The translations under genes were made by a program, and so were the position numbers. Source: a plasmid. Taken from it: a stretch of 64,000 bases of DNA. Within the stretch, counting starts at the first letter, position 1, and each line of letters begins with the position of its first letter. The notes under the pieces are model-generated. The model worked only from the letters and a program-made list of their open reading frames with translations, was not told where the DNA came from and searched no databases. Location of the stretch: assembly GCF_053078305.1 (NCBI RefSeq), contig NZ_CP166875.1, one strand, 5' to 3'. Of this stretch, positions 1 to 64,000 are shown one piece after another.

Positions 1-1095
1 GTGTTCGACATGGGGGATGGCTACAAGTCCCTGTGTGAAAACATGGGGGGCGTATATCTGGACGGTGAAACCCTGCGCTTTAACCCGTTTGCGAACATCA
101 CCGATATTGACCAGTCAGCGGAGCGTGTCCGTGACCAGCTGTCGGTGATGGCCAGCCCCAACGGTAACCTGGATGAAGTGCATGAAGGTCTGCTGCTGCA
201 GGCGGTCAGGGCCTCCTGGCTTACCAGACAGAACCGGGCGCGTATTGATGACGTGGTGGATTTCCTGAAAAACGCCCGGGATAACGACCAGTATGCCGAG
301 TCCCCGACCATCCGCAGCCGTCTGGATGAAATGATAGTGCTGCTGGACCAGTACACAGCCAACGGTACTTACGGCCAGTATTTTAACTCTGATGAACCGT
401 CCCTGCGGGATGACGCAAAAATGGTGGTGCTGGAGCTGGGTGGACTGGAAGACCGTCCGTCCCTGCTGGTTGCGGTGATGTTCAGCCTTATCATTTACAT
501 CGAGAACCGGATGTACCGCACGCCGCGTAACCTCAAGAAACTGAACGTCATTGATGAGGGGTGGCGTCTGCTGGACTTCAAAAATCACAAGGTCGGTGAG
601 TTTATTGAGAAAGGTTACCGTACCGCCCGCCGTCATACTGGTGCCTATATCACCATCACACAGAACATCGTCGACTTTGACTCTGACAAGGCCTCCAGTG
701 CGGCCCGTGCGGCATGGGGTAACTCCTCCTACAAAATTATCCTCAAACAGAGTGCGAAGGAGTTCGCGAAATATAACCAGCTGTATCCGGACCAGTTCCT
801 GCCACTGCAGCGCGACATGATTGGTAAGTTTGGTGCGGCCAAAGACCAGTGGTTCAGTTCCTTCCTGCTGCAGGTGGAAAACCACTCCTCCTGGCACCGT
901 CTGTTTGTGGACCCGCTAAGCCGTGCCATGTACAGCTCTGACGGCCCGGATTTTGAGTTTGTGCAGCAGAAACGTAAAGAGGGGCTGAGTATTCATGAGG
1001 CGGTGTGGCAGCTGGCGTGGAAGAAGTCAGGGCCGGAGATGGCTTCGCTGGAAGCATGGCTGGAAGAACATGAGAAATACAGGAGTGTTGCATGA
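1..1095 (+). CDS. traC: TraC conjugative ATPase (VirB4-like), C-terminal part; 5' end lies outside the window
   Basis: ORF runs from window edge; translation resembles the TraC C-terminus as remembered; followed by trbI-traW-traU in F order; stop overlaps trbI start (ATGA). Confidence 0.85.
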   Translation: MFDMGDGYKSLCENMGGVYLDGETLRFNPFANITDIDQSAERVRDQLSVMASPNGNLDEVHEGLLLQAVRASWLTRQNRARIDDVVDFLKNARDNDQYAESPTIRSRLDEMIVLLDQYTANGTYGQYFNSDEPSLRDDAKMVVLELGGLEDRPSLLVAVMFSLIIYIENRMYRTPRNLKKLNVIDEGWRLLDFKNHKVGEFIEKGYRTARRHTGAYITITQNIVDFDSDKASSAARAAWGNSSYKIILKQSAKEFAKYNQLYPDQFLPLQRDMIGKFGAAKDQWFSSFLLQVENHSSWHRLFVDPLSRAMYSSDGPDFEFVQQKRKEGLSIHEAVWQLAWKKSGPEMASLEAWLEEHEKYRSVA

Positions 1096-1478
1096 CCACA
1101 ACGCAAAAAACGACTGATGTGACAGCCCGTCGACGCAGCCACTGGTGGTGGACGGTGCCGGGATGCCTGGCAATGGTGTTACTGAACGCAGCCGTCAGTT
1201 ACGGCATTGTCAGACTGAACACGCCGGTAACCGTCGCCTTCAACATGAAACAGACAGTGGATGCGTTTTTTGACAGCGCCAGCCAGAAAAAACTGTCAGA
1301 AGCGCAGTCGAAGGCGCTGGCTGACCGTTTTAACGCGGCACTGGAGGCCAGTCTGCAGACGTGGCAGCAGAAGCACCACGCTGTCATTCTGGTGTCGCCT
1401 GCCGTGGTACAGGGGGCACCGGATATCACCCGTGAAATCCAGCAGGATATTGCCCGGCGAATGAGGGCAGAACCATGA
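1092..1478 (+). CDS. trbI: TrbI
   Basis: 128 aa, N-terminal TM segment, position between traC and traW as in F; ATGA overlap with traC. Confidence 0.8.
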   Translation: MTTTQKTTDVTARRRSHWWWTVPGCLAMVLLNAAVSYGIVRLNTPVTVAFNMKQTVDAFFDSASQKKLSEAQSKALADRFNAALEASLQTWQQKHHAVILVSPAVVQGAPDITREIQQDIARRMRAEP

Positions 1479-2107
1479 GATGCCGGGGGCTGATTGCCCT
1501 GCTGGTATGGGGGCAGAGTGTGGCTGCAGCTGATCTTGGCACCTGGGGGGATTTGTGGCCGGTAAAGGAGGCGGACATGCTGACGGTGATTATGCAGCGT
1601 CTGACAGCTCTGGAGCAGTCCGGAGAGATGGGCCGGAAAATGGATGCGTTTAAGGAGCGGGTGATCCGCAACAGCCTGCGGCCCCCTGCCGTGCCCGGTA
1701 TCGGTCGGACGGAGAAATACAGCAGCCGCCTGTTTGACCCGTCTGTCAGACTGGCTGCGGATATCCGGGATAACGAAGGTCGTATCTTCGCCCGCCAGGG
1801 GGAGGTGATGAACCCGCTGCAGTATGTGCCTTTTAACCAGACACTGTATTTCATCAACGGTGATGATCCTGAGCAGATTGAATGGATGAAGCGCCAGACG
1901 CCTCCCACACTGGAGAGCAAAATTATCCTGGTGCAGGGCAGTATCCCGGAGATGCAGAAGGCTCTGGACAGTCGTGTTTACTTTGATCAGAACGGCGTGA
2001 TCTGCCAGCGTCTCGGCATTGATCAGGTGCCGGCACGGGTGAGTGCTGTCAGTGGCGATCGTTTCCTGAAGGTGGAGTTTATTCCGGTCGGGGAGGGAGG
2101 GAAATGA
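1475..2107 (+). CDS. traW: TraW pilus assembly protein
   Basis: 210 aa with signal peptide; size and synteny match F TraW. Confidence 0.85.
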   Translation: MRCRGLIALLVWGQSVAAADLGTWGDLWPVKEADMLTVIMQRLTALEQSGEMGRKMDAFKERVIRNSLRPPAVPGIGRTEKYSSRLFDPSVRLAADIRDNEGRIFARQGEVMNPLQYVPFNQTLYFINGDDPEQIEWMKRQTPPTLESKIILVQGSIPEMQKALDSRVYFDQNGVICQRLGIDQVPARVSAVSGDRFLKVEFIPVGEGGK

Positions 2108-3096
2108 AACGGTGTATGTGGTTGTGTGTGGTTTTGCTGCTGACTGGCCATGTTCCCGCAGCCTCAGCGGACGCTGCCTGTGAAGGGCGGTTTGTTAACC
2201 CGATCACGGATATCTGCTGGAACTGCATTTTTCCACTGTCGCTGGGCAGCACAAAAGTGAGTCAGGGGAAGGTGCCGGATACAATAAACCCGTCAATGCC
2301 GATCCAGTTCTGTCCTGCGCCACCGCCTGTATTTAAACGTATCGGGCTGGCTATTGGTTACTGGGAGCCGATGGCACTGACGGATGTGACCCGCAGTCCG
2401 GGATGTATGGTAAATCTTGGAATAACAATCCCGGAGCTGGGGAAAACCGGGCAGGGAACGGCCAAAAAAGACGACAAGCAGGTGAACGGGGCATTTTACC
2501 ATGTTCACTGGTACAAATACCCGCTGACATACTGGCTGAGTATTATCACCTCAGCAGGATGTCTGATGGGCGGCGATATGGATATCGGGTACATCTCAGA
2601 AATTGACCCTACCTGGACAGACAGCAGTCTGACCACCATTCTCAACCCGGAAGCGGTCATCTTTGCAAATCCGATAGCACAGGGAGCCTGTGCGGTGGAT
2701 GCCATTGCCAGTGCCTTTAACAAGCCGCTGGATATCCTGTTCTGGTGTGCCGGTTCGCAGGGCAGTATGTATCCGTTTAATGGCTGGGTGAGCAATGAAT
2801 CCAGTCCGTTGCAGTCATCCCTGCTGGTCAGTGAACGGATGGCGTTTAAGCTCCACCGTCAGGGAATGATAATGAACAGCATCGGCGTGGATGTGGCTGT
2901 CTGTTATGAATATCCGTCGCCCATACTTCCCAAAGAGCGCTGGCGTTATCAGATGGTGAATATGTACCCGGACAGCGGACAGTGCCATCCGTTCGGACGC
3001 AGTGTGATGCGCTGGGAGACGGGAAAAAATCCGCCCAACACAAAGAAAAACTTCGGTTACCTGATGTGGCGTAAACGTAACTGTGTGTTCCTGTAA
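2104..3096 (+). CDS. traU: TraU
   Basis: 330 aa, signal peptide, Cys-rich; size and synteny match F TraU. Confidence 0.9.
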   Translation: MKRCMWLCVVLLLTGHVPAASADAACEGRFVNPITDICWNCIFPLSLGSTKVSQGKVPDTINPSMPIQFCPAPPPVFKRIGLAIGYWEPMALTDVTRSPGCMVNLGITIPELGKTGQGTAKKDDKQVNGAFYHVHWYKYPLTYWLSIITSAGCLMGGDMDIGYISEIDPTWTDSSLTTILNPEAVIFANPIAQGACAVDAIASAFNKPLDILFWCAGSQGSMYPFNGWVSNESSPLQSSLLVSERMAFKLHRQGMIMNSIGVDVAVCYEYPSPILPKERWRYQMVNMYPDSGQCHPFGRSVMRWETGKNPPNTKKNFGYLMWRKRNCVFL

Positions 3097-3109
3097 TCGG
3101 GAAAATGTG

Positions 3110-3652
3110 ATGCGCAACAGTAAAGTGCAACTTGTATCAATCCTCAGACAGGTCAGTCTTTCACTGAACACGGAGCCATTACGACAGTTTATCTCTCTGA
3201 GGGAGATTGCAGAAGAGACGGATCACGTCGCTGCTCGTTTGTCCGGAGGAAAACGGGTAACACCTGCACAAATTTATGAATTGTGTGCACAGTTATGGAT
3301 GGCCAGGATGAAGGCAGTTGAAGTTTATGGGCGACATTCTGATGTGGTGATGTCTCTGGAAAGACAGACTGATTTACTTGAGGCTGCAGGCAACGTATTA
3401 AAACAACGCTGGTTTTACCGTCCGTGGGGATCATCAAAAGCATCTGTGATGCTGACAGGTATACTGGTGATCCCCGTATTTCTGGTTTTATCCGGATTGT
3501 TGAGTGCAGGGTATCCCGGGTTATTATGTATTACCGTATCCGGCTGTTATTTTTCCGGGATTGCCGCTTTTTCTTTGCGGGCTAAAGATCCAGTCGGGCT
3601 TTGCTGGTCTGTGTTCTGTTTTATTCTGCTATATCTGCTCCTGAAAAAATGA
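3110..3652 (+). CDS. hypothetical protein with soluble N-domain and C-terminal hydrophobic helices (non-F cargo)
   Basis: ORF 3083..3652, probable ATG at 3110; AT-rich codon usage unlike flanking tra genes; no family recognised. Confidence 0.35.
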   Translation: MRNSKVQLVSILRQVSLSLNTEPLRQFISLREIAEETDHVAARLSGGKRVTPAQIYELCAQLWMARMKAVEVYGRHSDVVMSLERQTDLLEAAGNVLKQRWFYRPWGSSKASVMLTGILVIPVFLVLSGLLSAGYPGLLCITVSGCYFSGIAAFSLRAKDPVGLCWSVFCFILLYLLLKK

Positions 3653-3654
3653 GA

Positions 3655-4446
3655 TTAATTATTCTGCGTCTGAATAATGAATGCTCCGCCATTGCGATGT
3701 ACTCTGAATCCATTGGGATGCCTCCTGCAGGAGAACAGTCTGTAGCGGGTTTTTCCCCCATACCTCAGATTCAGGACAATAGTTTCACAGAGTGGCGTCT
3801 TCCTTGCCTTTTCTTTATATAGTATACCTTTTTTTTTCAGGTTATTAGCTATTCTGTTTCGGATTCCGTGGCGCAGGATGTGAGACTGTAATGTGATCGT
3901 GTTATAAGACGGATAGCATAATATGAAATGTTCAATATTTCCGACAAGCTTGTCTGCGTTGATTCTTGAGGATACTTTGACAGATGGTCTGGTAATATAT
4001 TGTGGATGTATATCGATTCTCAGGCTGGATATAAAGGGGGTAAGATAAAGACCCGTAACAGGCGTTCTGAGCATGGACGATGAGAAAAAGAACAGAAAAA
4101 ACCATAGTGTAATTACAGATATCCCTGACCTGATAATTACAGAGTATATGTTTCCGCTGAAAGGTGAATAATCTTTTTGTATCATCAGATGTATGATGGA
4201 TGACAGTAAAAACAAAATAAAGCCAGCCGGGAATGGTCTTCTCAGAACTCTGAAAAAGAGACTGTTATTTATGAAGCGAAAACGAAGCAGGACCGTTAAC
4301 AACAGCGATAAGAATATCAGTATTATGACCATTTGCACTCCGAAACTGATACATGAACAGATGTTTAAGGGTGATATTAAATGAGTGAAGGGACAAGAGT
4401 AAATGATTTTGCTTATGTCAAACAGGCCCTTTTGGCGGTGTTTCAT
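3655..4446 (-). CDS. hypothetical polytopic membrane protein (may instead be antisense shadow of + strand genes)
   Basis: 263-aa ORF uninterrupted in AT-rich DNA; F/L/I-rich; overlaps small + strand ORF 4193..4384. Confidence 0.3.
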   Translation of the reverse strand: MKHRQKGLFDISKIIYSCPFTHLISPLNICSCISFGVQMVIILIFLSLLLTVLLRFRFINNSLFFRVLRRPFPAGFILFLLSSIIHLMIQKDYSPFSGNIYSVIIRSGISVITLWFFLFFFSSSMLRTPVTGLYLTPFISSLRIDIHPQYITRPSVKVSSRINADKLVGNIEHFILCYPSYNTITLQSHILRHGIRNRIANNLKKKGILYKEKARKTPLCETIVLNLRYGGKTRYRLFSCRRHPNGFRVHRNGGAFIIQTQNN

Positions 4447-4827
4447 CGGATGAATACCCGGCCGCTCACCAGGCTATGTGAAAAAGATGATATTCAGCGT
4501 GGAATTGCAGATATTCAATGGATGTTACATCATCACTATTATCCATCACCCGGACAGGTTTGTTTTATAATATTTTTATTGCGGGATGAGAAGTTCCGGG
4601 TAGTGCGGGAAGATGGGCGTCAGTCATTCCTTGCAGTTGAAATTCAGTCGTTAATTGATGTTCTGAAAGATATACGGAAATACCTGCAGTTTGTGACACG
4701 GTATGACTGTGATGGTTGTATTATCAGGCTGCATGCCAGTGCTGAACGTAAATACCTGTGGATTTTCCTTGAGTGTGTAATTGTGTTTATTTTGTGTGCT
4801 GTGCTGTTTTTTCTGATTATCTGTTAA
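4381..4827 (+). CDS. hypothetical protein with C-terminal TM anchor (non-F cargo)
   Basis: 148 aa; start overlaps stop of upstream 63-aa ORF (ATGA), suggesting translational coupling; no family recognised. Confidence 0.4.
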   Translation: MSEGTRVNDFAYVKQALLAVFHRMNTRPLTRLCEKDDIQRGIADIQWMLHHHYYPSPGQVCFIIFLLRDEKFRVVREDGRQSFLAVEIQSLIDVLKDIRKYLQFVTRYDCDGCIIRLHASAERKYLWIFLECVIVFILCAVLFFLIIC

Positions 4828-4835
4828 AAACACCT

Positions 4836-5015
4836 GGTGGTGAACATGTACCCGGACAGCGGACAGCGGACAGCGGACAGCGGACAGCGGACAGCGGACA
4901 GTGCCATCCGTTCGGGCGCAGTGTGATGCGCCGGGAGACGGAAAAAAATCCGCCTGACACAAAGAAAAACTTCGGTTACCTGATGTGGCGTAAACGTAAC
5001 TGTGTATTTCTGTAA
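4836..5015. repeat. direct duplication of the traU 3' end (copy of ~2953..3096) carrying an expanded heptamer tract
   Basis: Near-identical to traU 3' end including the TraU C-terminal codons and stop; read directly from sequence. Confidence 0.85.
4854..4888. repeat. tandem heptanucleotide GGACAGC x5 plus one degenerate unit
   Basis: Native traU copy at 2970..2983 has one perfect plus one degenerate unit; duplicate has five perfect units. Confidence 0.9.
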
Positions 5016-5041
5016 CTTAAACAAAAAGAGGAATATTTTAA

Positions 5042-5374
5042 ATGGAAAAGAAATTAAGCAGTAAATACATTCATATTTATATGAGTATATCCTGTGTGTT
5101 CATTCGTTTGACAGGCAAAGCATTAAAATTGTTTCCTTTTGCACTGGTGATGCTATTCACGGTGTTGTTTTATTTTATGCCTGAAAATGTTATCTGTGAC
5201 ATTATCAGTGAATGGCAGAGAAGTGATGTGTCAGACAGGATCAGAGTTATCAGACTATATCTGGGAACAACTTTTTTATGCACCTGGGCGGCTGTTTTTT
5301 TGGAGTTTCTCTGCTCTGATGAGTTTCTGCCGGGAAAGAGATTAAACAAAAATGAAGAAGAGAATAACGGGTAA
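5042..5374 (+). CDS. hypothetical small membrane protein (non-F cargo)
   Basis: 110-aa ORF, hydrophobic segments, AT-rich. Confidence 0.3.
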   Translation: MEKKLSSKYIHIYMSISCVFIRLTGKALKLFPFALVMLFTVLFYFMPENVICDIISEWQRSDVSDRIRVIRLYLGTTFLCTWAAVFLEFLCSDEFLPGKRLNKNEEENNG

Positions 5375-5602
5375 TATCTGACTCATTTTATGTGCATCGG
5401 TCAGAAATGAATTAATGATTTAACAGAGTGAATATCCGGTATCGTTTATCTAATTGCTGCCAGTCTCAGAAAAAAGATAAATGGAGAAAGAAGTTAATCA
5501 ACGATCTTCGTTGTGTTTAACATGGCGTCAGTTATCTCCAGGCTTGCTCTATTGAGCACCTCATTATGACGATTAATTACTGTCTGTTTGCAGGAGAATT
5601 AT

Positions 5603-6241
5603 ATGAACAAAAAAATATACATTTTATTCGCCCTGACAGCAGGATTGTTTCTTTCTGCCCATGCTTCGGAAAATGTGAATACGCCCGAAAATCGCCAGTT
5701 CCTGAAGCAGCAGGAAACACTGAGTCAGCAGTTGCGTGAAAAGCCGGACACACAACTGCAGGCATGGGCAGAACAGCAGGTCAGGGCGAATCCCCTTCAG
5801 CATGCCGATAACCAGTTTCTCGATGAACTGGTCCGTAAACAGCAGGCTGCTCAGAAAGACAAACCACAGCAGGGGGCCGTGTATTTTGTGTCGTTCTCCA
5901 TTCCCGAAGAGGGACTGAAACGGATGCTGGGAGAAACCAGGCACTACGGCATTCCGGCCACACTGCGGGGTATGGTGAACAATGACCTGAAGACTACCGC
6001 TGAAGCCGTGTTGTCCCTGGTAAAAGATGGCGCGACCGATGGTGTTCAGATTGACCCGACGTTGTTTTCACAGTACGGCATCCGCAGCGTGCCGGCCCTG
6101 GTGGTGTTCTGCAGCCAGGGGCACGACATCATCCGGGGAAATCTGCGCGTCAGGCAGGCGCTGGAAAAAGTGGCCGCCACGGGAGACTGCCGGCAGGTGG
6201 CTCAGGGACTGCTGGACGGCACCGGGGATAAGCTGCAATGA
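5603..6241 (+). CDS. trbC: TrbC
   Basis: ATG at 5603 preceded by aggag; 212 aa with signal peptide; size and synteny match F TrbC. Confidence 0.85.
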   Translation: MNKKIYILFALTAGLFLSAHASENVNTPENRQFLKQQETLSQQLREKPDTQLQAWAEQQVRANPLQHADNQFLDELVRKQQAAQKDKPQQGAVYFVSFSIPEEGLKRMLGETRHYGIPATLRGMVNNDLKTTAEAVLSLVKDGATDGVQIDPTLFSQYGIRSVPALVVFCSQGHDIIRGNLRVRQALEKVAATGDCRQVAQGLLDGTGDKLQ

Positions 6242-6618
6242 GTTTACCTGCCGGGTATTACCGGATTGAACCGGACATCCGTGCACTGGTGGCCGCGATG
6301 AACGTTCACGGATTCCGTACATATGCCTCCTGTCAGGGACATGGTTTCCCGGTCACAAAGCTGCTGCCTTATATTGCCTTTGCCTGTCCGGTAAAAATGA
6401 CTGCCCTTCTTGAGCAGCGACTGCGGCAGGATGCTGAATCAGCAATACCACGTCTGACATGGGGATGGTCGGTGAAGGGGGCTTTTAACAGTGACCTTCA
6501 GCTCTGTTTCCGGCTTCAGCCGGAAGGTCCTCATTGCTGGTATCACCGGTACTGTCGTCGTTCACTGCGTGCAGACTTCAGGACGCTGATATTGTTACTG
6601 AAGTCGTTATCTGAGTAG
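6238..6618 (+). CDS. hypothetical Cys/His-containing protein, not part of the F tra set
   Basis: 126 aa; ATGA overlap with trbC stop; no family recognised. Confidence 0.4.
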   Translation: MSLPAGYYRIEPDIRALVAAMNVHGFRTYASCQGHGFPVTKLLPYIAFACPVKMTALLEQRLRQDAESAIPRLTWGWSVKGAFNSDLQLCFRLQPEGPHCWYHRYCRRSLRADFRTLILLLKSLSE

Positions 6619-6699
6619 TAATCCCGGTACGCCAGGAAGCTCCATACACCAAAATCAACACCGTTCTGAAGTTGAGATGACATCACTTCATTCTCCAGT

Positions 6700-8616
6700 A
6701 TGGATCAGGTTATGAAAGAAAAGATAAATACCTTTTTCAGGTCTCTGAATGTTAATGACTCCGGAAGACCGCGCAATATTTGTGCAATTGTTTTTTTCCT
6801 GAGCTTTTCTGTATTTGCCGACAGCAACAGTGATTACCGGGCAGGTTCCGATTTTGCCCGTCAGATCCAGGGGCAGGGTATTGGCAGTATTCAGAGTTTT
6901 AATCCGCAGGAGAGTATCCCCGGGTATAACGCGAACCCGGATGAGACGCAGTATTACGGTGGGGTGACTGCCGGCGGGGATGGCGGTCTGAAAAATAACG
7001 GCACCACACAATGGGCAACCAGTGAAACCGGCAAAACCATCACAGAGTCATTCATGAACAAGCCGAAAGACATTCTGTCACCGGATGCGCCGTTTATTCA
7101 GACCGGCAGGGATGTGGTGAACCGGGCTGACAGTATCGTGGGAAATACCGGACAGCAGTGCAGTGCGCAGCAGATAAACCGCAGTGAATTCACAAACTAT
7201 ACCTGTGAACGTGACACGATGGTGGAGGAATATTGTTCCAGGACAGCCAGGATCACAGGAGACTGGAAATACACGGATGAATATCGTGAGGTGACGATAC
7301 CGCACTCACAGTTCCGGTTCAGTATGAACGGTCTGAAACTGGTGTTCAGCGTTACCGTACCTGTTGCCGGGACAGTGGAAAGTGCCTCGCTGTCGGCTCA
7401 TGCAGGGCTATATTTCCTTAACTCCCGTTACGACTTTATGAACACAGCCTTTAATGTGCAACTGGTTACAGGACAGAGCGGGACTTTCACCATACCTGTG
7501 CCCTCCGGGTTTTCTGTCACACAGGGGCAGGTTCTGACCGGTAGTGGCTGTACTGCAAACGGTAATTGCCTCCCGCACGGGAATGGTGACAGGATGGTCT
7601 ATGAATCGCTTGTCAGTGGTGCTTCCACCTTTACGCTGAAACTCAGGATGAAGGTCCGTGATAAGGAATGGGTTCCACGGGTGGAGTGGGTGGAGAGTTG
7701 TCCGTTTAATAAAGCGGATGGCGTGCTGAAAGGCACTGAGTGTTCAGAGCCGGGTGGTACGAAAACGGGTGTGATGGAAGGTAAAACCTGGAGCATCACA
7801 CAGGCGTGCTGGGCATACCGGGATAAATATGTCACACAGTCCGCAGATAACGGCACCTGTCAGAAATATGTCGATAATCCGGCCTGTACGCTGGCCTCAC
7901 GTCAGTGCGCGTTTTATTCCGATGAGGGAGCTTGTCTGCATGAGTATGCCACGTACTCCTGCGAGTCCAGAACGTCCGGAAAAGTGATGGTCTGTGGTGG
8001 TGATGTCTTCTGCCTTGACGGTGAATGCGACAAGGCGCAGAGCGGAAAAAGCAGTGATTTTGGTGAGGCAGTATCACAGCTGGCTGCGCTTGCCGCCGCA
8101 GGTAAGGATGTTGCCGCCCTGAATGGTGTGGATGTCAGGGCTTTCACGGGCGAGGCGAAATTCTGCCGTAAGGCCGCAGCCGGCTTCAGTAACTGCTGTA
8201 AGGATGGTGGCTGGGGTCAGGATGTGGGTTTGGCGAAGTGCAACAGCGAAGAAAAGGCGCTGGGAAAGGCAAAGGACAACAAACTGACGGTGAGTGTGGG
8301 CGAGTTCTGCTCCCGGAAAGTGCTGGGTGTCTGTCTGCAGAAAAAGCGCAGTTACTGCCAGTTTGATTCGAAGCTGGCGCAGATAGTCCAGCAGCAGGGG
8401 CGTAACGGGCAGTTGCGTATCGGGTTTGGCAGCGCAAAAAGTCCTGACTGCCGGGGAATAACCGTGGATGAACTGCAGCGTATTAAGTTCGACCAGCTGG
8501 ACTTCACTAACTTCTACGAAGACCTGATGAATAACCAGAAAATCCCGGATAATGGTGCGCTGACCGAAAAAGTGAAAGAGCAGATTGCCGGTCAGCTGAA
8601 ACAGGTGGGGCAGTAA
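6700..8616 (+). CDS. traN: TraN mating pair stabilisation protein
   Basis: Large Cys-rich protein with signal peptide; matches remembered TraN motifs; a later in-frame start at 6712 is possible. Confidence 0.9.
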   Translation: MDQVMKEKINTFFRSLNVNDSGRPRNICAIVFFLSFSVFADSNSDYRAGSDFARQIQGQGIGSIQSFNPQESIPGYNANPDETQYYGGVTAGGDGGLKNNGTTQWATSETGKTITESFMNKPKDILSPDAPFIQTGRDVVNRADSIVGNTGQQCSAQQINRSEFTNYTCERDTMVEEYCSRTARITGDWKYTDEYREVTIPHSQFRFSMNGLKLVFSVTVPVAGTVESASLSAHAGLYFLNSRYDFMNTAFNVQLVTGQSGTFTIPVPSGFSVTQGQVLTGSGCTANGNCLPHGNGDRMVYESLVSGASTFTLKLRMKVRDKEWVPRVEWVESCPFNKADGVLKGTECSEPGGTKTGVMEGKTWSITQACWAYRDKYVTQSADNGTCQKYVDNPACTLASRQCAFYSDEGACLHEYATYSCESRTSGKVMVCGGDVFCLDGECDKAQSGKSSDFGEAVSQLAALAAAGKDVAALNGVDVRAFTGEAKFCRKAAAGFSNCCKDGGWGQDVGLAKCNSEEKALGKAKDNKLTVSVGEFCSRKVLGVCLQKKRSYCQFDSKLAQIVQQQGRNGQLRIGFGSAKSPDCRGITVDELQRIKFDQLDFTNFYEDLMNNQKIPDNGALTEKVKEQIAGQLKQVGQ

Positions 8617-8629
8617 GGTCGGGAAAATA

Positions 8630-8887
8630 ATGAAAGTCATATTCACGTCGAATCGTCTTGTTGATTTTCTTATCCGGCTTGTTATTACAGCAATTGTCAT
8701 TTCCCCGGTAATTATCTGGTCGTGGGATACGGTAAAAGAAACCACGGCAGGCGGGGTGCTTGCTGCTGCTTTCATTATCCTTTACTCCGGTGTGCTCCTG
8801 TTTATTCTGTATGGTTGTTTTTCTGCACTGGCTGACCTGCAGAAACCTGATGAAAGAAAAAGTGATGAAAGGAATGAAGATGAATAA
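8630..8887 (+). CDS. trbE: TrbE
   Basis: 85-aa hydrophobic protein in the F TrbE position. Confidence 0.65.
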   Translation: MKVIFTSNRLVDFLIRLVITAIVISPVIIWSWDTVKETTAGGVLAAAFIILYSGVLLFILYGCFSALADLQKPDERKSDERNEDE

Positions 8888-9623
8888 AGCATTACTGCCG
8901 CTGTTACTCTGCTGCTTTATTTTTCCGGCGTCAGGGAAAGATGCAGGCTGGCAGTGGTATAACGAGAAAATAAATCCGAAGGAAAAAGAAAATAAACCAG
9001 TACCAGCAGCTCCCCGTCAGGAGCCGGATATTATGCAGAAACTGACCGCGCTGCAGACGGCAACAAAGCGGGCGCTGTACGAAGCCATTCTGTATCCCGG
9101 CGTGGATAATTTTGTGAAATATTTCCGGCTGCAGAATTACTGGACTCAGCAGGCCGGGCTTTTCACCATGAGCGCCAAAAAGGCCATGCTGGCACATCCT
9201 GAACTGGACTATAACCTGCAGTACAGCCATTACAACGGCACGGTACGGAACCAGCTGGCAGCAGACCAGGCGCAGCAGCGACAGGCGATTGCCAGACTGG
9301 CAGAGCATTACGGCATTATGTTTTTTTACCGGGGGCAGGACCCCATCGACGGGCAGCTGGCGCAGGTCATTAATGGCTTCCGGGATACGTATGGTCTGAG
9401 TGTTATTCCCGTTTCCGTGGATGGCGTGATTAATCCACTATTGCCGGATTCCCGGACTGACCAGGGGCAGGCGCAGCGCCTCGGCGTGAAATATTTCCCG
9501 GCCATGATGCTGGTAGACCCGAAACAGGGCAGTGTTCGTCCATTATCATACGGCTTTATTTCGCAGGATGACCTGGCAAAACAGTTCCTGAACGTATCTG
9601 AAGATTTTAAACCGAATTTTTAA
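8880..9623 (+). CDS. traF: TraF (thioredoxin-fold pilus assembly protein)
   Basis: Start set at MNKALLPLLL (8880) within the longer ORF 8760..9623; 247 aa; matches remembered F TraF N-terminus. Confidence 0.9.
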   Translation: MNKALLPLLLCCFIFPASGKDAGWQWYNEKINPKEKENKPVPAAPRQEPDIMQKLTALQTATKRALYEAILYPGVDNFVKYFRLQNYWTQQAGLFTMSAKKAMLAHPELDYNLQYSHYNGTVRNQLAADQAQQRQAIARLAEHYGIMFFYRGQDPIDGQLAQVINGFRDTYGLSVIPVSVDGVINPLLPDSRTDQGQAQRLGVKYFPAMMLVDPKQGSVRPLSYGFISQDDLAKQFLNVSEDFKPNF

Positions 9624-9636
9624 CCAAAGGATATAT

Positions 9637-9978
9637 ATGCATACAGGGGATTTGTGTTTTTTTACAGGTGCCAGCCTGTTTATCGTGGGGGGTGTTGGTT
9701 ATTTCTTTACAGGACCAAATAATAAAGGAGTTTATCTGCTGAGCTCGTTTGTCTTCTTTGTAGTAAATGTCATAAGTGTATGTGTGCTGCCAGATAATTT
9801 CTTGTTTCTTTGTGGTGCGGTTATGAATCAGTGTGCCGTACCCGTTGTTTCAATGGCAGTCGGTACCATTCCGGTTATCACGAAGTTCGAGAGGTTCAGA
9901 AGAATATTTGTCTGTATTATGTTGTCATCAGCATGGTCAGGAGTAATGTGGTTTTTTATTATTTCATTAGTGAAATGA
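9637..9978 (+). CDS. trbA: TrbA
   Basis: 113-aa hydrophobic protein in the F TrbA position. Confidence 0.55.
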   Translation: MHTGDLCFFTGASLFIVGGVGYFFTGPNNKGVYLLSSFVFFVVNVISVCVLPDNFLFLCGAVMNQCAVPVVSMAVGTIPVITKFERFRRIFVCIMLSSAWSGVMWFFIISLVK

Positions 9979-10303
9979 CTGGTGCTAATTTGTCATAAAT
10001 GACAAATCCAATAGTGAGGTTGATTACCACAGACCAGAGGATAAACCAGACTGCTATCCAGTGACTTCTGAATAATTCACAAAAATAAACATAGATGATT
10101 AGAAATAGCCATATCACAACAGCGATGATTGCTATAAATAACAGTATCGTCACAAATAAATCAGCAAAGGTTTTAATGGGGAAGGAATGCAATAATGAAT
10201 ACACCAGTAAAGCAAAAGCCGCATTACCTGATAATGACTCTCTTATGATGTTTCTCACTATTTCCAGTTTTTCTTTGAAAGATAACTTTTTCATATAACA
10301 CAC
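9959..10303 (-). CDS. artA: ArtA-like antisense-strand ORF
   Basis: 114-aa hydrophobic ORF on opposite strand between trbA and traQ, as artA in F. Confidence 0.4.
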   Translation of the reverse strand: MCYMKKLSFKEKLEIVRNIIRESLSGNAAFALLVYSLLHSFPIKTFADLFVTILLFIAIIAVVIWLFLIIYVYFCELFRSHWIAVWFILWSVVINLTIGFVIYDKLAPVISLMK

Positions 10304-10375
10304 TGATTAATTTCACGAAAGTTAAGCAGGTTATATACGTGAATAAATTCATGTAAACCACAACAGGATATTCAA

Positions 10376-10666
10376 ATGATAAGTAAACACAGATTCTCTT
10401 TACCCCGACTGGATATTACGGGGATGTGGGTATTTTCCCTGGGTGTCTGGTTCCATATTGTTGCCCGTCTGGTTTACAGAAAACCCTGGATGGCTTTCTT
10501 TCTGGCAGAGCTTATTGCAGCCATTCTCGTTCTGTTTGGCGCATACCAGATACTGGATACATGGATAGCCCGCGTCAGTCAGGAAGAGCGTGAGGCACTG
10601 GAAGTCAGACAGCAGTTGTTACTGAGAGAACGGAAGGATAATGATGATGAACATGTTTCCCGTTAA
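10376..10666 (+). CDS. traQ: TraQ pilin chaperone
   Basis: 96 aa, TM segment, F synteny. Confidence 0.8.
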   Translation: MISKHRFSLPRLDITGMWVFSLGVWFHIVARLVYRKPWMAFFLAELIAAILVLFGAYQILDTWIARVSQEEREALEVRQQLLLRERKDNDDEHVSR

Positions 10667-11198
10667 ATCGCTGTCCGTTGTCCTGCTTTTTCTGGCCAGC
10701 TGTACACAGGCATCCACACGTGCGGAAATCGAGCGACTCTGGCATCCGGAGGGAATGGCAGCACGGACAACTCAGCCGGCAGCAGACGCACAGGTGCGAC
10801 AGGAGAAAGCAGCAACCCGCTGGTTCCGCCTCAGCAACGGAACTCAGGTCAATCTTGCTGACTGGAAAGTGGTGCTGTTCATGCAAGGGCGATGTCCGTA
10901 CTGTCACCAGTTTGACCCGGTACTGAAACAACTGGCGCTGCAGTACGGATTTTCCGTATTTCCCTATACCCTGGATGGTCAGGGTGATACGGCCTTTCCG
11001 CAGGCGTTACCTGCACCACCGGATGTACTGAAAACATTCTTCCCGAATATCCCGGTGGCCACACCGACCACCTTCCTGGTCAACGTCAACACGCTTGAGG
11101 CATTACCGCTTTTACAGGGGGCAACGGATGCCGCCGGTTTTATGGCGCGGATGGATACCGTTCTGCAGATGTACGGAGGGAAAAAAGGTGCGAAATAA
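10641..11198 (+). CDS. trbB: TrbB thioredoxin-like disulfide isomerase
   Basis: 185 aa, signal peptide, CPYC motif. Confidence 0.85.
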   Translation: MMMNMFPVKSLSVVLLFLASCTQASTRAEIERLWHPEGMAARTTQPAADAQVRQEKAATRWFRLSNGTQVNLADWKVVLFMQGRCPYCHQFDPVLKQLALQYGFSVFPYTLDGQGDTAFPQALPAPPDVLKTFFPNIPVATPTTFLVNVNTLEALPLLQGATDAAGFMARMDTVLQMYGGKKGAK

Positions 11199-11412
11199 GC
11201 AGGTGGTGTTACTCATTGCCGGAATATCCGGCGTCGCGACGGGAATAATCGTCAGCCTGAATATCCCCTTTATCCGTCAGGGACTTTTTTATCCCGCCAG
11301 CCCTGCAGAAATTGTCGTTTCGCTGTGTCTTACCTTTTCTGTTTCTGTTGTGTTTTTGTGGGGGCAATTGTGGGATGGATTTCAGTATCTGAAATATATT
11401 ACAGCCGCATGA
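11188..11412 (+). CDS. trbJ: TrbJ
   Basis: Small hydrophobic protein; GTG start at 11188 inferred inside ORF 11095..11412. Confidence 0.5.
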   Translation: MRNKQVVLLIAGISGVATGIIVSLNIPFIRQGLFYPASPAEIVVSLCLTFSVSVVFLWGQLWDGFQYLKYITAA

Positions 11413-11421
11413 ACGGTCTGA

Positions 11422-11847
11422 ATGAATCATCAGAAATATCAGAGGAAACTTATAATGAAAGAAAAAAGAAATGATGCGGAACAAAAAAACAGAAAAACTA
11501 AACGGGATTATGATTATGAACGCAGGGTTTCTGATATATATTTTGATCTGTTTTTTGTGTTCGTTGCTGCCGGAACTTTTTTATGGGTGATTATGCACAG
11601 TATTTTTGATGCCTGTATTGATTCGTGGAAAGCGGACCCGAAATTACTTAATTTCCACTATATGTGGAACATCCTGATGTATGTCATTCCGTATACGTTA
11701 TGGGCGTTTGCAGGTGGATTTCTTATCGTATACGTCAGGAACCCTTTAAATGAATTAATAAACGGGGGGATCAGGATATTCCGGCTGAAACGCCGTATGC
11801 GCCGGGATAACAAATTAAGGGAGGGTGGCAATAATGCTTCGCATTAA
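11422..11847 (+). CDS. trbF: TrbF
   Basis: 141-aa ORF with TM segments in the F TrbF position. Confidence 0.6.
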   Translation: MNHQKYQRKLIMKEKRNDAEQKNRKTKRDYDYERRVSDIYFDLFFVFVAAGTFLWVIMHSIFDACIDSWKADPKLLNFHYMWNILMYVIPYTLWAFAGGFLIVYVRNPLNELINGGIRIFRLKRRMRRDNKLREGGNNASH

Positions 11848-13207
11848 ACCTCTTCTGGTTCTTTGTGCCGCTTTACTGACGGTCACACCTGCAGCGTCAG
11901 CGGATGTGAACAGCGACATGAACCAGTTCTTCAACAAGCTGGGCTTTGCCACCAATACCACCCAGGCCGGAGTCTGGCAGGGGCAGGCTGCCGGGTATGC
12001 CTATGGCGGTTCTCTGTATGCCCGTAATCAGGTCAGAAATATCCAGCTTATCTCCATGACACTGCCCGACATCAATGCAGGGTGTGGTGGCATCGATGCC
12101 TATCTCGGCTCATTCAGTTTTATTAATGGCGAGCAGCTGCAGCGTTTTGTTAAGCAGATTATGAGTAACGCGATGGGGTACTTTTTTGACCTTGCCCTGC
12201 AGACAACGGTGCCCGAAATCAAAACCGCGAAAGACTTCCTGCAGAAGATGGCGAATGACATTAACAGTATGAACCTCAGCTCCTGTCAGGTGGCACAGGG
12301 GATTGTCGGAGGATTATTTCCTCAGACTCAGGTGTCACAGCAGAAGGTCTGTCAGGATATTGCAGGTGAGAGCAATATTTTCGCCGACTGGGCCGCGTCC
12401 CGTCAGGGCTGCACGGTTGGGGGGCAGTCATCGTCTGTTCGTGACAAGGCCAGTGACAAAGATAAGGAACGGGTGCTGAAGAACATAAATATCATCTGGG
12501 ACTCGCTGTCCAAAAACAGGATGCTTGATGGTAACAAAGAGCTGAAAGAGTTCATTATGACGCTCACAGGTACGCTGATTTTTGGTGAAGACAGCGAGAT
12601 TACCCCCCTGCCGGCGCGTACCACTGACCGCGATATCCTCCGGGCGATTATGGAGGGGGGAACGGCAAAAATTTACCACTGCAACGATTCGGACAAGTGT
12701 CTGAAGGTGGTGGCGGATGCAAATGTGACCATCGCCCGGGATAAAGCCCTGAAATCACAGATTACAAAACTGCTCACCAGTATTCAGAATAAAGCCGTGA
12801 GTGACACTCCGCTGGATGACAGGGAAAAAGGCTTCATTTCCAGCACCACCGTCCCCGTCTTTAAATATCTTATTGACCCGCAGATGCTCGGTGTGTCCAG
12901 CAGCGTGGTTTACCAGCTGACGGACTATATCGGCTACGACATCATGCTCCAGTACATTCAGGAACTGCTTCAGCAGGCCCGGGCCATGATTGCCACCGGG
13001 AACTATCCACAGACCGTGCTGGACAGTGTGCTGGAGAATCTGAATCAGGCACAGCAACAGATTGCGGTTTTCCAGGGGCAGGTAAAGGTCCAGCAGGATG
13101 CACTGCTGGTTGTTGACCGTCAGATGAGCTACATGCGCCAGCAGCTGTCCGCCCGTATGCTCAGCCGTTACCAGAACAACTATCACTTCGGAGGGAGCAC
13201 GCTGTGA
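11825..13207 (+). CDS. traH: TraH
   Basis: 460 aa with signal peptide; size and synteny match F TraH. Confidence 0.9.
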   Translation: MAIMLRIKPLLVLCAALLTVTPAASADVNSDMNQFFNKLGFATNTTQAGVWQGQAAGYAYGGSLYARNQVRNIQLISMTLPDINAGCGGIDAYLGSFSFINGEQLQRFVKQIMSNAMGYFFDLALQTTVPEIKTAKDFLQKMANDINSMNLSSCQVAQGIVGGLFPQTQVSQQKVCQDIAGESNIFADWAASRQGCTVGGQSSSVRDKASDKDKERVLKNINIIWDSLSKNRMLDGNKELKEFIMTLTGTLIFGEDSEITPLPARTTDRDILRAIMEGGTAKIYHCNDSDKCLKVVADANVTIARDKALKSQITKLLTSIQNKAVSDTPLDDREKGFISSTTVPVFKYLIDPQMLGVSSSVVYQLTDYIGYDIMLQYIQELLQQARAMIATGNYPQTVLDSVLENLNQAQQQIAVFQGQVKVQQDALLVVDRQMSYMRQQLSARMLSRYQNNYHFGGSTL

Positions 13208-16047
13208 ATGAAGTCTATGTGATTGCCGGTGGTGAGTGGTTGCGCAATAACCTGAACGCCATTGCCGCTTTTATGGGGACCCGGACGTGGGATTCCATTG
13301 AAAAAATTGCGCTCACATTATCTGTTCTCGCAGTGGCTGTGATGTGGGTACAACGGCACAACGTGATGGATTTGCTGGGCTGGGTGGCCGTGTTTGTGCT
13401 TATCAGCCTGCTGGTTAATGTCCGCACATCGGTGCAGATTATTGATAACAGTGACCTGGTTAAGGTTCACCGGGTGGACAATGTGCCGGTCGGTCTGGCG
13501 ATGCCACTTTCACTGACGACCCGTATCGGGCATGCGATGGTGGCCGGCTATGAGATGGTGTTCGCTCAGCCGGACAGCGCCACCTACAGCAAGACAGGCA
13601 TGCTGTTCGGGGCGAACCTGATTGTGAAAAGCACCGATTTCCTGTCCCGGAATCCGGAAATCATCAATCTGTTTCAGGACTACGTCCAGAACTGCGTGCT
13701 GGGTGATATTTACCTGAACCATAAATACACGCTGGAAGACCTGATGGCCTCCTCTGACCCGTACACCATAATCTTTTCTCAGCCCAGCCCTTTACGTCAG
13801 GTGCCGAATAATAATTACAGTTTTCTGCAAAGCTCAGAGCCGTTTGTGTCCTGTAAGGACGCATCCGTCGGACTGAAGGATAAGCTGAATTTTGATACGA
13901 ATACCGGAGGCAAGACCTGGAATTATTATGTGCAGCAGATATTTGGCGGCAGGCCGGACCCTGACCTGTTATTCAGACAACTGGTGAGTGACAGTTACAG
14001 TTATTTCTACGGCTCCAGCCAGTCTGCCAGCCAGATTATGCGCCAGAACGTCACCATGAATGCCCTGAAAGAGGGTATCACCAGTAATGCGGCCCGTAAC
14101 GGTGATACCGCCAGCCTGGTGAATCTGGCCACCACCTCATCGATGGAGAAACAGCGTCTGGCACATGTCTCCATTGGTCATGTGCTGATGCGAAACCTGC
14201 CGATGGTACAGACCATTCTGGTGGGCATTACTATTGGTATCTTCCCGCTCCTGGTGCTGGCTGCGGTCTTCAACAAACTGACGCTGTCCGTCCTGAAAGG
14301 CTATGTGTTTGCCCTGATGTGGTTCCAGACTTGGCCGTTGCTGTATGCCATCCTGAACAGTGCCATGACATTCTATGCGAAGCAGAACGGGGCTCCGGTC
14401 GTGCTCTCTGAACTCTCTCAGATACAGCTGAAATACTCCGACCTGGCATCAACCGCAGGTTATCTTTCAGCAATGATCCCCCCTCTGTCATGGATGATGG
14501 TACGAGGCCTTGGTGCCGGATTTTCCAGCGTATACAGCCACTTTGCGTCTTCTTCCATCACGCCAACCGCCAGTGCGGCAGGCAGTGTGGTTGACGGTAA
14601 TTACTCCTACGGCAACATGCAGACGAATAACGTGAACGGCTTCAGCTGGAGCACCAACAGCACCACGTCATTTGGTCAGATGACGCACCAGACCGGTAGT
14701 GGTGCAACCGCCACGCAGACCCGTGACGGCAGTATGGTGATGGACGCCAGTGGGGCAATGTCCCGTTTGCCGGTTGGTATTAATGCAACGCGTCAGATTG
14801 CAGCAGCGCAACAGGAAATGGCCCGGGAGTCGATGAATAAGGCGGAAAGTGCCCTGCATGGTTTCAGCAGCAGTATTGCCAGTGCCTGGAACACACTCAG
14901 CCAGTTTGGCTCTAACCGGGGAAGCAGTGATTCAGTCACCAGTGGCGCTGACAGCACGATGAGCGCGCAGGACTCCATGATGGCCAGCCGTATGCGCAGT
15001 GCGGTGGAAAGCTATGCGAAGGCGCATAATATCAGCGATGAGCAGGCGACAAGAGAACTGGCATCCAGAAGTACGAGAGGTTCTGCGGGGATGTATGGTG
15101 ATGCTCATGCTGAATGGGGGGTTAAACCTAAAATTCTTGGTGTTGGTGGTGGCGCAGGTGTCAGAGGTGGTGGTAGGACAAGTATTGACTGGAATGATGA
15201 GGATGCGCATCAGGCCAGCAGTGGTTCACGGGCCAGCCATGATGCCCGTCATGATATTGATGCCAGAGCTACACAAGACTTTAAAGAAGCAAGCGATTAC
15301 TTTACCAGTCGCAAGGTCAGTGAATCCGGCAGCCATACTGACAATAATGCCGATTCCAGGGTGGACCAGCTTTCTGCAGCCCTGAACTCAGCGAAACAGA
15401 GTTACGACCAGTACACGACGAATATGACCCGCAGCCATGAATATGCTGAAATGGCCTCCCGTACTGAAAGCATGAGTGGGCAGATGAGTGAAGACCTGTC
15501 ACAACAGTTTGCACAGTATGTGATGAAACACGCGCCGCAGGATGCAGAAGCTATTCTGACAAACACCAGTTCACCGGAGATTGCAGAACGTCGTCGGGCA
15601 ATGGCCTGGTCTTTTGTTCAGGAACAGGTACAGCCTGGTGTTGATAACGCCTGGCGTGAATCCCGTGGCGATATCGGTAAAGGAATGGAGAGCGTACCTT
15701 CGGGCGGTGGCAGCCAGGATATTATTGCAGACCATCAGGGGCATCAGGGTATTATTGAGCAAAGAACGCAGGACAGTAATATCCGTAACGATGTGAAGCA
15801 GCAGGTTGATAATATGGTCACAGAATATCGGGGCAATATCGGGGATACTCAGAACAGCATCCACGGCGAGGAAAATATTGTAAGAGGGCAGTATTCTGAA
15901 CTGCAAAATCACCATAAAACAGAGGCATTATCTCAGAATAATAAATATAATGAAGAAAAATCAGCTCAGGAAGGAATGCCCGGTGCTGACAGCCCACAGG
16001 AACTTATGAACAGGGCAAAAGAGTATCAGGATAAGTATAAGCAATAA
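13204..16047 (+). CDS. traG: TraG (mating pair stabilisation / entry exclusion determinant)
   Basis: 947 aa, polytopic N-domain plus hydrophilic C-domain; size and synteny match F TraG. Confidence 0.9.
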   Translation: MNEVYVIAGGEWLRNNLNAIAAFMGTRTWDSIEKIALTLSVLAVAVMWVQRHNVMDLLGWVAVFVLISLLVNVRTSVQIIDNSDLVKVHRVDNVPVGLAMPLSLTTRIGHAMVAGYEMVFAQPDSATYSKTGMLFGANLIVKSTDFLSRNPEIINLFQDYVQNCVLGDIYLNHKYTLEDLMASSDPYTIIFSQPSPLRQVPNNNYSFLQSSEPFVSCKDASVGLKDKLNFDTNTGGKTWNYYVQQIFGGRPDPDLLFRQLVSDSYSYFYGSSQSASQIMRQNVTMNALKEGITSNAARNGDTASLVNLATTSSMEKQRLAHVSIGHVLMRNLPMVQTILVGITIGIFPLLVLAAVFNKLTLSVLKGYVFALMWFQTWPLLYAILNSAMTFYAKQNGAPVVLSELSQIQLKYSDLASTAGYLSAMIPPLSWMMVRGLGAGFSSVYSHFASSSITPTASAAGSVVDGNYSYGNMQTNNVNGFSWSTNSTTSFGQMTHQTGSGATATQTRDGSMVMDASGAMSRLPVGINATRQIAAAQQEMARESMNKAESALHGFSSSIASAWNTLSQFGSNRGSSDSVTSGADSTMSAQDSMMASRMRSAVESYAKAHNISDEQATRELASRSTRGSAGMYGDAHAEWGVKPKILGVGGGAGVRGGGRTSIDWNDEDAHQASSGSRASHDARHDIDARATQDFKEASDYFTSRKVSESGSHTDNNADSRVDQLSAALNSAKQSYDQYTTNMTRSHEYAEMASRTESMSGQMSEDLSQQFAQYVMKHAPQDAEAILTNTSSPEIAERRRAMAWSFVQEQVQPGVDNAWRESRGDIGKGMESVPSGGGSQDIIADHQGHQGIIEQRTQDSNIRNDVKQQVDNMVTEYRGNIGDTQNSIHGEENIVRGQYSELQNHHKTEALSQNNKYNEEKSAQEGMPGADSPQELMNRAKEYQDKYKQ

Positions 16048-16062
16048 TGCTGGGTTTGGGAG

Positions 16063-16566
16063 ATGATAATGAAAAATTTAGCTCATGTTGCTCTGATAAC
16101 TGTGATACAGCTCATTGCCTGTAATCTGGCTGATTGGGGGGGCGCTGAGACAGTTTTTATCCTGTGCTTTATTGTACTATGGCAGGGATTGTTTATATGG
16201 TTGTTTTCTCAAATACGAAAAAAACGGCATGTGTCGGATGAGTTTAAATTCAGTAAAGGCGTTTGGTATATACTGATGCCAGTATCTTCTTTATTCTCTC
16301 CGTTATTAAGCCTGATGACTTTTATCATTGGTACACTATACGAATTAAGGCGAGTTTGTGGTTGTGTAAGTGTAAGAGAATGGATGCAATCTCAGGTAAA
16401 TGAAAACACCAATGAAGAATTGCATCTGGATTTTGATGATGTGAATTTTGATTATGTGGATTTTTATCGTACTAATCCGGCAACAGGATTAGCTATGCAT
16501 GGAGGATTTGATTCAGCAGGAAATACTTTTGGGACTTGTTGGCAGGACTATGATGATAGGCGATAA
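16063..16566 (+). CDS. traS: TraS-like entry exclusion inner membrane protein
   Basis: 167-aa hydrophobic protein between traG and traT. Confidence 0.55.
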
Positions 16567-16597
16567 GAAAACTGTAGCTTGTAATAAAGGTAATTTG

Positions 16598-17329
16598 ATG
16601 AAAACAAAAAAATTGATGATGGTTACCCTGGTCAGTTCCACTCTGGTCCTTTCAGGGTGTGGTGCGATGAGCACAGCAATCAAGAAGCGTAATCTTGAAG
16701 TCAAAACTCAGATGAGTGAAACCATCTGGCTGGAGCCTTCCAGTGAACGCACCGTTTTCCTGCAAATCAAAAACACATCTGACAAGGATATGAGTGGATT
16801 GCAGGCAAAAATCAGTGATGCCGTTAAAGCCAAAGGCTACCAGGTTGTGACCTCACCTGACAAGGCATACTACTGGATCCAGGCCAATGTCCTGAAGGCA
16901 GACAAAATGGATTTGCGGGAGTCCCAGACCTGGCTGAACAGCGGTTATGAAGGTGCCATTGCCGGTGCAGCATTGGGCACCGGCATCACAGGATATAACT
17001 CCAGCTCTGCCGGTGCGGCGCTGGGTGTAGGGATTGCCACAGGGTTGATTGGTATGGCTGCCGATGCAATGGTGGAGGATATCAACTACACCATGATCAC
17101 GGATGTGCAGATTGCAGAGCGGACAACATCTAAAGTCAGAACTGATAATGTTGCTGCTCTCCGCCAGGGAACCTCCGGTGCAAAAGTGCAGACCAGCACA
17201 TCAACCGGAAATCAACATAAATACCAGACCCGTGTGGTATCTAATGCCAACAAGGTTAACCTGAAATTTGAAGAAGCGAAGCCTGTACTGGAAGACCAGC
17301 TGGCTAAATCCATCGCGAACATCCTGTAA
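16598..17329 (+). CDS. traT: TraT surface exclusion lipoprotein
   Basis: Start at MKTKKLMMV with lipobox LSGC; 243 aa, near-identical to remembered F TraT; perfect 7-bp-stem hairpin immediately downstream (17341..17364). Confidence 0.92.
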
Positions 17330-17388
17330 ATTACCCATCCGGCCCGGACAGATTGTACCGGGCCGATATTCCTGCCCCGGATGAATAC

Positions 17389-17649
17389 ATGAACCGTGCA
17401 GAATCTCGTCTCTCGCAGGTACTCTTTCTGCTGGGCTATGACAGTGAAAAGTATCCTGAGCATGTATGTCGGGAGTTATTAAAAGAACTTTACCGGTTTG
17501 CTGATGCAACCGGAGATTCTGAACTGGCCATAGCCTGCCAGAGATACCTGACAGCACTGGAACCGTTCTCTGCATATGAGATCGGCGTAAGCGCAACAGA
17601 ATATCTTCCTGTGAGTGAATATCCGACCGGACGTCGCAGAAGAAAATAG
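17389..17649 (+). CDS. hypothetical protein in traT/traD insert
   Basis: ORF 17353..17649 begins with TTG inside the traT hairpin; first ATG at 17389; weak ribosome-binding site. Confidence 0.3.
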   Translation: MNRAESRLSQVLFLLGYDSEKYPEHVCRELLKELYRFADATGDSELAIACQRYLTALEPFSAYEIGVSATEYLPVSEYPTGRRRRK

Positions 17650-17716
17650 CTGACGCCTCGCGTTGCTCGTTGTCCAACCCCGGGAAGTAACAAAATAAAT
17701 TTTGTCACTTCCCGGC
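17641..17716. repeat. conserved ~75-bp hairpin element, copy 1 (second copy at 29931..30005)
   Basis: Shared flanks TGACGCCT(T)CGCGTTGCTC(A)GTTGTCCAACCCCGG ... CCCGGCGTTTC around a stem-loop; both copies abut a stop codon. Confidence 0.7.
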
Positions 17717-17816
17717 GTTTCCGAAATAAATATGAGAACACTGAACGGTTGTGCAAATTCTTTGTGCGACCGTGAAGTGTTGCCGGCGAAGCCGGAAGCT
17801 TCCGGAGAAAGTCATT

Positions 17817-18548
17817 ATGACATCAGACAATATCGCTGAATATGTTGGTGAGAATAATCAATTTACTGAGAAGCCTGTAACTGAATACTCCCCGGTGATA
17901 CAGGATAATACAGCGACCACAAAAGATTATCTGTACAGCAATAATATTGATACTGACCTTTTAGTGGTTATCGGAGGGCTTATTGTTATATTGTTTCTCA
18001 TGATGCTTGTCATGTACTTTATTAATTCTCTCAGGCATAAGGAATTAACTGAAATACTGACAAAAATATCTTTTCCTGAGAAATCCGGGAGCAATCCGCT
18101 TAAGCCGGAAGAGGGCCGCTGTAATTTGTTGTCCCTGTGTGTGCTGGCCCCGGTATTCTGTACCCCCAAAAAACTGGCAGAAGTCTCCAGACAGATCATC
18201 GTGACCAGTGCGAAGGAAATTGCCTGGACGCCCGGGAGTAGCCGTATTGATGGTGAGCAGGAAGAAAATATTACCTGGTCTCTGTCGTCACAGACTCATG
18301 CCGATAAATACGATCTCATCAATAAAACATCCCGTGTTTCTCCTGACAGTGGCCACTTTTATGAACCGGGCACGGCTCTGGATTATCGTGAGCGGGTACG
18401 CCTTTTTGTTCAGATCCAGTATTCACACGAGAGTGACTGGTCTGAAATATTGCGCCTGACTGATATCGTGCTGGAAAAAGTTTCTTCCGGCAGACCAGCA
18501 GGCGGCTATCACCACCGGTATACAGGGTATACATGGTTTGTTCTGTGA
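17817..18548 (+). CDS. hypothetical membrane-anchored protein in traT/traD insert
   Basis: ATG at 17817 preceded by ggaga; one TM helix near residue 70; not an F tra protein. Confidence 0.45.
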   Translation: MTSDNIAEYVGENNQFTEKPVTEYSPVIQDNTATTKDYLYSNNIDTDLLVVIGGLIVILFLMMLVMYFINSLRHKELTEILTKISFPEKSGSNPLKPEEGRCNLLSLCVLAPVFCTPKKLAEVSRQIIVTSAKEIAWTPGSSRIDGEQEENITWSLSSQTHADKYDLINKTSRVSPDSGHFYEPGTALDYRERVRLFVQIQYSHESDWSEILRLTDIVLEKVSSGRPAGGYHHRYTGYTWFVL

Positions 18549-18603
18549 ATGTATTCCACACCGCTCTTTTCTGCTCTGTACCTGACTTTACCGGAGTTTC
18601 ATC

Positions 18604-20802
18604 ATGAGTTTTAACGCAAAGGATATGACCCAGGGCGGTCAGATTGCGTCCATGCGTATCCGCATGTTCAGCCAGATCGCCAATATCATGCTTTACTGCC
18701 TGTTTATTTTTTTCTGGATCCTCGTTGGTCTGGTTTTATGGGTAAAAATAAGCTGGCAGACGTTTGTGAACGGCTGTATTTACTGGTGGTGCACCACGCT
18801 GGAAGGCATGCGGGATTTAATCAGGTCCCAGCCGGTCTATGAGATCCAGTATTACGGCAAAACCTTCCGGATGAACGCGGCTCAGGTACTGCATGATAAA
18901 TACATGATCTGGTGCGGTGAGCAGCTATGGTCTGCATTCGTTCTGGCGTCTGTCGTGGCCCTGGTTATCTGCCTGATCACCTTCTTTGTTGTCTCCTGGA
19001 TTCTGGGGCGTCAGGGTAAACAGCAGAGTGAAAATGAAGTCACAGGTGGTCGTCAGCTGACTGACAATCCGAAAGAGGTTGCCAGGATGCTGAAAAAAGA
19101 CGGCAAGGACTCCGATATCCGGATTGGCGATCTGCCGATTATCCGGGATTCTGAAATCCAGAATTTCTGTCTGCACGGCACGGTCGGGGCCGGTAAGTCG
19201 GAAGTTATCCGTCGTCTGGCCAACTACGCCCGTCAGCGCGGTGATATGGTGGTGATTTATGACCGATCAGGGGAATTTGTTAAAAGTTACTATGACCCGT
19301 CCATCGATAATATCCTGAATCCGCTGGATGCCCGCTGTGCCGCCTGGGATTTGTGGAAGGAGTGCCTGACACAGCCGGATTTTGATAATACGGCAAATAC
19401 CCTGATCCCGATGGGCACAAAAGAAGACCCGTTCTGGCAGGGCTCAGGACGCACCATTTTTGCGGAAGCGGCGTACCTGATGCGTAATGACCCCAACCGC
19501 AGCTACAGCAAACTGGTGGATACACTACTCTCCATCAAAATTGAAAAACTGCGTACCTTCCTGCGTAACTCACCGGCGGCCAACCTGGTGGAAGAGAAAA
19601 TCGAGAAAACGGCGATTTCCATCCGTGCTGTGCTGACCAACTACGTGAAAGCCATCCGTTACCTGCAGGGGATTGAGCATAATGGTGAGTCCTTCACCAT
19701 CCGTGACTGGATGCGGGGTGTCCGTGAAGATAAGAAAAACGGCTGGCTGTTTATTTCGTCGAATGCCGACACCCATGCTTCCCTGAAACCGGTGATCTCC
19801 ATGTGGCTGTCCATCGCCATTCGTGGCCTGATGGCGATGGGGGAGAACCGTAACCGTCGTGTGTGGTTCTTCTGTGATGAGTTACCCACGTTACACAAAC
19901 TGCCGGACCTGGTGGAGATCCTGCCGGAAGCCCGTAAGTTCGGTGGCTGTTATGTGTTCGGTATCCAGTCCTATGCCCAGCTGGAAGATATCTACGGTGA
20001 GAAATCGGCAGCCTCGCTGTTTGACGTCATGAACACCCGTGCCTTTTTCCGTTCCCCCAGCCATAAGATTGCAGAGTTCGCTGCCGGTGAAATTGGTGAG
20101 AAAGAGCACCTGAAAGCCAGCGAGCAGTATTCCTACGGTGCTGATCCGGTACGTGACGGGGTATCGACCGGTAAGGATATGGAGCGCCAGACGCTGGTCA
20201 GTTATTCCGACATTCAGTCTCTGCCGGATCTGACCTGTTATGTCACCCTGCCCGGACCGTATCCGGCAGTAAAACTCTCCCTGAAATATCAGGCACGACC
20301 GAAGGTTGCTCCGGAGTTTATTCCGCGTGACATCAATCCTGAAATGGAGAACCGTCTGAGTGCCGTACTTGCCGCAAGGGAAGCAGAAGGTCGTCAGATG
20401 GCCAGCCTCTTCGAACCGGATGTCCCGGAGGTTGTTTCCGGAGAAGACGTGACTCAGGCTGAACAGCCGCAACAGCCGCAACAGCCGCAACAGCCGCAAC
20501 AGCCGCAACAGCCGCAACAGCCGGTGTCTCCTGCCATCAACGATAAGAAGTCAGATGCAGGTGTGAATGTTCCGGCAGGGGGGATCGAGCAGGAGCTGAA
20601 AATGAAACCGGAAGAAGAGATGGAACAGCAACTGCCACCCGGGATCAGTGAATCCGGTGAAGTGGTGGATATGGCCGTTTATGAGGCATGGCAACGGGAG
20701 CAGAATCCGGATATCCAGCAGCAGATGCAGCGCCGTGAAGAGGTGAATATCAACGTGCACCGGGAGCGCGGGGAGGATGTTGAGCCGGGAGATGATTTCT
20801 GA
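18604..20802 (+). CDS. traD: TraD type IV coupling protein
   Basis: 732 aa, N-terminal TM helices, Walker [10 protein letters not shown]-terminal QQP repeats; N-terminus matches remembered F TraD. Confidence 0.92.
20464..20523. repeat. tandem 9-bp repeat (CAGCCGCAA-type, ~6 units) encoding the PQQ repeat of the TraD C-terminal tail
   Basis: Read directly from sequence. Confidence 0.9.
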
Positions 20803-23800
20803 TGTTGAGTTTCAGCGTTGTTAAATCGGCAGGCAGTGCCGGAAACTATTACACCGACAAGGATAATTACTATGTGCTGGGTAGCATGGGGGAACGCTGG
20901 GCGGGCAAGGGGGCTGAACAGCTTGGGCTGCAGGGCAGTGTTGATAAGGATGTCTTTACCCGTCTTCTGGAGGGGAAGCTGCCGGACGGGGCGGATTTAA
21001 GCCGTATGCAGGATGGCAGTAATAAGCATCGTCCCGGCTATGACCTGACCTTCTCCGCCCCCAAAAGTGTCTCCATGATGGCCATGTTAGGTGGCGATAA
21101 GCGCCTGATTGATGCACATAATCAGGCCGTGGATTTTGCTGTCCGTCAGGTGGAGGCGCTGGCTTCCACACGGGTGATGACGGACGGACAGTCAGAAACG
21201 GTACTGACCGGTAATCTGGTGATGGCACTCTTTAACCACGACACCAGTCGCGATCAGGACCCACAGTTACACACGCATGCGGTGGTGGCTAATGTCACGC
21301 AGCATAACGGCGAATGGAAGACACTGAGCAGTGATAAAGTGGGGAAAACCGGTTTTTCCGAGAACGTGCTCGCGAACCGTATTGCGTTCGGGAAAATATA
21401 TCAGAGTGAGTTACGTCAGCGCGTTGAGGCGCTGGGCTATGAAACTGAAGTGGTGGGTAAGCACGGTATGTGGGAGATGCCGGGCGTACCGGTGGAGGCC
21501 TTTTCCGGACGCTCACAGGCTATCCGGGAGGCCGTCGGGGAAGACGCCTCGCTGAAATCCCGGGATGTGGCGGCACTGGATACGCGAAAATCCAAACAGC
21601 ACGTCGATCCTGAAGTCAGAATGGCTGAATGGATGCAGACGCTGAAGGAAACCGGGTTCGACATCCGGGCGTATCGTGACGCGGCAGACCAACGGGCGGA
21701 GACCCGCACGCAGACACCCGGACCCGCTTCACAGGACGGGCCGGATGTGCAGCAGGCGGTGACACAGGCCATTGCCGGATTAAGTGAACGAAAAGTGCAG
21801 TTCACGTACACGGACGTGCTGGCCAGGACGGTCGGCATACTGCCGCCGGAAGCCGGTGTGATTGAGCGGGCGCGTGCCGGTATCGATGAGGCCATCAGCC
21901 GTGAGCAGCTTATCCCCCTCGACCGTGAGAAGGGGCTGTTCACGTCCGGGATTCATGTGCTCGATGAGCTGTCCGTCCGGGCACTCAGTCGTGACATCAT
22001 GAAACAGAACCGGGTGACTGTACATCCGGAGAAAAGTGTTCCCCGGACGGCCGGTTACAGCGATGCGGTCAGTGTTCTGGCACAGGATCGCCCGTCGCTG
22101 GCCATTGTGTCCGGGCAGGGCGGTGCAGCCGGGCAGCGTGAGCGGGTGGCTGAACTGGTCATGATGGCCCGGGAGCAGGGGCGGGAGGTGCAGATTATTG
22201 CCGCTGACCGTCGCTCACAGATGAACCTGAAGCAGGATGAACGGCTGTCCGGTGAACTGATAACCGGACGTCGTCAGCTGCTGGAAGGCATGCCCTTCAC
22301 GCCGGGCAGTACCGTTATCGTCGACCAGGGCGAAAAACTCTCCCTGAAAGAGACGTTAACCCTGCTGGACGGTGCCGCACGTCATAACGTACAGGTCCTG
22401 ATAACCGACAGCGGGCAGCGAACCGGTACAGGCAGTGCGCTGATGGCCATGAAGGATGCCGGGGTGAACATATATCGCTGGCAGGGGGGAGAGCAGCGAC
22501 CGGCAACCATCATCTGTGAACCGGACCGTAATGTCCGCTATGCCCGGCTGGCCGGAGATTTTGCGGCCAGCGTGAAAGCCGGAGAAGAGAGCGTGGCACA
22601 GGTCAGCGGAGTACGGGAACAGGCCATACTGACACAGGCCATTCGCAGTGAACTGAAAACGCAGGGCGTACTCGGGCAGAGGGAGGTGACCATGACGGTG
22701 CTGTCACCGGTCTGGCTGGACAGCCGGAGTCGTTATCTGCGGGATATGTACCGCCCGGGGATGGTGATGGAGCAGTGGAACCCGGAGACACGCAGTCATG
22801 ACCGCTATGTTATCGACCGGGTGACAGCGCAGAGTCACAGCCTGACCCTGCGGGATGCGCAGGGCGAAACGCAGGTGGTGCGTATATCCTCCCTGGACAG
22901 CAGCTGGTCGTTGTTCCGGCCGGAAAAAATACCGGTGGCAGACGGCGAGCGTCTGAGGGTGACAGGGAAAATTCCCGGACTCCGCGTCTCCGGCGGTGAC
23001 CGCCTGCAGGTGGCATCCGTCAGTGAAGATGCGATGACGGTTGTTGTGCCGGGGCGGGCTGAACCGGCCACCCTGCCTGTGAGCGATTCACCGTTCACGG
23101 CACTGAAGCTGGAGAGCGGCTGGGTGGAAACGCCCGGGCATTCCGTCAGTGACAGTGCGAAGGTTTTTGCCTCCGTCACACAGATGGCAATGGACAACGC
23201 CACCCTGAACGGTCTGGCCCGCAGCGGTCGTGATGTCCGGCTGTATTCCTCACTGGATGAAACCCGTACTGCGGAAAAACTTGCCCGTCACCCCTCCTTT
23301 ACGGTGGTTTCTGAGCAGATAAAGGCGCGTGCCGGTGAGACATTGCTGGAAACCGCTATCAGTCTGCAGAAAGCCGGGCTTCACACGCCGGCACAGCAGG
23401 CCATTCATCTGGCCCTTCCTGTGCTGGAAAGTAAAAACCTGGCCTTCAGCATGGTGGACCTGCTGACAGAGGCGAAGTCGTTTGCTGCAGAAGGAACCAG
23501 TTTTACTGAACTGGGAGGGGAAATCAATGCGCAGATAAAACGCGGTGATTTGCTGTATGTGGATGTGGCAAAAGGCTATGGCACAGGCCTGCTGGTTTCC
23601 CGTGCGTCGTATGAGGCAGAAAAGAGCATTCTTCGCCATATTCTCGAAGGTAAGGAGGCGGTCACGCCGCTGATGGAGAGGGTACCCGGCGAACTCATGG
23701 AGACACTGACGTCGGGGCAGCGTGCCGCCACCCGCATGATACTGGAAACGTCCGACCGTTTCACGGTGGTGCAGGGTTATGCCGGTGTGGGTAAGACCAC

Positions 23801-26072
23801 ACAGTTCCGGGCGGTGATGTCAGCCGTGAAGATGCTGCCGGAGAGTGAGCGTCCCCGTGTCGTGGGGCTGGGCCCCACGCACCGTGCGGTCGGTGAGATG
23901 CGCAGCGCCGGCGTGGATGCACAGACACTGGCATCCTTTCTGCATGACACGCAGCTGCAGCAGCGCAGCGGAGAAACGCCGGATTTCAGCAACACGCTGT
24001 TCCTGCTCGATGAGAGCTCTATGGTGGGCAATACCGACATGGCACGGGCATACGCCCTGATTGCGGCCGGTGGTGGTCGTGCCGTGGCCAGCGGTGACAC
24101 GGACCAGCTGCAGGCTATCGCGCCCGGTCAGCCTTTCCGTCTCCAGCAGACGCGCAGTGCTGCCGATGTGGTCATCATGAAGGAGATTGTGCGTCAGACG
24201 CCGGAACTGCGGGAGGCGGTATACAGCCTGATTAACCGGGATGTGGAAAGGGCACTGTCCGGGCTTGAGAGTGTGAAACCGTCTCAGGTGCCACGTCAGG
24301 AGGGCGCATGGGCACCGGAGCACTCCGTGACGGAGTTCAGTCACAGCCAGGAAGCGAAACTGGCAGAAGCGCAGCAGAAGGCGATGCTGAAAGGCGAGGC
24401 TTTTCCGGATGTCCCCATGACACTGTATGAAGCCATTGTCCGCGACTATACCGGCAGAACACCGGAAGCACGGGAGCAGACGCTGATTGTCACGCACCTG
24501 AATGAGGACCGGCGCGTACTGAACAGCATGATTCATGATGTACGGGAAAAGGCCGGTGAGCTGGGGAAAGAGCAGGTCATGGTGCCTGTCCTGAACACAG
24601 CGAATATACGTGACGGAGAGCTGCGTCGTCTCTCCACCTGGGAGACACATCGGGACGCACTTGCCCTGGTGGATAATGTGTATCACCGGATTGCCGGTAT
24701 CAGTAAGGATGACGGGCTGATAACCCTGGAGGATGCGGAAGGTAACACGCGGCTGATTTCGCCCCGGGAGGCGGTGGCTGAAGGTGTCACACTGTACACC
24801 CCGGACACCATCCGGGTGGGGACCGGTGACCGGATGCGCTTCACGAAGAGTGACCGGGAGCGCGGCTATGTGGCCAACAGCGTCTGGACGGTGATGGCGG
24901 TTTCCGGTGACAGTGTCACGCTTTCTGACGGACAGCAGACCCGGGTGATTCGCCCCGGCCAGGAGCAGGCAGAGCAACATATTGACCTGGCCTATGCCAT
25001 CACCGCTCACGGTGCGCAGGGGGCGAGTGAAACCTTTGCCATCGCGCTTGAAGGCACGGAAGGTAACCGGAAACAGATGGCCGGCTTTGAGTCAGCCTAT
25101 GTGGCCCTGTCGCGTATGAAGCAGCATGTGCAGGTGTACACCGATAACCGTCAGGGCTGGACGGATGCCATCAGCAAAGCCGTACAGAAAGGAACGGCCC
25201 ATGATGTGCTGGAGCCGGGGGCTGACCGGGAGGTCATGAATGCAGAGCGGTTGTTCAGTACGGCACGGGAGCTGCGGGATGTGGCAGCTGGCCGTGCTGT
25301 TCTCCGCCAGGCGGGACTGGCCGGGGGCGACAGTCCGGCACGGTTTATTGCACCGGGGCGCAAATATCCGCAGCCGTATGTGGCCCTGCCGGCTTTTGAC
25401 CGTAACGGCAAGTCCGCCGGTATCTGGCTGAACCCACTGACCACGGATGACGGAAACGGGCTGCGGGGATTCAGTGGTGAAGGCCGGGTGAAAGGCAGCG
25501 GGGATGCGCAGTTTGTGGCCCTGCAGGGCAGCCGTAACGGCGAGAGCCTGCTGGCTGATAATATGCAGGATGGTGTCTGGATTGCCCGTGATAACCCCGA
25601 CAGCGGTGTGGTGGTGAGAATCGCCGGTGAAGGTCGTCCGTGGAATCCCGGTGCCATCACCGGTGGCCGCGTGTGGGGGGATATCCCGGACAACAGCGTC
25701 CAGCCGGGGGCCGGAAACGGTGAGCCGGTCACGGCAGAGGTGCTGGCACAGCGGCAGGCTGAAGAGGACATCCGTCGTGAAACGGAACGCCGTGCGGATG
25801 AGATTGTCAGAAAAATGGCAGAGGAAAAACCTGACCAGCCGGATGGTAAAACAGAGCAGGCTGTCAGGGCTATTGCCGGGCAGGAGCAGGACAGGGCTTC
25901 GTCATCAGAACGGGAAACTGCGCTGCCGGAAAGTGTGCTGCGTGAGTCTCAACGGGTGCAGGACGCTGTCCGGGAGGTTGCCCGGGAAAATCTGCTGCAG
26001 GAGCGACTTCAGCAGATGGAGCGGGATATGGTCCGTGACCTGCAGAAAGAGAAAACCCTGGGCGGAGACTGA
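20802..26072 (+). CDS. traI: TraI relaxase/helicase
   Basis: 1756 aa; N-terminal relaxase followed by helicase domains; start overlaps traD stop by one base. Confidence 0.95.
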   Translation: MLSFSVVKSAGSAGNYYTDKDNYYVLGSMGERWAGKGAEQLGLQGSVDKDVFTRLLEGKLPDGADLSRMQDGSNKHRPGYDLTFSAPKSVSMMAMLGGDKRLIDAHNQAVDFAVRQVEALASTRVMTDGQSETVLTGNLVMALFNHDTSRDQDPQLHTHAVVANVTQHNGEWKTLSSDKVGKTGFSENVLANRIAFGKIYQSELRQRVEALGYETEVVGKHGMWEMPGVPVEAFSGRSQAIREAVGEDASLKSRDVAALDTRKSKQHVDPEVRMAEWMQTLKETGFDIRAYRDAADQRAETRTQTPGPASQDGPDVQQAVTQAIAGLSERKVQFTYTDVLARTVGILPPEAGVIERARAGIDEAISREQLIPLDREKGLFTSGIHVLDELSVRALSRDIMKQNRVTVHPEKSVPRTAGYSDAVSVLAQDRPSLAIVSGQGGAAGQRERVAELVMMAREQGREVQIIAADRRSQMNLKQDERLSGELITGRRQLLEGMPFTPGSTVIVDQGEKLSLKETLTLLDGAARHNVQVLITDSGQRTGTGSALMAMKDAGVNIYRWQGGEQRPATIICEPDRNVRYARLAGDFAASVKAGEESVAQVSGVREQAILTQAIRSELKTQGVLGQREVTMTVLSPVWLDSRSRYLRDMYRPGMVMEQWNPETRSHDRYVIDRVTAQSHSLTLRDAQGETQVVRISSLDSSWSLFRPEKIPVADGERLRVTGKIPGLRVSGGDRLQVASVSEDAMTVVVPGRAEPATLPVSDSPFTALKLESGWVETPGHSVSDSAKVFASVTQMAMDNATLNGLARSGRDVRLYSSLDETRTAEKLARHPSFTVVSEQIKARAGETLLETAISLQKAGLHTPAQQAIHLALPVLESKNLAFSMVDLLTEAKSFAAEGTSFTELGGEINAQIKRGDLLYVDVAKGYGTGLLVSRASYEAEKSILRHILEGKEAVTPLMERVPGELMETLTSGQRAATRMILETSDRFTVVQGYAGVGKTTQFRAVMSAVKMLPESERPRVVGLGPTHRAVGEMRSAGVDAQTLASFLHDTQLQQRSGETPDFSNTLFLLDESSMVGNTDMARAYALIAAGGGRAVASGDTDQLQAIAPGQPFRLQQTRSAADVVIMKEIVRQTPELREAVYSLINRDVERALSGLESVKPSQVPRQEGAWAPEHSVTEFSHSQEAKLAEAQQKAMLKGEAFPDVPMTLYEAIVRDYTGRTPEAREQTLIVTHLNEDRRVLNSMIHDVREKAGELGKEQVMVPVLNTANIRDGELRRLSTWETHRDALALVDNVYHRIAGISKDDGLITLEDAEGNTRLISPREAVAEGVTLYTPDTIRVGTGDRMRFTKSDRERGYVANSVWTVMAVSGDSVTLSDGQQTRVIRPGQEQAEQHIDLAYAITAHGAQGASETFAIALEGTEGNRKQMAGFESAYVALSRMKQHVQVYTDNRQGWTDAISKAVQKGTAHDVLEPGADREVMNAERLFSTARELRDVAAGRAVLRQAGLAGGDSPARFIAPGRKYPQPYVALPAFDRNGKSAGIWLNPLTTDDGNGLRGFSGEGRVKGSGDAQFVALQGSRNGESLLADNMQDGVWIARDNPDSGVVVRIAGEGRPWNPGAITGGRVWGDIPDNSVQPGAGNGEPVTAEVLAQRQAEEDIRRETERRADEIVRKMAEEKPDQPDGKTEQAVRAIAGQEQDRASSSERETALPESVLRESQRVQDAVREVARENLLQERLQQMERDMVRDLQKEKTLGGD

Positions 26073-26091
26073 TACAGGAAGACAAACGCTG

Positions 26092-26838
26092 ATGACAACG
26101 GATAACACGAACACGACACGTAACGATTCACTGGCTGCCCGGACCGATACCTGGCTGCAGTCGTTGCTGGTCTGGTCACCCGGACAGCGGGATACCATCA
26201 AAACGGTGGCACTGGTGCTGATGGTGCTGGACCATGCAAACCGCATTCTGCATCTGGAGCAGACGTGGATGTTTCTGGCCGGGCGGGGCGCGTTTCCGCT
26301 GTTTGCGCTGGTCTGGGGACTGAATCTGTCCCGTCATGCGCATATCCGTCAGGCGTCCGTAAACCGCCTGTGGGGATGGGCTGTTGTGGCGCAGTTCGGG
26401 TACTTTCTGGCGGGATATCCGTGGTATGAGGGCAATATTCTGTTTGCCTTTGCGGTGGCAGCACAGATGCTGAAATGGTGTGAATATCACTCGCTGGTAT
26501 GGTCAGTCAGTGCACTTACACTTCTGGTTCTCTGGTTCCCGTTATCTTCCACCAGTTACGGTGCTGTCGGGATCATATTACTGATGCTCTGTCACAGGAT
26601 ATACAGGACGACGCACCTTTCTGTACGGAGCATGCTGGCGCTTTGTCTTTTCCCGGTCGTTGCTCTCGTTAACCTGCAGGACAGCGTGACTGCCGCTGTC
26701 AGTGGTGTGTTAGTGACATACATGGTCGTCAGGATGGTATCCGGTATCCGGTGGCCTGCTGCCCGTTTCTGGCCGGCAGACTTTTTCCCGGTATTTTATG
26801 TCTGTCATCTCGCTGTGCTGGGAGTGATGGCCCTGTAG
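26092..26838 (+). CDS. traX: TraX pilin acetyltransferase
   Basis: ATG at 26092 after traI stop; 248-aa polytopic membrane protein. Confidence 0.88.
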   Translation: MTTDNTNTTRNDSLAARTDTWLQSLLVWSPGQRDTIKTVALVLMVLDHANRILHLEQTWMFLAGRGAFPLFALVWGLNLSRHAHIRQASVNRLWGWAVVAQFGYFLAGYPWYEGNILFAFAVAAQMLKWCEYHSLVWSVSALTLLVLWFPLSSTSYGAVGIILLMLCHRIYRTTHLSVRSMLALCLFPVVALVNLQDSVTAAVSGVLVTYMVVRMVSGIRWPAARFWPADFFPVFYVCHLAVLGVMAL

Positions 26839-26917
26839 CAGGAAGCGCAAGAAAGCGGATGAACTGTGAAAGTCTTTTTGTTTAAATCAGAGCGCATTCA
26901 GGAAAAAACAGGAGCAG

Positions 26918-27289
26918 ATGATGAAAAAAATATTACTGGTGGCAGCCATTACGGGAATGTTCGTTCAGGGGGTATGGGCAAAATCAGATCAGCAAATCCG
27001 GGATGAGGCTAAAAATAATGTGATCACTGTTTCTCAGGTGAGTGACATGACGGAGGGGACCGGTGTGACGCTGAATGGTCAGATAGTGAAGCAACTGGCA
27101 GCCGAAGAGGATCATTTTGAACTCAGTGATGCATCAGGAAGTATTGTCATTGATGTCGATGATGAAGTATGGCGCCCGCTGGCCCTGAAAGCCGGAGATA
27201 AAGTTCAGGTTGTGGGAGAAGTGGATATTTCTGATGAGGGAAACCGGAAAGCCACGGTGGATGTACTGACTCTTGAGCGTCTTCGCTGA
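26918..27289 (+). CDS. YgiW/BOF-family periplasmic OB-fold protein
   Basis: 123 aa with signal peptide; family assignment from memory. Confidence 0.5.
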   Translation: MMKKILLVAAITGMFVQGVWAKSDQQIRDEAKNNVITVSQVSDMTEGTGVTLNGQIVKQLAAEEDHFELSDASGSIVIDVDDEVWRPLALKAGDKVQVVGEVDISDEGNRKATVDVLTLERLR

Positions 27290-27324
27290 TATGAACAACG
27301 GATACCGGTGAGGGCAGGTGAGTT

Positions 27325-27882
27325 ATGACAGAGCAGAAACGGCCAGTACTGACACTGAAACGAAGAACCGACGTGGAAACACCGACCCGGAGCCGGAAAA
27401 CCATCATCAATGTCACCACGCCACCAAAATGGAAGGTGAAAAAGCAGAAACTGGCGGAGAAGGCTGCCCGGGAAGCAGAGCTGGCGGCGAAGAAAGCACA
27501 GGCCAGACAGGCGCTGTCCATTTATCTGACGCTGCCCTCGCTGGATGAGGCGGTGAACACTCTGAAACCCTGGTGGCCGGGATTGTTTGACGGTAACACG
27601 CCCAGGCTTCTTGCCTGCGGTATCCGGGAGGTTTTACTGGATGAGGTGTCTCAGCGAAATATCCCGCTCTCTCATAAAAAACTCAGCCGGGCGCTGAAAG
27701 CCATCACCCGTTCGGAAAGTTATCTGTGCGCAATGAAAGCCGGCGCCTGCCGCTATGATACGGAAGGCTATGTGACAGAACATATCACACAGGAAGAAGA
27801 ACAGTATGCGCAGGCGCGCCTGGAAAAGGTGCGCAGACAGAACCGGATCAAGGATGAGCTGCGGGCGATCCTGGCTGAATAA
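27325..27882 (+). CDS. finO: FinO fertility inhibition RNA chaperone
   Basis: 185 aa, Lys/Arg-rich N-terminus; position after traX. Confidence 0.88.
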
Positions 27883-28983
27883 TAAAAACGCCCTCTGTAT
27901 GACAGAGGGCAACAGCGAAAAAATCGGGAAAACAGACATCCAGAGTTTTGATGGAGAAAAACACCCAACCGTTCAGGGATGTTTCATAATGTTTCTGACA
28001 TAATCCGGGCGCCGGGTCAAGGGGGGGATAAAAAATGGCTGTATCCAGTGGATTATCTGAGCACAGCGGTATTTATCGCTATCAGCGCGTGGGGCGTCAT
28101 GCCGTCCGTCAGGAGATTCGTGGCTTTTTCAGGGAAGCCGCTGAGGCCTGGCAGAATGCGGCCCGGCTGGCACCCTGTGAAGCATGGCGGGATTTTGCCC
28201 TGAAGAGGGCATCTGCATGCCGGTGTAAGTGCCGATAAAAATAACCCCCGTCGCGGAGCTCCGGGGGATCAGGCTTATATGGCAGATCGTTATTATTATT
28301 ATTATAGTGGTGTAAGAAGGAGTTGCCCTGTCTTTCAAACGGACATCACAGAATTAACATATTTCACCTCCCGGGTAAGCCAGCAGGGATAAAAAATGTG
28401 ATGAATTTCAAGAAGCAGGAGGTGACAGTGGCATGCATAACAGCAGGGTTATCCGGTGAATCTGACAGACAGCCGGGCTGTATTCGCGGCAGGATAAAGA
28501 AAAACCGGGAGATGACTCTCCCGGTCCGTCTTATCGCTAATCCCCTGAGCAGGGCATGTATGACTTATCTATGACCATTATATTCAGCGCCACATCCGGT
28601 AGCCTGCGATATAACACAGTTATCCTGTCAGTAAGAGCAGGTATGATGAATACACGGAGATTAAAAATATAATCTCCGTCACATGTTACCCCCGGAAACC
28701 GGTAACGCCGTCACGGGAAAGACGTGACAGAAAAAGCAGCCTCCGTTACTCCAGGTATCAGAAGGCTGAATAATGCATGAGACTTTCTTTCTTATGTGTC
28801 TGGTCAGGCTGGCTGACCAGCGTTTTTAGTAACACATAGCCATATGTGTATTAAGCCACCTCATCTTATTTTGTTGAATTGATCACAATTCAACGGTTTA
28901 TTTTTGGCGTGATGTGTGAGCCGTTATTCATCCCGGCATGGAATTCATGCAATAACGAAAAGTAATCAGTGACGGAGAGTAAA

Positions 28984-29445
28984 ATGAAGAAATATATACC
29001 ACTGGTATTATTTGTTTTTTCATGTCAGGTATTTTCTGCTGATATTCATGGACGGGTTGTGCGTGTTCTGGATGGCGATACCATTGACGTTATGTTATCT
29101 CAGCATCCGGTGCGTGTCCGTCTTGTTAATATTGATGCACCTGAAAAGAAACAGGACTATGGCCGGTGGTCTGAAAAAATAATGAAATCTCTGGTTGCGG
29201 GAAAAACGGTTACTGTCACATATTTTCAGCGAGATCGTTATGGTCGTATTCTCGGGCAGGTTTATGCACCAGACGGAATGAATGTTAATCAGTTTATGGT
29301 CCGTGCAGGCGCTGCATGGGTTTATGAGCAGTACAACACCGATCCTGTTCTTCCCGTCCTGCAGGGAGAAGCACGACAGCAGAAACGTGGTCTGTGGGCA
29401 GACAGCGCTCCTGTTCCGCCCTGGGTATGGCGCTCACGGAAATAA
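28984..29445 (+). CDS. secreted thermonuclease (staphylococcal nuclease-like)
   Basis: Signal peptide plus SNase-like motifs; ATG at 28984 preceded by ggagag. Confidence 0.75.
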   Translation: MKKYIPLVLFVFSCQVFSADIHGRVVRVLDGDTIDVMLSQHPVRVRLVNIDAPEKKQDYGRWSEKIMKSLVAGKTVTVTYFQRDRYGRILGQVYAPDGMNVNQFMVRAGAAWVYEQYNTDPVLPVLQGEARQQKRGLWADSAPVPPWVWRSRK

Positions 29446-29532
29446 TGATATTTCTGTGGCTATTGAGTTCTCATTGAAATGCGATATTTAAAAGTATGAA
29501 GCATATTACATTATTAACTTATTTCTCTGTTA

Positions 29533-29931
29533 ATGAAAGGTGAACAAATGAACTATCAGGCAGTATCAGAATTAATCACATCGTCTAATCATAATGTTCT
29601 TATTGTGGGGGACTCAGCTTCTGAAGTTGATAGCTTTTTAAATAAACTGAATATTACTGATTATAAGTATTATGATTTCAGCCAGATTTACAGTTGTTCT
29701 GACAGAACATTAAATGATTATGCGGTTATTTTTATCAGGGATGCACTGAACGCCAGTGAGCATATTATTATTTTTAATTGTACAGGATGGCCTGATTTGA
29801 ATAATGAATCTGCCGTCATGCAGTTTGCCAGAGTGGCACGAAAATCAGGAAAACAACTGATAGTCGCAGTAAGAGAACAGGATATGAAAAAAATGGAAGC
29901 AGAGTTTGGAAGGATCATAAAAATCCACTGA
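29533..29931 (+). CDS. hypothetical protein
   Basis: 132-aa ORF; stop abuts conserved hairpin element copy 2. Confidence 0.4.
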   Translation: MKGEQMNYQAVSELITSSNHNVLIVGDSASEVDSFLNKLNITDYKYYDFSQIYSCSDRTLNDYAVIFIRDALNASEHIIIFNCTGWPDLNNESAVMQFARVARKSGKQLIVAVREQDMKKMEAEFGRIIKIH

Positions 29932-30005
29932 CGCCTTCGCGTTGCTCAGTTGTCCAACCCCGGGGACGGGAAAAAGCAAGTTTTCCCCGCCCCCGGCGTT
30001 TCTGT
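29931..30005. repeat. conserved ~75-bp hairpin element, copy 2
   Basis: Same conserved flanks and stem-loop position as copy 1. Confidence 0.7.
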
Positions 30006-30210
30006 AGTGAAAAGCGGGAAATGGAGGGAATGGTCAGTAACAGGGAATGTGGTATTATCGCGGCGGGTGTCTGAGCCTTTCTGGTTCAGGCAAGACGCAG
30101 GTACTAGAAATGCGAAGACCCCACTTGTTAATCCATTAACTCGTGAGGCCTGCATGAAGTACTTGAACACTACTGATTGTAGCCTCTTCCTTGCAGAGAG
30201 GTCAAAGTTT

Positions 30211-30360
30211 ATGACGAAATATGCCCTTATCGGGTTGCTCGCCGTGTGCGCCACGGTGTTGTGTTTTTCACTGATATTCAGGGAACGGTTATGTGAGCTG
30301 AATATTCACAGGGGAAATACAGTGGTGCAGGTAACTCTGGCCTACGAAGCACGGAAGTAA
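30211..30360 (+). CDS. Hok/Gef-family type I toxin (SrnB/PndA-like)
   Basis: 49-aa peptide with N-terminal TM helix; in-frame upstream leader ORF (from 30154) as in srnB/pnd loci. Confidence 0.8.
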   Translation: MTKYALIGLLAVCATVLCFSLIFRERLCELNIHRGNTVVQVTLAYEARK

Positions 30361-30643
30361 GCTGCCGGGCGGGGACGGAAGTCCCCGCTTTCCGGAAGTG
30401 TGAGGTATTTCAGGGGCAGACACCCGACATGCCAGAAACCGCCGGTCCCGCCCGGGGCCGGCACACAGGTTAAGGCATTTCCTGTTTTTCAGCCATTTCG
30501 CAACAAAAATCACATTAAACAACAGTAATCACCGTTGATTTGTGCGCCAACACAGATCTTCGTCACAATTCTCAAGTCGCTGATTTCAAAAAACTGTAGT
30601 ATCCTCTGCGAAACGATCCCTGTTTGAGAATTGAGGAGGCGAG

Positions 30644-30904
30644 ATGTCGCAGACAGAAAATGCAGTGACTTCCTCATTGAGTCAAAAGCGGTTTGTGCGC
30701 AGAGGTAAGCCTATGACTGACTCTGAGAAACAAATGGCCGCTGTTGCAAGAAAACGTCTTACACACAAAGAGATAAAAGTTTTTGTCAAAAATCCTCTGA
30801 AAGATCTCATGGTTGAGTACTGCGAGAGAGAGGGGATAACACAGGCTCAGTTCGTTGAGAAAATCATCAAAGATGAACTGCAGAGACTGGATATACTAAA
30901 GTAA
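30644..30904 (+). CDS. copB: CopB/RepA2 transcriptional repressor of repA
   Basis: 86 aa, matches remembered R100/R1 CopB; RBS gaggagg. Confidence 0.9.
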
Positions 30905-31024
30905 AGACTTTACTTTGTGGCGTAGCATGCTAGATTACTGATCGTTTAAGGAATTTTGTGGCTGGCCACGCCATAAGGTGGCAGGGAACTGGTTCTGATG
31001 TGGATGTACAGGAGCCAGAAAAGT

Positions 31025-31115
31025 GAAAACCCCGATAATCTTCTTTAACTTTGGCGAGTGAGAAAGATTACCGGGGCCATCTAAAAACCGTATAGCCAAC
31101 AATTCAGCTATGCGG
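31025..31115 (-). ncRNA. copA: CopA antisense RNA (approximate bounds)
   Basis: CopT target motifs recognisable on + strand; exact ends not determinable by eye. Confidence 0.4.
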
Positions 31116-31128
31116 GGAGTATAGTTAT

Positions 31129-31203
31129 ATGCCCGGAAAAGTTCAAGACTTCTTTCTGTGCTCGCTCCTTCTGCGCATTGTAAGTGCAGGATGGTGTGAC
31201 TGA
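31129..31203 (+). CDS. tap: Tap/RepA6 leader peptide coupled to repA1
   Basis: 24-aa peptide [24 protein letters not shown]; stop overlaps repA1 start region. Confidence 0.7.
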
Positions 31204-32053
31204 TCTTCAACAAACGTATTACCGCCAGGTAAAGAACCCGAATCCGGTGTTTACACCCCGTAAAGGTGCCGGAACGCTGAAGTTCTGCGAAAAACTGATG
31301 GAAAAGGCGGTGGGCTTCACCTCCCGTTTTGATTTCGCCATTCATGTGGCGCATGCCCGTTCGCGTGGTCTGCGTCGACGCATGCCACCGGTGCTGCGTC
31401 GACGGGCTATTGATGCGCTGCTGCAGGGGCTGTGTTTCCATTATGACCCGCTGGCCAACCGCGTCCAGTGTTCCATTACCACACTGGCCATTGAGTGCGG
31501 ACTGGCGACAGAGTCCGGTGCAGGAAAACTCTCCATCACCCGGGCCACCCGGGCCCTGACGTTCCTGTCAGAGCTGGGACTGATTACCTACCAGACGGAA
31601 TATGATCCGCTTATCGGGTGCTACATTCCGACCGATATCACGTTCACACCGGCGCTGTTTGCCGCCCTTGATGTGTCTGAGGATGCAGTGGCAGCTGCGC
31701 GCCGCAGCCGTGTGGTATGGGAAAACAGACAGCGCAAAAAGCAGGGGCTGGATACCCTGGGTATGGATGAGCTGATAGCGAAAGCCTGGCGTTTTGTCCG
31801 TGAGCGTTTCCGCAGTTACCAGACAGAGCTTAAGTCCCACGGCATGAAACGTGCCCGTGCGCGCCGCGATGCAGGCAGAACCCGCCAGGACATTGTCACC
31901 CTGGTGAAACGGCAGCTGACGCGTGAAATCGCGGAAGGGCGTTTCCGGGGAAGCCTGGAGGCCGTGAAGCGCGAAATCGACCGTCGTGTGAAGGAACGCA
32001 TGATAATGTCGCGTAACAACAACTACACACGGCTGGCCACTGCCTCCCCCTGA
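31196..32053 (+). CDS. repA1: RepA1 replication initiator (RepFIIA)
   Basis: GTG start at 31196; 285 aa; near-identical to remembered R100 RepA1. Confidence 0.92.
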
Positions 32054-32224
32054 GTTTTACCTCATCTGAATAATCCGGCCTGCGCCGGAGGCATCTGCAC
32101 GCCTGAAGCCTGTCAGCGAACAAAAAAACAGCACCACATACAAAAAACAATCTCATCATCCCGCTTCTGGTGCATCCGGCCCCCCTGTTTTCGATACAAA
32201 ACATGCCTCACTGACGGGGAATTT

Positions 32225-32420
32225 TGCTTATCCACATTTAACTGCAAGGGACTTCCCCATAAAGTTACAACCGTTCATGTCATAAAGCGCCAGCCGCCAG
32301 CCTTACAGGGTGCAATGTATCTTTTAAACACCTGTTTATATCTCCTTTAAACCACTTAACTACATTCATTTAAAAAGAAAACCTATTCACTGCCTGTCCT
32401 GTGGACAGACAGATATGCAC
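32225..32420. other. candidate oriR of the FII replicon
   Basis: DnaA box TTATCCACA at 32228..32236 followed by AT-rich DNA ~170 bp downstream of repA1. Confidence 0.4.
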
Positions 32421-32623
32421 CTCCCACCGCAAGCGGCGGGCCCCGACCGGAGCCACTTTAGTTACAACACTCAGATACAACCACCAGAAAAACCCAAGTC
32501 CCGCGCAGAACTGAAACCACAAAGCCCCTCCTCATAACTGAAAAGCGGCCCCGCCCCGGCCCAAAGGGCCGGAACAGAGTCGCTTTTAATTATGAATGTT
32601 GTAACTATACTCCATCATTGCTG

Positions 32624-32897
32624 TCAGTATTCTGGCTGGAAGTCCTCAGTACACGCTCGTAAGCGGCCCTCACGGCCCGCTAACGCGGAGATACGCCCCG
32701 ACTTCGGGTAAACCCTCGTCGGGACCACTCCGACCGCGCACATAAGCTCTATCATAGCTGACAGCGGGTATGGCTTTGCAGGGTGGGGATGGGTAAGGTG
32801 AAATCTATCAATCAGTACCGGCTTACGCCGGGCTTCGGCGGTTTTACTCCGGTATCACATGTAACCACAGCGTGCCGCCTTACATGCGCTGACGCGC
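32624..32897. repeat. ~270-bp direct repeat, copy 1 (copy 2 at 34506..34779)
   Basis: Long near-identical GC-rich segment with multiple internal palindromes. Confidence 0.85.
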
Positions 32898-32988
32898 ATA
32901 AACAACAAGTTGCTACATTAGCTTACAGGTTAATTCACCTTGCATAAGATTAGCATATAGGTTAATGTTTATCGAAATGGGAGGTCAT

Positions 32989-33318
32989 ATGTTTAGCGTT
33001 GTTTATCACCCGGAAGCCAGGGAAGAAGCCACAGCATTACCCATAAAAATCAGGGTGAAGTTTGACCGTCTCATCAGCAAACTGGAATATGACGCCCGAT
33101 TACTGCGGGAACCGGATACAAAGCCCCTGGGGGATGGACTTTTTGAGATCCGCACGATGGGGACGGACATAGCCAGAGGCATCTGGGTATACCACAAAGG
33201 CAATACCATCATCATGCTCCGGGTTTTCATCAAGAAGTCTCAGAAAACGCCAGCAAAAGAAATCGATCTCGCCAAAAAGCGGTTAGCGGAGGTACTTAAT
33301 GAAACTGGTAAGCCATAA
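32989..33318 (+). CDS. RelE/ParE-superfamily toxin (HigB-like, toxin-first order)
   Basis: ATG at 32989 preceded by gggagg; ~109 aa; overlaps downstream HTH gene. Confidence 0.65.
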   Translation: MFSVVYHPEAREEATALPIKIRVKFDRLISKLEYDARLLREPDTKPLGDGLFEIRTMGTDIARGIWVYHKGNTIIMLRVFIKKSQKTPAKEIDLAKKRLAEVLNETGKP

Positions 33319-33580
33319 AGAACTGCATAACGAGTGGATGCAGGACGACGAATATCGCGCTGCATGGCAGGAAGAAGAACGTAAGGAGAAACTCAGGGAG
33401 TTGCTTGCAGAATGGCGTAAGCATGACAATTTGACAAAAGCGCAGGTTGCTGAACGCATGGGGGTTACTCCTCCTGTTATTTCCCGCCTGGAAAACAACA
33501 TCACTAAAGCCAGCATCGACACCCTGACTCGCTATGCCCATGCGTGCGGTATCAAAAAACCTGTTATTACGCTGTACTGA
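33299..33580 (+). CDS. HTH (XRE-type) antitoxin, HigA-like
   Basis: 93 aa with helix-turn-helix segment. Confidence 0.65.
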   Translation: MKLVSHKELHNEWMQDDEYRAAWQEEERKEKLRELLAEWRKHDNLTKAQVAERMGVTPPVISRLENNITKASIDTLTRYAHACGIKKPVITLY

Positions 33581-33768
33581 ACTCTGCTCTATGGCTGCCA
33601 GTTCTGGAGAAATCAGTAACTAAATTTTAATTAGCTACGTTATGGTAAATCTGCCTGATGTGTCGATTTCTCTGAAAGTAATTCGGCTTCTGTGGGCTGC
33701 GTTTGCCTTGTGCCACCTGAATGTAATCACTATGATTAAATATGATTAACAACTAATCGGATATACAA

Positions 33769-34047
33769 ATGAAAAACAATACCGCACAGGCAACAAAAGT
33801 AATTACCGCGCATGTGCCATTACCTATGGCTGATAAAGTCGACCAGATGGCCGCCAGACTGGAACGCTCCCGGGGCTGGGTTATCAAACAGGCACTTTCT
33901 GCATGGCTTGCCCAGGAGGAGGAGCGTAATCGCCTGACGCTGGAAGCCCTGGACGATGTGATATCCGGACAGATTATCGACCATCAGGCTGTACAGGCCT
34001 GGGCAGACAGCCTCAGTACTGACAATCCGTTACCGGTTCCACGCTGA
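33769..34047 (+). CDS. RHH/CopG-type antitoxin (ParD/RelB-like)
   Basis: 92 aa; one-base overlap with downstream toxin gene. Confidence 0.7.
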   Translation: MKNNTAQATKVITAHVPLPMADKVDQMAARLERSRGWVIKQALSAWLAQEEERNRLTLEALDDVISGQIIDHQAVQAWADSLSTDNPLPVPR

Positions 34048-34322
34048 TGGAACTGAAGTGGACCAGTAAGGCGCTTTCTGATTTGGCGCGGTTATATGAT
34101 TTTCTGGTGCTGGCCAGTAAACCTGCCGCCGCCAGAATGGTACAGTCCCTGATACAGGCACCGGTCATTCTGTTAACTCATCCACGTATGGGAGAACAGT
34201 TGTTTCAGTTTGAACCCAGGGAGGTCAGACGGATTTTTGCTGGCGAGTACGAAATCCGTTACGAACTTAATGGGCTGCGTTTGGGAAACGTACAATATTG
34301 TACGGTTGCGCTATTGCGGTAG
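34047..34322 (+). CDS. RelE/ParE-family toxin
   Basis: 91 aa with RelE/ParE-like C-terminal motifs. Confidence 0.75.
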   Translation: MELKWTSKALSDLARLYDFLVLASKPAAARMVQSLIQAPVILLTHPRMGEQLFQFEPREVRRIFAGEYEIRYELNGLRLGNVQYCTVALLR

Positions 34323-34505
34323 GGTGTACTCCAACGCTATACGGTATTTGGCAGACCTTTAGGGACATGAGATAACCTAAATGCAATAAGAGAAAAGCAA
34401 TAACTTAAAGGCGATAGCTGATCACGATGAATCAATCAGTTACTTATCCGCATCGATTAAAAAATGCTCCTAACGTACAATAATTCCGTTTCCCAAACCG
34501 ACCCC

Positions 34506-34779
34506 TCAGTGTTCTGGCTGGAAGTCCTCAGTACACGCTCGTAAGCGGCCCTGACGGCCCGCTAACGCGGAGATACGCCCCGACTTCGGGTAAACCCTCG
34601 TCGGGACCACTCCGACCGCGCACAGAAGCTCTCTCATGGCTGAAAGCGGGTATGGCTTAACAGGGTGGGAATGGGATAGGCGAAATCTATCAATCAGTAC
34701 CGGCTTACGCCGGGCTTCGGCGGTTTTACTCCGGTATCACATGTAACCACAGCGTACCGCCTTCCATGCCGCTGGCGCG
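34506..34779. repeat. ~270-bp direct repeat, copy 2
   Basis: Near-identical to 32624..32897. Confidence 0.85.
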
Positions 34780-34847
34780 GCATATCATGGTGACGATATC
34801 TGAATCGTTATATACTGTGTATATACGTGGTAATGACGAGGTGATAA

Positions 34848-34940
34848 ATGGCACAGGTTAATATGAGTTTAAGAATCGACGCTGAACTGAAGGATGCTTT
34901 TATGGGGTCAGCCTGGAATTCGGAAAATAAACCACGTTAA
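34848..34940 (+). pseudogene. RelB/DinJ-like antitoxin N-terminal fragment
   Basis: 30-codon ORF MAQVNMSLRIDAELKDAF... resembling the RHH strand of RelB/DinJ, ending prematurely. Confidence 0.35.
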
Positions 34941-35112
34941 GACTATTTTTTAGCCAAATGACTGTCAGGAATCCGGACGGTCGGAACATTTCGTACAGCC
35001 TTTACGTTCAGTGAGTTAGCTGGCCTGGATGTAACCACTCGTTCAACTCAATTCTCTTAGCGTGGGAAAATTTCCGTTTTCCAAGCGGACCCCTAGAAGA
35101 AGGGAAGCGATA

Positions 35113-35529
35113 TCAAGCCCAGGGATTAATAATTGATACTCCGGTTAATTCAAAATCACCAACATTTCTGGTTACAACCGTCATCCCATGTACCAGCGCC
35201 GTTGCTGCGATCAATGCGTCTCGTTCACTGCGCCTGTCGGGAACATGTAAACGAGAACAACGTAATGCAACCGCAGTATCTACAGGAAGTATCTTATCAG
35301 AAAACGCTGGTAACACATGCTGATCCATCCAAGAACGTAGCATAATCCCTTGTCGCATATCTCGACGTTCAACTTGTAATATTCCCTGTTCAAGTTCCAT
35401 TATGGAAATAACAGAAATAAAGAAATCTGCCGCATCTGTATGCAATACCCATTTTGCAACATTATTATCTATACGTCCTGTCCGAGCCTTCCGTAGCTCA
35501 GAGATAACATTAGTATCAAGAATATACAC
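35113..35529 (-). CDS. vapC: VapC PIN-domain toxin (VagD-like)
   Basis: 138 aa, MYILDTNVISE N-terminus typical of PIN domain. Confidence 0.85.
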   Translation of the reverse strand: MYILDTNVISELRKARTGRIDNNVAKWVLHTDAADFFISVISIMELEQGILQVERRDMRQGIMLRSWMDQHVLPAFSDKILPVDTAVALRCSRLHVPDRRSERDALIAATALVHGMTVVTRNVGDFELTGVSIINPWA

Positions 35530-35783
35530 TATAAAAACTCCGCAGGTTTTAAACTAACCGTAATACGAGGCGGTTCAAATTCAACTGCATCAGCATCGGG
35601 CATCGCCAGAATGTCAATGAGAGTTCGTCGTTGTTGCGTCAATTTTCGGTATTCTTCGATACTAAGAAGTACATGTGCGGTTTTACCCCGATCAGTAATA
35701 AATACTGGACCATAATTCGTGGCGCGTTTGGCTCGAGTTACATCTTGATTAAGTTCCCGACTGGATAGGGTTGTAATCTTCAT
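35529..35783 (-). CDS. vapB: VapB antitoxin (VagC-like)
   Basis: Start at MKITTL inside ORF 35529..35843; one-base overlap with vapC. Confidence 0.8.
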   Translation of the reverse strand: MKITTLSSRELNQDVTRAKRATNYGPVFITDRGKTAHVLLSIEEYRKLTQQRRTLIDILAMPDADAVEFEPPRITVSLKPAEFL

Positions 35784-35942
35784 GCTGTTGCCTTTTGATG
35801 TATATAGGTACGTTACTACATTGTAGGGCATGAAATAGTACAATGCAAGAAATGTACTTGATTAGGGGTAGTCTTCGCCGCTTGTTGCTGTCAGATATTA
35901 ATGCTAATGTATGCATACATTAGCATTAATGAGGGATGATAT

Positions 35943-36356
35943 GTGAGAGACAAAACCAGGGAGGCCATGCGGTTTTTTTTAGGCGGCAGGTGTTACACGG
36001 CTGAAAACCTTGAAAAGGATTATCTGGCTGAAGTTGCTAATTACAGTGACGACCGCTGGGAAGCACCCCAACGCGCCGCACGTCTGGCAGCTGCCGTAAA
36101 GCGTTACAAGACATCAGAAATGCTGCGCTTTATTTTTGCTACCACTGCCTACGATCCCGATCCAGATTTAACCCCGCTGACTGTGAGACGTTTGTGCAAG
36201 GCATTGTTCGGCAGAACAGGAAGCCAGTGGCTGGTTGTTGAAGTTTTTGGGGAGAAGGGGCGTCAGCACCGCAGCGCGGACAGCAATCCGGAGATGGTGG
36301 AAAAAGGGGGTTCGCGCCCATTTCCTCTAAAAGTCTCACCTTGCTTAGGTAATTAA
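35943..36356 (+). CDS. hypothetical protein whose 3' end runs into the transposon inverted repeat
   Basis: GTG-initiated ORF; C-terminal ~16 codons are encoded by the Tn left inverted repeat. Confidence 0.25.
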   Translation: MRDKTREAMRFFLGGRCYTAENLEKDYLAEVANYSDDRWEAPQRAARLAAAVKRYKTSEMLRFIFATTAYDPDPDLTPLTVRRLCKALFGRTGSQWLVVEVFGEKGRQHRSADSNPEMVEKGGSRPFPLKVSPCLGN

Positions 36357-36362
36357 TTGAAT

Positions 36363-36944
36363 TTATTTATAAAACGTTGCAATTTTAGCATCATTTTTTA
36401 TTGTTCTTTTTAACCTGAAGTACGTCGATCGAGAGATACCTGTTTTTTCTGTCACACTGCCCAGAGATTCTCCCTGTGATATAAGCTCCAACGCTGTAGG
36501 CGTTCGTGGATGCTTCTTCCTGCCAAATTTTACGCCTGCGGCAAGTGCCGCTATTCTTCCGTCGTTTGTCCGCTCCAGAATACGCTCACGTTCCGCTTCA
36601 GCTACAGCAGCAAGGATTTGGATAACCATTTTGCCCATTGTCCCTTCTGTACTGAGACCGTTCTCCAGGAACCGGATGGCGATCCCCTTTTTGTAACAGC
36701 TATCAACCACACGAATCATGTCAGCAGTGTTACGCCCCAGTCGGTCCATTTTTGTACAGATGATTACGTCGTCTTTCTCTGCACGGGCCAACAACCGCTG
36801 TAGTCCTTCCCGTTCATCAGTTGCGCCAGTCATCATATCCGTAAAAATACGATCTTCCCGTACCCCGGCATTTTTTAGCTCCGAGATTTGATGTGTTAGC
36901 TTCTGATGACTGGTTGATACCCGTGCATACCCCAATAACGCCAT
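36363..36944 (-). CDS. tnpR: serine recombinase / resolvase
   Basis: N-terminal MALLGYARVSTSHQ catalytic motif, C-terminal HTH. Confidence 0.85.
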   Translation of the reverse strand: MALLGYARVSTSHQKLTHQISELKNAGVREDRIFTDMMTGATDEREGLQRLLARAEKDDVIICTKMDRLGRNTADMIRVVDSCYKKGIAIRFLENGLSTEGTMGKMVIQILAAVAEAERERILERTNDGRIAALAAGVKFGRKKHPRTPTALELISQGESLGSVTEKTGISRSTYFRLKRTIKNDAKIATFYK

Positions 36945-37100
36945 TTTTAGTCTCACTTATCGTTTTTGACACTGCATGGTATCATAATGTACAAAATACG
37001 ATTTTTGAAACCTGCTTTTATGCTGTTTTAGACAGGTATCAGATATCTTAATATTTGATACTAGCCATATTTAACAAATATTTAGCATTTTGGTAAATGT

Positions 37101-40100
37101 ATGCAGAAGTACAAGAAAAGAATTAGTATATTAACAAAAAGTGAAATAAATGAATTATATCAAGTCCCCTCTTTTAATCCTGTTGAAAGGGATGAGTTTT
37201 TTTCGCTGGATATCAGCCTTAAAAGAGAAATTGATAAAATAATAAATATAGAAAGCAGGGTGTATCTGATATTAATAACAGGGTATTTCAGATATAAACC
37301 TGTGATTCCTGAATTTACATTAAAAGACGTAAAAAGGGATGTGAAATATATTATCCAGACATATTATAAAAACGAAAGTACTAATCTCAATTTAAACATA
37401 CCTAAAAGTACAAAGTACCGCCTTGTTAAACGAATGCTTTCTACTCTAGGATTTGAACAACTCACCCCATCTATAAAAAATGAGTTAAGTGAACGTCTGA
37501 ATGATGTTGCTACTATATGTATGGAACCAAAATATATTTTTGATGAATTACTTGCTTTTTTAGGACAGCGGCGTATAGCTCTTCCTGGATACAGTACTGT
37601 CCAGAACCTCGTTTCAGATGCTTTAAACTTTGAAAGGAAAAGGACAATTAATATTTTGTCAAAGAGAATTTATCCTGCCACTGCACAAAAGATTACATCC
37701 ATCATCCATGATGATGGAATATTAAATTCCATCAGGGGATATAATTATAGCACGAGAGACTTCTCAGCATCAGAAATAGAAAATGAATTAAGAACTCACA
37801 ATGTGATAAGTAGTATTTACTATGAAATAAAAGATATAATTAATTCATTAGGTATATCCCAGGGAAACATGGAGTACTATGCAACTATCGTAAAACACAG
37901 TACAACATTCAGACTTAAGCGACACCCTAAATGGCAAGGAATACTTTATTTGTGCTGCTACTTGTACTTCAGATACAGAGAGATAAATGATAAAATAATC
38001 ACAGCCTTCAGATATTTAGTAAAAAAACATAAAGACGCTTCAGTTTTGTTTGCAAAAGCTCGGGCAACAGAGGAAATAGATCTAATAAATAAAAAGCTTA
38101 AGTTTGCGAGTAAAATATTTAACTTCTTCGTTGATAGTAACATTGAAGACAGCATCCCTTTTGGATATGTTCGTGAAAAGGTTTTTTCACTTATATCGAA
38201 AGATGATATGCATCTTGTGAGTGAATTTTTTGACAAAAATAAAATCGATGTAATTGAATATCAATGGCAGTATATTGACAGCCATCACCTTAAGATCGCC
38301 AATTCAATCCGAAAGCTTTTTCTGGCTATAGATATAGTATATGACAACGAGAAGTCTGTTATTGGCCAGCAAATTACTGCTGCCAAGGATGATCTCAGAG
38401 GAAAAGGAAAGCTGGATGCTAAGGATCTGAGGGTAATTCATCCATCCGAGAAAAATTACATTGTAAAAGAAGGAGAAATTAACACTCAACGATTCGAATT
38501 TCATATGTACAGCAGGGTATCTAACCATCTGGAAAACGGTGTCTTTTATGCTGCGGAGAGTGAACAAAACAAGAGACTGGAAGATGATCTCATAGAACGA
38601 AGTTACTGGCATAAGAATAAATCGATTTTGATAGAGAAAACAGGCCTTGAACGACTTATCACACCAATAACGCAGACTCTTAATGAGCTGGAGAATACCT
38701 TTAGCGATAAACTGGCTCGTATAACCATTGGAATAAACTCAGATGCTAATGAGTTTGTGAAAAAACAACCACACTCCAACAGATTACAGTGGAGTCTGGC
38801 CAGTAAAAAATGGAAGACCAGCATCGATAATCCGATTTACAATCAGATAAAAAATATCGGAATAGTTGACGTAATGAAGTATGTAAACAATGAGACGAAT
38901 TTTTTGTCTGTGTTTAATGCCATATCATCCAGGAAAAATAATCTTGAAGCTGACTATAATGACCTTCTTGCCTGTATATTTGGTAATGGCGCAAATTATG
39001 GTGTTCACAGAATGGCATCTGCATCAGACCGTAGTATTGGAATACTACGTGATGTGAATGACAAATTCATTCGTCCAGAAACAACAGGAATGGCCAACAC
39101 AGTAATATCTGATGCAATTGCAAATCTTTCTGTATATAAATACTGGACGATAAATGAAGATTCTCCATTTGGAAGTGTTGATGGGCAGAAGCACACTTGC
39201 AGAATAAATACATTTAAAGCCCGTTATTCTGCCAAGTATTTCAGAAAGGGGAAAGGGGTTTCTGCGATGACACTGGTATCTAATCATGTGCCATTATCAA
39301 CTGTGGTAATTTCTCCAAATGAATATGAAGGTCATTTTGCATTTGACTTGTTATATAACAACACCAGTGAAATACAACCAAAGTCATTAGCGACTGACAA
39401 TCATGGTATAAACAACGTTAATTTTGCGATTCTTGACATTTTTGGCTATCAGTTTTCACCACGTTATGCAAAATTCAAGAAAATATTTAATGAATTATTT
39501 GATGTTATACTGGAGAGTGATAAACTCATTATAAAACTTAAAAAACAATTTAACTTTAAGCTCATTGAACATGAATGGGAAAACATCCAACATATTATTT
39601 GTTCTTTAAGCAGAAAAACAACCATTCAAAGTACGGTTGTTAAGAAGTTATCTAATACAAAGCGTAGCAACAAGACATTAGCAGCACTTCGGGAGTATGA
39701 CCGAGTTATAAAATGCATATATGTCCTGGATTATGCTGACAATAAAACCTTAAGGCAATTTGTGCAACAAGCACTGAACAGAGGTGAAGCTTATCATCAA
39801 CTAAGAAGAGCAATAGCATCAGTAAATGGAAATCAATTTCGCGGTGGTAATGACTACCAAATAGATCAATGGAACGACTGTGCGAGGTTAATAGCTAATT
39901 GTGTAATCTATTATAATTCAGCAATATTATCCAGGCTGGTCGAGAAATTTGAAAAAGAAAATAATAAAAAAGCGATAGATGTTCTGGCTAACTTATCCCC
40001 AGTAGCATGGAGACACATTCTCCTTGGAGGGAATTATTCTTTTGAAGATCAAGTTGCGATCACAAATTTGGACAGTCTTTTGGAGGGAGTAGACCCACTA

Positions 40101-40139
40101 AGTGATATCGGAGATATTGAGTCCGAATATGACGGTTAA
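37101..40139 (+). CDS. tnpA: Tn3-family DDE transposase
   Basis: 1012 aa; N- and C-terminal regions consistent with Tn3-family TnpA; low-GC codon usage. Confidence 0.85.
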   Translation: MQKYKKRISILTKSEINELYQVPSFNPVERDEFFSLDISLKREIDKIINIESRVYLILITGYFRYKPVIPEFTLKDVKRDVKYIIQTYYKNESTNLNLNIPKSTKYRLVKRMLSTLGFEQLTPSIKNELSERLNDVATICMEPKYIFDELLAFLGQRRIALPGYSTVQNLVSDALNFERKRTINILSKRIYPATAQKITSIIHDDGILNSIRGYNYSTRDFSASEIENELRTHNVISSIYYEIKDIINSLGISQGNMEYYATIVKHSTTFRLKRHPKWQGILYLCCYLYFRYREINDKIITAFRYLVKKHKDASVLFAKARATEEIDLINKKLKFASKIFNFFVDSNIEDSIPFGYVREKVFSLISKDDMHLVSEFFDKNKIDVIEYQWQYIDSHHLKIANSIRKLFLAIDIVYDNEKSVIGQQITAAKDDLRGKGKLDAKDLRVIHPSEKNYIVKEGEINTQRFEFHMYSRVSNHLENGVFYAAESEQNKRLEDDLIERSYWHKNKSILIEKTGLERLITPITQTLNELENTFSDKLARITIGINSDANEFVKKQPHSNRLQWSLASKKWKTSIDNPIYNQIKNIGIVDVMKYVNNETNFLSVFNAISSRKNNLEADYNDLLACIFGNGANYGVHRMASASDRSIGILRDVNDKFIRPETTGMANTVISDAIANLSVYKYWTINEDSPFGSVDGQKHTCRINTFKARYSAKYFRKGKGVSAMTLVSNHVPLSTVVISPNEYEGHFAFDLLYNNTSEIQPKSLATDNHGINNVNFAILDIFGYQFSPRYAKFKKIFNELFDVILESDKLIIKLKKQFNFKLIEHEWENIQHIICSLSRKTTIQSTVVKKLSNTKRSNKTLAALREYDRVIKCIYVLDYADNKTLRQFVQQALNRGEAYHQLRRAIASVNGNQFRGGNDYQIDQWNDCARLIANCVIYYNSAILSRLVEKFEKENNKKAIDVLANLSPVAWRHILLGGNYSFEDQVAITNLDSLLEGVDPLSDIGDIESEYDG

Positions 40140-40205
40140 CAACATGATAAATAATGGTTTTTATGCTAAGAGTGAGACTTTTGGAGGAAATGGGCGCAGA
40201 ACCCC

Positions 40206-40429
40206 TGTATCTGCCGTTCGGTTTTTGCACGAAGTTTTTCTGAGCTTTTACCGAACTGCATACGTTGCAGTTTCGCAACCAGCGCCTTCAGCCGGTTGAT
40301 TTCGGAAGCATAAGCCGCCACCCGCTGTGAGAGCAGGCGGTTGTATTCAGCCATCTGGCGGATGGTGTCCTGTTGCGTCTGCAACAGTGCCCGCAGGCGG
40401 GCGTTCTCATGAGCAAGTGAGGTGTCCAT
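40206..40429 (-). pseudogene. IS66-family transposase (TnpC), N-terminal fragment only
   Basis: N-terminal coiled-coil region with GKSSEK motif; reading frame continues into the Tn inverted repeat. Confidence 0.7.
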
Positions 40430-40448
40430 ATCCTCACTTTACAACGGG

Positions 40449-40796
40449 TTATATGCGGATTCCAGCGCGTTCCGTTCGTTTCGGGTGCTTCCAGTTGATA
40501 CCTTCAAGAAGCATGGATAACTGAGCCGGAGTAAGGTGCACCTTGCCGTCACGGGTGACTGGCCAGACGAAGCGGCCCCGCTCCAGGCGTTTGGTGAAGA
40601 GGCACAGTCCGTCACTGTCAGCCCACAACACTTTTATCTGGTCACCCCGGCGTCCGCGGAAGATGAACAGGTGTCCGGAGAACGGGTCATCCTTCAGGAC
40701 GTTCTGAACTTTTGATGCCAGGCCGTTAAAGCCATTTCGCATATCGGTGATACCTGCAACCAGCCAGATACGCGAACCTGCAGGGAGAGATATCAT
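40449..40796 (-). CDS. IS66 Orf2 (TnpB)
   Basis: 115 aa, characteristic IS66 orf2 sequence. Confidence 0.8.
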   Translation of the reverse strand: MISLPAGSRIWLVAGITDMRNGFNGLASKVQNVLKDDPFSGHLFIFRGRRGDQIKVLWADSDGLCLFTKRLERGRFVWPVTRDGKVHLTPAQLSMLLEGINWKHPKRTERAGIRI

Positions 40797-41473
40797 CAGT
40801 GGCTGCTCCCTTTTATTTCGCGGATAAGTGTCTGTAATAACGCCGGCGTCAGTTTACCTTTAAGCCTGAGAGTTCCGGCCGGCAGAACCAGCTCACAACA
40901 CAGACTGTCGGACGGTGTATTTATCTGCTCTGGTTCCTGTGCGGGGGCCGGGATTTTATTATCCGGCTCCGGCGTTAACGTCACGGGAAGCAGTGCCGGC
41001 ATATTTTTTCCGGAAGGCAGCAGGCCACCTTTCCGGTATTGATGGCGCCAGTTGAAGAGCAGGTTATCGTTGATTCCGTTTTCCCGGGCGATCTGCGCCA
41101 CACAGGCTCCGGGCTGCAGTGACTGCTCCACTAAGGCGATTTTAAACTCATAAGGGAAGTTGGGCCGCCGGGGACGTTTTTTTACCACGGGGGCTTCGGA
41201 TATAACGGTGCTTTCAGGACGTACGACTGGTACCGTGGAAAATTGTCCGTAAAGGCAGGCATCAAGTTCCTGCTCCGACATGCCTGCGGGCAAAGGCCAC
41301 GAAAGGCCAGCTCTCCGAAAGCGCACGAACATACTACAAACTGTTGATTTTGGTACACCCAGGCGACGCCCGGCCACAACCCGGGGTAAATGTTCTTCAA
41401 AGTGAAGACGTAAAGCTTCAGTGATCCAGGTCCGGTGTTTCATACGATAGTGTCCATTAAAAATGATGGACAT
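40796..41473 (-). CDS. IS66-family Orf1-like accessory protein
   Basis: 225-aa ORF immediately upstream of orf2 with overlapping stop/start. Confidence 0.55.
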   Translation of the reverse strand: MSIIFNGHYRMKHRTWITEALRLHFEEHLPRVVAGRRLGVPKSTVCSMFVRFRRAGLSWPLPAGMSEQELDACLYGQFSTVPVVRPESTVISEAPVVKKRPRRPNFPYEFKIALVEQSLQPGACVAQIARENGINDNLLFNWRHQYRKGGLLPSGKNMPALLPVTLTPEPDNKIPAPAQEPEQINTPSDSLCCELVLPAGTLRLKGKLTPALLQTLIREIKGSSH

Positions 41474-41849
41474 TATTTTTGTAGAGCCGGAGGAAACAGA
41501 CCAGACGGTTTAAATGAGCCGGTTACAAACAAATTCGCTTCATAAATTTCATAGTGCAGACCACATCCCCAATGAGCCTGCTTTTCCAGCCTGCTGATCA
41601 CCACATCAGCCCGGATAACATCAAAGGGATTGCGGGAATGAATATTACGAATAAAGCCATCGGTACGTGCTGCTGACATATTTCTGCCCATCTTTAATAC
41701 ACCTCTGTTTTTTGCCCCCATCATCTGTTGAGTTTCGGGAGCCGCGGTTTTGACGTTTTGCGGGGACCTGCCTTTTGTTCCCTCCGGTATTCACCATCAC
41801 CTGTTTGAGAACCTTCGCCGCAAGGGGCATCACTGCCACGGCCGGAAAC

Positions 41850-42160
41850 GACTGTCCGGGGGCAGACCGCAAAAGTTTTTGCCTGCTTTTGGGCAAAAAG
41901 TTTTGCGGGATGTGCATTTCACCCCTGGACTGGCGGAGACGGTTGTGGCTGTCTTTGCCCCCGGCGACAGGGGCTTAAACAGGTGTATGGCACCGGACAC
42001 AACAACGGGCAGGGACCCGCCGCAACGACGAAGAGCGCGTGCGCGAAACGGCGTTGCCCCTTACATCCCGGCGGCCTTTTGCCGGGATGCCAGGAGCGCA
42101 GGCCACGGCGCGACAGAGGCGGCGCGACCGGAACGGTCGCTGCAAGCCCGGGGTTTCGCG
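41850..42160 (-). promoter_or_regulatory. Frpo/ssi-like structured single-strand promoter region, copy A
   Basis: GC-rich non-coding block sharing motifs (CTGTCCGGGGGC, GAGCGCAGGCCACGGCGCGACA, GTCGCTGCAAGCCCGG) with the region upstream of ssb. Confidence 0.5.
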
Positions 42161-42583
42161 TCAGGGATGGAAGCCCGCCAGGGCGGAGACAGCTTCGCTG
42201 GCTCCGTTCACGACAGCCCGCCCCGCCTGGGGGACGCCCGGAAAAGGCATAAGCAGGAGAACAACAAAACAGACAATAATCAGGGCAGCAGTAATCAGAG
42301 TCAGAACAGGAGGAAAAAGAGAATAATCAAAGGGAAGGTGATGTGATTTCCGACAGGTCATAAACAGAGAAGGCGGGGGAAAAGAACGGGCGCCGCAGGC
42401 GCGCGTTCATCCCCGTTCCCGGAGGGAATCGGCCTTCCTGGCAGTCTGGTTGTTCATGCTGCTGCAATGTCAGCAAGGAGAAAGGGGCCACCGGCGAACC
42501 AGCAGCCCCTTTATAAAGGCGCTTCAGTGCAGTCAGACCAGCATCAGCCCTGAAAAGGCGGGCCTGCGCCCGCCTCCAGGTTG

Positions 42584-42742
42584 CTACTTACCGGATTCGT
42601 AAGCCATGAAAGCCGCCACCTCCCTGTATCCGTCTCTGTAACGAATCTCGCACAGCGATTTTCGTGTCAGATAAGTAAATATCAACAGTGTGAGACACAC
42701 AATCAACACACACCAGACAAGAGAGCTGCGTGGTAGTTTCAT
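42584..42742 (-). CDS. hok: Hok type I toxin (flmA/hok-type)
   Basis: 52-aa peptide [52 protein letters not shown]; overlapping upstream leader ORF. Confidence 0.85.
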
Positions 42743-43016
42743 GGCCTTCTTCTCCTTGCGCAAAGCGCGGTAAGAGGCTATCCTGATGTTGTCAGACATA
42801 TGGGATGCCTCGTGGGTTAATGAAAAATTAACTACGGGGCTATCTTCTTTCTGCCACACAACACGGTAACAAACCACCTTCACGTCATGAGGCAGAAAGC
42901 CTCAAGCGCCGGGCACATCATAGCCCATATACCTGCACGCTGACCACACTCACTTTTCCTGAAAATAACCCGCTCATTCAGGCTGTTTACGGGTAATCTG
43001 TGTGATTGTTGCCGCA

Positions 43017-43736
43017 TCACGCCGCCTCCCGGAGTTTGTTCGGCACCATCCACCGCTCCATCTCACGGACAGCGTGACCCGCCTCCCTTGCTGCCATACC
43101 TGCCTCTGCGATGACCTGCCAGAATGGCATATCCTGCCACTGCCAGCGTTCCATCCCGGCCAGTGACGGAAAACGCTCACCCCACTGCCAGAACAGGGTT
43201 TCCAGGTCATGCTCTGCCACCCGGTCACTCCAGCGTGCATACCAGCTTCCGACTGTTTCCGGTGAATGGAACGCCAGTTCGATTTCAGCCTGAGCGACCA
43301 GCGTCTGGTACGCACGGGCTTTCTGCTCTGCCTCCCGTGCCTGCTGGCGGCTGTACTTCTGCATGACCAGCACGGATTTATGGCGACTGCGTTCCCTGAC
43401 ACGGAACCGCACCGACGGGAACAACCGCTCTGCTGCATCACCGGGAAGGGGAAGGAGGCAGACCTCGCCCTGTGTTTCAATCAGCACATCGACGGCATAC
43501 AGCCACTGAGAACGGTTGCCGCGCAGTTCTTCTGCGGTCAGGGACGGCATGAAAAATCGCAGGTCAGACAGCGAAATCCTGCGGCTTCCGTTCAGACAGC
43601 GGAAAAACGCCCCCGCATACGGATATTCCGCCAGCGTGTTACCCTGGTGGCGGCGTTTTTCTGTCTCCGCCACCGCCCGCCATGCGGCCTGTTGCTCTGT
43701 GCTGAGAGGAACCAGTGCCTGTGAACGTGCGCTCAT
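43017..43736 (-). CDS. psiA: PsiA
   Basis: 239 aa; position immediately after psiB as in F leading region. Confidence 0.88.
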
Positions 43737-44167
43737 GCCTGACCTCCTTCCGCCATCAGGATATGGATGATGTCACTGACGCTGTATCCCTGTTCATCCA
43801 GTGATGCCGCCAGTGCCAGTGAATGGCTGACAGCTTCCGGTGCAAACCGCCGCTGCACCTGAACCACCGCAAACGGCTCACCACCGGCATTCACCAGAAC
43901 CAGCACCCAGACCTGAGAGACATCGCCCGGTGAACATAACGCCAGGTGAAAACGTTCGTGGGCAGGCGTGAAACGGACCTGGACGGGGAAAAAGCCGCCG
44001 AACTCGCTGCCGTACTCGCCATTCATCGTCCAGTTGTCCGGCGCATCCAGTTCCCGCATCACGGCGTGTGTCAGCTCACGGCGTTCATCACTTCCGGCAG
44101 CCCGGATATCTTCATATTCCTGTGCGCTCATGGTCTGTAATACATTCAGGGTCAGTTCAGTTTTCAT
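43733..44167 (-). CDS. psiB: PsiB plasmid SOS inhibition protein
   Basis: Start at MKTELT preceded by gggaga; 144 aa. Confidence 0.9.
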
Positions 44168-44221
44168 CACGGTATCTCCCTTGCTGCCGCCCCGTCTCCG
44201 GCGGGGCGGTGTGGTTGTTCA

Positions 44222-46180
44222 TCAGGCGGCATCAGCCAGGTTATCGGCGCGTTCAGTGGCATCCGTCTGTGGACGTGGTGAACCCATCCAGCCAGGCACC
44301 CAGCGGTTGTCTTTCATGTGGAACTCTGCATGTTCAGCGGCATCGCCTTTCTTCATCTTCTCCGCGTCCCGTGCGGCACCGGACAGTCCGGCATCATTCA
44401 GGGCATCGATAATCTGCGGCTTTTTCAGGTGACCGAAGAAGTTTGCTTTTGTCGGCTGCCACCAGTCACGCATGTGAAAGCCGATGGCGCTCTCCAGCGA
44501 GTCCAGCGGACTGCGTGACGTGTGACCATACTCGCGGGTCTGAACGCCGTGGATGCTGCACGCGGTGCAGAAACTGAGCAGTGATAACAGCACGTCCTGG
44601 CTGAGTGACAGGAACGTCGTCATGTCCCGTGCCCATCCCTCCGGTAACAGGGCAGCAAGACGGGCTTTTTCTGCCATCATCGCCATGAATGCGGCACCGT
44701 CCTTCCCCGATGGCGCATCGCTGGTCAGCGAATAATGTTTACATTCCAGGCTGATTTGTGCTGGTTTACTGTACGCTCCGCTGCCAAACACATTCAGGCA
44801 GAGCGTCCATGCCAGCAGTGCCAGAGATTTGTCCGGTTGCTGCATGAGTGCCGCCTGGACTGCCAGCGTGCGTTCGGAAGACATTTTCGTCAGCAGTGGC
44901 AGACTGATTTCCTCCACTGACGCTTTCTCCTGCACCTGTTCCGTGCGGTCAGCGTCGTCAGTCACGTCATCTTCACTGCGCAACTGCACACCACGCTGGA
45001 CACACACATTACCGTAACGCCAGGACACCACCACGCCACTTCCGGCACGCATCTCCGGCGTCCACGCCCTGACCTTCGCCATGCAGTCAATCAGCTTCAT
45101 TTCTGCTGCCAGCAGGTCAGATTCCTCACACTGGTTTTCCAGCGCGTCGTAACGCATCATCAGTTCGTTCAGGCGTTCTTCTTCTGCCTCCGTCAGCACC
45201 GCTTCCGGCTCCGGCAGGTTGCGGTATGCCCGGGAATCTTCACGGCACTCACCGACAGGCTCCATGCGTCCGGCGCACCATTCCCAGCCTTCGGCTTCCC
45301 GAAGGTGTTCAGCGACAGCCTGGAGTTTTTCCAGCAGGGCGGCATCGAGCGCCACGCAGTCCACATAGCCACCCTCGTCATCGCTGAACAAATCAGTACG
45401 CAGTTCGTCAGGTGAGAAAGCATCAGCCCCCACGAAGCGGAATTTAGTGTTGTCCTTCACCGCCACTTCACTTTCCGTAATCAGATTGCGGATAACCCGC
45501 ACATCCGGTTTACCGCCCCATCCTGACTGGCAGGCCGCTTCAAACACCTGCACCTGACGCGCGGTGTCGTTCTCCAGCGCCAGCGCCTGACAGTGCTCGG
45601 TGGTGATGCGGTCTTCTGCCAGCGCATCGAGGATGACAGGCGCAAGGTCTGCCAGTTTCAGCATTCGCTGAACGTGGCGGGGCGAATAACCCAGCAAATC
45701 ACCGATTTGTGCAGGTGTTTTGCCTTCCTGCGCCATTGCACGGAATCCGGCAATCTGTTCGGCAGGGTGCATATCCCGACGATGACCGTTCTCGGTCATC
45801 GATGCGGCAGTCGCCAGCTCCTGCGGAATGACCTTCACACGGACAGGCCAGTCAACCTGAATGATGTCACGCTCTGCCAGCATGTTGAGTGCTGCCAGTC
45901 GGCGACCACCTGCGGCGACACCGTAACGGTCACCTGGCAGGGCATGAACAACCAGATTCTGTAACAGGCCGACACCTTTAATGGAGTCCGCCAGTTCGCT
46001 GACGGACTCCGCAGAATACGGCACCGTGCGCACATTCAGCGGAGACTTAATCAGCGAGGCCAGCGGCACGCTCACTTCCTCCGTCTGCGCCAGCAGGGCC
46101 GACAGGACTGTTTCCTGCGTTTTTGCAGGTTTACGGCTGGATTTACGCTCCGTTTTTGCCTTAGACTCTGTAACTGACAT
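44222..46180 (-). CDS. ParB-like nuclease-domain protein of the leading region
   Basis: Start at MSVTESKAK preceded by gggagg; 652 aa; ParB/Srx-like N-terminal region. Confidence 0.75.
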   Translation of the reverse strand: MSVTESKAKTERKSSRKPAKTQETVLSALLAQTEEVSVPLASLIKSPLNVRTVPYSAESVSELADSIKGVGLLQNLVVHALPGDRYGVAAGGRRLAALNMLAERDIIQVDWPVRVKVIPQELATAASMTENGHRRDMHPAEQIAGFRAMAQEGKTPAQIGDLLGYSPRHVQRMLKLADLAPVILDALAEDRITTEHCQALALENDTARQVQVFEAACQSGWGGKPDVRVIRNLITESEVAVKDNTKFRFVGADAFSPDELRTDLFSDDEGGYVDCVALDAALLEKLQAVAEHLREAEGWEWCAGRMEPVGECREDSRAYRNLPEPEAVLTEAEEERLNELMMRYDALENQCEESDLLAAEMKLIDCMAKVRAWTPEMRAGSGVVVSWRYGNVCVQRGVQLRSEDDVTDDADRTEQVQEKASVEEISLPLLTKMSSERTLAVQAALMQQPDKSLALLAWTLCLNVFGSGAYSKPAQISLECKHYSLTSDAPSGKDGAAFMAMMAEKARLAALLPEGWARDMTTFLSLSQDVLLSLLSFCTACSIHGVQTREYGHTSRSPLDSLESAIGFHMRDWWQPTKANFFGHLKKPQIIDALNDAGLSGAARDAEKMKKGDAAEHAEFHMKDNRWVPGWMGSPRPQTDATERADNLADAA

Positions 46181-46245
46181 AGTTAGTACCTCCCAAAACG
46201 GTAATAATGATTGTCTGCCGGACGCGTTCCCGTCCGGCACCTCTC

Positions 46246-46521
<276 letters not shown>

Positions 46522-46536
46522 TCACAGTCAGGCCAG

Positions 46537-47064
46537 TCAGAACGGGATATCGTCTGAAAATCCGTAATCCTCCCCCTCCGGCGGCTGAGGCTGAGGCTCG
46601 GGCTGCGCGGCCTTACGTCCACGGCCTTTCGTTTTCGCGCCACTTTTTTTCGTCGCGTCAGCACTCTGTGGCTGCCCATTCTGCTGAGGCTGCGGTTGTG
46701 CCTGAGCGTTCTGCTGTGGTGCAATCCCCAGCATCTGCATGGTGCCCGTGGTCTTAACAAGAATTTCAGTGACGTAACGGGTGATACCGTTATCTTCCCA
46801 GCTACGGGTTCGGAGTTGCCCCTCGATATAGACCTGCGCGCCCTTGCGCAGATATTCACCAGCCACTTCCGCGAGCTTGCCGAACAGCACCACGCGGTGC
46901 CATTCCGTCTGCTCCCGCATCTCCCCCGTCTTTTTGTCGCGCCAGCTTTCTGATGTGGCCACCTGCAGGTTTGCCACTGCGCCCCCGTTGGGGATGTAAC
47001 GGACCTCCGGATCATTGCCCAGACGCCCGACGAGGATGACCTTGTTGATACCACGTGCACTCAT
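46537..47064 (-). CDS. ssb: plasmid single-stranded DNA-binding protein
   Basis: OB-fold N-domain, Gln/Pro-rich linker and acidic C-terminal DDIPF tail. Confidence 0.92.
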
Positions 47065-47227
47065 GAGAACCTCCTGACTGAAAGATGTGAGATAAACCGG
47101 ATACCGGAGACGGGACGTTCATATGCCCCTTCAGAGGAGCGAAAGCTCCTCCTGCCGTCCACTTCTTCGGGGTTTCTCCCCGCAGTGGACCTTTCCGATG
47201 GGGGCCCGTTTACCGCCTCACGGGACA

Positions 47228-47452
47228 GCTGTCCGGGGGCGGACGCAAAATTTTTTGCCGGGTTCATGGCTAAAAATTTTGTGGCCGGTATATCTTCCCC
47301 TGGACTGATGGAACGGGAGGTGGTTACGTCTGCCCCCCGGAAAGTCCACAGCGGGAAACAGGCCGCAGAGGTGGCGGCAGAAGAGGAGCGCAGGCCACGG
47401 CGCGACAAAGGCGGCGCGACCGTTCCGGTCGCTGCAAGCCCGGGTTTTCACG
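47228..47452 (-). promoter_or_regulatory. Frpo/ssi-like structured single-strand promoter region, copy B, upstream of ssb
   Basis: Homologous to 41850..42160; non-coding, GC-rich, hairpin-rich. Confidence 0.55.
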
Positions 47453-47764
47453 CATCGGACCGTAGCGACAGCCCGAAACCGCGCCAGCGGGTTCGGCGGA
47501 GACTGGCGGGTGCGCCAGCAGTTGCCTGTCGGAGTCGGGCCTGACGACCGGATGCCGCCAGGCAGCCGGGAGCCGAAGGGGCGCATGTGTAAGAAGGTTC
47601 TTTAACGACAGGTCTGTAACAGGTACTTCCTGAAACAACGCCTGTCACCAACAGGAAGGGTAACGGGCGACGCGCCAGCGTGGCCCGCATCCCTTCCGGC
47701 AGGCGCCAGCCTGCCAGGGGTTTTCGCGCGGGCTGACAGGCGGCCTCCACCGCCTACCCCTGTA

Positions 47765-47956
47765 TCACCTGTGCCTGCTGCCCTGAAGGATGTAGTGACC
47801 ACCGAGGAAAACCGCCTGCTGATTCGCCACAAAATCACAGATTTCATCAACAATCTGCGCGGTGGTGAGCGGTTTCTGCCCCATTTCACGACGCCGCGCA
47901 TTAATCACGGCTTTGTAATTGCGCAGAATTTCGCGGGTTTCCGTGCTGATATTCAT
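47765..47956 (-). CDS. hypothetical small protein
   Basis: 63-aa ORF whose start overlaps upstream gene stop. Confidence 0.45.
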   Translation of the reverse strand: MNISTETREILRNYKAVINARRREMGQKPLTTAQIVDEICDFVANQQAVFLGGHYILQGSRHR

Positions 47957-48375
47957 TACCCGTTCTCCCCGTCCAGCGCCTGACGCATTACCCGCATAAT
48001 CTCACGTTCTTCCCTGACAAATGCGTCACCGTCGCCCCCGTTCTCGCTCCCTACAGCATGGAGGCGATAAATTTCACTACCAGCCATCACCATCACTTTT
48101 TCCAGCAGCACCGCAGGGACTGTTACAAGACGGTTTACGCGCTTTTCCTCCATCAGTTCATTGACAATATCGGAAACAACTCTGTCACATGCGCCATATA
48201 CAAAAGCATCGTCCAGCCGCTGCATGACGGTTTCCAGCTCATCGTCTGACAGGTTCCAGTCCCGGGCTATGTGGCGCACATCCCCGCGGGTCAGCACCAC
48301 GGCAAAAACACATTCACTGTCCGGCACGTCTGTATTCAGCACTTCGCGGATAATTTCTTTAACAGTACAGTACAT
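47956..48375 (-). CDS. hypothetical protein
   Basis: 139 aa; ATG preceded by aaggag. Confidence 0.55.
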   Translation of the reverse strand: MYCTVKEIIREVLNTDVPDSECVFAVVLTRGDVRHIARDWNLSDDELETVMQRLDDAFVYGACDRVVSDIVNELMEEKRVNRLVTVPAVLLEKVMVMAGSEIYRLHAVGSENGGDGDAFVREEREIMRVMRQALDGENG

Positions 48376-48421
48376 GTTCTCGTCTCCTTTACAGGGGCGG
48401 CATTGCCGCCCCGTCCGTTAA

Positions 48422-48847
48422 TCAGTCCAGTGCCGCGTAAATCGCGTTACATTCGGGGTGAAATTCGATGTGGCTCCACAACTGCGCATCGCGCATCCGG
48501 TAAAGCTGGGTCAGTCCTGCATCCCCGCTGTCGTGGTACAGCCACAACTGGCGGTTAATCACAAGGGAAGTCAGGATGATACCTGCGGCATCAGCACTCA
48601 CAGTGCGGTCAAACCAGTTTTCACCGTTGACCAGATGAAAACGGTCGCCATCCGGCATCATGTAACCGCCACCGTCCGGCAGGCGGATGAAATGCCAGAA
48701 GCCTCCCTGATATTCCGGCATCATTTTTTGCGCCAGCGCGTACACATACGCCTCGGCATACAGAAAATCGTTGCCAAACAGGTAAGGCAGAAAGGAGAGA
48801 CGGTCGCACTCTTCAACGTTCAGAGTGACAGATTTCGCATACTGCAT
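48422..48847 (-). CDS. antirestriction-family protein (ArdB/KlcA/YfjX-like)
   Basis: Start at MQYAKS inside ORF 48422..49066; motifs [20 protein letters not shown]; family assignment from memory. Confidence 0.65.
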
Positions 48848-49093
48848 GGGATTTCCTCCGTTGTTCACATATTCCGCGACACCGGGCGGTGCCGTGCCTC
48901 CAGAAAAGCCGGGCGATAAGGCGGGGATGCAAGGGCGCAAGGGAAGCCGCAGCCTGACGCACACGGCTGGCGGGAGTTGGAGGGTGAGACCGCGAAATCT
49001 GAGCGGGTGAACGACCGGAAAATCACGGCAGACGGGAAGGAGGGACCGGGTGACCGCCGCGTGCATTTTACCCTTGCATCCCCGCCAGCGTCA

Positions 49094-49864
49094 TCATTTC
49101 CGGATTTTCGCCAGTGCATCCGCCATGCTGCGGATTTCATCCCGTGCCTCCAGAACAACCTCCCGCAGAATATCCCTGTCAAACCAGCGACGGGACGGTT
49201 CATCCGGTATACGCAGCACATCACAGACCAGACCACTGGCCAGGATATGCTCCACACACTCACAGACCAGGTACATTTCCACCGCCGAAAAACGGGCGCC
49301 ACGGTTCAGAATGGCATCGAGCACCACGGGCAGATTTTCGTCATCTTCATCAAGCCAGCAGGGGTAATCGCTTTCCTTCACGACCAGACGAAAGCGGCGC
49401 GTCTGGCGGGTCAGCAACGTCTGACCGGTGGTGGTCAGCGCCGCCCGGATACGCCGCGTATCTTCTGCCACCTGGTAACAGATGCTTCGTACTGCATTGC
49501 GCACCGCATCAAGAACTGCCCTGATTTCTTCCTCCGTCAGCCATTCACCGGCATACGGGAAAGACACCTGCGTTCCGTCTGCCGGAAGTACCGGCAGCGC
49601 CTGCCACTGGCTGCCGGACAGAACAAGTTCCGCTCCGGTTCCGGTCAGTTTCTGAATGGCGGAGGCCAGGTGCGGCGGCAGTACGCCATCATGGCGGCTG
49701 ATAAGTAACGTCGCCAGCCGGGATATATCCAGTCGCACATAAATGCTGATCCAGCCCGGATAGTGCGGATTCAGTTGTTCAATATCCGTCTCTTCCGGCC
49801 AGCCCTGCGCCAGCAGCAGGTTACGGGCGTGGCGACAAACCAGTGCATTCAGCGTTTTGTTCAT
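49094..49864 (-). CDS. hypothetical protein
   Basis: Start at MNKTLN preceded by ggaga; 256 aa. Confidence 0.55.
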
Positions 49865-49908
49865 GATTAATGGTCTCCCTGAATCGCCGCCCGAAGGCGG
49901 CGATAACA

Positions 49909-50343
49909 TCAGTCGTTTTCGTGTGTGTTGTTTTTCAGCAGGGCGCGGGCCTGATTAACCACCGCCTGACGGCGGGTGACGCATTCCGGGACGACGAGGC
50001 CGTTATCACGGGCGTCCCACTCACGTTTCCACAGTGCCTGTTCGGCGGTCTGAATCAGGGACGCCAGCAGTTCAGCCGGGACGGTCACCTGGCGGTTTTC
50101 GCTCACGTTGCTGATAATCTCCATCGCCACGCCGGAAGAAATACCGGACTCAGTCCGCTGGTCTTCCGGGATGTCCTCCAGGCGCACCAGGACGGTCCTG
50201 ATTTCATGATCGGACAGGGAAATATCCATTCCGTCAGCGAGGGCCTGAATCTCTTCCGGGGACCAGACAACCAGCATCAACGGCGTGTCTCCCGGATACT
50301 TTACTGCCAGCGCCCGGCAGAGCGTTTCGCATGTTCCGTACAT
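49909..50343 (-). CDS. hypothetical protein
   Basis: Start at MYGTCE preceded by gaggggag; 144 aa. Confidence 0.55.
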
Positions 50344-50354
50344 ACTCTCTCCCC

Positions 50355-50576
50355 TCAATCTTTGAAGCAGGAATCCAGTTCCAGAATTTCGGTATATGCC
50401 TCCATCAGGAGGCGGTTTGCGCGAAACAGCGTCTGACGCACCAGACGTTCCGGCAGGGTGTCAGCATTAAAGCTGTACCGCCGCTCCATCTCATTCATGG
50501 TTGTACGCAGGTCGCACATGGCATTGGCCACCTCCGCCACTTCGGCGCGAAGGTTTTCATGTCCGGCATAGTTCAT
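50355..50576 (-). CDS. hypothetical small protein
   Basis: 73-aa ORF adjacent to methyltransferase stop. Confidence 0.45.
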   Translation of the reverse strand: MNYAGHENLRAEVAEVANAMCDLRTTMNEMERRYSFNADTLPERLVRQTLFRANRLLMEAYTEILELDSCFKD

Positions 50577-51260
50577 TTACGCAGCCTCCGGCATAAACCA
50601 GTCATCATTTGCGGCCCCCTGCTGCATGGCCCGCTGTACGGCAGCCAGACGTTGCTGTCCGGCACGGTGATACTGCTCAAGCAGCTCGATACCGATATAC
50701 CGGCGTCCGGACTGGAGGGCGGCGACGCAGGTTGAGCCGCTGCCTGCAAACGGGTCCAGCACAATCGCGTTCGGATGTGTGAAGCTCTCAATCAGTGGTT
50801 GCAGGCTGGTAACGGGCTTTTCCGTCGGGTGATGGCGGTTGCCCGAATATTTCCAGCCCAGCACATCCGGCAGCGGGTTACGGGGCCGGGCCGGACTGCC
50901 CTTTGCCAGGATGTAAGCGCATTCGTGGCGGTACGCGACATACACAGATTTGGATGTGTAGTTTTTGGTGAAGACCAGGTGCCCAACCACGCTGAATCCG
51001 GCGCGTTTCCAGGCCGCCATAAAGCGGTCAATACGGTGCCAGCCGTAGAAGCTGACCATCAGCGCGTCTTTTTTGAGTACGCGGTACATCTCATTGCTGG
51101 CAGGTTGCAGCCAGTCATCATTAACGTCACCGGCAATGGTGCGCCCGGAACGGTCACGGAAACCGACGAGATATGGCGGATCGGTTAATATGAAATCAAT
51201 GGCGTTATCAGGAATCGTGGCCATAACACGCACGCAGTCACCCAGGATAAAACGGGACAT
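50577..51260 (-). CDS. orphan DNA N6-adenine methyltransferase
   Basis: Start at MSRFILGDC preceded by aaggag; DPPY catalytic motif; no restriction endonuclease partner seen nearby. Confidence 0.8.
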   Translation of the reverse strand: MSRFILGDCVRVMATIPDNAIDFILTDPPYLVGFRDRSGRTIAGDVNDDWLQPASNEMYRVLKKDALMVSFYGWHRIDRFMAAWKRAGFSVVGHLVFTKNYTSKSVYVAYRHECAYILAKGSPARPRNPLPDVLGWKYSGNRHHPTEKPVTSLQPLIESFTHPNAIVLDPFAGSGSTCVAALQSGRRYIGIELLEQYHRAGQQRLAAVQRAMQQGAANDDWFMPEAA

Positions 51261-51643
51261 AACAGCTCCTTCTCTTACAGAGGGCACCGGGAGGGCACCC
51301 CTGTGGTGCCCGTTCCCCGCTGCCTGTGGGCTGTACACCGCGTCCGGTAACGGGTCAGGCCGACCGTGGAATACCGCAGCCGTCGTCTTTTTGACGGCAA
51401 GGTTATGCCGCGAAAGCGGCTTGAAGGGCGTTCATCAGAAAAGGGCGACGGGCTGGCGTACACTGTCACCGACGCCAGCCGGGAGCGGTAAAAGCGCCCG
51501 TCCCGTGCCCGGCCGGACGCGGGACACTGACCACAGGCAGCGTTTATGCCGCGCCGCATCAGCCGGCGCAGTAAAAAGAGGAGCACAGCGACATCCTTTA
51601 CCGGAAAAGAAACGGGCGGTTGCCCGCCCGTCTCCGTCATACT

Positions 51644-52570
51644 TCATCCGCCATAATGCGCCACCTTGTCGACTATCCACGCAGGTCCGGTGACTTCCGG
51701 CAGCTCATCGTCATCTGTCGGGGAAGACCATTCCAGTTCCCCCCACAGCACATCAACGAGCTCTCCGCGCTCATACAACTGCCAGCCACAGAAATCACAG
51801 CCCTGTTCGGCATACCAGTGCTCCAGCGTGCAGCTGAAACGGCGGCTTAATTCTGCAATAACGTCGCTTTCCGGCTGACACCACGGCGTGTCGAAATCAA
51901 CCTGAATGAAGTTGTCTCCCTGACTACTGATATTCACCTCATACCCCACAGGCCACTTCACGCCATACCGTTCCGTATACCAGTGATATGCAGAAGGAAC
52001 ACCGTTCAGAACACCACCGTTAAAGCCATTCACTTCAACATCCAGGCGGGTCGGCAGAACCGTCAGCAGGTCAAACGGCATGGTTTTTTCCGGCAGTACG
52101 TTGTCACACAGACGGTTCCACCACACCGATACATCCTCGTTACTCCAGAAGCCACACCAGTCACCTCTTTTTGCGGTGAAAAGTGCGGTGATGGTATCCC
52201 TGACATCGTCCGGTAATCCTTTCCAGCGACGCTGTCCAGTACCGCTCTGCAGCCAGAGTTCATGCAGCATCAGGCAGTTTTGCTCATCCAGCAGTACACC
52301 GTCCTGCAGGTGTGTCAGCCAGCGGGTGAACGCGATATTCTCCGGCGATACAACGCCACGTCCGGCAGCCGTCAGTCCGGGGCATGGTTCAAACCGCACA
52401 TCTTCAGTGGTCTGCAGAAGTCCGGCACTTCCGGCCAGAAACAGCTGAATACCTTCATTTGTGGCGCGGCGATAAAGCGGTGTGACTGCACCGCTGGCCA
52501 GTCGTTTAATCTCAGCAATCTGTGCCGGTTCACCAGAAAAATGCATACGATTTGAGCACCAGTTTGGCAT
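51644..52570 (-). CDS. hypothetical protein (MPNWCSNR N-terminus)
   Basis: Start at 52570 preceded by gagaggag; ~308 aa. Confidence 0.55.
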   Translation of the reverse strand: MPNWCSNRMHFSGEPAQIAEIKRLASGAVTPLYRRATNEGIQLFLAGSAGLLQTTEDVRFEPCPGLTAAGRGVVSPENIAFTRWLTHLQDGVLLDEQNCLMLHELWLQSGTGQRRWKGLPDDVRDTITALFTAKRGDWCGFWSNEDVSVWWNRLCDNVLPEKTMPFDLLTVLPTRLDVEVNGFNGGVLNGVPSAYHWYTERYGVKWPVGYEVNISSQGDNFIQVDFDTPWCQPESDVIAELSRRFSCTLEHWYAEQGCDFCGWQLYERGELVDVLWGELEWSSPTDDDELPEVTGPAWIVDKVAHYGG

Positions 52571-52922
52571 GGGAATTCTCCTCTCACATGCGGCCTCCAT
52601 CAGGCCGTGCCGCACCTGTAACCGGGCGACCGCATACGAATGCAGGTGCGGCCCCGAAGCCGCATCGCGTGGAGGAGGAACGACGAAACGTGACCGGGTG
52701 AGGAGGCTGGCGACAGCGACACACTTGCATCGGATGCAGCCCGGTTAACGTGCCGGCACGGCCTGGGTAACCAGGTATTTTATTCACAGAACCGTGCGCA
52801 AAATGCTGTGGATAAGCTGGACACAGCAGTCCACAGCAGGCATACAGCCACCCCCTCAGAGAATTGAGCGTTTTTTAGTCACAATAATGACATTTGACTG
52901 TGTGGATTCAGTTATTAGAATG

Positions 52923-52938
52923 CTGTATATACATACAG
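52923..52938. promoter_or_regulatory. LexA (SOS) box CTGTATATACATACAG upstream of impC
   Basis: Matches CTGT-N8-ACAG consensus; sits ~25 bp upstream of impC start. Confidence 0.65.
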
Positions 52939-52961
52939 CAATAGAAAAGGGAGATGAGAAC

Positions 52962-53210
52962 ATGATCCGCATTGAAATTCTTTTCGACCGCCAGAGCACA
53001 AAAAACCTCAAATCAGGCACACTTCAGGCGCTACAGAATGAAATCGAACAACGTCTGAAACCACACTACCCGGAAATCTGGCTGCGTATAGACCAGGGCA
53101 GCGCCCCGTCTGTATCTGTCACAGGAGCCCGCAACGACAAGGATAAAGAACGTATCCTGTCTCTGCTGGAAGAAATCTGGCAGGACGACAGCTGGCTGCC
53201 TGCAGCATGA
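52962..53210 (+). CDS. impC: ImpC (DinI-like)
   Basis: 82-aa DinI-like protein; ATG preceded by aaaagggaga. Confidence 0.75.
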   Translation: MIRIEILFDRQSTKNLKSGTLQALQNEIEQRLKPHYPEIWLRIDQGSAPSVSVTGARNDKDKERILSLLEEIWQDDSWLPAA

Positions 53211-53644
53211 GTACCGTTTATCACCGTCCGGCTGACCCTTCAGGCGATGACAGTTACGTGCGACCGTTGTTTGCCGATCGTTGCCAGGCCGGTTTTCCTT
53301 CGCCTGCCACTGATTATGCTGAGCAGGAACTGGATCTGAACAGCTATTGCATCAGCAGACCTGCAGCCACCTTCTTTCTGCGCGCCAGCGGTGAATCGAT
53401 GAACCAGGCTGGCGTGCAGAATGGTGATCTGCTGGTAGTGGACAGGGGCGAAAAACCACAACACGGGGACATCGTTATCGCTGAGATCGACGGTGAGTTC
53501 ACCGTCAAACGACTGCTGTTGCGCCCACGCCCGGCACTGGAGCCGGTTTCAGACAGCCCGGAATTCCGCACACTGTATCCGGAAAACATCTGTATTTTTG
53601 GTGTTGTCACTCACGTGATACACAGGACGCGGGAGTTACGCTGA
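53207..53644 (+). CDS. impA: ImpA (UmuD-like, LexA-type self-cleaving protein)
   Basis: 145 aa with S24 peptidase-like motifs GESM and KRL. Confidence 0.88.
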   Translation: MSTVYHRPADPSGDDSYVRPLFADRCQAGFPSPATDYAEQELDLNSYCISRPAATFFLRASGESMNQAGVQNGDLLVVDRGEKPQHGDIVIAEIDGEFTVKRLLLRPRPALEPVSDSPEFRTLYPENICIFGVVTHVIHRTRELR

Positions 53645-54918
53645 TGTTTGCACTGGCTGATATCAACAGTTTCTACGCCTCATGTGAAAAAGTTTTCCGC
53701 CCGGACCTTCGCAACGAACCGGTCATCGTACTCAGCAATAACGATGGCTGTGTGATCGCGCGCAGCCCGGAGGCAAAAGCCCTTGGCATCAGAATGGGGC
53801 AGCCCTTGTTTCAGGTGAGACAAATGCGCCTGGAGAAGAAAATACATGTATTTTCCAGCAATTATGCGCTGTACCACAGCATGAGCCAACGGGTCATGGC
53901 TGTTCTGGAGTCGCTTTCTCCCGCAGTTGAGCCCTACTCAATTGATGAAATGTTTATTGATTTGCGGGGGATAAATCATTGCATCTCTCCGGAGTTTTTT
54001 GGTCATCAGCTCAGGGAACAGGTAAAGAGCTGGACAGGACTCACCATGGGGGTGGGCATTGCGCCTACAAAAACGCTGGCTAAAAGTGCACAGTGGGCAA
54101 CAAAGCAATGGCCACAGTTTTCCGGTGTGGTCGCGCTGACGGCAGAAAACCGTAATCGGATCTTGAAGCTACTGGGACTGCAGCCAGTTGGTGAGGTCTG
54201 GGGAGTAGGACACAGACTGACGGAAAAGCTGAATGCGCTGGGTATTAACACAGCACTGCAGCTGGCGCAGGCTAACACGGCATTCATCCGGAAAAACTTC
54301 AGCGTCATTCTTGAGCGTACGGTACGCGAACTCAACGGCGAGTCCTGCATATCCCTGGAAGAAGCACCACCGGCAAAACAGCAGATTGTCTGTAGTCGCA
54401 GTTTTGGTGAACGAATCACAGACAAAGATGCCATGCACCAGGCTGTTGTTCAGTATGCAGAGCGGGCCGCAGAGAAACTACGTGGGGAGCGTCAGTATTG
54501 CCGGCAGGTGACGACATTTGTACGGACATCCCCCTTTGCAGTAAAAGAACCCTGTTACAGCAATGCCGCTGTGGAAAAGCTTCCATTGCCCACACAGGAC
54601 AGCCGGGACATTATTGCCGCCGCATGCAGAGCCTTAAACCATGTCTGGCGTGAAGGGTACCGCTATATGAAGGCAGGAGTCATGCTGGCTGATTTCACAC
54701 CATCGGGTATAGCGCAGCCGGGATTATTTGATGAAATCCAGCCCCGTAAAAACAGTGAAAAGTTAATGAAAACACTCGATGAACTGAACCAGTCGGGAAA
54801 AGGGAAAGTGTGGTTTGCGGGGCGAGGAACCGCCCCTGAATGGCAAATGAAACGGGAAATGTTGAGTCAGTGTTATACAACTAAATGGCGAGATATTCCC
54901 CTGGCCAGGCTGGGTTAG
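53644..54918 (+). CDS. impB: ImpB (UmuC-like Y-family polymerase subunit)
   Basis: 424 aa starting MFALADINSFYAS. Confidence 0.9.
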   Translation: MFALADINSFYASCEKVFRPDLRNEPVIVLSNNDGCVIARSPEAKALGIRMGQPLFQVRQMRLEKKIHVFSSNYALYHSMSQRVMAVLESLSPAVEPYSIDEMFIDLRGINHCISPEFFGHQLREQVKSWTGLTMGVGIAPTKTLAKSAQWATKQWPQFSGVVALTAENRNRILKLLGLQPVGEVWGVGHRLTEKLNALGINTALQLAQANTAFIRKNFSVILERTVRELNGESCISLEEAPPAKQQIVCSRSFGERITDKDAMHQAVVQYAERAAEKLRGERQYCRQVTTFVRTSPFAVKEPCYSNAAVEKLPLPTQDSRDIIAAACRALNHVWREGYRYMKAGVMLADFTPSGIAQPGLFDEIQPRKNSEKLMKTLDELNQSGKGKVWFAGRGTAPEWQMKREMLSQCYTTKWRDIPLARLG

Positions 54919-54919
54919 T

Positions 54920-55336
54920 TCAGTCATCTCCGAACATATTTTCAGCGTTTCTTCTGGTCTGGTCTTCACCGTCATTTCTCGACAGACTCTGCTCTGTAAG
55001 AGGAGTACTGCAATCCACAGACGTATGGAGACCAGATTGTTTTTCCAGTAATTCAAGCAATTTCTTTTCAACCGAAAAAGCACCTGGTATCACGCTGGAA
55101 ATCACCTTATTAATATCATCCAGAGTCGTATTTTCTGTCAGTAACTCCGATATCAGCAAAGGAAGACGTTTATCTATAGCTGCAAACGCCGCACCAGTAA
55201 CTAACATCGCGCGCATGAAACGTCCCCGCTCCTTCAGTTTTTCATTTGCAATGAGCTCATCTGCTATCTTATCTCCTGTCCGTTCATCCGGGAAAAGTTC
55301 AAATGAGCAGCGTCTGGATTTATTTTCATCACTCAT
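54920..55336 (-). CDS. ParR/StbB-like partition adaptor
   Basis: 138-aa ORF immediately downstream of and overlapping parM. Confidence 0.5.
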   Translation of the reverse strand: MSDENKSRRCSFELFPDERTGDKIADELIANEKLKERGRFMRAMLVTGAAFAAIDKRLPLLISELLTENTTLDDINKVISSVIPGAFSVEKKLLELLEKQSGLHTSVDCSTPLTEQSLSRNDGEDQTRRNAENMFGDD

Positions 55337-56309
55337 TAGTCACACCACCTTTCATTTTTATCATTCCCATGACTAAATCAAACTGCGGGGATGAGCTCAG
55401 ATAAAAGCGCTCATCAGGAACCTTAGTCAGGTTCTTCACAGCCTCGGCCACAATTTCAGCCCCACCACCAACACACATTACATGTGTATAGTCGGTGAAA
55501 CGGCTGATGACATCATTAACTCGTTTAATAAGCAACTTCTGCCGTTCATTGATAACATTAATGATAGACTCACGCTGTTCAGCATTATAAATGCGACGGG
55601 AAAGGTAGTCAGGTTCATTACGGTGCACAATGATATTGTCAGCCTGGAATGAGCTCACTCTTGTATTAGCATGTACAGCCATCTGTTCCTTAACCCCGGA
55701 TGTAATCAGGGACACGCCGATATTCGGATCACACCAGGTTTTTGTAATCCCTGTCATTTTGCTACGAACATGCGACACATCAAGAGTTGTACCACCGAGA
55801 TCTACGATCAAAAGGGATTCATCATCCTCAAGCCCCGCAAGAACACTGAAACCAGCGGGAATACTTTCAGGAAGAACGGAAACACTGCGAATAACAAATG
55901 CATCACTCCCCTGCACCCGTACTTCACGCATCACATTTTTTTTCTTTCTTTCAATGTTTTGCTTATTTTTCTGATTGTTGGCGTCAAGGTATTCAGAGAT
56001 CGGCAATGTGACGATGACATCAACAGGCTGCGCTTTCAGGCCGGTCTGCTGTAGCGCATGCTGAATGGCCACAACATTCACATCACTGTACTGATAGCGT
56101 GTTTCAGTCGTTACGACAGCATCAGCACTTAATGGATCAAATGAAAACTTCTCGCCGTCGATCTCGTAATTAGCCGGGGCAGCATCATCCAGTAAACTAA
56201 AAGACCATTCCGGTTTAAAGCTGTTAGGGCTGATTAACGTTTTCACGTCACCATCCTCCAACCAGGCAAGTTTAATGTTGGTAGAACCATCATCAATAAA
56301 GATTTTCAT
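55329..56309 (-). CDS. parM: ParM/StbA actin-like segregation ATPase
   Basis: Start at MKIFIDDGSTNIKL; similar throughout to remembered R1 ParM. Confidence 0.85.
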   Translation of the reverse strand: MKIFIDDGSTNIKLAWLEDGDVKTLISPNSFKPEWSFSLLDDAAPANYEIDGEKFSFDPLSADAVVTTETRYQYSDVNVVAIQHALQQTGLKAQPVDVIVTLPISEYLDANNQKNKQNIERKKKNVMREVRVQGSDAFVIRSVSVLPESIPAGFSVLAGLEDDESLLIVDLGGTTLDVSHVRSKMTGITKTWCDPNIGVSLITSGVKEQMAVHANTRVSSFQADNIIVHRNEPDYLSRRIYNAEQRESIINVINERQKLLIKRVNDVISRFTDYTHVMCVGGGAEIVAEAVKNLTKVPDERFYLSSSPQFDLVMGMIKMKGGVTNE

Positions 56310-56722
56310 AACCAGTCTCCGTTGCTCATAAACAAATAGAAAAAACAAACATGCTTCATACATGCAATGTATATTTAATTATAATGAAAAAATGGTCTTT
56401 CTGAAAGGAGAAATACAACATAAAAACACGATAAATTGCATGTGCATTGTACACACAACTTTAAGACCAGAGGAAATCATAGATACAAAAACATTATGAA
56501 GGTTATATGTAATACATAAATGCAATATAAAAACATCTTTGACATCATGGTTCAGGTTAAGGGAAAAGGAATGACATGGTGAAACTGAGAGGAAAGGAAA
56601 GCGGTGACGAATCATGTCACCATAAACAGAAAGATGTCTAATGGGGACTCTTTAGGTACGTGAAGAATCCCCATAACGCATTTAAAAGACACACATCAGA
56701 TACCCTTAAGGTATCCGATAGT

Positions 56723-57031
56723 TTATTGACCTATTGCACCATCACGTTCAAGCTTCTCTCTTATAGCCTCAATAATATATGAGCTAAAATCCAGAGATGT
56801 TTTACTGGTCGCTTTAAGTTCCGCATGAGCTTCAAAATACGACAGCGGTATGGCCTTAAGATTCTTAGCCTTCGTCCTGGCAGCCACGGGACGACCTGAA
56901 ACTTCCTCTGCACCTTCATTTGGCTGAGACGGGGCTGTTGCTGTTACGGCAGAAGAAGAAGTTTGTAATCTGGCAGAATCCACCAGGTTTTTCAGTTTTT
57001 CAGCCTGTGCACTAAATTTCGCTTTGCTCAT
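56723..57031 (-). CDS. small partition adaptor downstream of parA (ParG/ParB-like)
   Basis: 102 aa with flexible N-terminus and C-terminal ribbon-helix-helix-like region. Confidence 0.45.
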   Translation of the reverse strand: MSKAKFSAQAEKLKNLVDSARLQTSSSAVTATAPSQPNEGAEEVSGRPVAARTKAKNLKAIPLSYFEAHAELKATSKTSLDFSSYIIEAIREKLERDGAIGQ

Positions 57032-57117
57032 GAGATAACCAAGGATGTTTGTTAGATACTTAAAAGATATCCATTAAAAGCCCAAAGGATACTATATGGA
57101 TACCCAATAGATACACC

Positions 57118-57762
57118 TTACTGTTTGTTATTTTCAATCAGATGATTGATTTCTTCGATCAGGGCAATAACTTCCTTACCTCCTGCCGAATAGCGCCCAT
57201 GAACAGACTCAGTGATTCCCATCCCAGTCTCAATGACATCCTCAAATTCTGCACGAGCAGAAATGCGGCTCTTCATCAGTTTCAGATGTTTGAACGATGG
57301 CAGGATTGCATCAAGCTTAGGGAATTTCTTCTTGTTAGGATTAACTTTACAGAGATACAGGTGAGCAGTTATATCGGTCCCCATGATAGAGCTGATTTCG
57401 TCCAGTACTCCATCAAAATGCATCAAACCAATACGTTCAGTCAGGGAGTCTTTTGAAGGGACAATAACGCAGTCTGCAAAGGCAATCGCAGTACGGGTAA
57501 GATCTGAGTCAAATCCCCCACAGTCAATAAGTAACGTCTTATCGCTGTTCTTGTAGGGAGTCATAATTTCGATTAACTCATCCACTGTTTTGGGTACTTT
57601 CACGGAAATTTCTTTTCCTTCAGGTCTCAGTCCCAGAATGATAGAAAGCCCGGTATGAGTATCCAGATCAACTGTATCAGACTTCATTTCACCAACAATG
57701 TTTACGGATGAAGTTGTCTTACCCACACCACCTTTGGGATGCGTATTAGCAATAACAGGCAT
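57118..57762 (-). CDS. parA: ParA/ParF-type Walker partition ATPase
   Basis: Start at MPVIANTHPKGGVGKTT preceded by ggaga; deviant Walker A. Confidence 0.85.
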   Translation of the reverse strand: MPVIANTHPKGGVGKTTSSVNIVGEMKSDTVDLDTHTGLSIILGLRPEGKEISVKVPKTVDELIEIMTPYKNSDKTLLIDCGGFDSDLTRTAIAFADCVIVPSKDSLTERIGLMHFDGVLDEISSIMGTDITAHLYLCKVNPNKKKFPKLDAILPSFKHLKLMKSRISARAEFEDVIETGMGITESVHGRYSAGGKEVIALIEEINHLIENNKQ

Positions 57763-57942
57763 AGTGTATCTCCAGAATCCACATGTAATACCCATAAAGA
57801 ACCCCCAAAGACACCTTTCGGATATCCAAGAGGTACTCAATAGATGTTTTTTTACTCTATACCGGTCCTGCATGTCAACAGAATATGAAATACCGATAAT
57901 ATATCCATGAGATATCCGAAAGGGATTTAAAAAAGTCAGAGC

Positions 57943-58722
57943 TTAAGGAATTCTTTTGAGCATAGACACCGCATCGGACTCAGGCATCGAAAACTGCACC
58001 CGGTGCCGTGCAGCCACATCCAGCGCAAACACCTTCGTGTAGACCTCTGTTGAGCTGATGGACTTATGCCCCATCAGGCTCTGCAGGACCTTCAGTGGTA
58101 TACCGGCATACAGCATGTGCATCGCATAGGAATGGCGGAACGTATGTGGAGTGACCGGGACAGAAAACGTCACACCATCAGCGGCAGCGGCGGCAACCGC
58201 TTCCCCAATCCAAGTCCTGGCCGTTCTGTCCGTCACTTCCCAGATCCGCGCTTTCTCTGTCCTGCCTGTTCGTTTATTACGCCGTTCCATGGGGATTTTC
58301 AGTGTGGCCATCATCGTCTGCAGCTGGCTGACGTACTGGTGATCTGAGAGCGGAACCAGGCGGTGTGTCTGCGCACCGGCTGCCGGACGTCCTGCCGTTC
58401 TGCCGGCTTTTTCCGTTCGCTGCTTGAGGGTCGCCAGCTGGACGAACGGGTAGGGAGATGTCAACTGAAAGTCATTCCGGGTCAGGGCCAGCGCTTCATT
58501 AATACGCGCGCCGGTGTTCCATAAAGTGGCCAGCAGCATTTTTCGGTGAAGGTCGGGCACGTAGTGGAGCAGGGCGCTGATTTCGGGCGCCAGCAGGTAT
58601 TTCGGCAGTTCGTCCTGAACGAGGGCCATCTGGCGCAGGGCCAGCGCCGCAGGGTAGTCGATGGCTACCGGCAACTGAGCAGTTGTCAACGAAACACCCT
58701 GACCTGGAACTGTCGGCATCAT
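57943..58722 (-). CDS. tyrosine site-specific recombinase (multimer-resolution type)
   Basis: 259 aa with catalytic-region motifs HTFRHSYA and Y. Confidence 0.85.
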   Translation of the reverse strand: MMPTVPGQGVSLTTAQLPVAIDYPAALALRQMALVQDELPKYLLAPEISALLHYVPDLHRKMLLATLWNTGARINEALALTRNDFQLTSPYPFVQLATLKQRTEKAGRTAGRPAAGAQTHRLVPLSDHQYVSQLQTMMATLKIPMERRNKRTGRTEKARIWEVTDRTARTWIGEAVAAAAADGVTFSVPVTPHTFRHSYAMHMLYAGIPLKVLQSLMGHKSISSTEVYTKVFALDVAARHRVQFSMPESDAVSMLKRIP

Positions 58723-58734
58723 TGTTTGTCGTCC

Positions 58735-59127
58735 TTAGCCATTGAGTCCATTGTGCTCTCCGGCTTCATTGGTTGTTGCGTGTCCGGCTTCAGCTTTAAT
58801 GATCGCGGTGACGGCTTTGTCTACTGAGAATGGGCGCAACTCCTGATTACTGAACCGAACTTTAAAACAAAGGTGCTGGGCATACTGCCCGTTCTGCCGT
58901 AACTCGTAATCAACAACAAAGGCAACGATGTGGCGGCCGTTCAGTTCCCAGCCTGGCGAAGCACCGCAGTAGCGGATGTAGAGATCTGACAGCTCGTCAA
59001 AGAACTCGCCTTCAGTTACTGGGCCGGATGCTCTTACCTCGTCACGCCGGGTCATGAAGTGATCCACGGCTGCCTTTTTGGAAGAAAACTCCCGTCCCCC
59101 GATAATCACCTTAGTGGAACGCCCCAT
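58735..59127 (-). CDS. hypothetical protein upstream of the recombinase
   Basis: 130 aa; ATG preceded by aaggag. Confidence 0.5.
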   Translation of the reverse strand: MGRSTKVIIGGREFSSKKAAVDHFMTRRDEVRASGPVTEGEFFDELSDLYIRYCGASPGWELNGRHIVAFVVDYELRQNGQYAQHLCFKVRFSNQELRPFSVDKAVTAIIKAEAGHATTNEAGEHNGLNG

Positions 59128-60121
59128 CCTTAACTCCTTTCTGGTTATGCAGCATTATTGTGAAATCCCGCCAGCCCTGGTGTGAGTGCCCTGCTTTCCG
59201 GCAGGACACTCAGTTTATCCCGGCGTGTAAGAAAAACCCTTTTTATCGAAGGCGGCTTTCTTACATACCTGGTTTACCGCTGGAGGAGCAGATACACGAT
59301 ACTAAGTATCGTAGGCAGGCATTTATAAAGCAGTGTCAGTACCATCTTTTTAATTGATAACTTCATAAACTAGCTGATATCTGTCTTGCTTTTCGTTGGT
59401 TTCATAGAAGCTCCTTTGCTTCTGATTAAAGCCAACATTATGCGCAAAGTTACATTTGAGTAGGGGATCAACAAAAAATTTCTTCCCTTCTCAAGATCAT
59501 TCTGATGACGATTCTGATCGCCCTCTCCAGTACAGTGATAACGCAGAAAACAATCACCATCAGCAACCATCCATACCACCGATAACCTGCCTGACTGTCA
59601 CTCTGATGGATTTTCCCTGCCGTAATGTTTACTTCTTATGATAATTCGCAGACATATAAAAACTACACTAAATTACTGGATGCCGGTTTTCAGATGATCC
59701 GATTTTCTGACTATACACGACTTTCCGGAAGTGTAGCACGCCTGAAGAATAAGCGAAGCGCTGTTTTCCGCCCCAGCGCGGCGCATCACAGGTCAGGGAG
59801 ATGACACAACATATAGTGTCACAAGCAGATGAATCCGGCACTACATATTGTGCTGACGGAAGATGGCGCTGTGCGGAGGGAGAGGAAGATCCGTGACCCA
59901 GGGTTTTCGGATCTGCGCGGCAGAAAAGCCGGAAACCGGATCTGCGCGGCGGGAAACGGGCAGGTGATATGATAATTAAGCAACACACATAAATTCATAG
60001 CAGACATGATTTTAATCATCAGTAATGAAATAATATCTGATATTATCAGAAATCGATAACACAAAAATCATATAGAATTTGATTTTTACCTGTCAGAACA
60101 TTATCAGATGGAGCGCGCAGG

Positions 60122-60379
60122 ATGGATGAAGAAAGGGTGTTTTCACTCAGCTATGAACAACTGACCCGGTTTGCGGAAAAACGCATCCGGGAATGCAATC
60201 TGGACAGCCAGGGCGCGATTTATCTCTGCGAGTCAGCCAAAGCCGGAGCCGTGCTGATCTTCTGGCATGAACTGGCCATAAATGGCTATGCCTCAATGAA
60301 TGCCATAAAGAGACAGGAGCTCATTGACGCCGACTTTCAGCGCCTCAGAAACCTCATCTGGCCGGAGAATGACAGGTAA
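60122..60379 (+). CDS. hypothetical protein
   Basis: 85-aa ORF whose stop overlaps next gene start. Confidence 0.4.
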   Translation: MDEERVFSLSYEQLTRFAEKRIRECNLDSQGAIYLCESAKAGAVLIFWHELAINGYASMNAIKRQELIDADFQRLRNLIWPENDR

Positions 60380-60969
60380 TGACCCAAAGCCGCCGACCGT
60401 CGCCACTGCAGCGGAGAGTGCTGATTGTGCTGGCTGCCCTTGATGAAAAACGGCCAGGCCCCGTGCTGACGCGGGACCTGGAACGGGTGCTGGAGCGAAG
60501 CGGGGAAGCCCCGGTCTACGGGCCAAACCTGCGCGCCTCCTGCCGTCGTCTGGAGGATGCCGGCTGGCTGCGTACCCTGCGCGCTCCGAACCTGCAGCTG
60601 GCAGTGGAGCTGACGGACGCCGGCCGGGCCGTGGCACAGCCTCTGCTGCTGGCAGAACAGGACCGCCTCCGGGCAGAACAGCGTGCGGCAGAAGTCGTCG
60701 TACTGCCGCTGATCCCGGCAGCAGGTCTGCCCGCAGACGGCACTTCTGCCACTGATCTGGCGGTGGAGCTGAACGGCATAACGTATCAGGCCTGCCGTGG
60801 GGATTTTGTGGTGCGTCTCGACGGCAGCACCTGTCTGCAGTTATGGAATAAAGAAGGCAGGGTGGTACGCCGGGAGGGCGATCCGCTGGAAGTGGCGCAG
60901 TGGCTGCAGGCCTGTCATGACGCAGGAATAGAAGTTCGCGTACAGATAAATGAAAGTGCCGCTCCGTAA
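60379..60969 (+). CDS. hypothetical GC-rich protein, possible winged-helix N-domain
   Basis: 196 aa; markedly GC-rich codon usage; overlap with upstream ORF. Confidence 0.45.
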   Translation: MTQSRRPSPLQRRVLIVLAALDEKRPGPVLTRDLERVLERSGEAPVYGPNLRASCRRLEDAGWLRTLRAPNLQLAVELTDAGRAVAQPLLLAEQDRLRAEQRAAEVVVLPLIPAAGLPADGTSATDLAVELNGITYQACRGDFVVRLDGSTCLQLWNKEGRVVRREGDPLEVAQWLQACHDAGIEVRVQINESAAP

Positions 60970-60988
60970 GAACACGCCTGTGCACGGT

Positions 60989-61336
60989 TTACACATCATC
61001 CCATGGTGGCAGCCGGTTAACTTTCCTGCGCCACCAGTGGAAAGAGGCCATGCACAGTCCGAACAAAAAACCCCCCGTGATACTTATAATAATGGCCTCA
61101 CCTGCCACCATTCCTGACGGCCCCCAGTAGATAAACCACATTGCACATCCCCAGGAAATGCCCCATAAGCCCCCCATCAGCACCGTGACCTGCCAGAACG
61201 GCATAAAGGGTAATGGCAGAAGCCGGATACCCAGCCGCCAGAGAATACGCAGAAGAGGAGGGGCATAATTGCTCCGCCACATCTTTTTGCTGTCCATCAG
61301 GGCAATGGCCCGGGCTTTTTTCTGCTCAAAGGTCAC
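60989..61336 (-). CDS. hypothetical membrane protein
   Basis: 115 aa with predicted TM helices. Confidence 0.4.
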   Translation of the reverse strand: MTFEQKKARAIALMDSKKMWRSNYAPPLLRILWRLGIRLLPLPFMPFWQVTVLMGGLWGISWGCAMWFIYWGPSGMVAGEAIIISITGGFLFGLCMASFHWWRRKVNRLPPWDDV

Positions 61337-61464
61337 AGGAGCACCTCCGTTCCATGATGTAAACGTGACACAACTTATTGTTATTGATTATTATTATCAT
61401 GCTGTGGTTATGTTGTCATGCATCAGTACATTGACAAAAGTGCAAAAGAAAGGAAAACAGGCAG

Positions 61465-61800
61465 ATGAACAGAAAATATTATTTTAATAATATGTGGTGG
61501 GGATGGTTTATGGGTGGGTATACTCTGTATATGTCATGGGATTATGAGTTTAAATACAGATTGCTGTTCTGGTGTATTTCTCTCTGCGGAATGGTTTTGT
61601 ATCCGGTTGCCAGATGGTGTATTGAAAATACTGCCCTGAAATTTACCCGGCCTGATTTCTGGAACAGCGGTTTTTTTGCTGATACTCCCGGAAAAATGGG
61701 ATTACTTGCGGTTTATACGGGTACTGTTTTCATATTATCTCTTCCGTTAACTCTGATATATATTCTTTCTGTTATCATAAAAAGGCTGTCTGTAAGATAG
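61465..61800 (+). CDS. colicin Ia/Ib-type immunity protein
   Basis: 111-aa polytopic protein starting MNRKYYFNNMWWGW, recalled as colicin Ia immunity; convergent with colicin gene. Confidence 0.8.
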   Translation: MNRKYYFNNMWWGWFMGGYTLYMSWDYEFKYRLLFWCISLCGMVLYPVARWCIENTALKFTRPDFWNSGFFADTPGKMGLLAVYTGTVFILSLPLTLIYILSVIIKRLSVR

Positions 61801-61821
61801 ACAGCCTGTCTTATATATTAT

Positions 61822-63239
61822 TTAAATGCCCCAGAACTTATTCGCTTTTTCCACAAGCGTTTCATCAATCAGTGCACCGGTGACAGCCATCAGTAAACCA
61901 TACCCGATAATGCCTAAAGCGCTTCCGGTAAGAATACTGAAGACCAGAGCAACAAGAGCCGTTGCGGCATTACCTGCTATGATGGTTTCTGTTTTAACAA
62001 AAAAGGACGCCAGTTATCTGTCCGGGCAGCCTTACCAAACTCAGTGATCCAGTCAGCAAAATTTGTAATTTTTCCTGCATATCCCAGTCCGCGACTGAAC
62101 CTGTTCAGATTAGACGATATATCAGACAGCTTCACAGACTCAAGGGCTGCGGCAATCGCTGCACGATCTTTTGCATTAATTTTTTTGTTAATGTCAGTCC
62201 GGTACTTTTCATACGTTTTTAATGCCTCTTCAACATTACGTATTTTCTTCCCTTTAGCCTGCCCGGCCATCTCTCTGGCTAACTGCTCAGCTTTTGCACC
62301 ATATTTTTCTGAAACTGATTTCAGGAACTCTGTTGTGAAATTAATTGCGTCTTTCGTTGCCTTCAGTTCATCCTGTTTTCTTTTCTCTTCCGCTATCTTC
62401 TGATTGATGCCGGCAAGCTGGTTACGGGTATTCTCTTTTTCCTTCAACAGGGCATTAAGAGCGTCATTTGCATGCTTTTGCTCATTTGTTCTGGCACTGA
62501 GGTTATTTCTCACCGAATTTACCGCAGATTCAGCAGAGGTGATTTTATTTCTGGCATCAAGCAATCTTTGCCGTAACTTATCCCATTCAGTAACTTCAGC
62601 ATTATAAATTTTCTTGTCACCTTCCACATCCTCTGTCACCACCGGATTCCGGTCATTCAGAATATTGCGTTTATAGTCCAGACCGGAATGAGTCAGAAGA
62701 TAATTCAGGTTTGCACGGTTATCGATGACTGCGCTGGTTGTGATTTTTATCGTATCGGCAAATCTCGGATCACCGCTCACAACAATAGAATGATTTGTTG
62801 ATGAACGCCCCGGGAATTTTTCAGAGGAAACTATCGTTTTGCCGTCAGGCGTGTTTTTCTGTTGCGTCAGCTGTTGTTCAGCTCTGGTTAATGCATTACG
62901 GGCCGTGTTAAGCGATTCCGTCACCGAACTGAGTTTATTCCGGGCCTCTGAAATGGCCCTGTCATTCCGTGTCTGCTGCTCGAGCAGACGGGCCTGTTGT
63001 GCATCAAGAACGGCAAGGGCTGCCCCGCCCTTTTTTTCCAGCTCTGACAACCGCGTATTCAGAATACCTTTTCTGCGCTCGTATTCAGCAAGCATATCAG
63101 CGGCCTTCTTGTCTGCGTTCTGCGCATCCTTCTGCCGTTTTTCAGCCTGTTCAATTAACGACCTGGCCTCGCGGGGAGATATACGAAGAGAATCAGCATC
63201 AGCAAACAGCATCCGGCTCTCTGTATGTGTCAACGCCAC
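61822..63239 (-). pseudogene. cia: colicin Ia-like pore-forming colicin, 5'-truncated and frameshifted
   Basis: 420-aa ORF matches colicin Ia from HTESRMLFADADSL onward; final ~50 codons (channel domain, ending KFWGI) are in another frame after a T-run near 62005..62015; colicin Ia N-terminus (MSDPVRITNPG...) not found in any frame upstream. Confidence 0.75.
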
Positions 63240-64000
63240 GATGTTTGACCGTCTTATATCACTGGCGCTGACAACACGACAGAGTTATCAGGCATGGTGT
63301 CAATCAGTTCACAATTTTTCCATCGGAGCAGCCTACCACCGGTGATAACCTGACTTTGCCTGTAGTTTGTATACACAATCCCTGGCATTGAAACACGCAT
63401 ATGAGGTGTACTTCGGAATATGACCGTGCGCTCAGGAAGTACGGCAGATTCCGTCAAAAATTACCTGTAAAGACAGACTTCAGAAAAAACAGTGCTCGCC
63501 GCAGACCGGTGACCGGGCGAAGCCCGCGAACCGGCGAGGAAGCGCAATATATCTGTAGTTACAATGAGCAGGTACGCCCTGAAGCCTTCATAATCGGTAG
63601 TGTATGTTGTTTTTCTGGAATGATTTATCCACATATCTGGAGGTCCGATCCAGTAAACAGATCCATGAATGATCAACAAAGGATCCATTAAAGATCCCCA
63701 TATCGCTGCAAACCTTGTCACTCATGGGCCGGGACCACGATCACATAAGCTGTGGCATGTTACTGATAAACTGTAACATGCTAATGATAAGCTGTATTCA
63801 GTAATCCATATACTGAAGTAAGTTAATGACATAAACTATGGTCAGTACGTCAGACTCAGTTGTTAAATACAGGCTGCAGGTTTTTATTCAGTCAGTTAGC
63901 GGAGTTCTGACACACGATTTTCTGTTTATTCTTTTACTGTCCACAGGCTGGAGGCTTTCTGGAAAACGAAAATTCAGACATCAAAAAACTGTTCGGCGAG

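Follow-up and report, generated by a model that had tools for sequence, protein, structure and literature searches.

A stretch of 64,000 nucleotides from an E. coli virulence plasmid (the window) very probably holds what is left of a toxin-immunity module for colicin Ia (ColIa): a dead toxin gene beside an immunity gene that is intact. This confidence applies to the explanation as a whole, that is, to the joint, the frameshift, the dead toxin and the immunity that would remain. The elements named in a preliminary description of the locus are all present, within a few bases of where it had placed them.

The region is 100% identical to plasmid CP027674.1 of E. coli isolate 2014C-3003 from human stool, which is typed as IncFIA/IncFIB and is conjugative. 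Two further plasmids, pSTEC17_183-a and p_STEC1585_2, are nearly identical to the window over the colicin region. In RefSeq, the identical locus is recorded as a “frameshifted” colicin-like pore-forming pseudogene beside an intact immunity gene. A literature search on STEC plasmids for this specific Ia relic found no description of it.

The features of the locus are as follows (positions are those of the window).

61365-61394, plus strand: predicted sigma-70-like promoter (GTGACA, 18-nt spacer, TATTAT), from a consensus scan
61465-61800, plus strand: intact colicin Ia-type immunity gene (iia variant, 111 aa, WP_001080726.1), from the open reading frame, RefSeq and comparison with IMMI_ECOLX
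61783-61807, bidirectional: terminator-like hairpin between the convergent colicin and immunity genes, from a terminator scan
61822-63227, minus strand: 5'-truncated, frameshifted cia pseudogene, from tblastn, alignments, the match to PDB 1CII, Pfam and the RefSeq pseudogene
61825-61995, minus strand: out-of-frame C-terminal part of the channel domain with the hydrophobic hairpin (…VKTETIIAGNAA…KFWGI), from tblastn and translation
61999-62004, minus strand: T6 homopolymer, site of a 1-nt deletion, from alignment (closest intact allele T7, reference CTTTTT)
61977-63239, minus strand: longest remaining open reading frame, 420 codons from GTG at 63239 or 411 from ATG at 63212
63228-64000, no strand assigned: conserved flank upstream of IncFIB repB, in place of the cia 5' end and promoter, from PLSDB coverage and annotated relatives
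63228-63273, no strand assigned: 46-nt palindromic end of the IncFIB flank (TGTCAGCGCCA…TGGCGTTGACA), exactly joined to cia codon 159

The colicin Ia remnant

The extent of the remnant is given by a tblastn search of the window with a full-length colicin Ia. The query was taken from the IncI1 plasmid L003, whose immunity protein is exactly UniProt IMMI_ECOLX. Residues 159-570 align at 63227-61992, and residues 567-626 align in another frame at 62004-61825. The remnant thus represents residues 159-626 of the 626 residue long protein. Alignment of the DNA to plasmids with full-length cia places the breakpoint between 63228 and 63227. The similarity had first been described as beginning abruptly near 63225, at HTESRMLF; both methods put this edge at 63227, in residue 159. 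Alignment to the cia reference, which the preliminary description had named as a check, reveals both the breakpoint and the loss of one base from the T-run.

Structural and domain records agree with this assignment. The remnant matches PDB 1CII with E=7e-246, and precomputed Pfam data list PF11504 and PF01024 for its product. The Cir receptor-binding domain (PF11504) is present, since the colicin Ia fragment of PDB 2HDI matches remnant residues 127-231 (E=1.5e-61). A scan of the remnant against NCBIfam returned coiled-coil noise only.

The beginning of the gene is missing. The remnant has no N-terminal translocation region (TonB box) and no start codon, and neither a ribosome-binding site nor the SOS promoter precedes it. 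Across the whole 64-kb window, the best tblastn match to colicin Ia residues 1-158 has E=0.1, and blastn gives no match for the 820 nt with the cia promoter, the LexA operator, the ribosome-binding site and codons 1-158. An N-terminus, TonB box or SOS promoter was found nowhere in the window. In the colicin frame, stop codons appear about 20 codons upstream of the joint. The earlier observation that no colicin N-terminus is encoded upstream is borne out by these results. The region 63228-64000 also contains no match to a LexA box; this negative result is weak evidence, because the strict pattern also missed the known cia operator in the reference plasmid.

A joint between two plasmid backbones

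The DNA upstream of the remnant belongs to an IncFIB replicon. At least 80% of the segment 63228-64000 is covered by 2225 PLSDB plasmids, and in annotated relatives repB lies just past 64000 and is transcribed divergently. On the other side of the joint, the window is collinear from 63227 to 54882 with an IncI1 ColIa plasmid, at approximately 97% identity. The order in this block is cia', immunity gene, DUF6404, a 196-aa gene, an 85-aa gene, integrase, ParA, ParM and imp genes. Codon 159 of cia is the left edge of this IncI1-type backbone block, which spans at least 8.3 kb.

Because the left edge of the IncI1-type block is spliced onto the IncFIB replicon, the 5' truncation is one event and not gradual erosion. 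The picture of a colicin gene decaying at its 5' end, as first proposed, gives way here to a single sharp recombination joint between the IncFIB flank and the IncI1-type block.

The joint is blunt. There is neither microhomology nor an insertion sequence at 63228/63227, and truncation mediated by an insertion sequence was rejected for this joint on these grounds. In OZ039654 an IS1 element does lie nearby, but the cia 5' region is kept there and the record stands outside the truncated family.

At its palindromic end, the IncFIB flank has a boundary that stays constant while the partner changes, with at least four different partners among plasmids. In addition to cia codon 159, these include unrelated DNA in CP099011 and CP104847 and, in 64 plasmids (for example E. 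albertii pEA40_2), the DNA 3' of the 196-aa gene (window equivalent 60981). The palindromic end may be a hot spot of hairpin-anchored deletion or recombination. A search for repeats in the IncFIB flank found nothing relevant.

A second hairpin lies within the same flank. The preliminary description had pointed to a terminator-like hairpin with a T-run near 63480-63530 on the colicin strand. A GC-rich hairpin does exist on the minus strand at 63538-63495 (-31.2 kcal/mol, z = -2.2), and 5 nt further it is followed by a T6 run at 63489-63484. It was not flagged by the terminator scan. Because it is located inside an IncFIB flank common to more than 2200 plasmids, it is a feature of the replicon flank and not of the colicin locus. 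The idea of a colicin-related terminator was rejected on this account, and also because the hairpin is no canonical terminator.

The immunity gene

The immunity gene is convergent with the colicin gene and directly downstream of it. It is full length, as first described, spanning 61465-61800 and encoding 111 residues. The protein is identical to IMMI_ECOLX at 103 of 111 positions (8 substitutions). Its precomputed match to PF03526 is weak, and an NCBIfam scan of the protein gave no match. A Kyte-Doolittle profile places hydrophobic segments at about 31-50 and 77-106, and the stretch 8-25 is rich in aromatic residues.

The predicted promoter at 61365-61394 lies 70 nt upstream of the immunity start codon and is independent of the lost colicin promoter. 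The hairpin at 61783-61807 overlaps the 3' end of the immunity gene.

Origin and probable function of the locus

An IncI1-type block starting within cia, at codon 159, is bluntly joined to the end of the IncFIB replicon flank. It follows that the SOS promoter, the ribosome-binding site, the start codon and the N-terminal region with the TonB box were either never part of the remnant or were lost from it in a single step. A later deletion of 1 nt in a T7 run has cut the frame before the hydrophobic hairpin of the channel, and no colicin can be made.

The immunity gene, with its own predicted promoter, most likely still gives a small inner-membrane immunity protein. Immunity proteins of pore-forming colicins block incoming channel domains. 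The product of this gene would probably do so with Ia-type channel domains in the inner membrane, and the host of the plasmid would be a non-producing but immune “cheater” toward colicin Ia producers.

Sister plasmids

The joint is found in exactly six PLSDB plasmids and in two further complete RefSeq plasmids. The joint-bearing plasmids form two groups: group A is of the window type with T6, and group B carries the reference channel/immunity allele. The members of group B bear their own lesions in the remnant, in that two plasmids have a 5-bp deletion (equivalent to 62386-62382), a third has lost 40 bp and a fourth 1 bp; one member has no lesion. These deletions of 1, 5 and 40 bp are independent of the T6 event.

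Group A has nine lineage-specific substitutions, located from 63059 to 62198, and eight amino acids differ as a result. Against the background dN/dS of the colicin gene, 0.3-0.4, the probability that at least eight of nine are nonsynonymous is approximately 0.02. As judged from these sequences, the substitutions fit neutrality and a relaxed constraint on the remnant. In plasmid STEC648, the same allele is truncated a second time, and more deeply, at 62748, beside ehxD.

A separate loss of the toxin is seen in two plasmids (L004 3527-5763; L005 3527-5763), where a full-length variant cia was killed by another 1-nt deletion, equivalent to window position 62672; one of the two is 2012C-4221.

Is the immunity gene retained by selection?

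The locus had initially been interpreted as a case of retained orphan immunity. This is correct insofar as the colicin is dead and the immunity reading frame is intact, but no signal of selection is found. Four independent indel events in the 1406-nt remnant lead to an expectation of 0.96 events in the 336-nt immunity gene, and 0 were observed (P ~0.38). The indel counts fit neutrality, and the odds are roughly even between selective retention and too little time to decay.

According to the first of these explanations, the locus is a case of true orphan immunity: natural selection maintains the immunity gene because it protects the STEC host against colicin Ia producers without the cost of a toxin. 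The chances of this are only just short of even. The immunity reading frame is intact in seven of seven joint-bearing plasmids, as well as in STEC648, despite the four independent indels in the remnant. The exact immunity protein occurs on at least 1000 contigs, and the presence of a divergent channel/immunity patch in a dead gene could reflect a selected allele replacement. Excerpts of a recent article likewise argue that orphan immunity is maintained (PMC12546727).

Other observations weigh against selection. The indel contrast is not significant, since about one event would be expected in the immunity gene. Near-clonality of the lineage, seen in an identical 411-aa product in thousands of assemblies, implies that little time has passed. 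Moreover, two other toxin-dead lineages, the pO113-like plasmids and 2012C-4221, have lost immunity. Plasmid 2012C-4221 carries a full-length frameshifted variant cia together with an immunity gene interrupted by a W25stop change. The whole colicin-immunity module is deleted where the IncFIB end abuts the 196-aa gene.

According to the second explanation, the immunity gene is intact by chance. It would be a hitchhiker on a successful, recently expanded plasmid and would decay in the future. This is a plausible account, if one to be held tentatively. The neutral expectation fits the indel counts, the decay of immunity after toxin death in the pO113-like and 2012C-4221 lineages is what it would lead one to expect, and neither the channel part nor the immunity gene has any lineage-specific substitutions. 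Against it, the joint is shared by two lineages that are 1.4-3% apart. This suggests that the truncation is not very recent, yet both lineages keep immunity. In addition, dN/dS between the immunity alleles is 0.19.

A divergent channel and immunity patch

The segment 62100-61507, approximately 600 bp long, matches a divergent Ia-like allele. It covers the last ~105 colicin codons and immunity codons 15-111. The divergent allele is full length and intact in, for example, NZ_CP148367.1. The intact full-length divergent colicin is present on approximately 20 plasmids, where its PGAP name is only “colicin-like pore-forming protein”. The allele has 7 amino acid changes in the channel domain, clustered at residues ~544-568, and 8 in the immunity protein. 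Between the immunity alleles dS is 0.18, compared with ~0.03 in the centre of the colicin gene.

The surroundings of the patch are of the reference type. This holds for the immunity promoter, the first 14 immunity codons and everything to the right, and the flanks of the patch and the joint are common to the sister plasmids bearing the reference allele. On this comparison of alleles, the patch looks like a gene-conversion tract. The immunity gene and the adjacent channel part have zero lineage-specific substitutions, which suggests that the patch is young or recently imported rather than constrained.

The divergent allele could represent a separate immunity specificity. A further step would be that gene conversion, under selection, exchanged the immunity specificity of the dead locus, and that the variant is a distinct, undescribed Ia-like immunity group. 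This is a speculative and rather unlikely reading. If it were true, orphan immunity loci would keep evolving as defensive genes after the death of the toxin.

The remaining reading frame of the toxin gene

The longest open reading frame left in the remnant ends in ...NWRPFLLKQKPS followed by a stop, downstream of the frameshift. Its 411-420 residues take in the coiled coil, the Cir-binding domain and the beginning of the channel domain. In principle, it could be expressed with a new role, such as that of a receptor-blocking decoy, or as a chimeric colicin with an N-terminus encoded upstream.

Such a role is very unlikely. A long reading frame does survive, and it is identical in thousands of assemblies, but clonality accounts for this identity. 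A consensus scan found no promoter-like site upstream of the remnant, and no Shine-Dalgarno sequence precedes the candidate starts. A new N-terminal domain encoded upstream was rejected, as the DNA there is non-coding IncFIB flank with in-frame stops. Finally, the lineage-specific changes are nearly all nonsynonymous, and the sister plasmids break the reading frame in several ways.

The frameshift in the T-run

The frameshift noted in the preliminary description is present, although its position near 62005-62015 was slightly off; the run is at 62004-61999. Translation past it reaches a stop codon (TAG) at 61979-61977. The last 57 codons of the channel domain are out of frame. The channel frame itself continues to KFWGI at 61825 and then to a stop codon (TAA) at 61824-61822, in agreement with the original reading of a channel domain cut off by the frameshift and ending in KFWGI. 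A complete in-frame channel domain (PF01024, including the hydrophobic hairpin) is not present. No colicin is possible, because the 5' end and promoter are gone and the frame is cut before the hydrophobic hairpin.

The T6 run is found in five independent complete plasmids, from the USA (two), Switzerland, a human in China and a sheep in China. The exact 411-aa frameshifted product is present on at least 1000 contigs; the index blocks that contain it number 2168 and cover assemblies from NCBI (including drafts), JGI, ENA and Logan. At each place from which this product was retrieved, the neighbourhood is the same, with Rep3, the remnant, the 111-aa immunity gene and DUF6404. Thus, the frameshift is real and fixed, and it is not a sequencing error.

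The caveat that a homopolymer sequencing error hides a channel domain that is truly in frame has next to no probability left, since, even though the site is a homopolymer and the source assembly of the window is probably long-read, T6 recurs in the five complete plasmids and, among draft and short-read assemblies, in the 2168 blocks, the product of a repaired T7 run was not found in a collection of 15 billion proteins with any of three start-codon choices, and T7 is read correctly in related full-length alleles.

Relation to known systems

The closest known system is the colicin Ia operon of IncI1 ColIa plasmids (cia/iia; CEIA_ECOLX, IMMI_ECOLX, PDB 1CII). Residues 159-626 of the remnant are 96-97% identical to it. 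The gene order is also the same, including the convergent immunity gene, the shared terminator, DUF6404, the 196-aa and 85-aa genes, the integrase, ParA/ParM and imp. The window differs from the operon in lacking residues 1-158, the LexA-box promoter and the ribosome-binding site, in the frameshift that takes the hydrophobic hairpin out of frame, and in the divergent allele, to which the final ~105 codons of the colicin gene and the greater part of the immunity gene belong.

A related relic is found in STEC plasmids of the pO113 type (NC_007365 family). These have the same backbone neighbours as the window (RepB, DUF6404 and the 196-aa gene) together with an Ia-type channel relic. Their relic is independent and deeper than that of the window, with 123 aa of the channel domain beside traT (L015 4161-5015; L021-L024). 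A frameshift has reduced their immunity gene to a 43-aa fragment, found in 168 index blocks, whereas that of the window is intact.

Another example for the loss of a toxin gene is provided by ColBM plasmids, in which Christenson and Gordon reportedly described in 2009 the loss of the colicin B activity gene. As in the window, the toxin decays and immunity is retained on large conjugative E. coli plasmids, but the colicin is a different one.

The general pattern, an orphan immunity gene beside a broken toxin, has already been described, and the present locus is one more, very widespread, example. Excerpts of a 2025 article in Nat Commun report orphan colicin immunity genes beside truncated toxins on E. 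coli plasmids, and the same heavily truncated toxin common to plasmids of different size and origin (PMC12546727). As far as these excerpts go, the cases resemble the window in having an immunity gene beside a heavily truncated toxin gene, and this particular Ia joint is not named among them. The excerpts argue for selective maintenance, whereas the data from the window are equivocal. Truncated cia remnants have also been noted in isolate surveys (PMC6723558).

Beyond correct annotation, the locus has little significance. Strains with this plasmid are non-producers of colicin Ia even if they are positive for a cia PCR or read-mapping marker. Carriers may still be immune to Ia-type colicins, a point of relevance where colicin Ia producers are proposed as agents against STEC. 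For the question of toxin loss versus immunity gain, the locus offers a widespread, datable joint and related lineages that have lost immunity as well. Because of this combination, the selection hypothesis is testable on thousands of public assemblies.

Neighbouring genes

Colicin B and colicin M operons, apparently intact, lie a few kb from the Ia relic in pSTEC17_183-a and p_STEC1585_2 (L001 5814-8701; L026 11129-14671). Although cba, cbi, cma and cmi are annotated as intact in these two relatives, they are absent from the window, whose plasmid has different DNA at that place.

The segment 54882-63227 is IncI1-type backbone inside an F-type/IncFIB STEC plasmid, with genes for an integrase, ParA, ParM, a stability protein and an impCAB-like Y-family polymerase. 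Within it, the 196-aa open reading frame at 60379-60969 has a GC content of 0.69, compared with ~0.42 around it, and a long antisense open reading frame. Its place beside DUF6404 is conserved in ColIa modules, and plasmids without colicin genes have the 196-aa gene too.

A perfect LexA-box-like palindrome, CTGTATATACATACAG, is located at 52923-52938, just upstream of the impC/impA/impB-like genes (52794-54918). Its sequence and position are consistent with an SOS-regulated mutagenesis operon.
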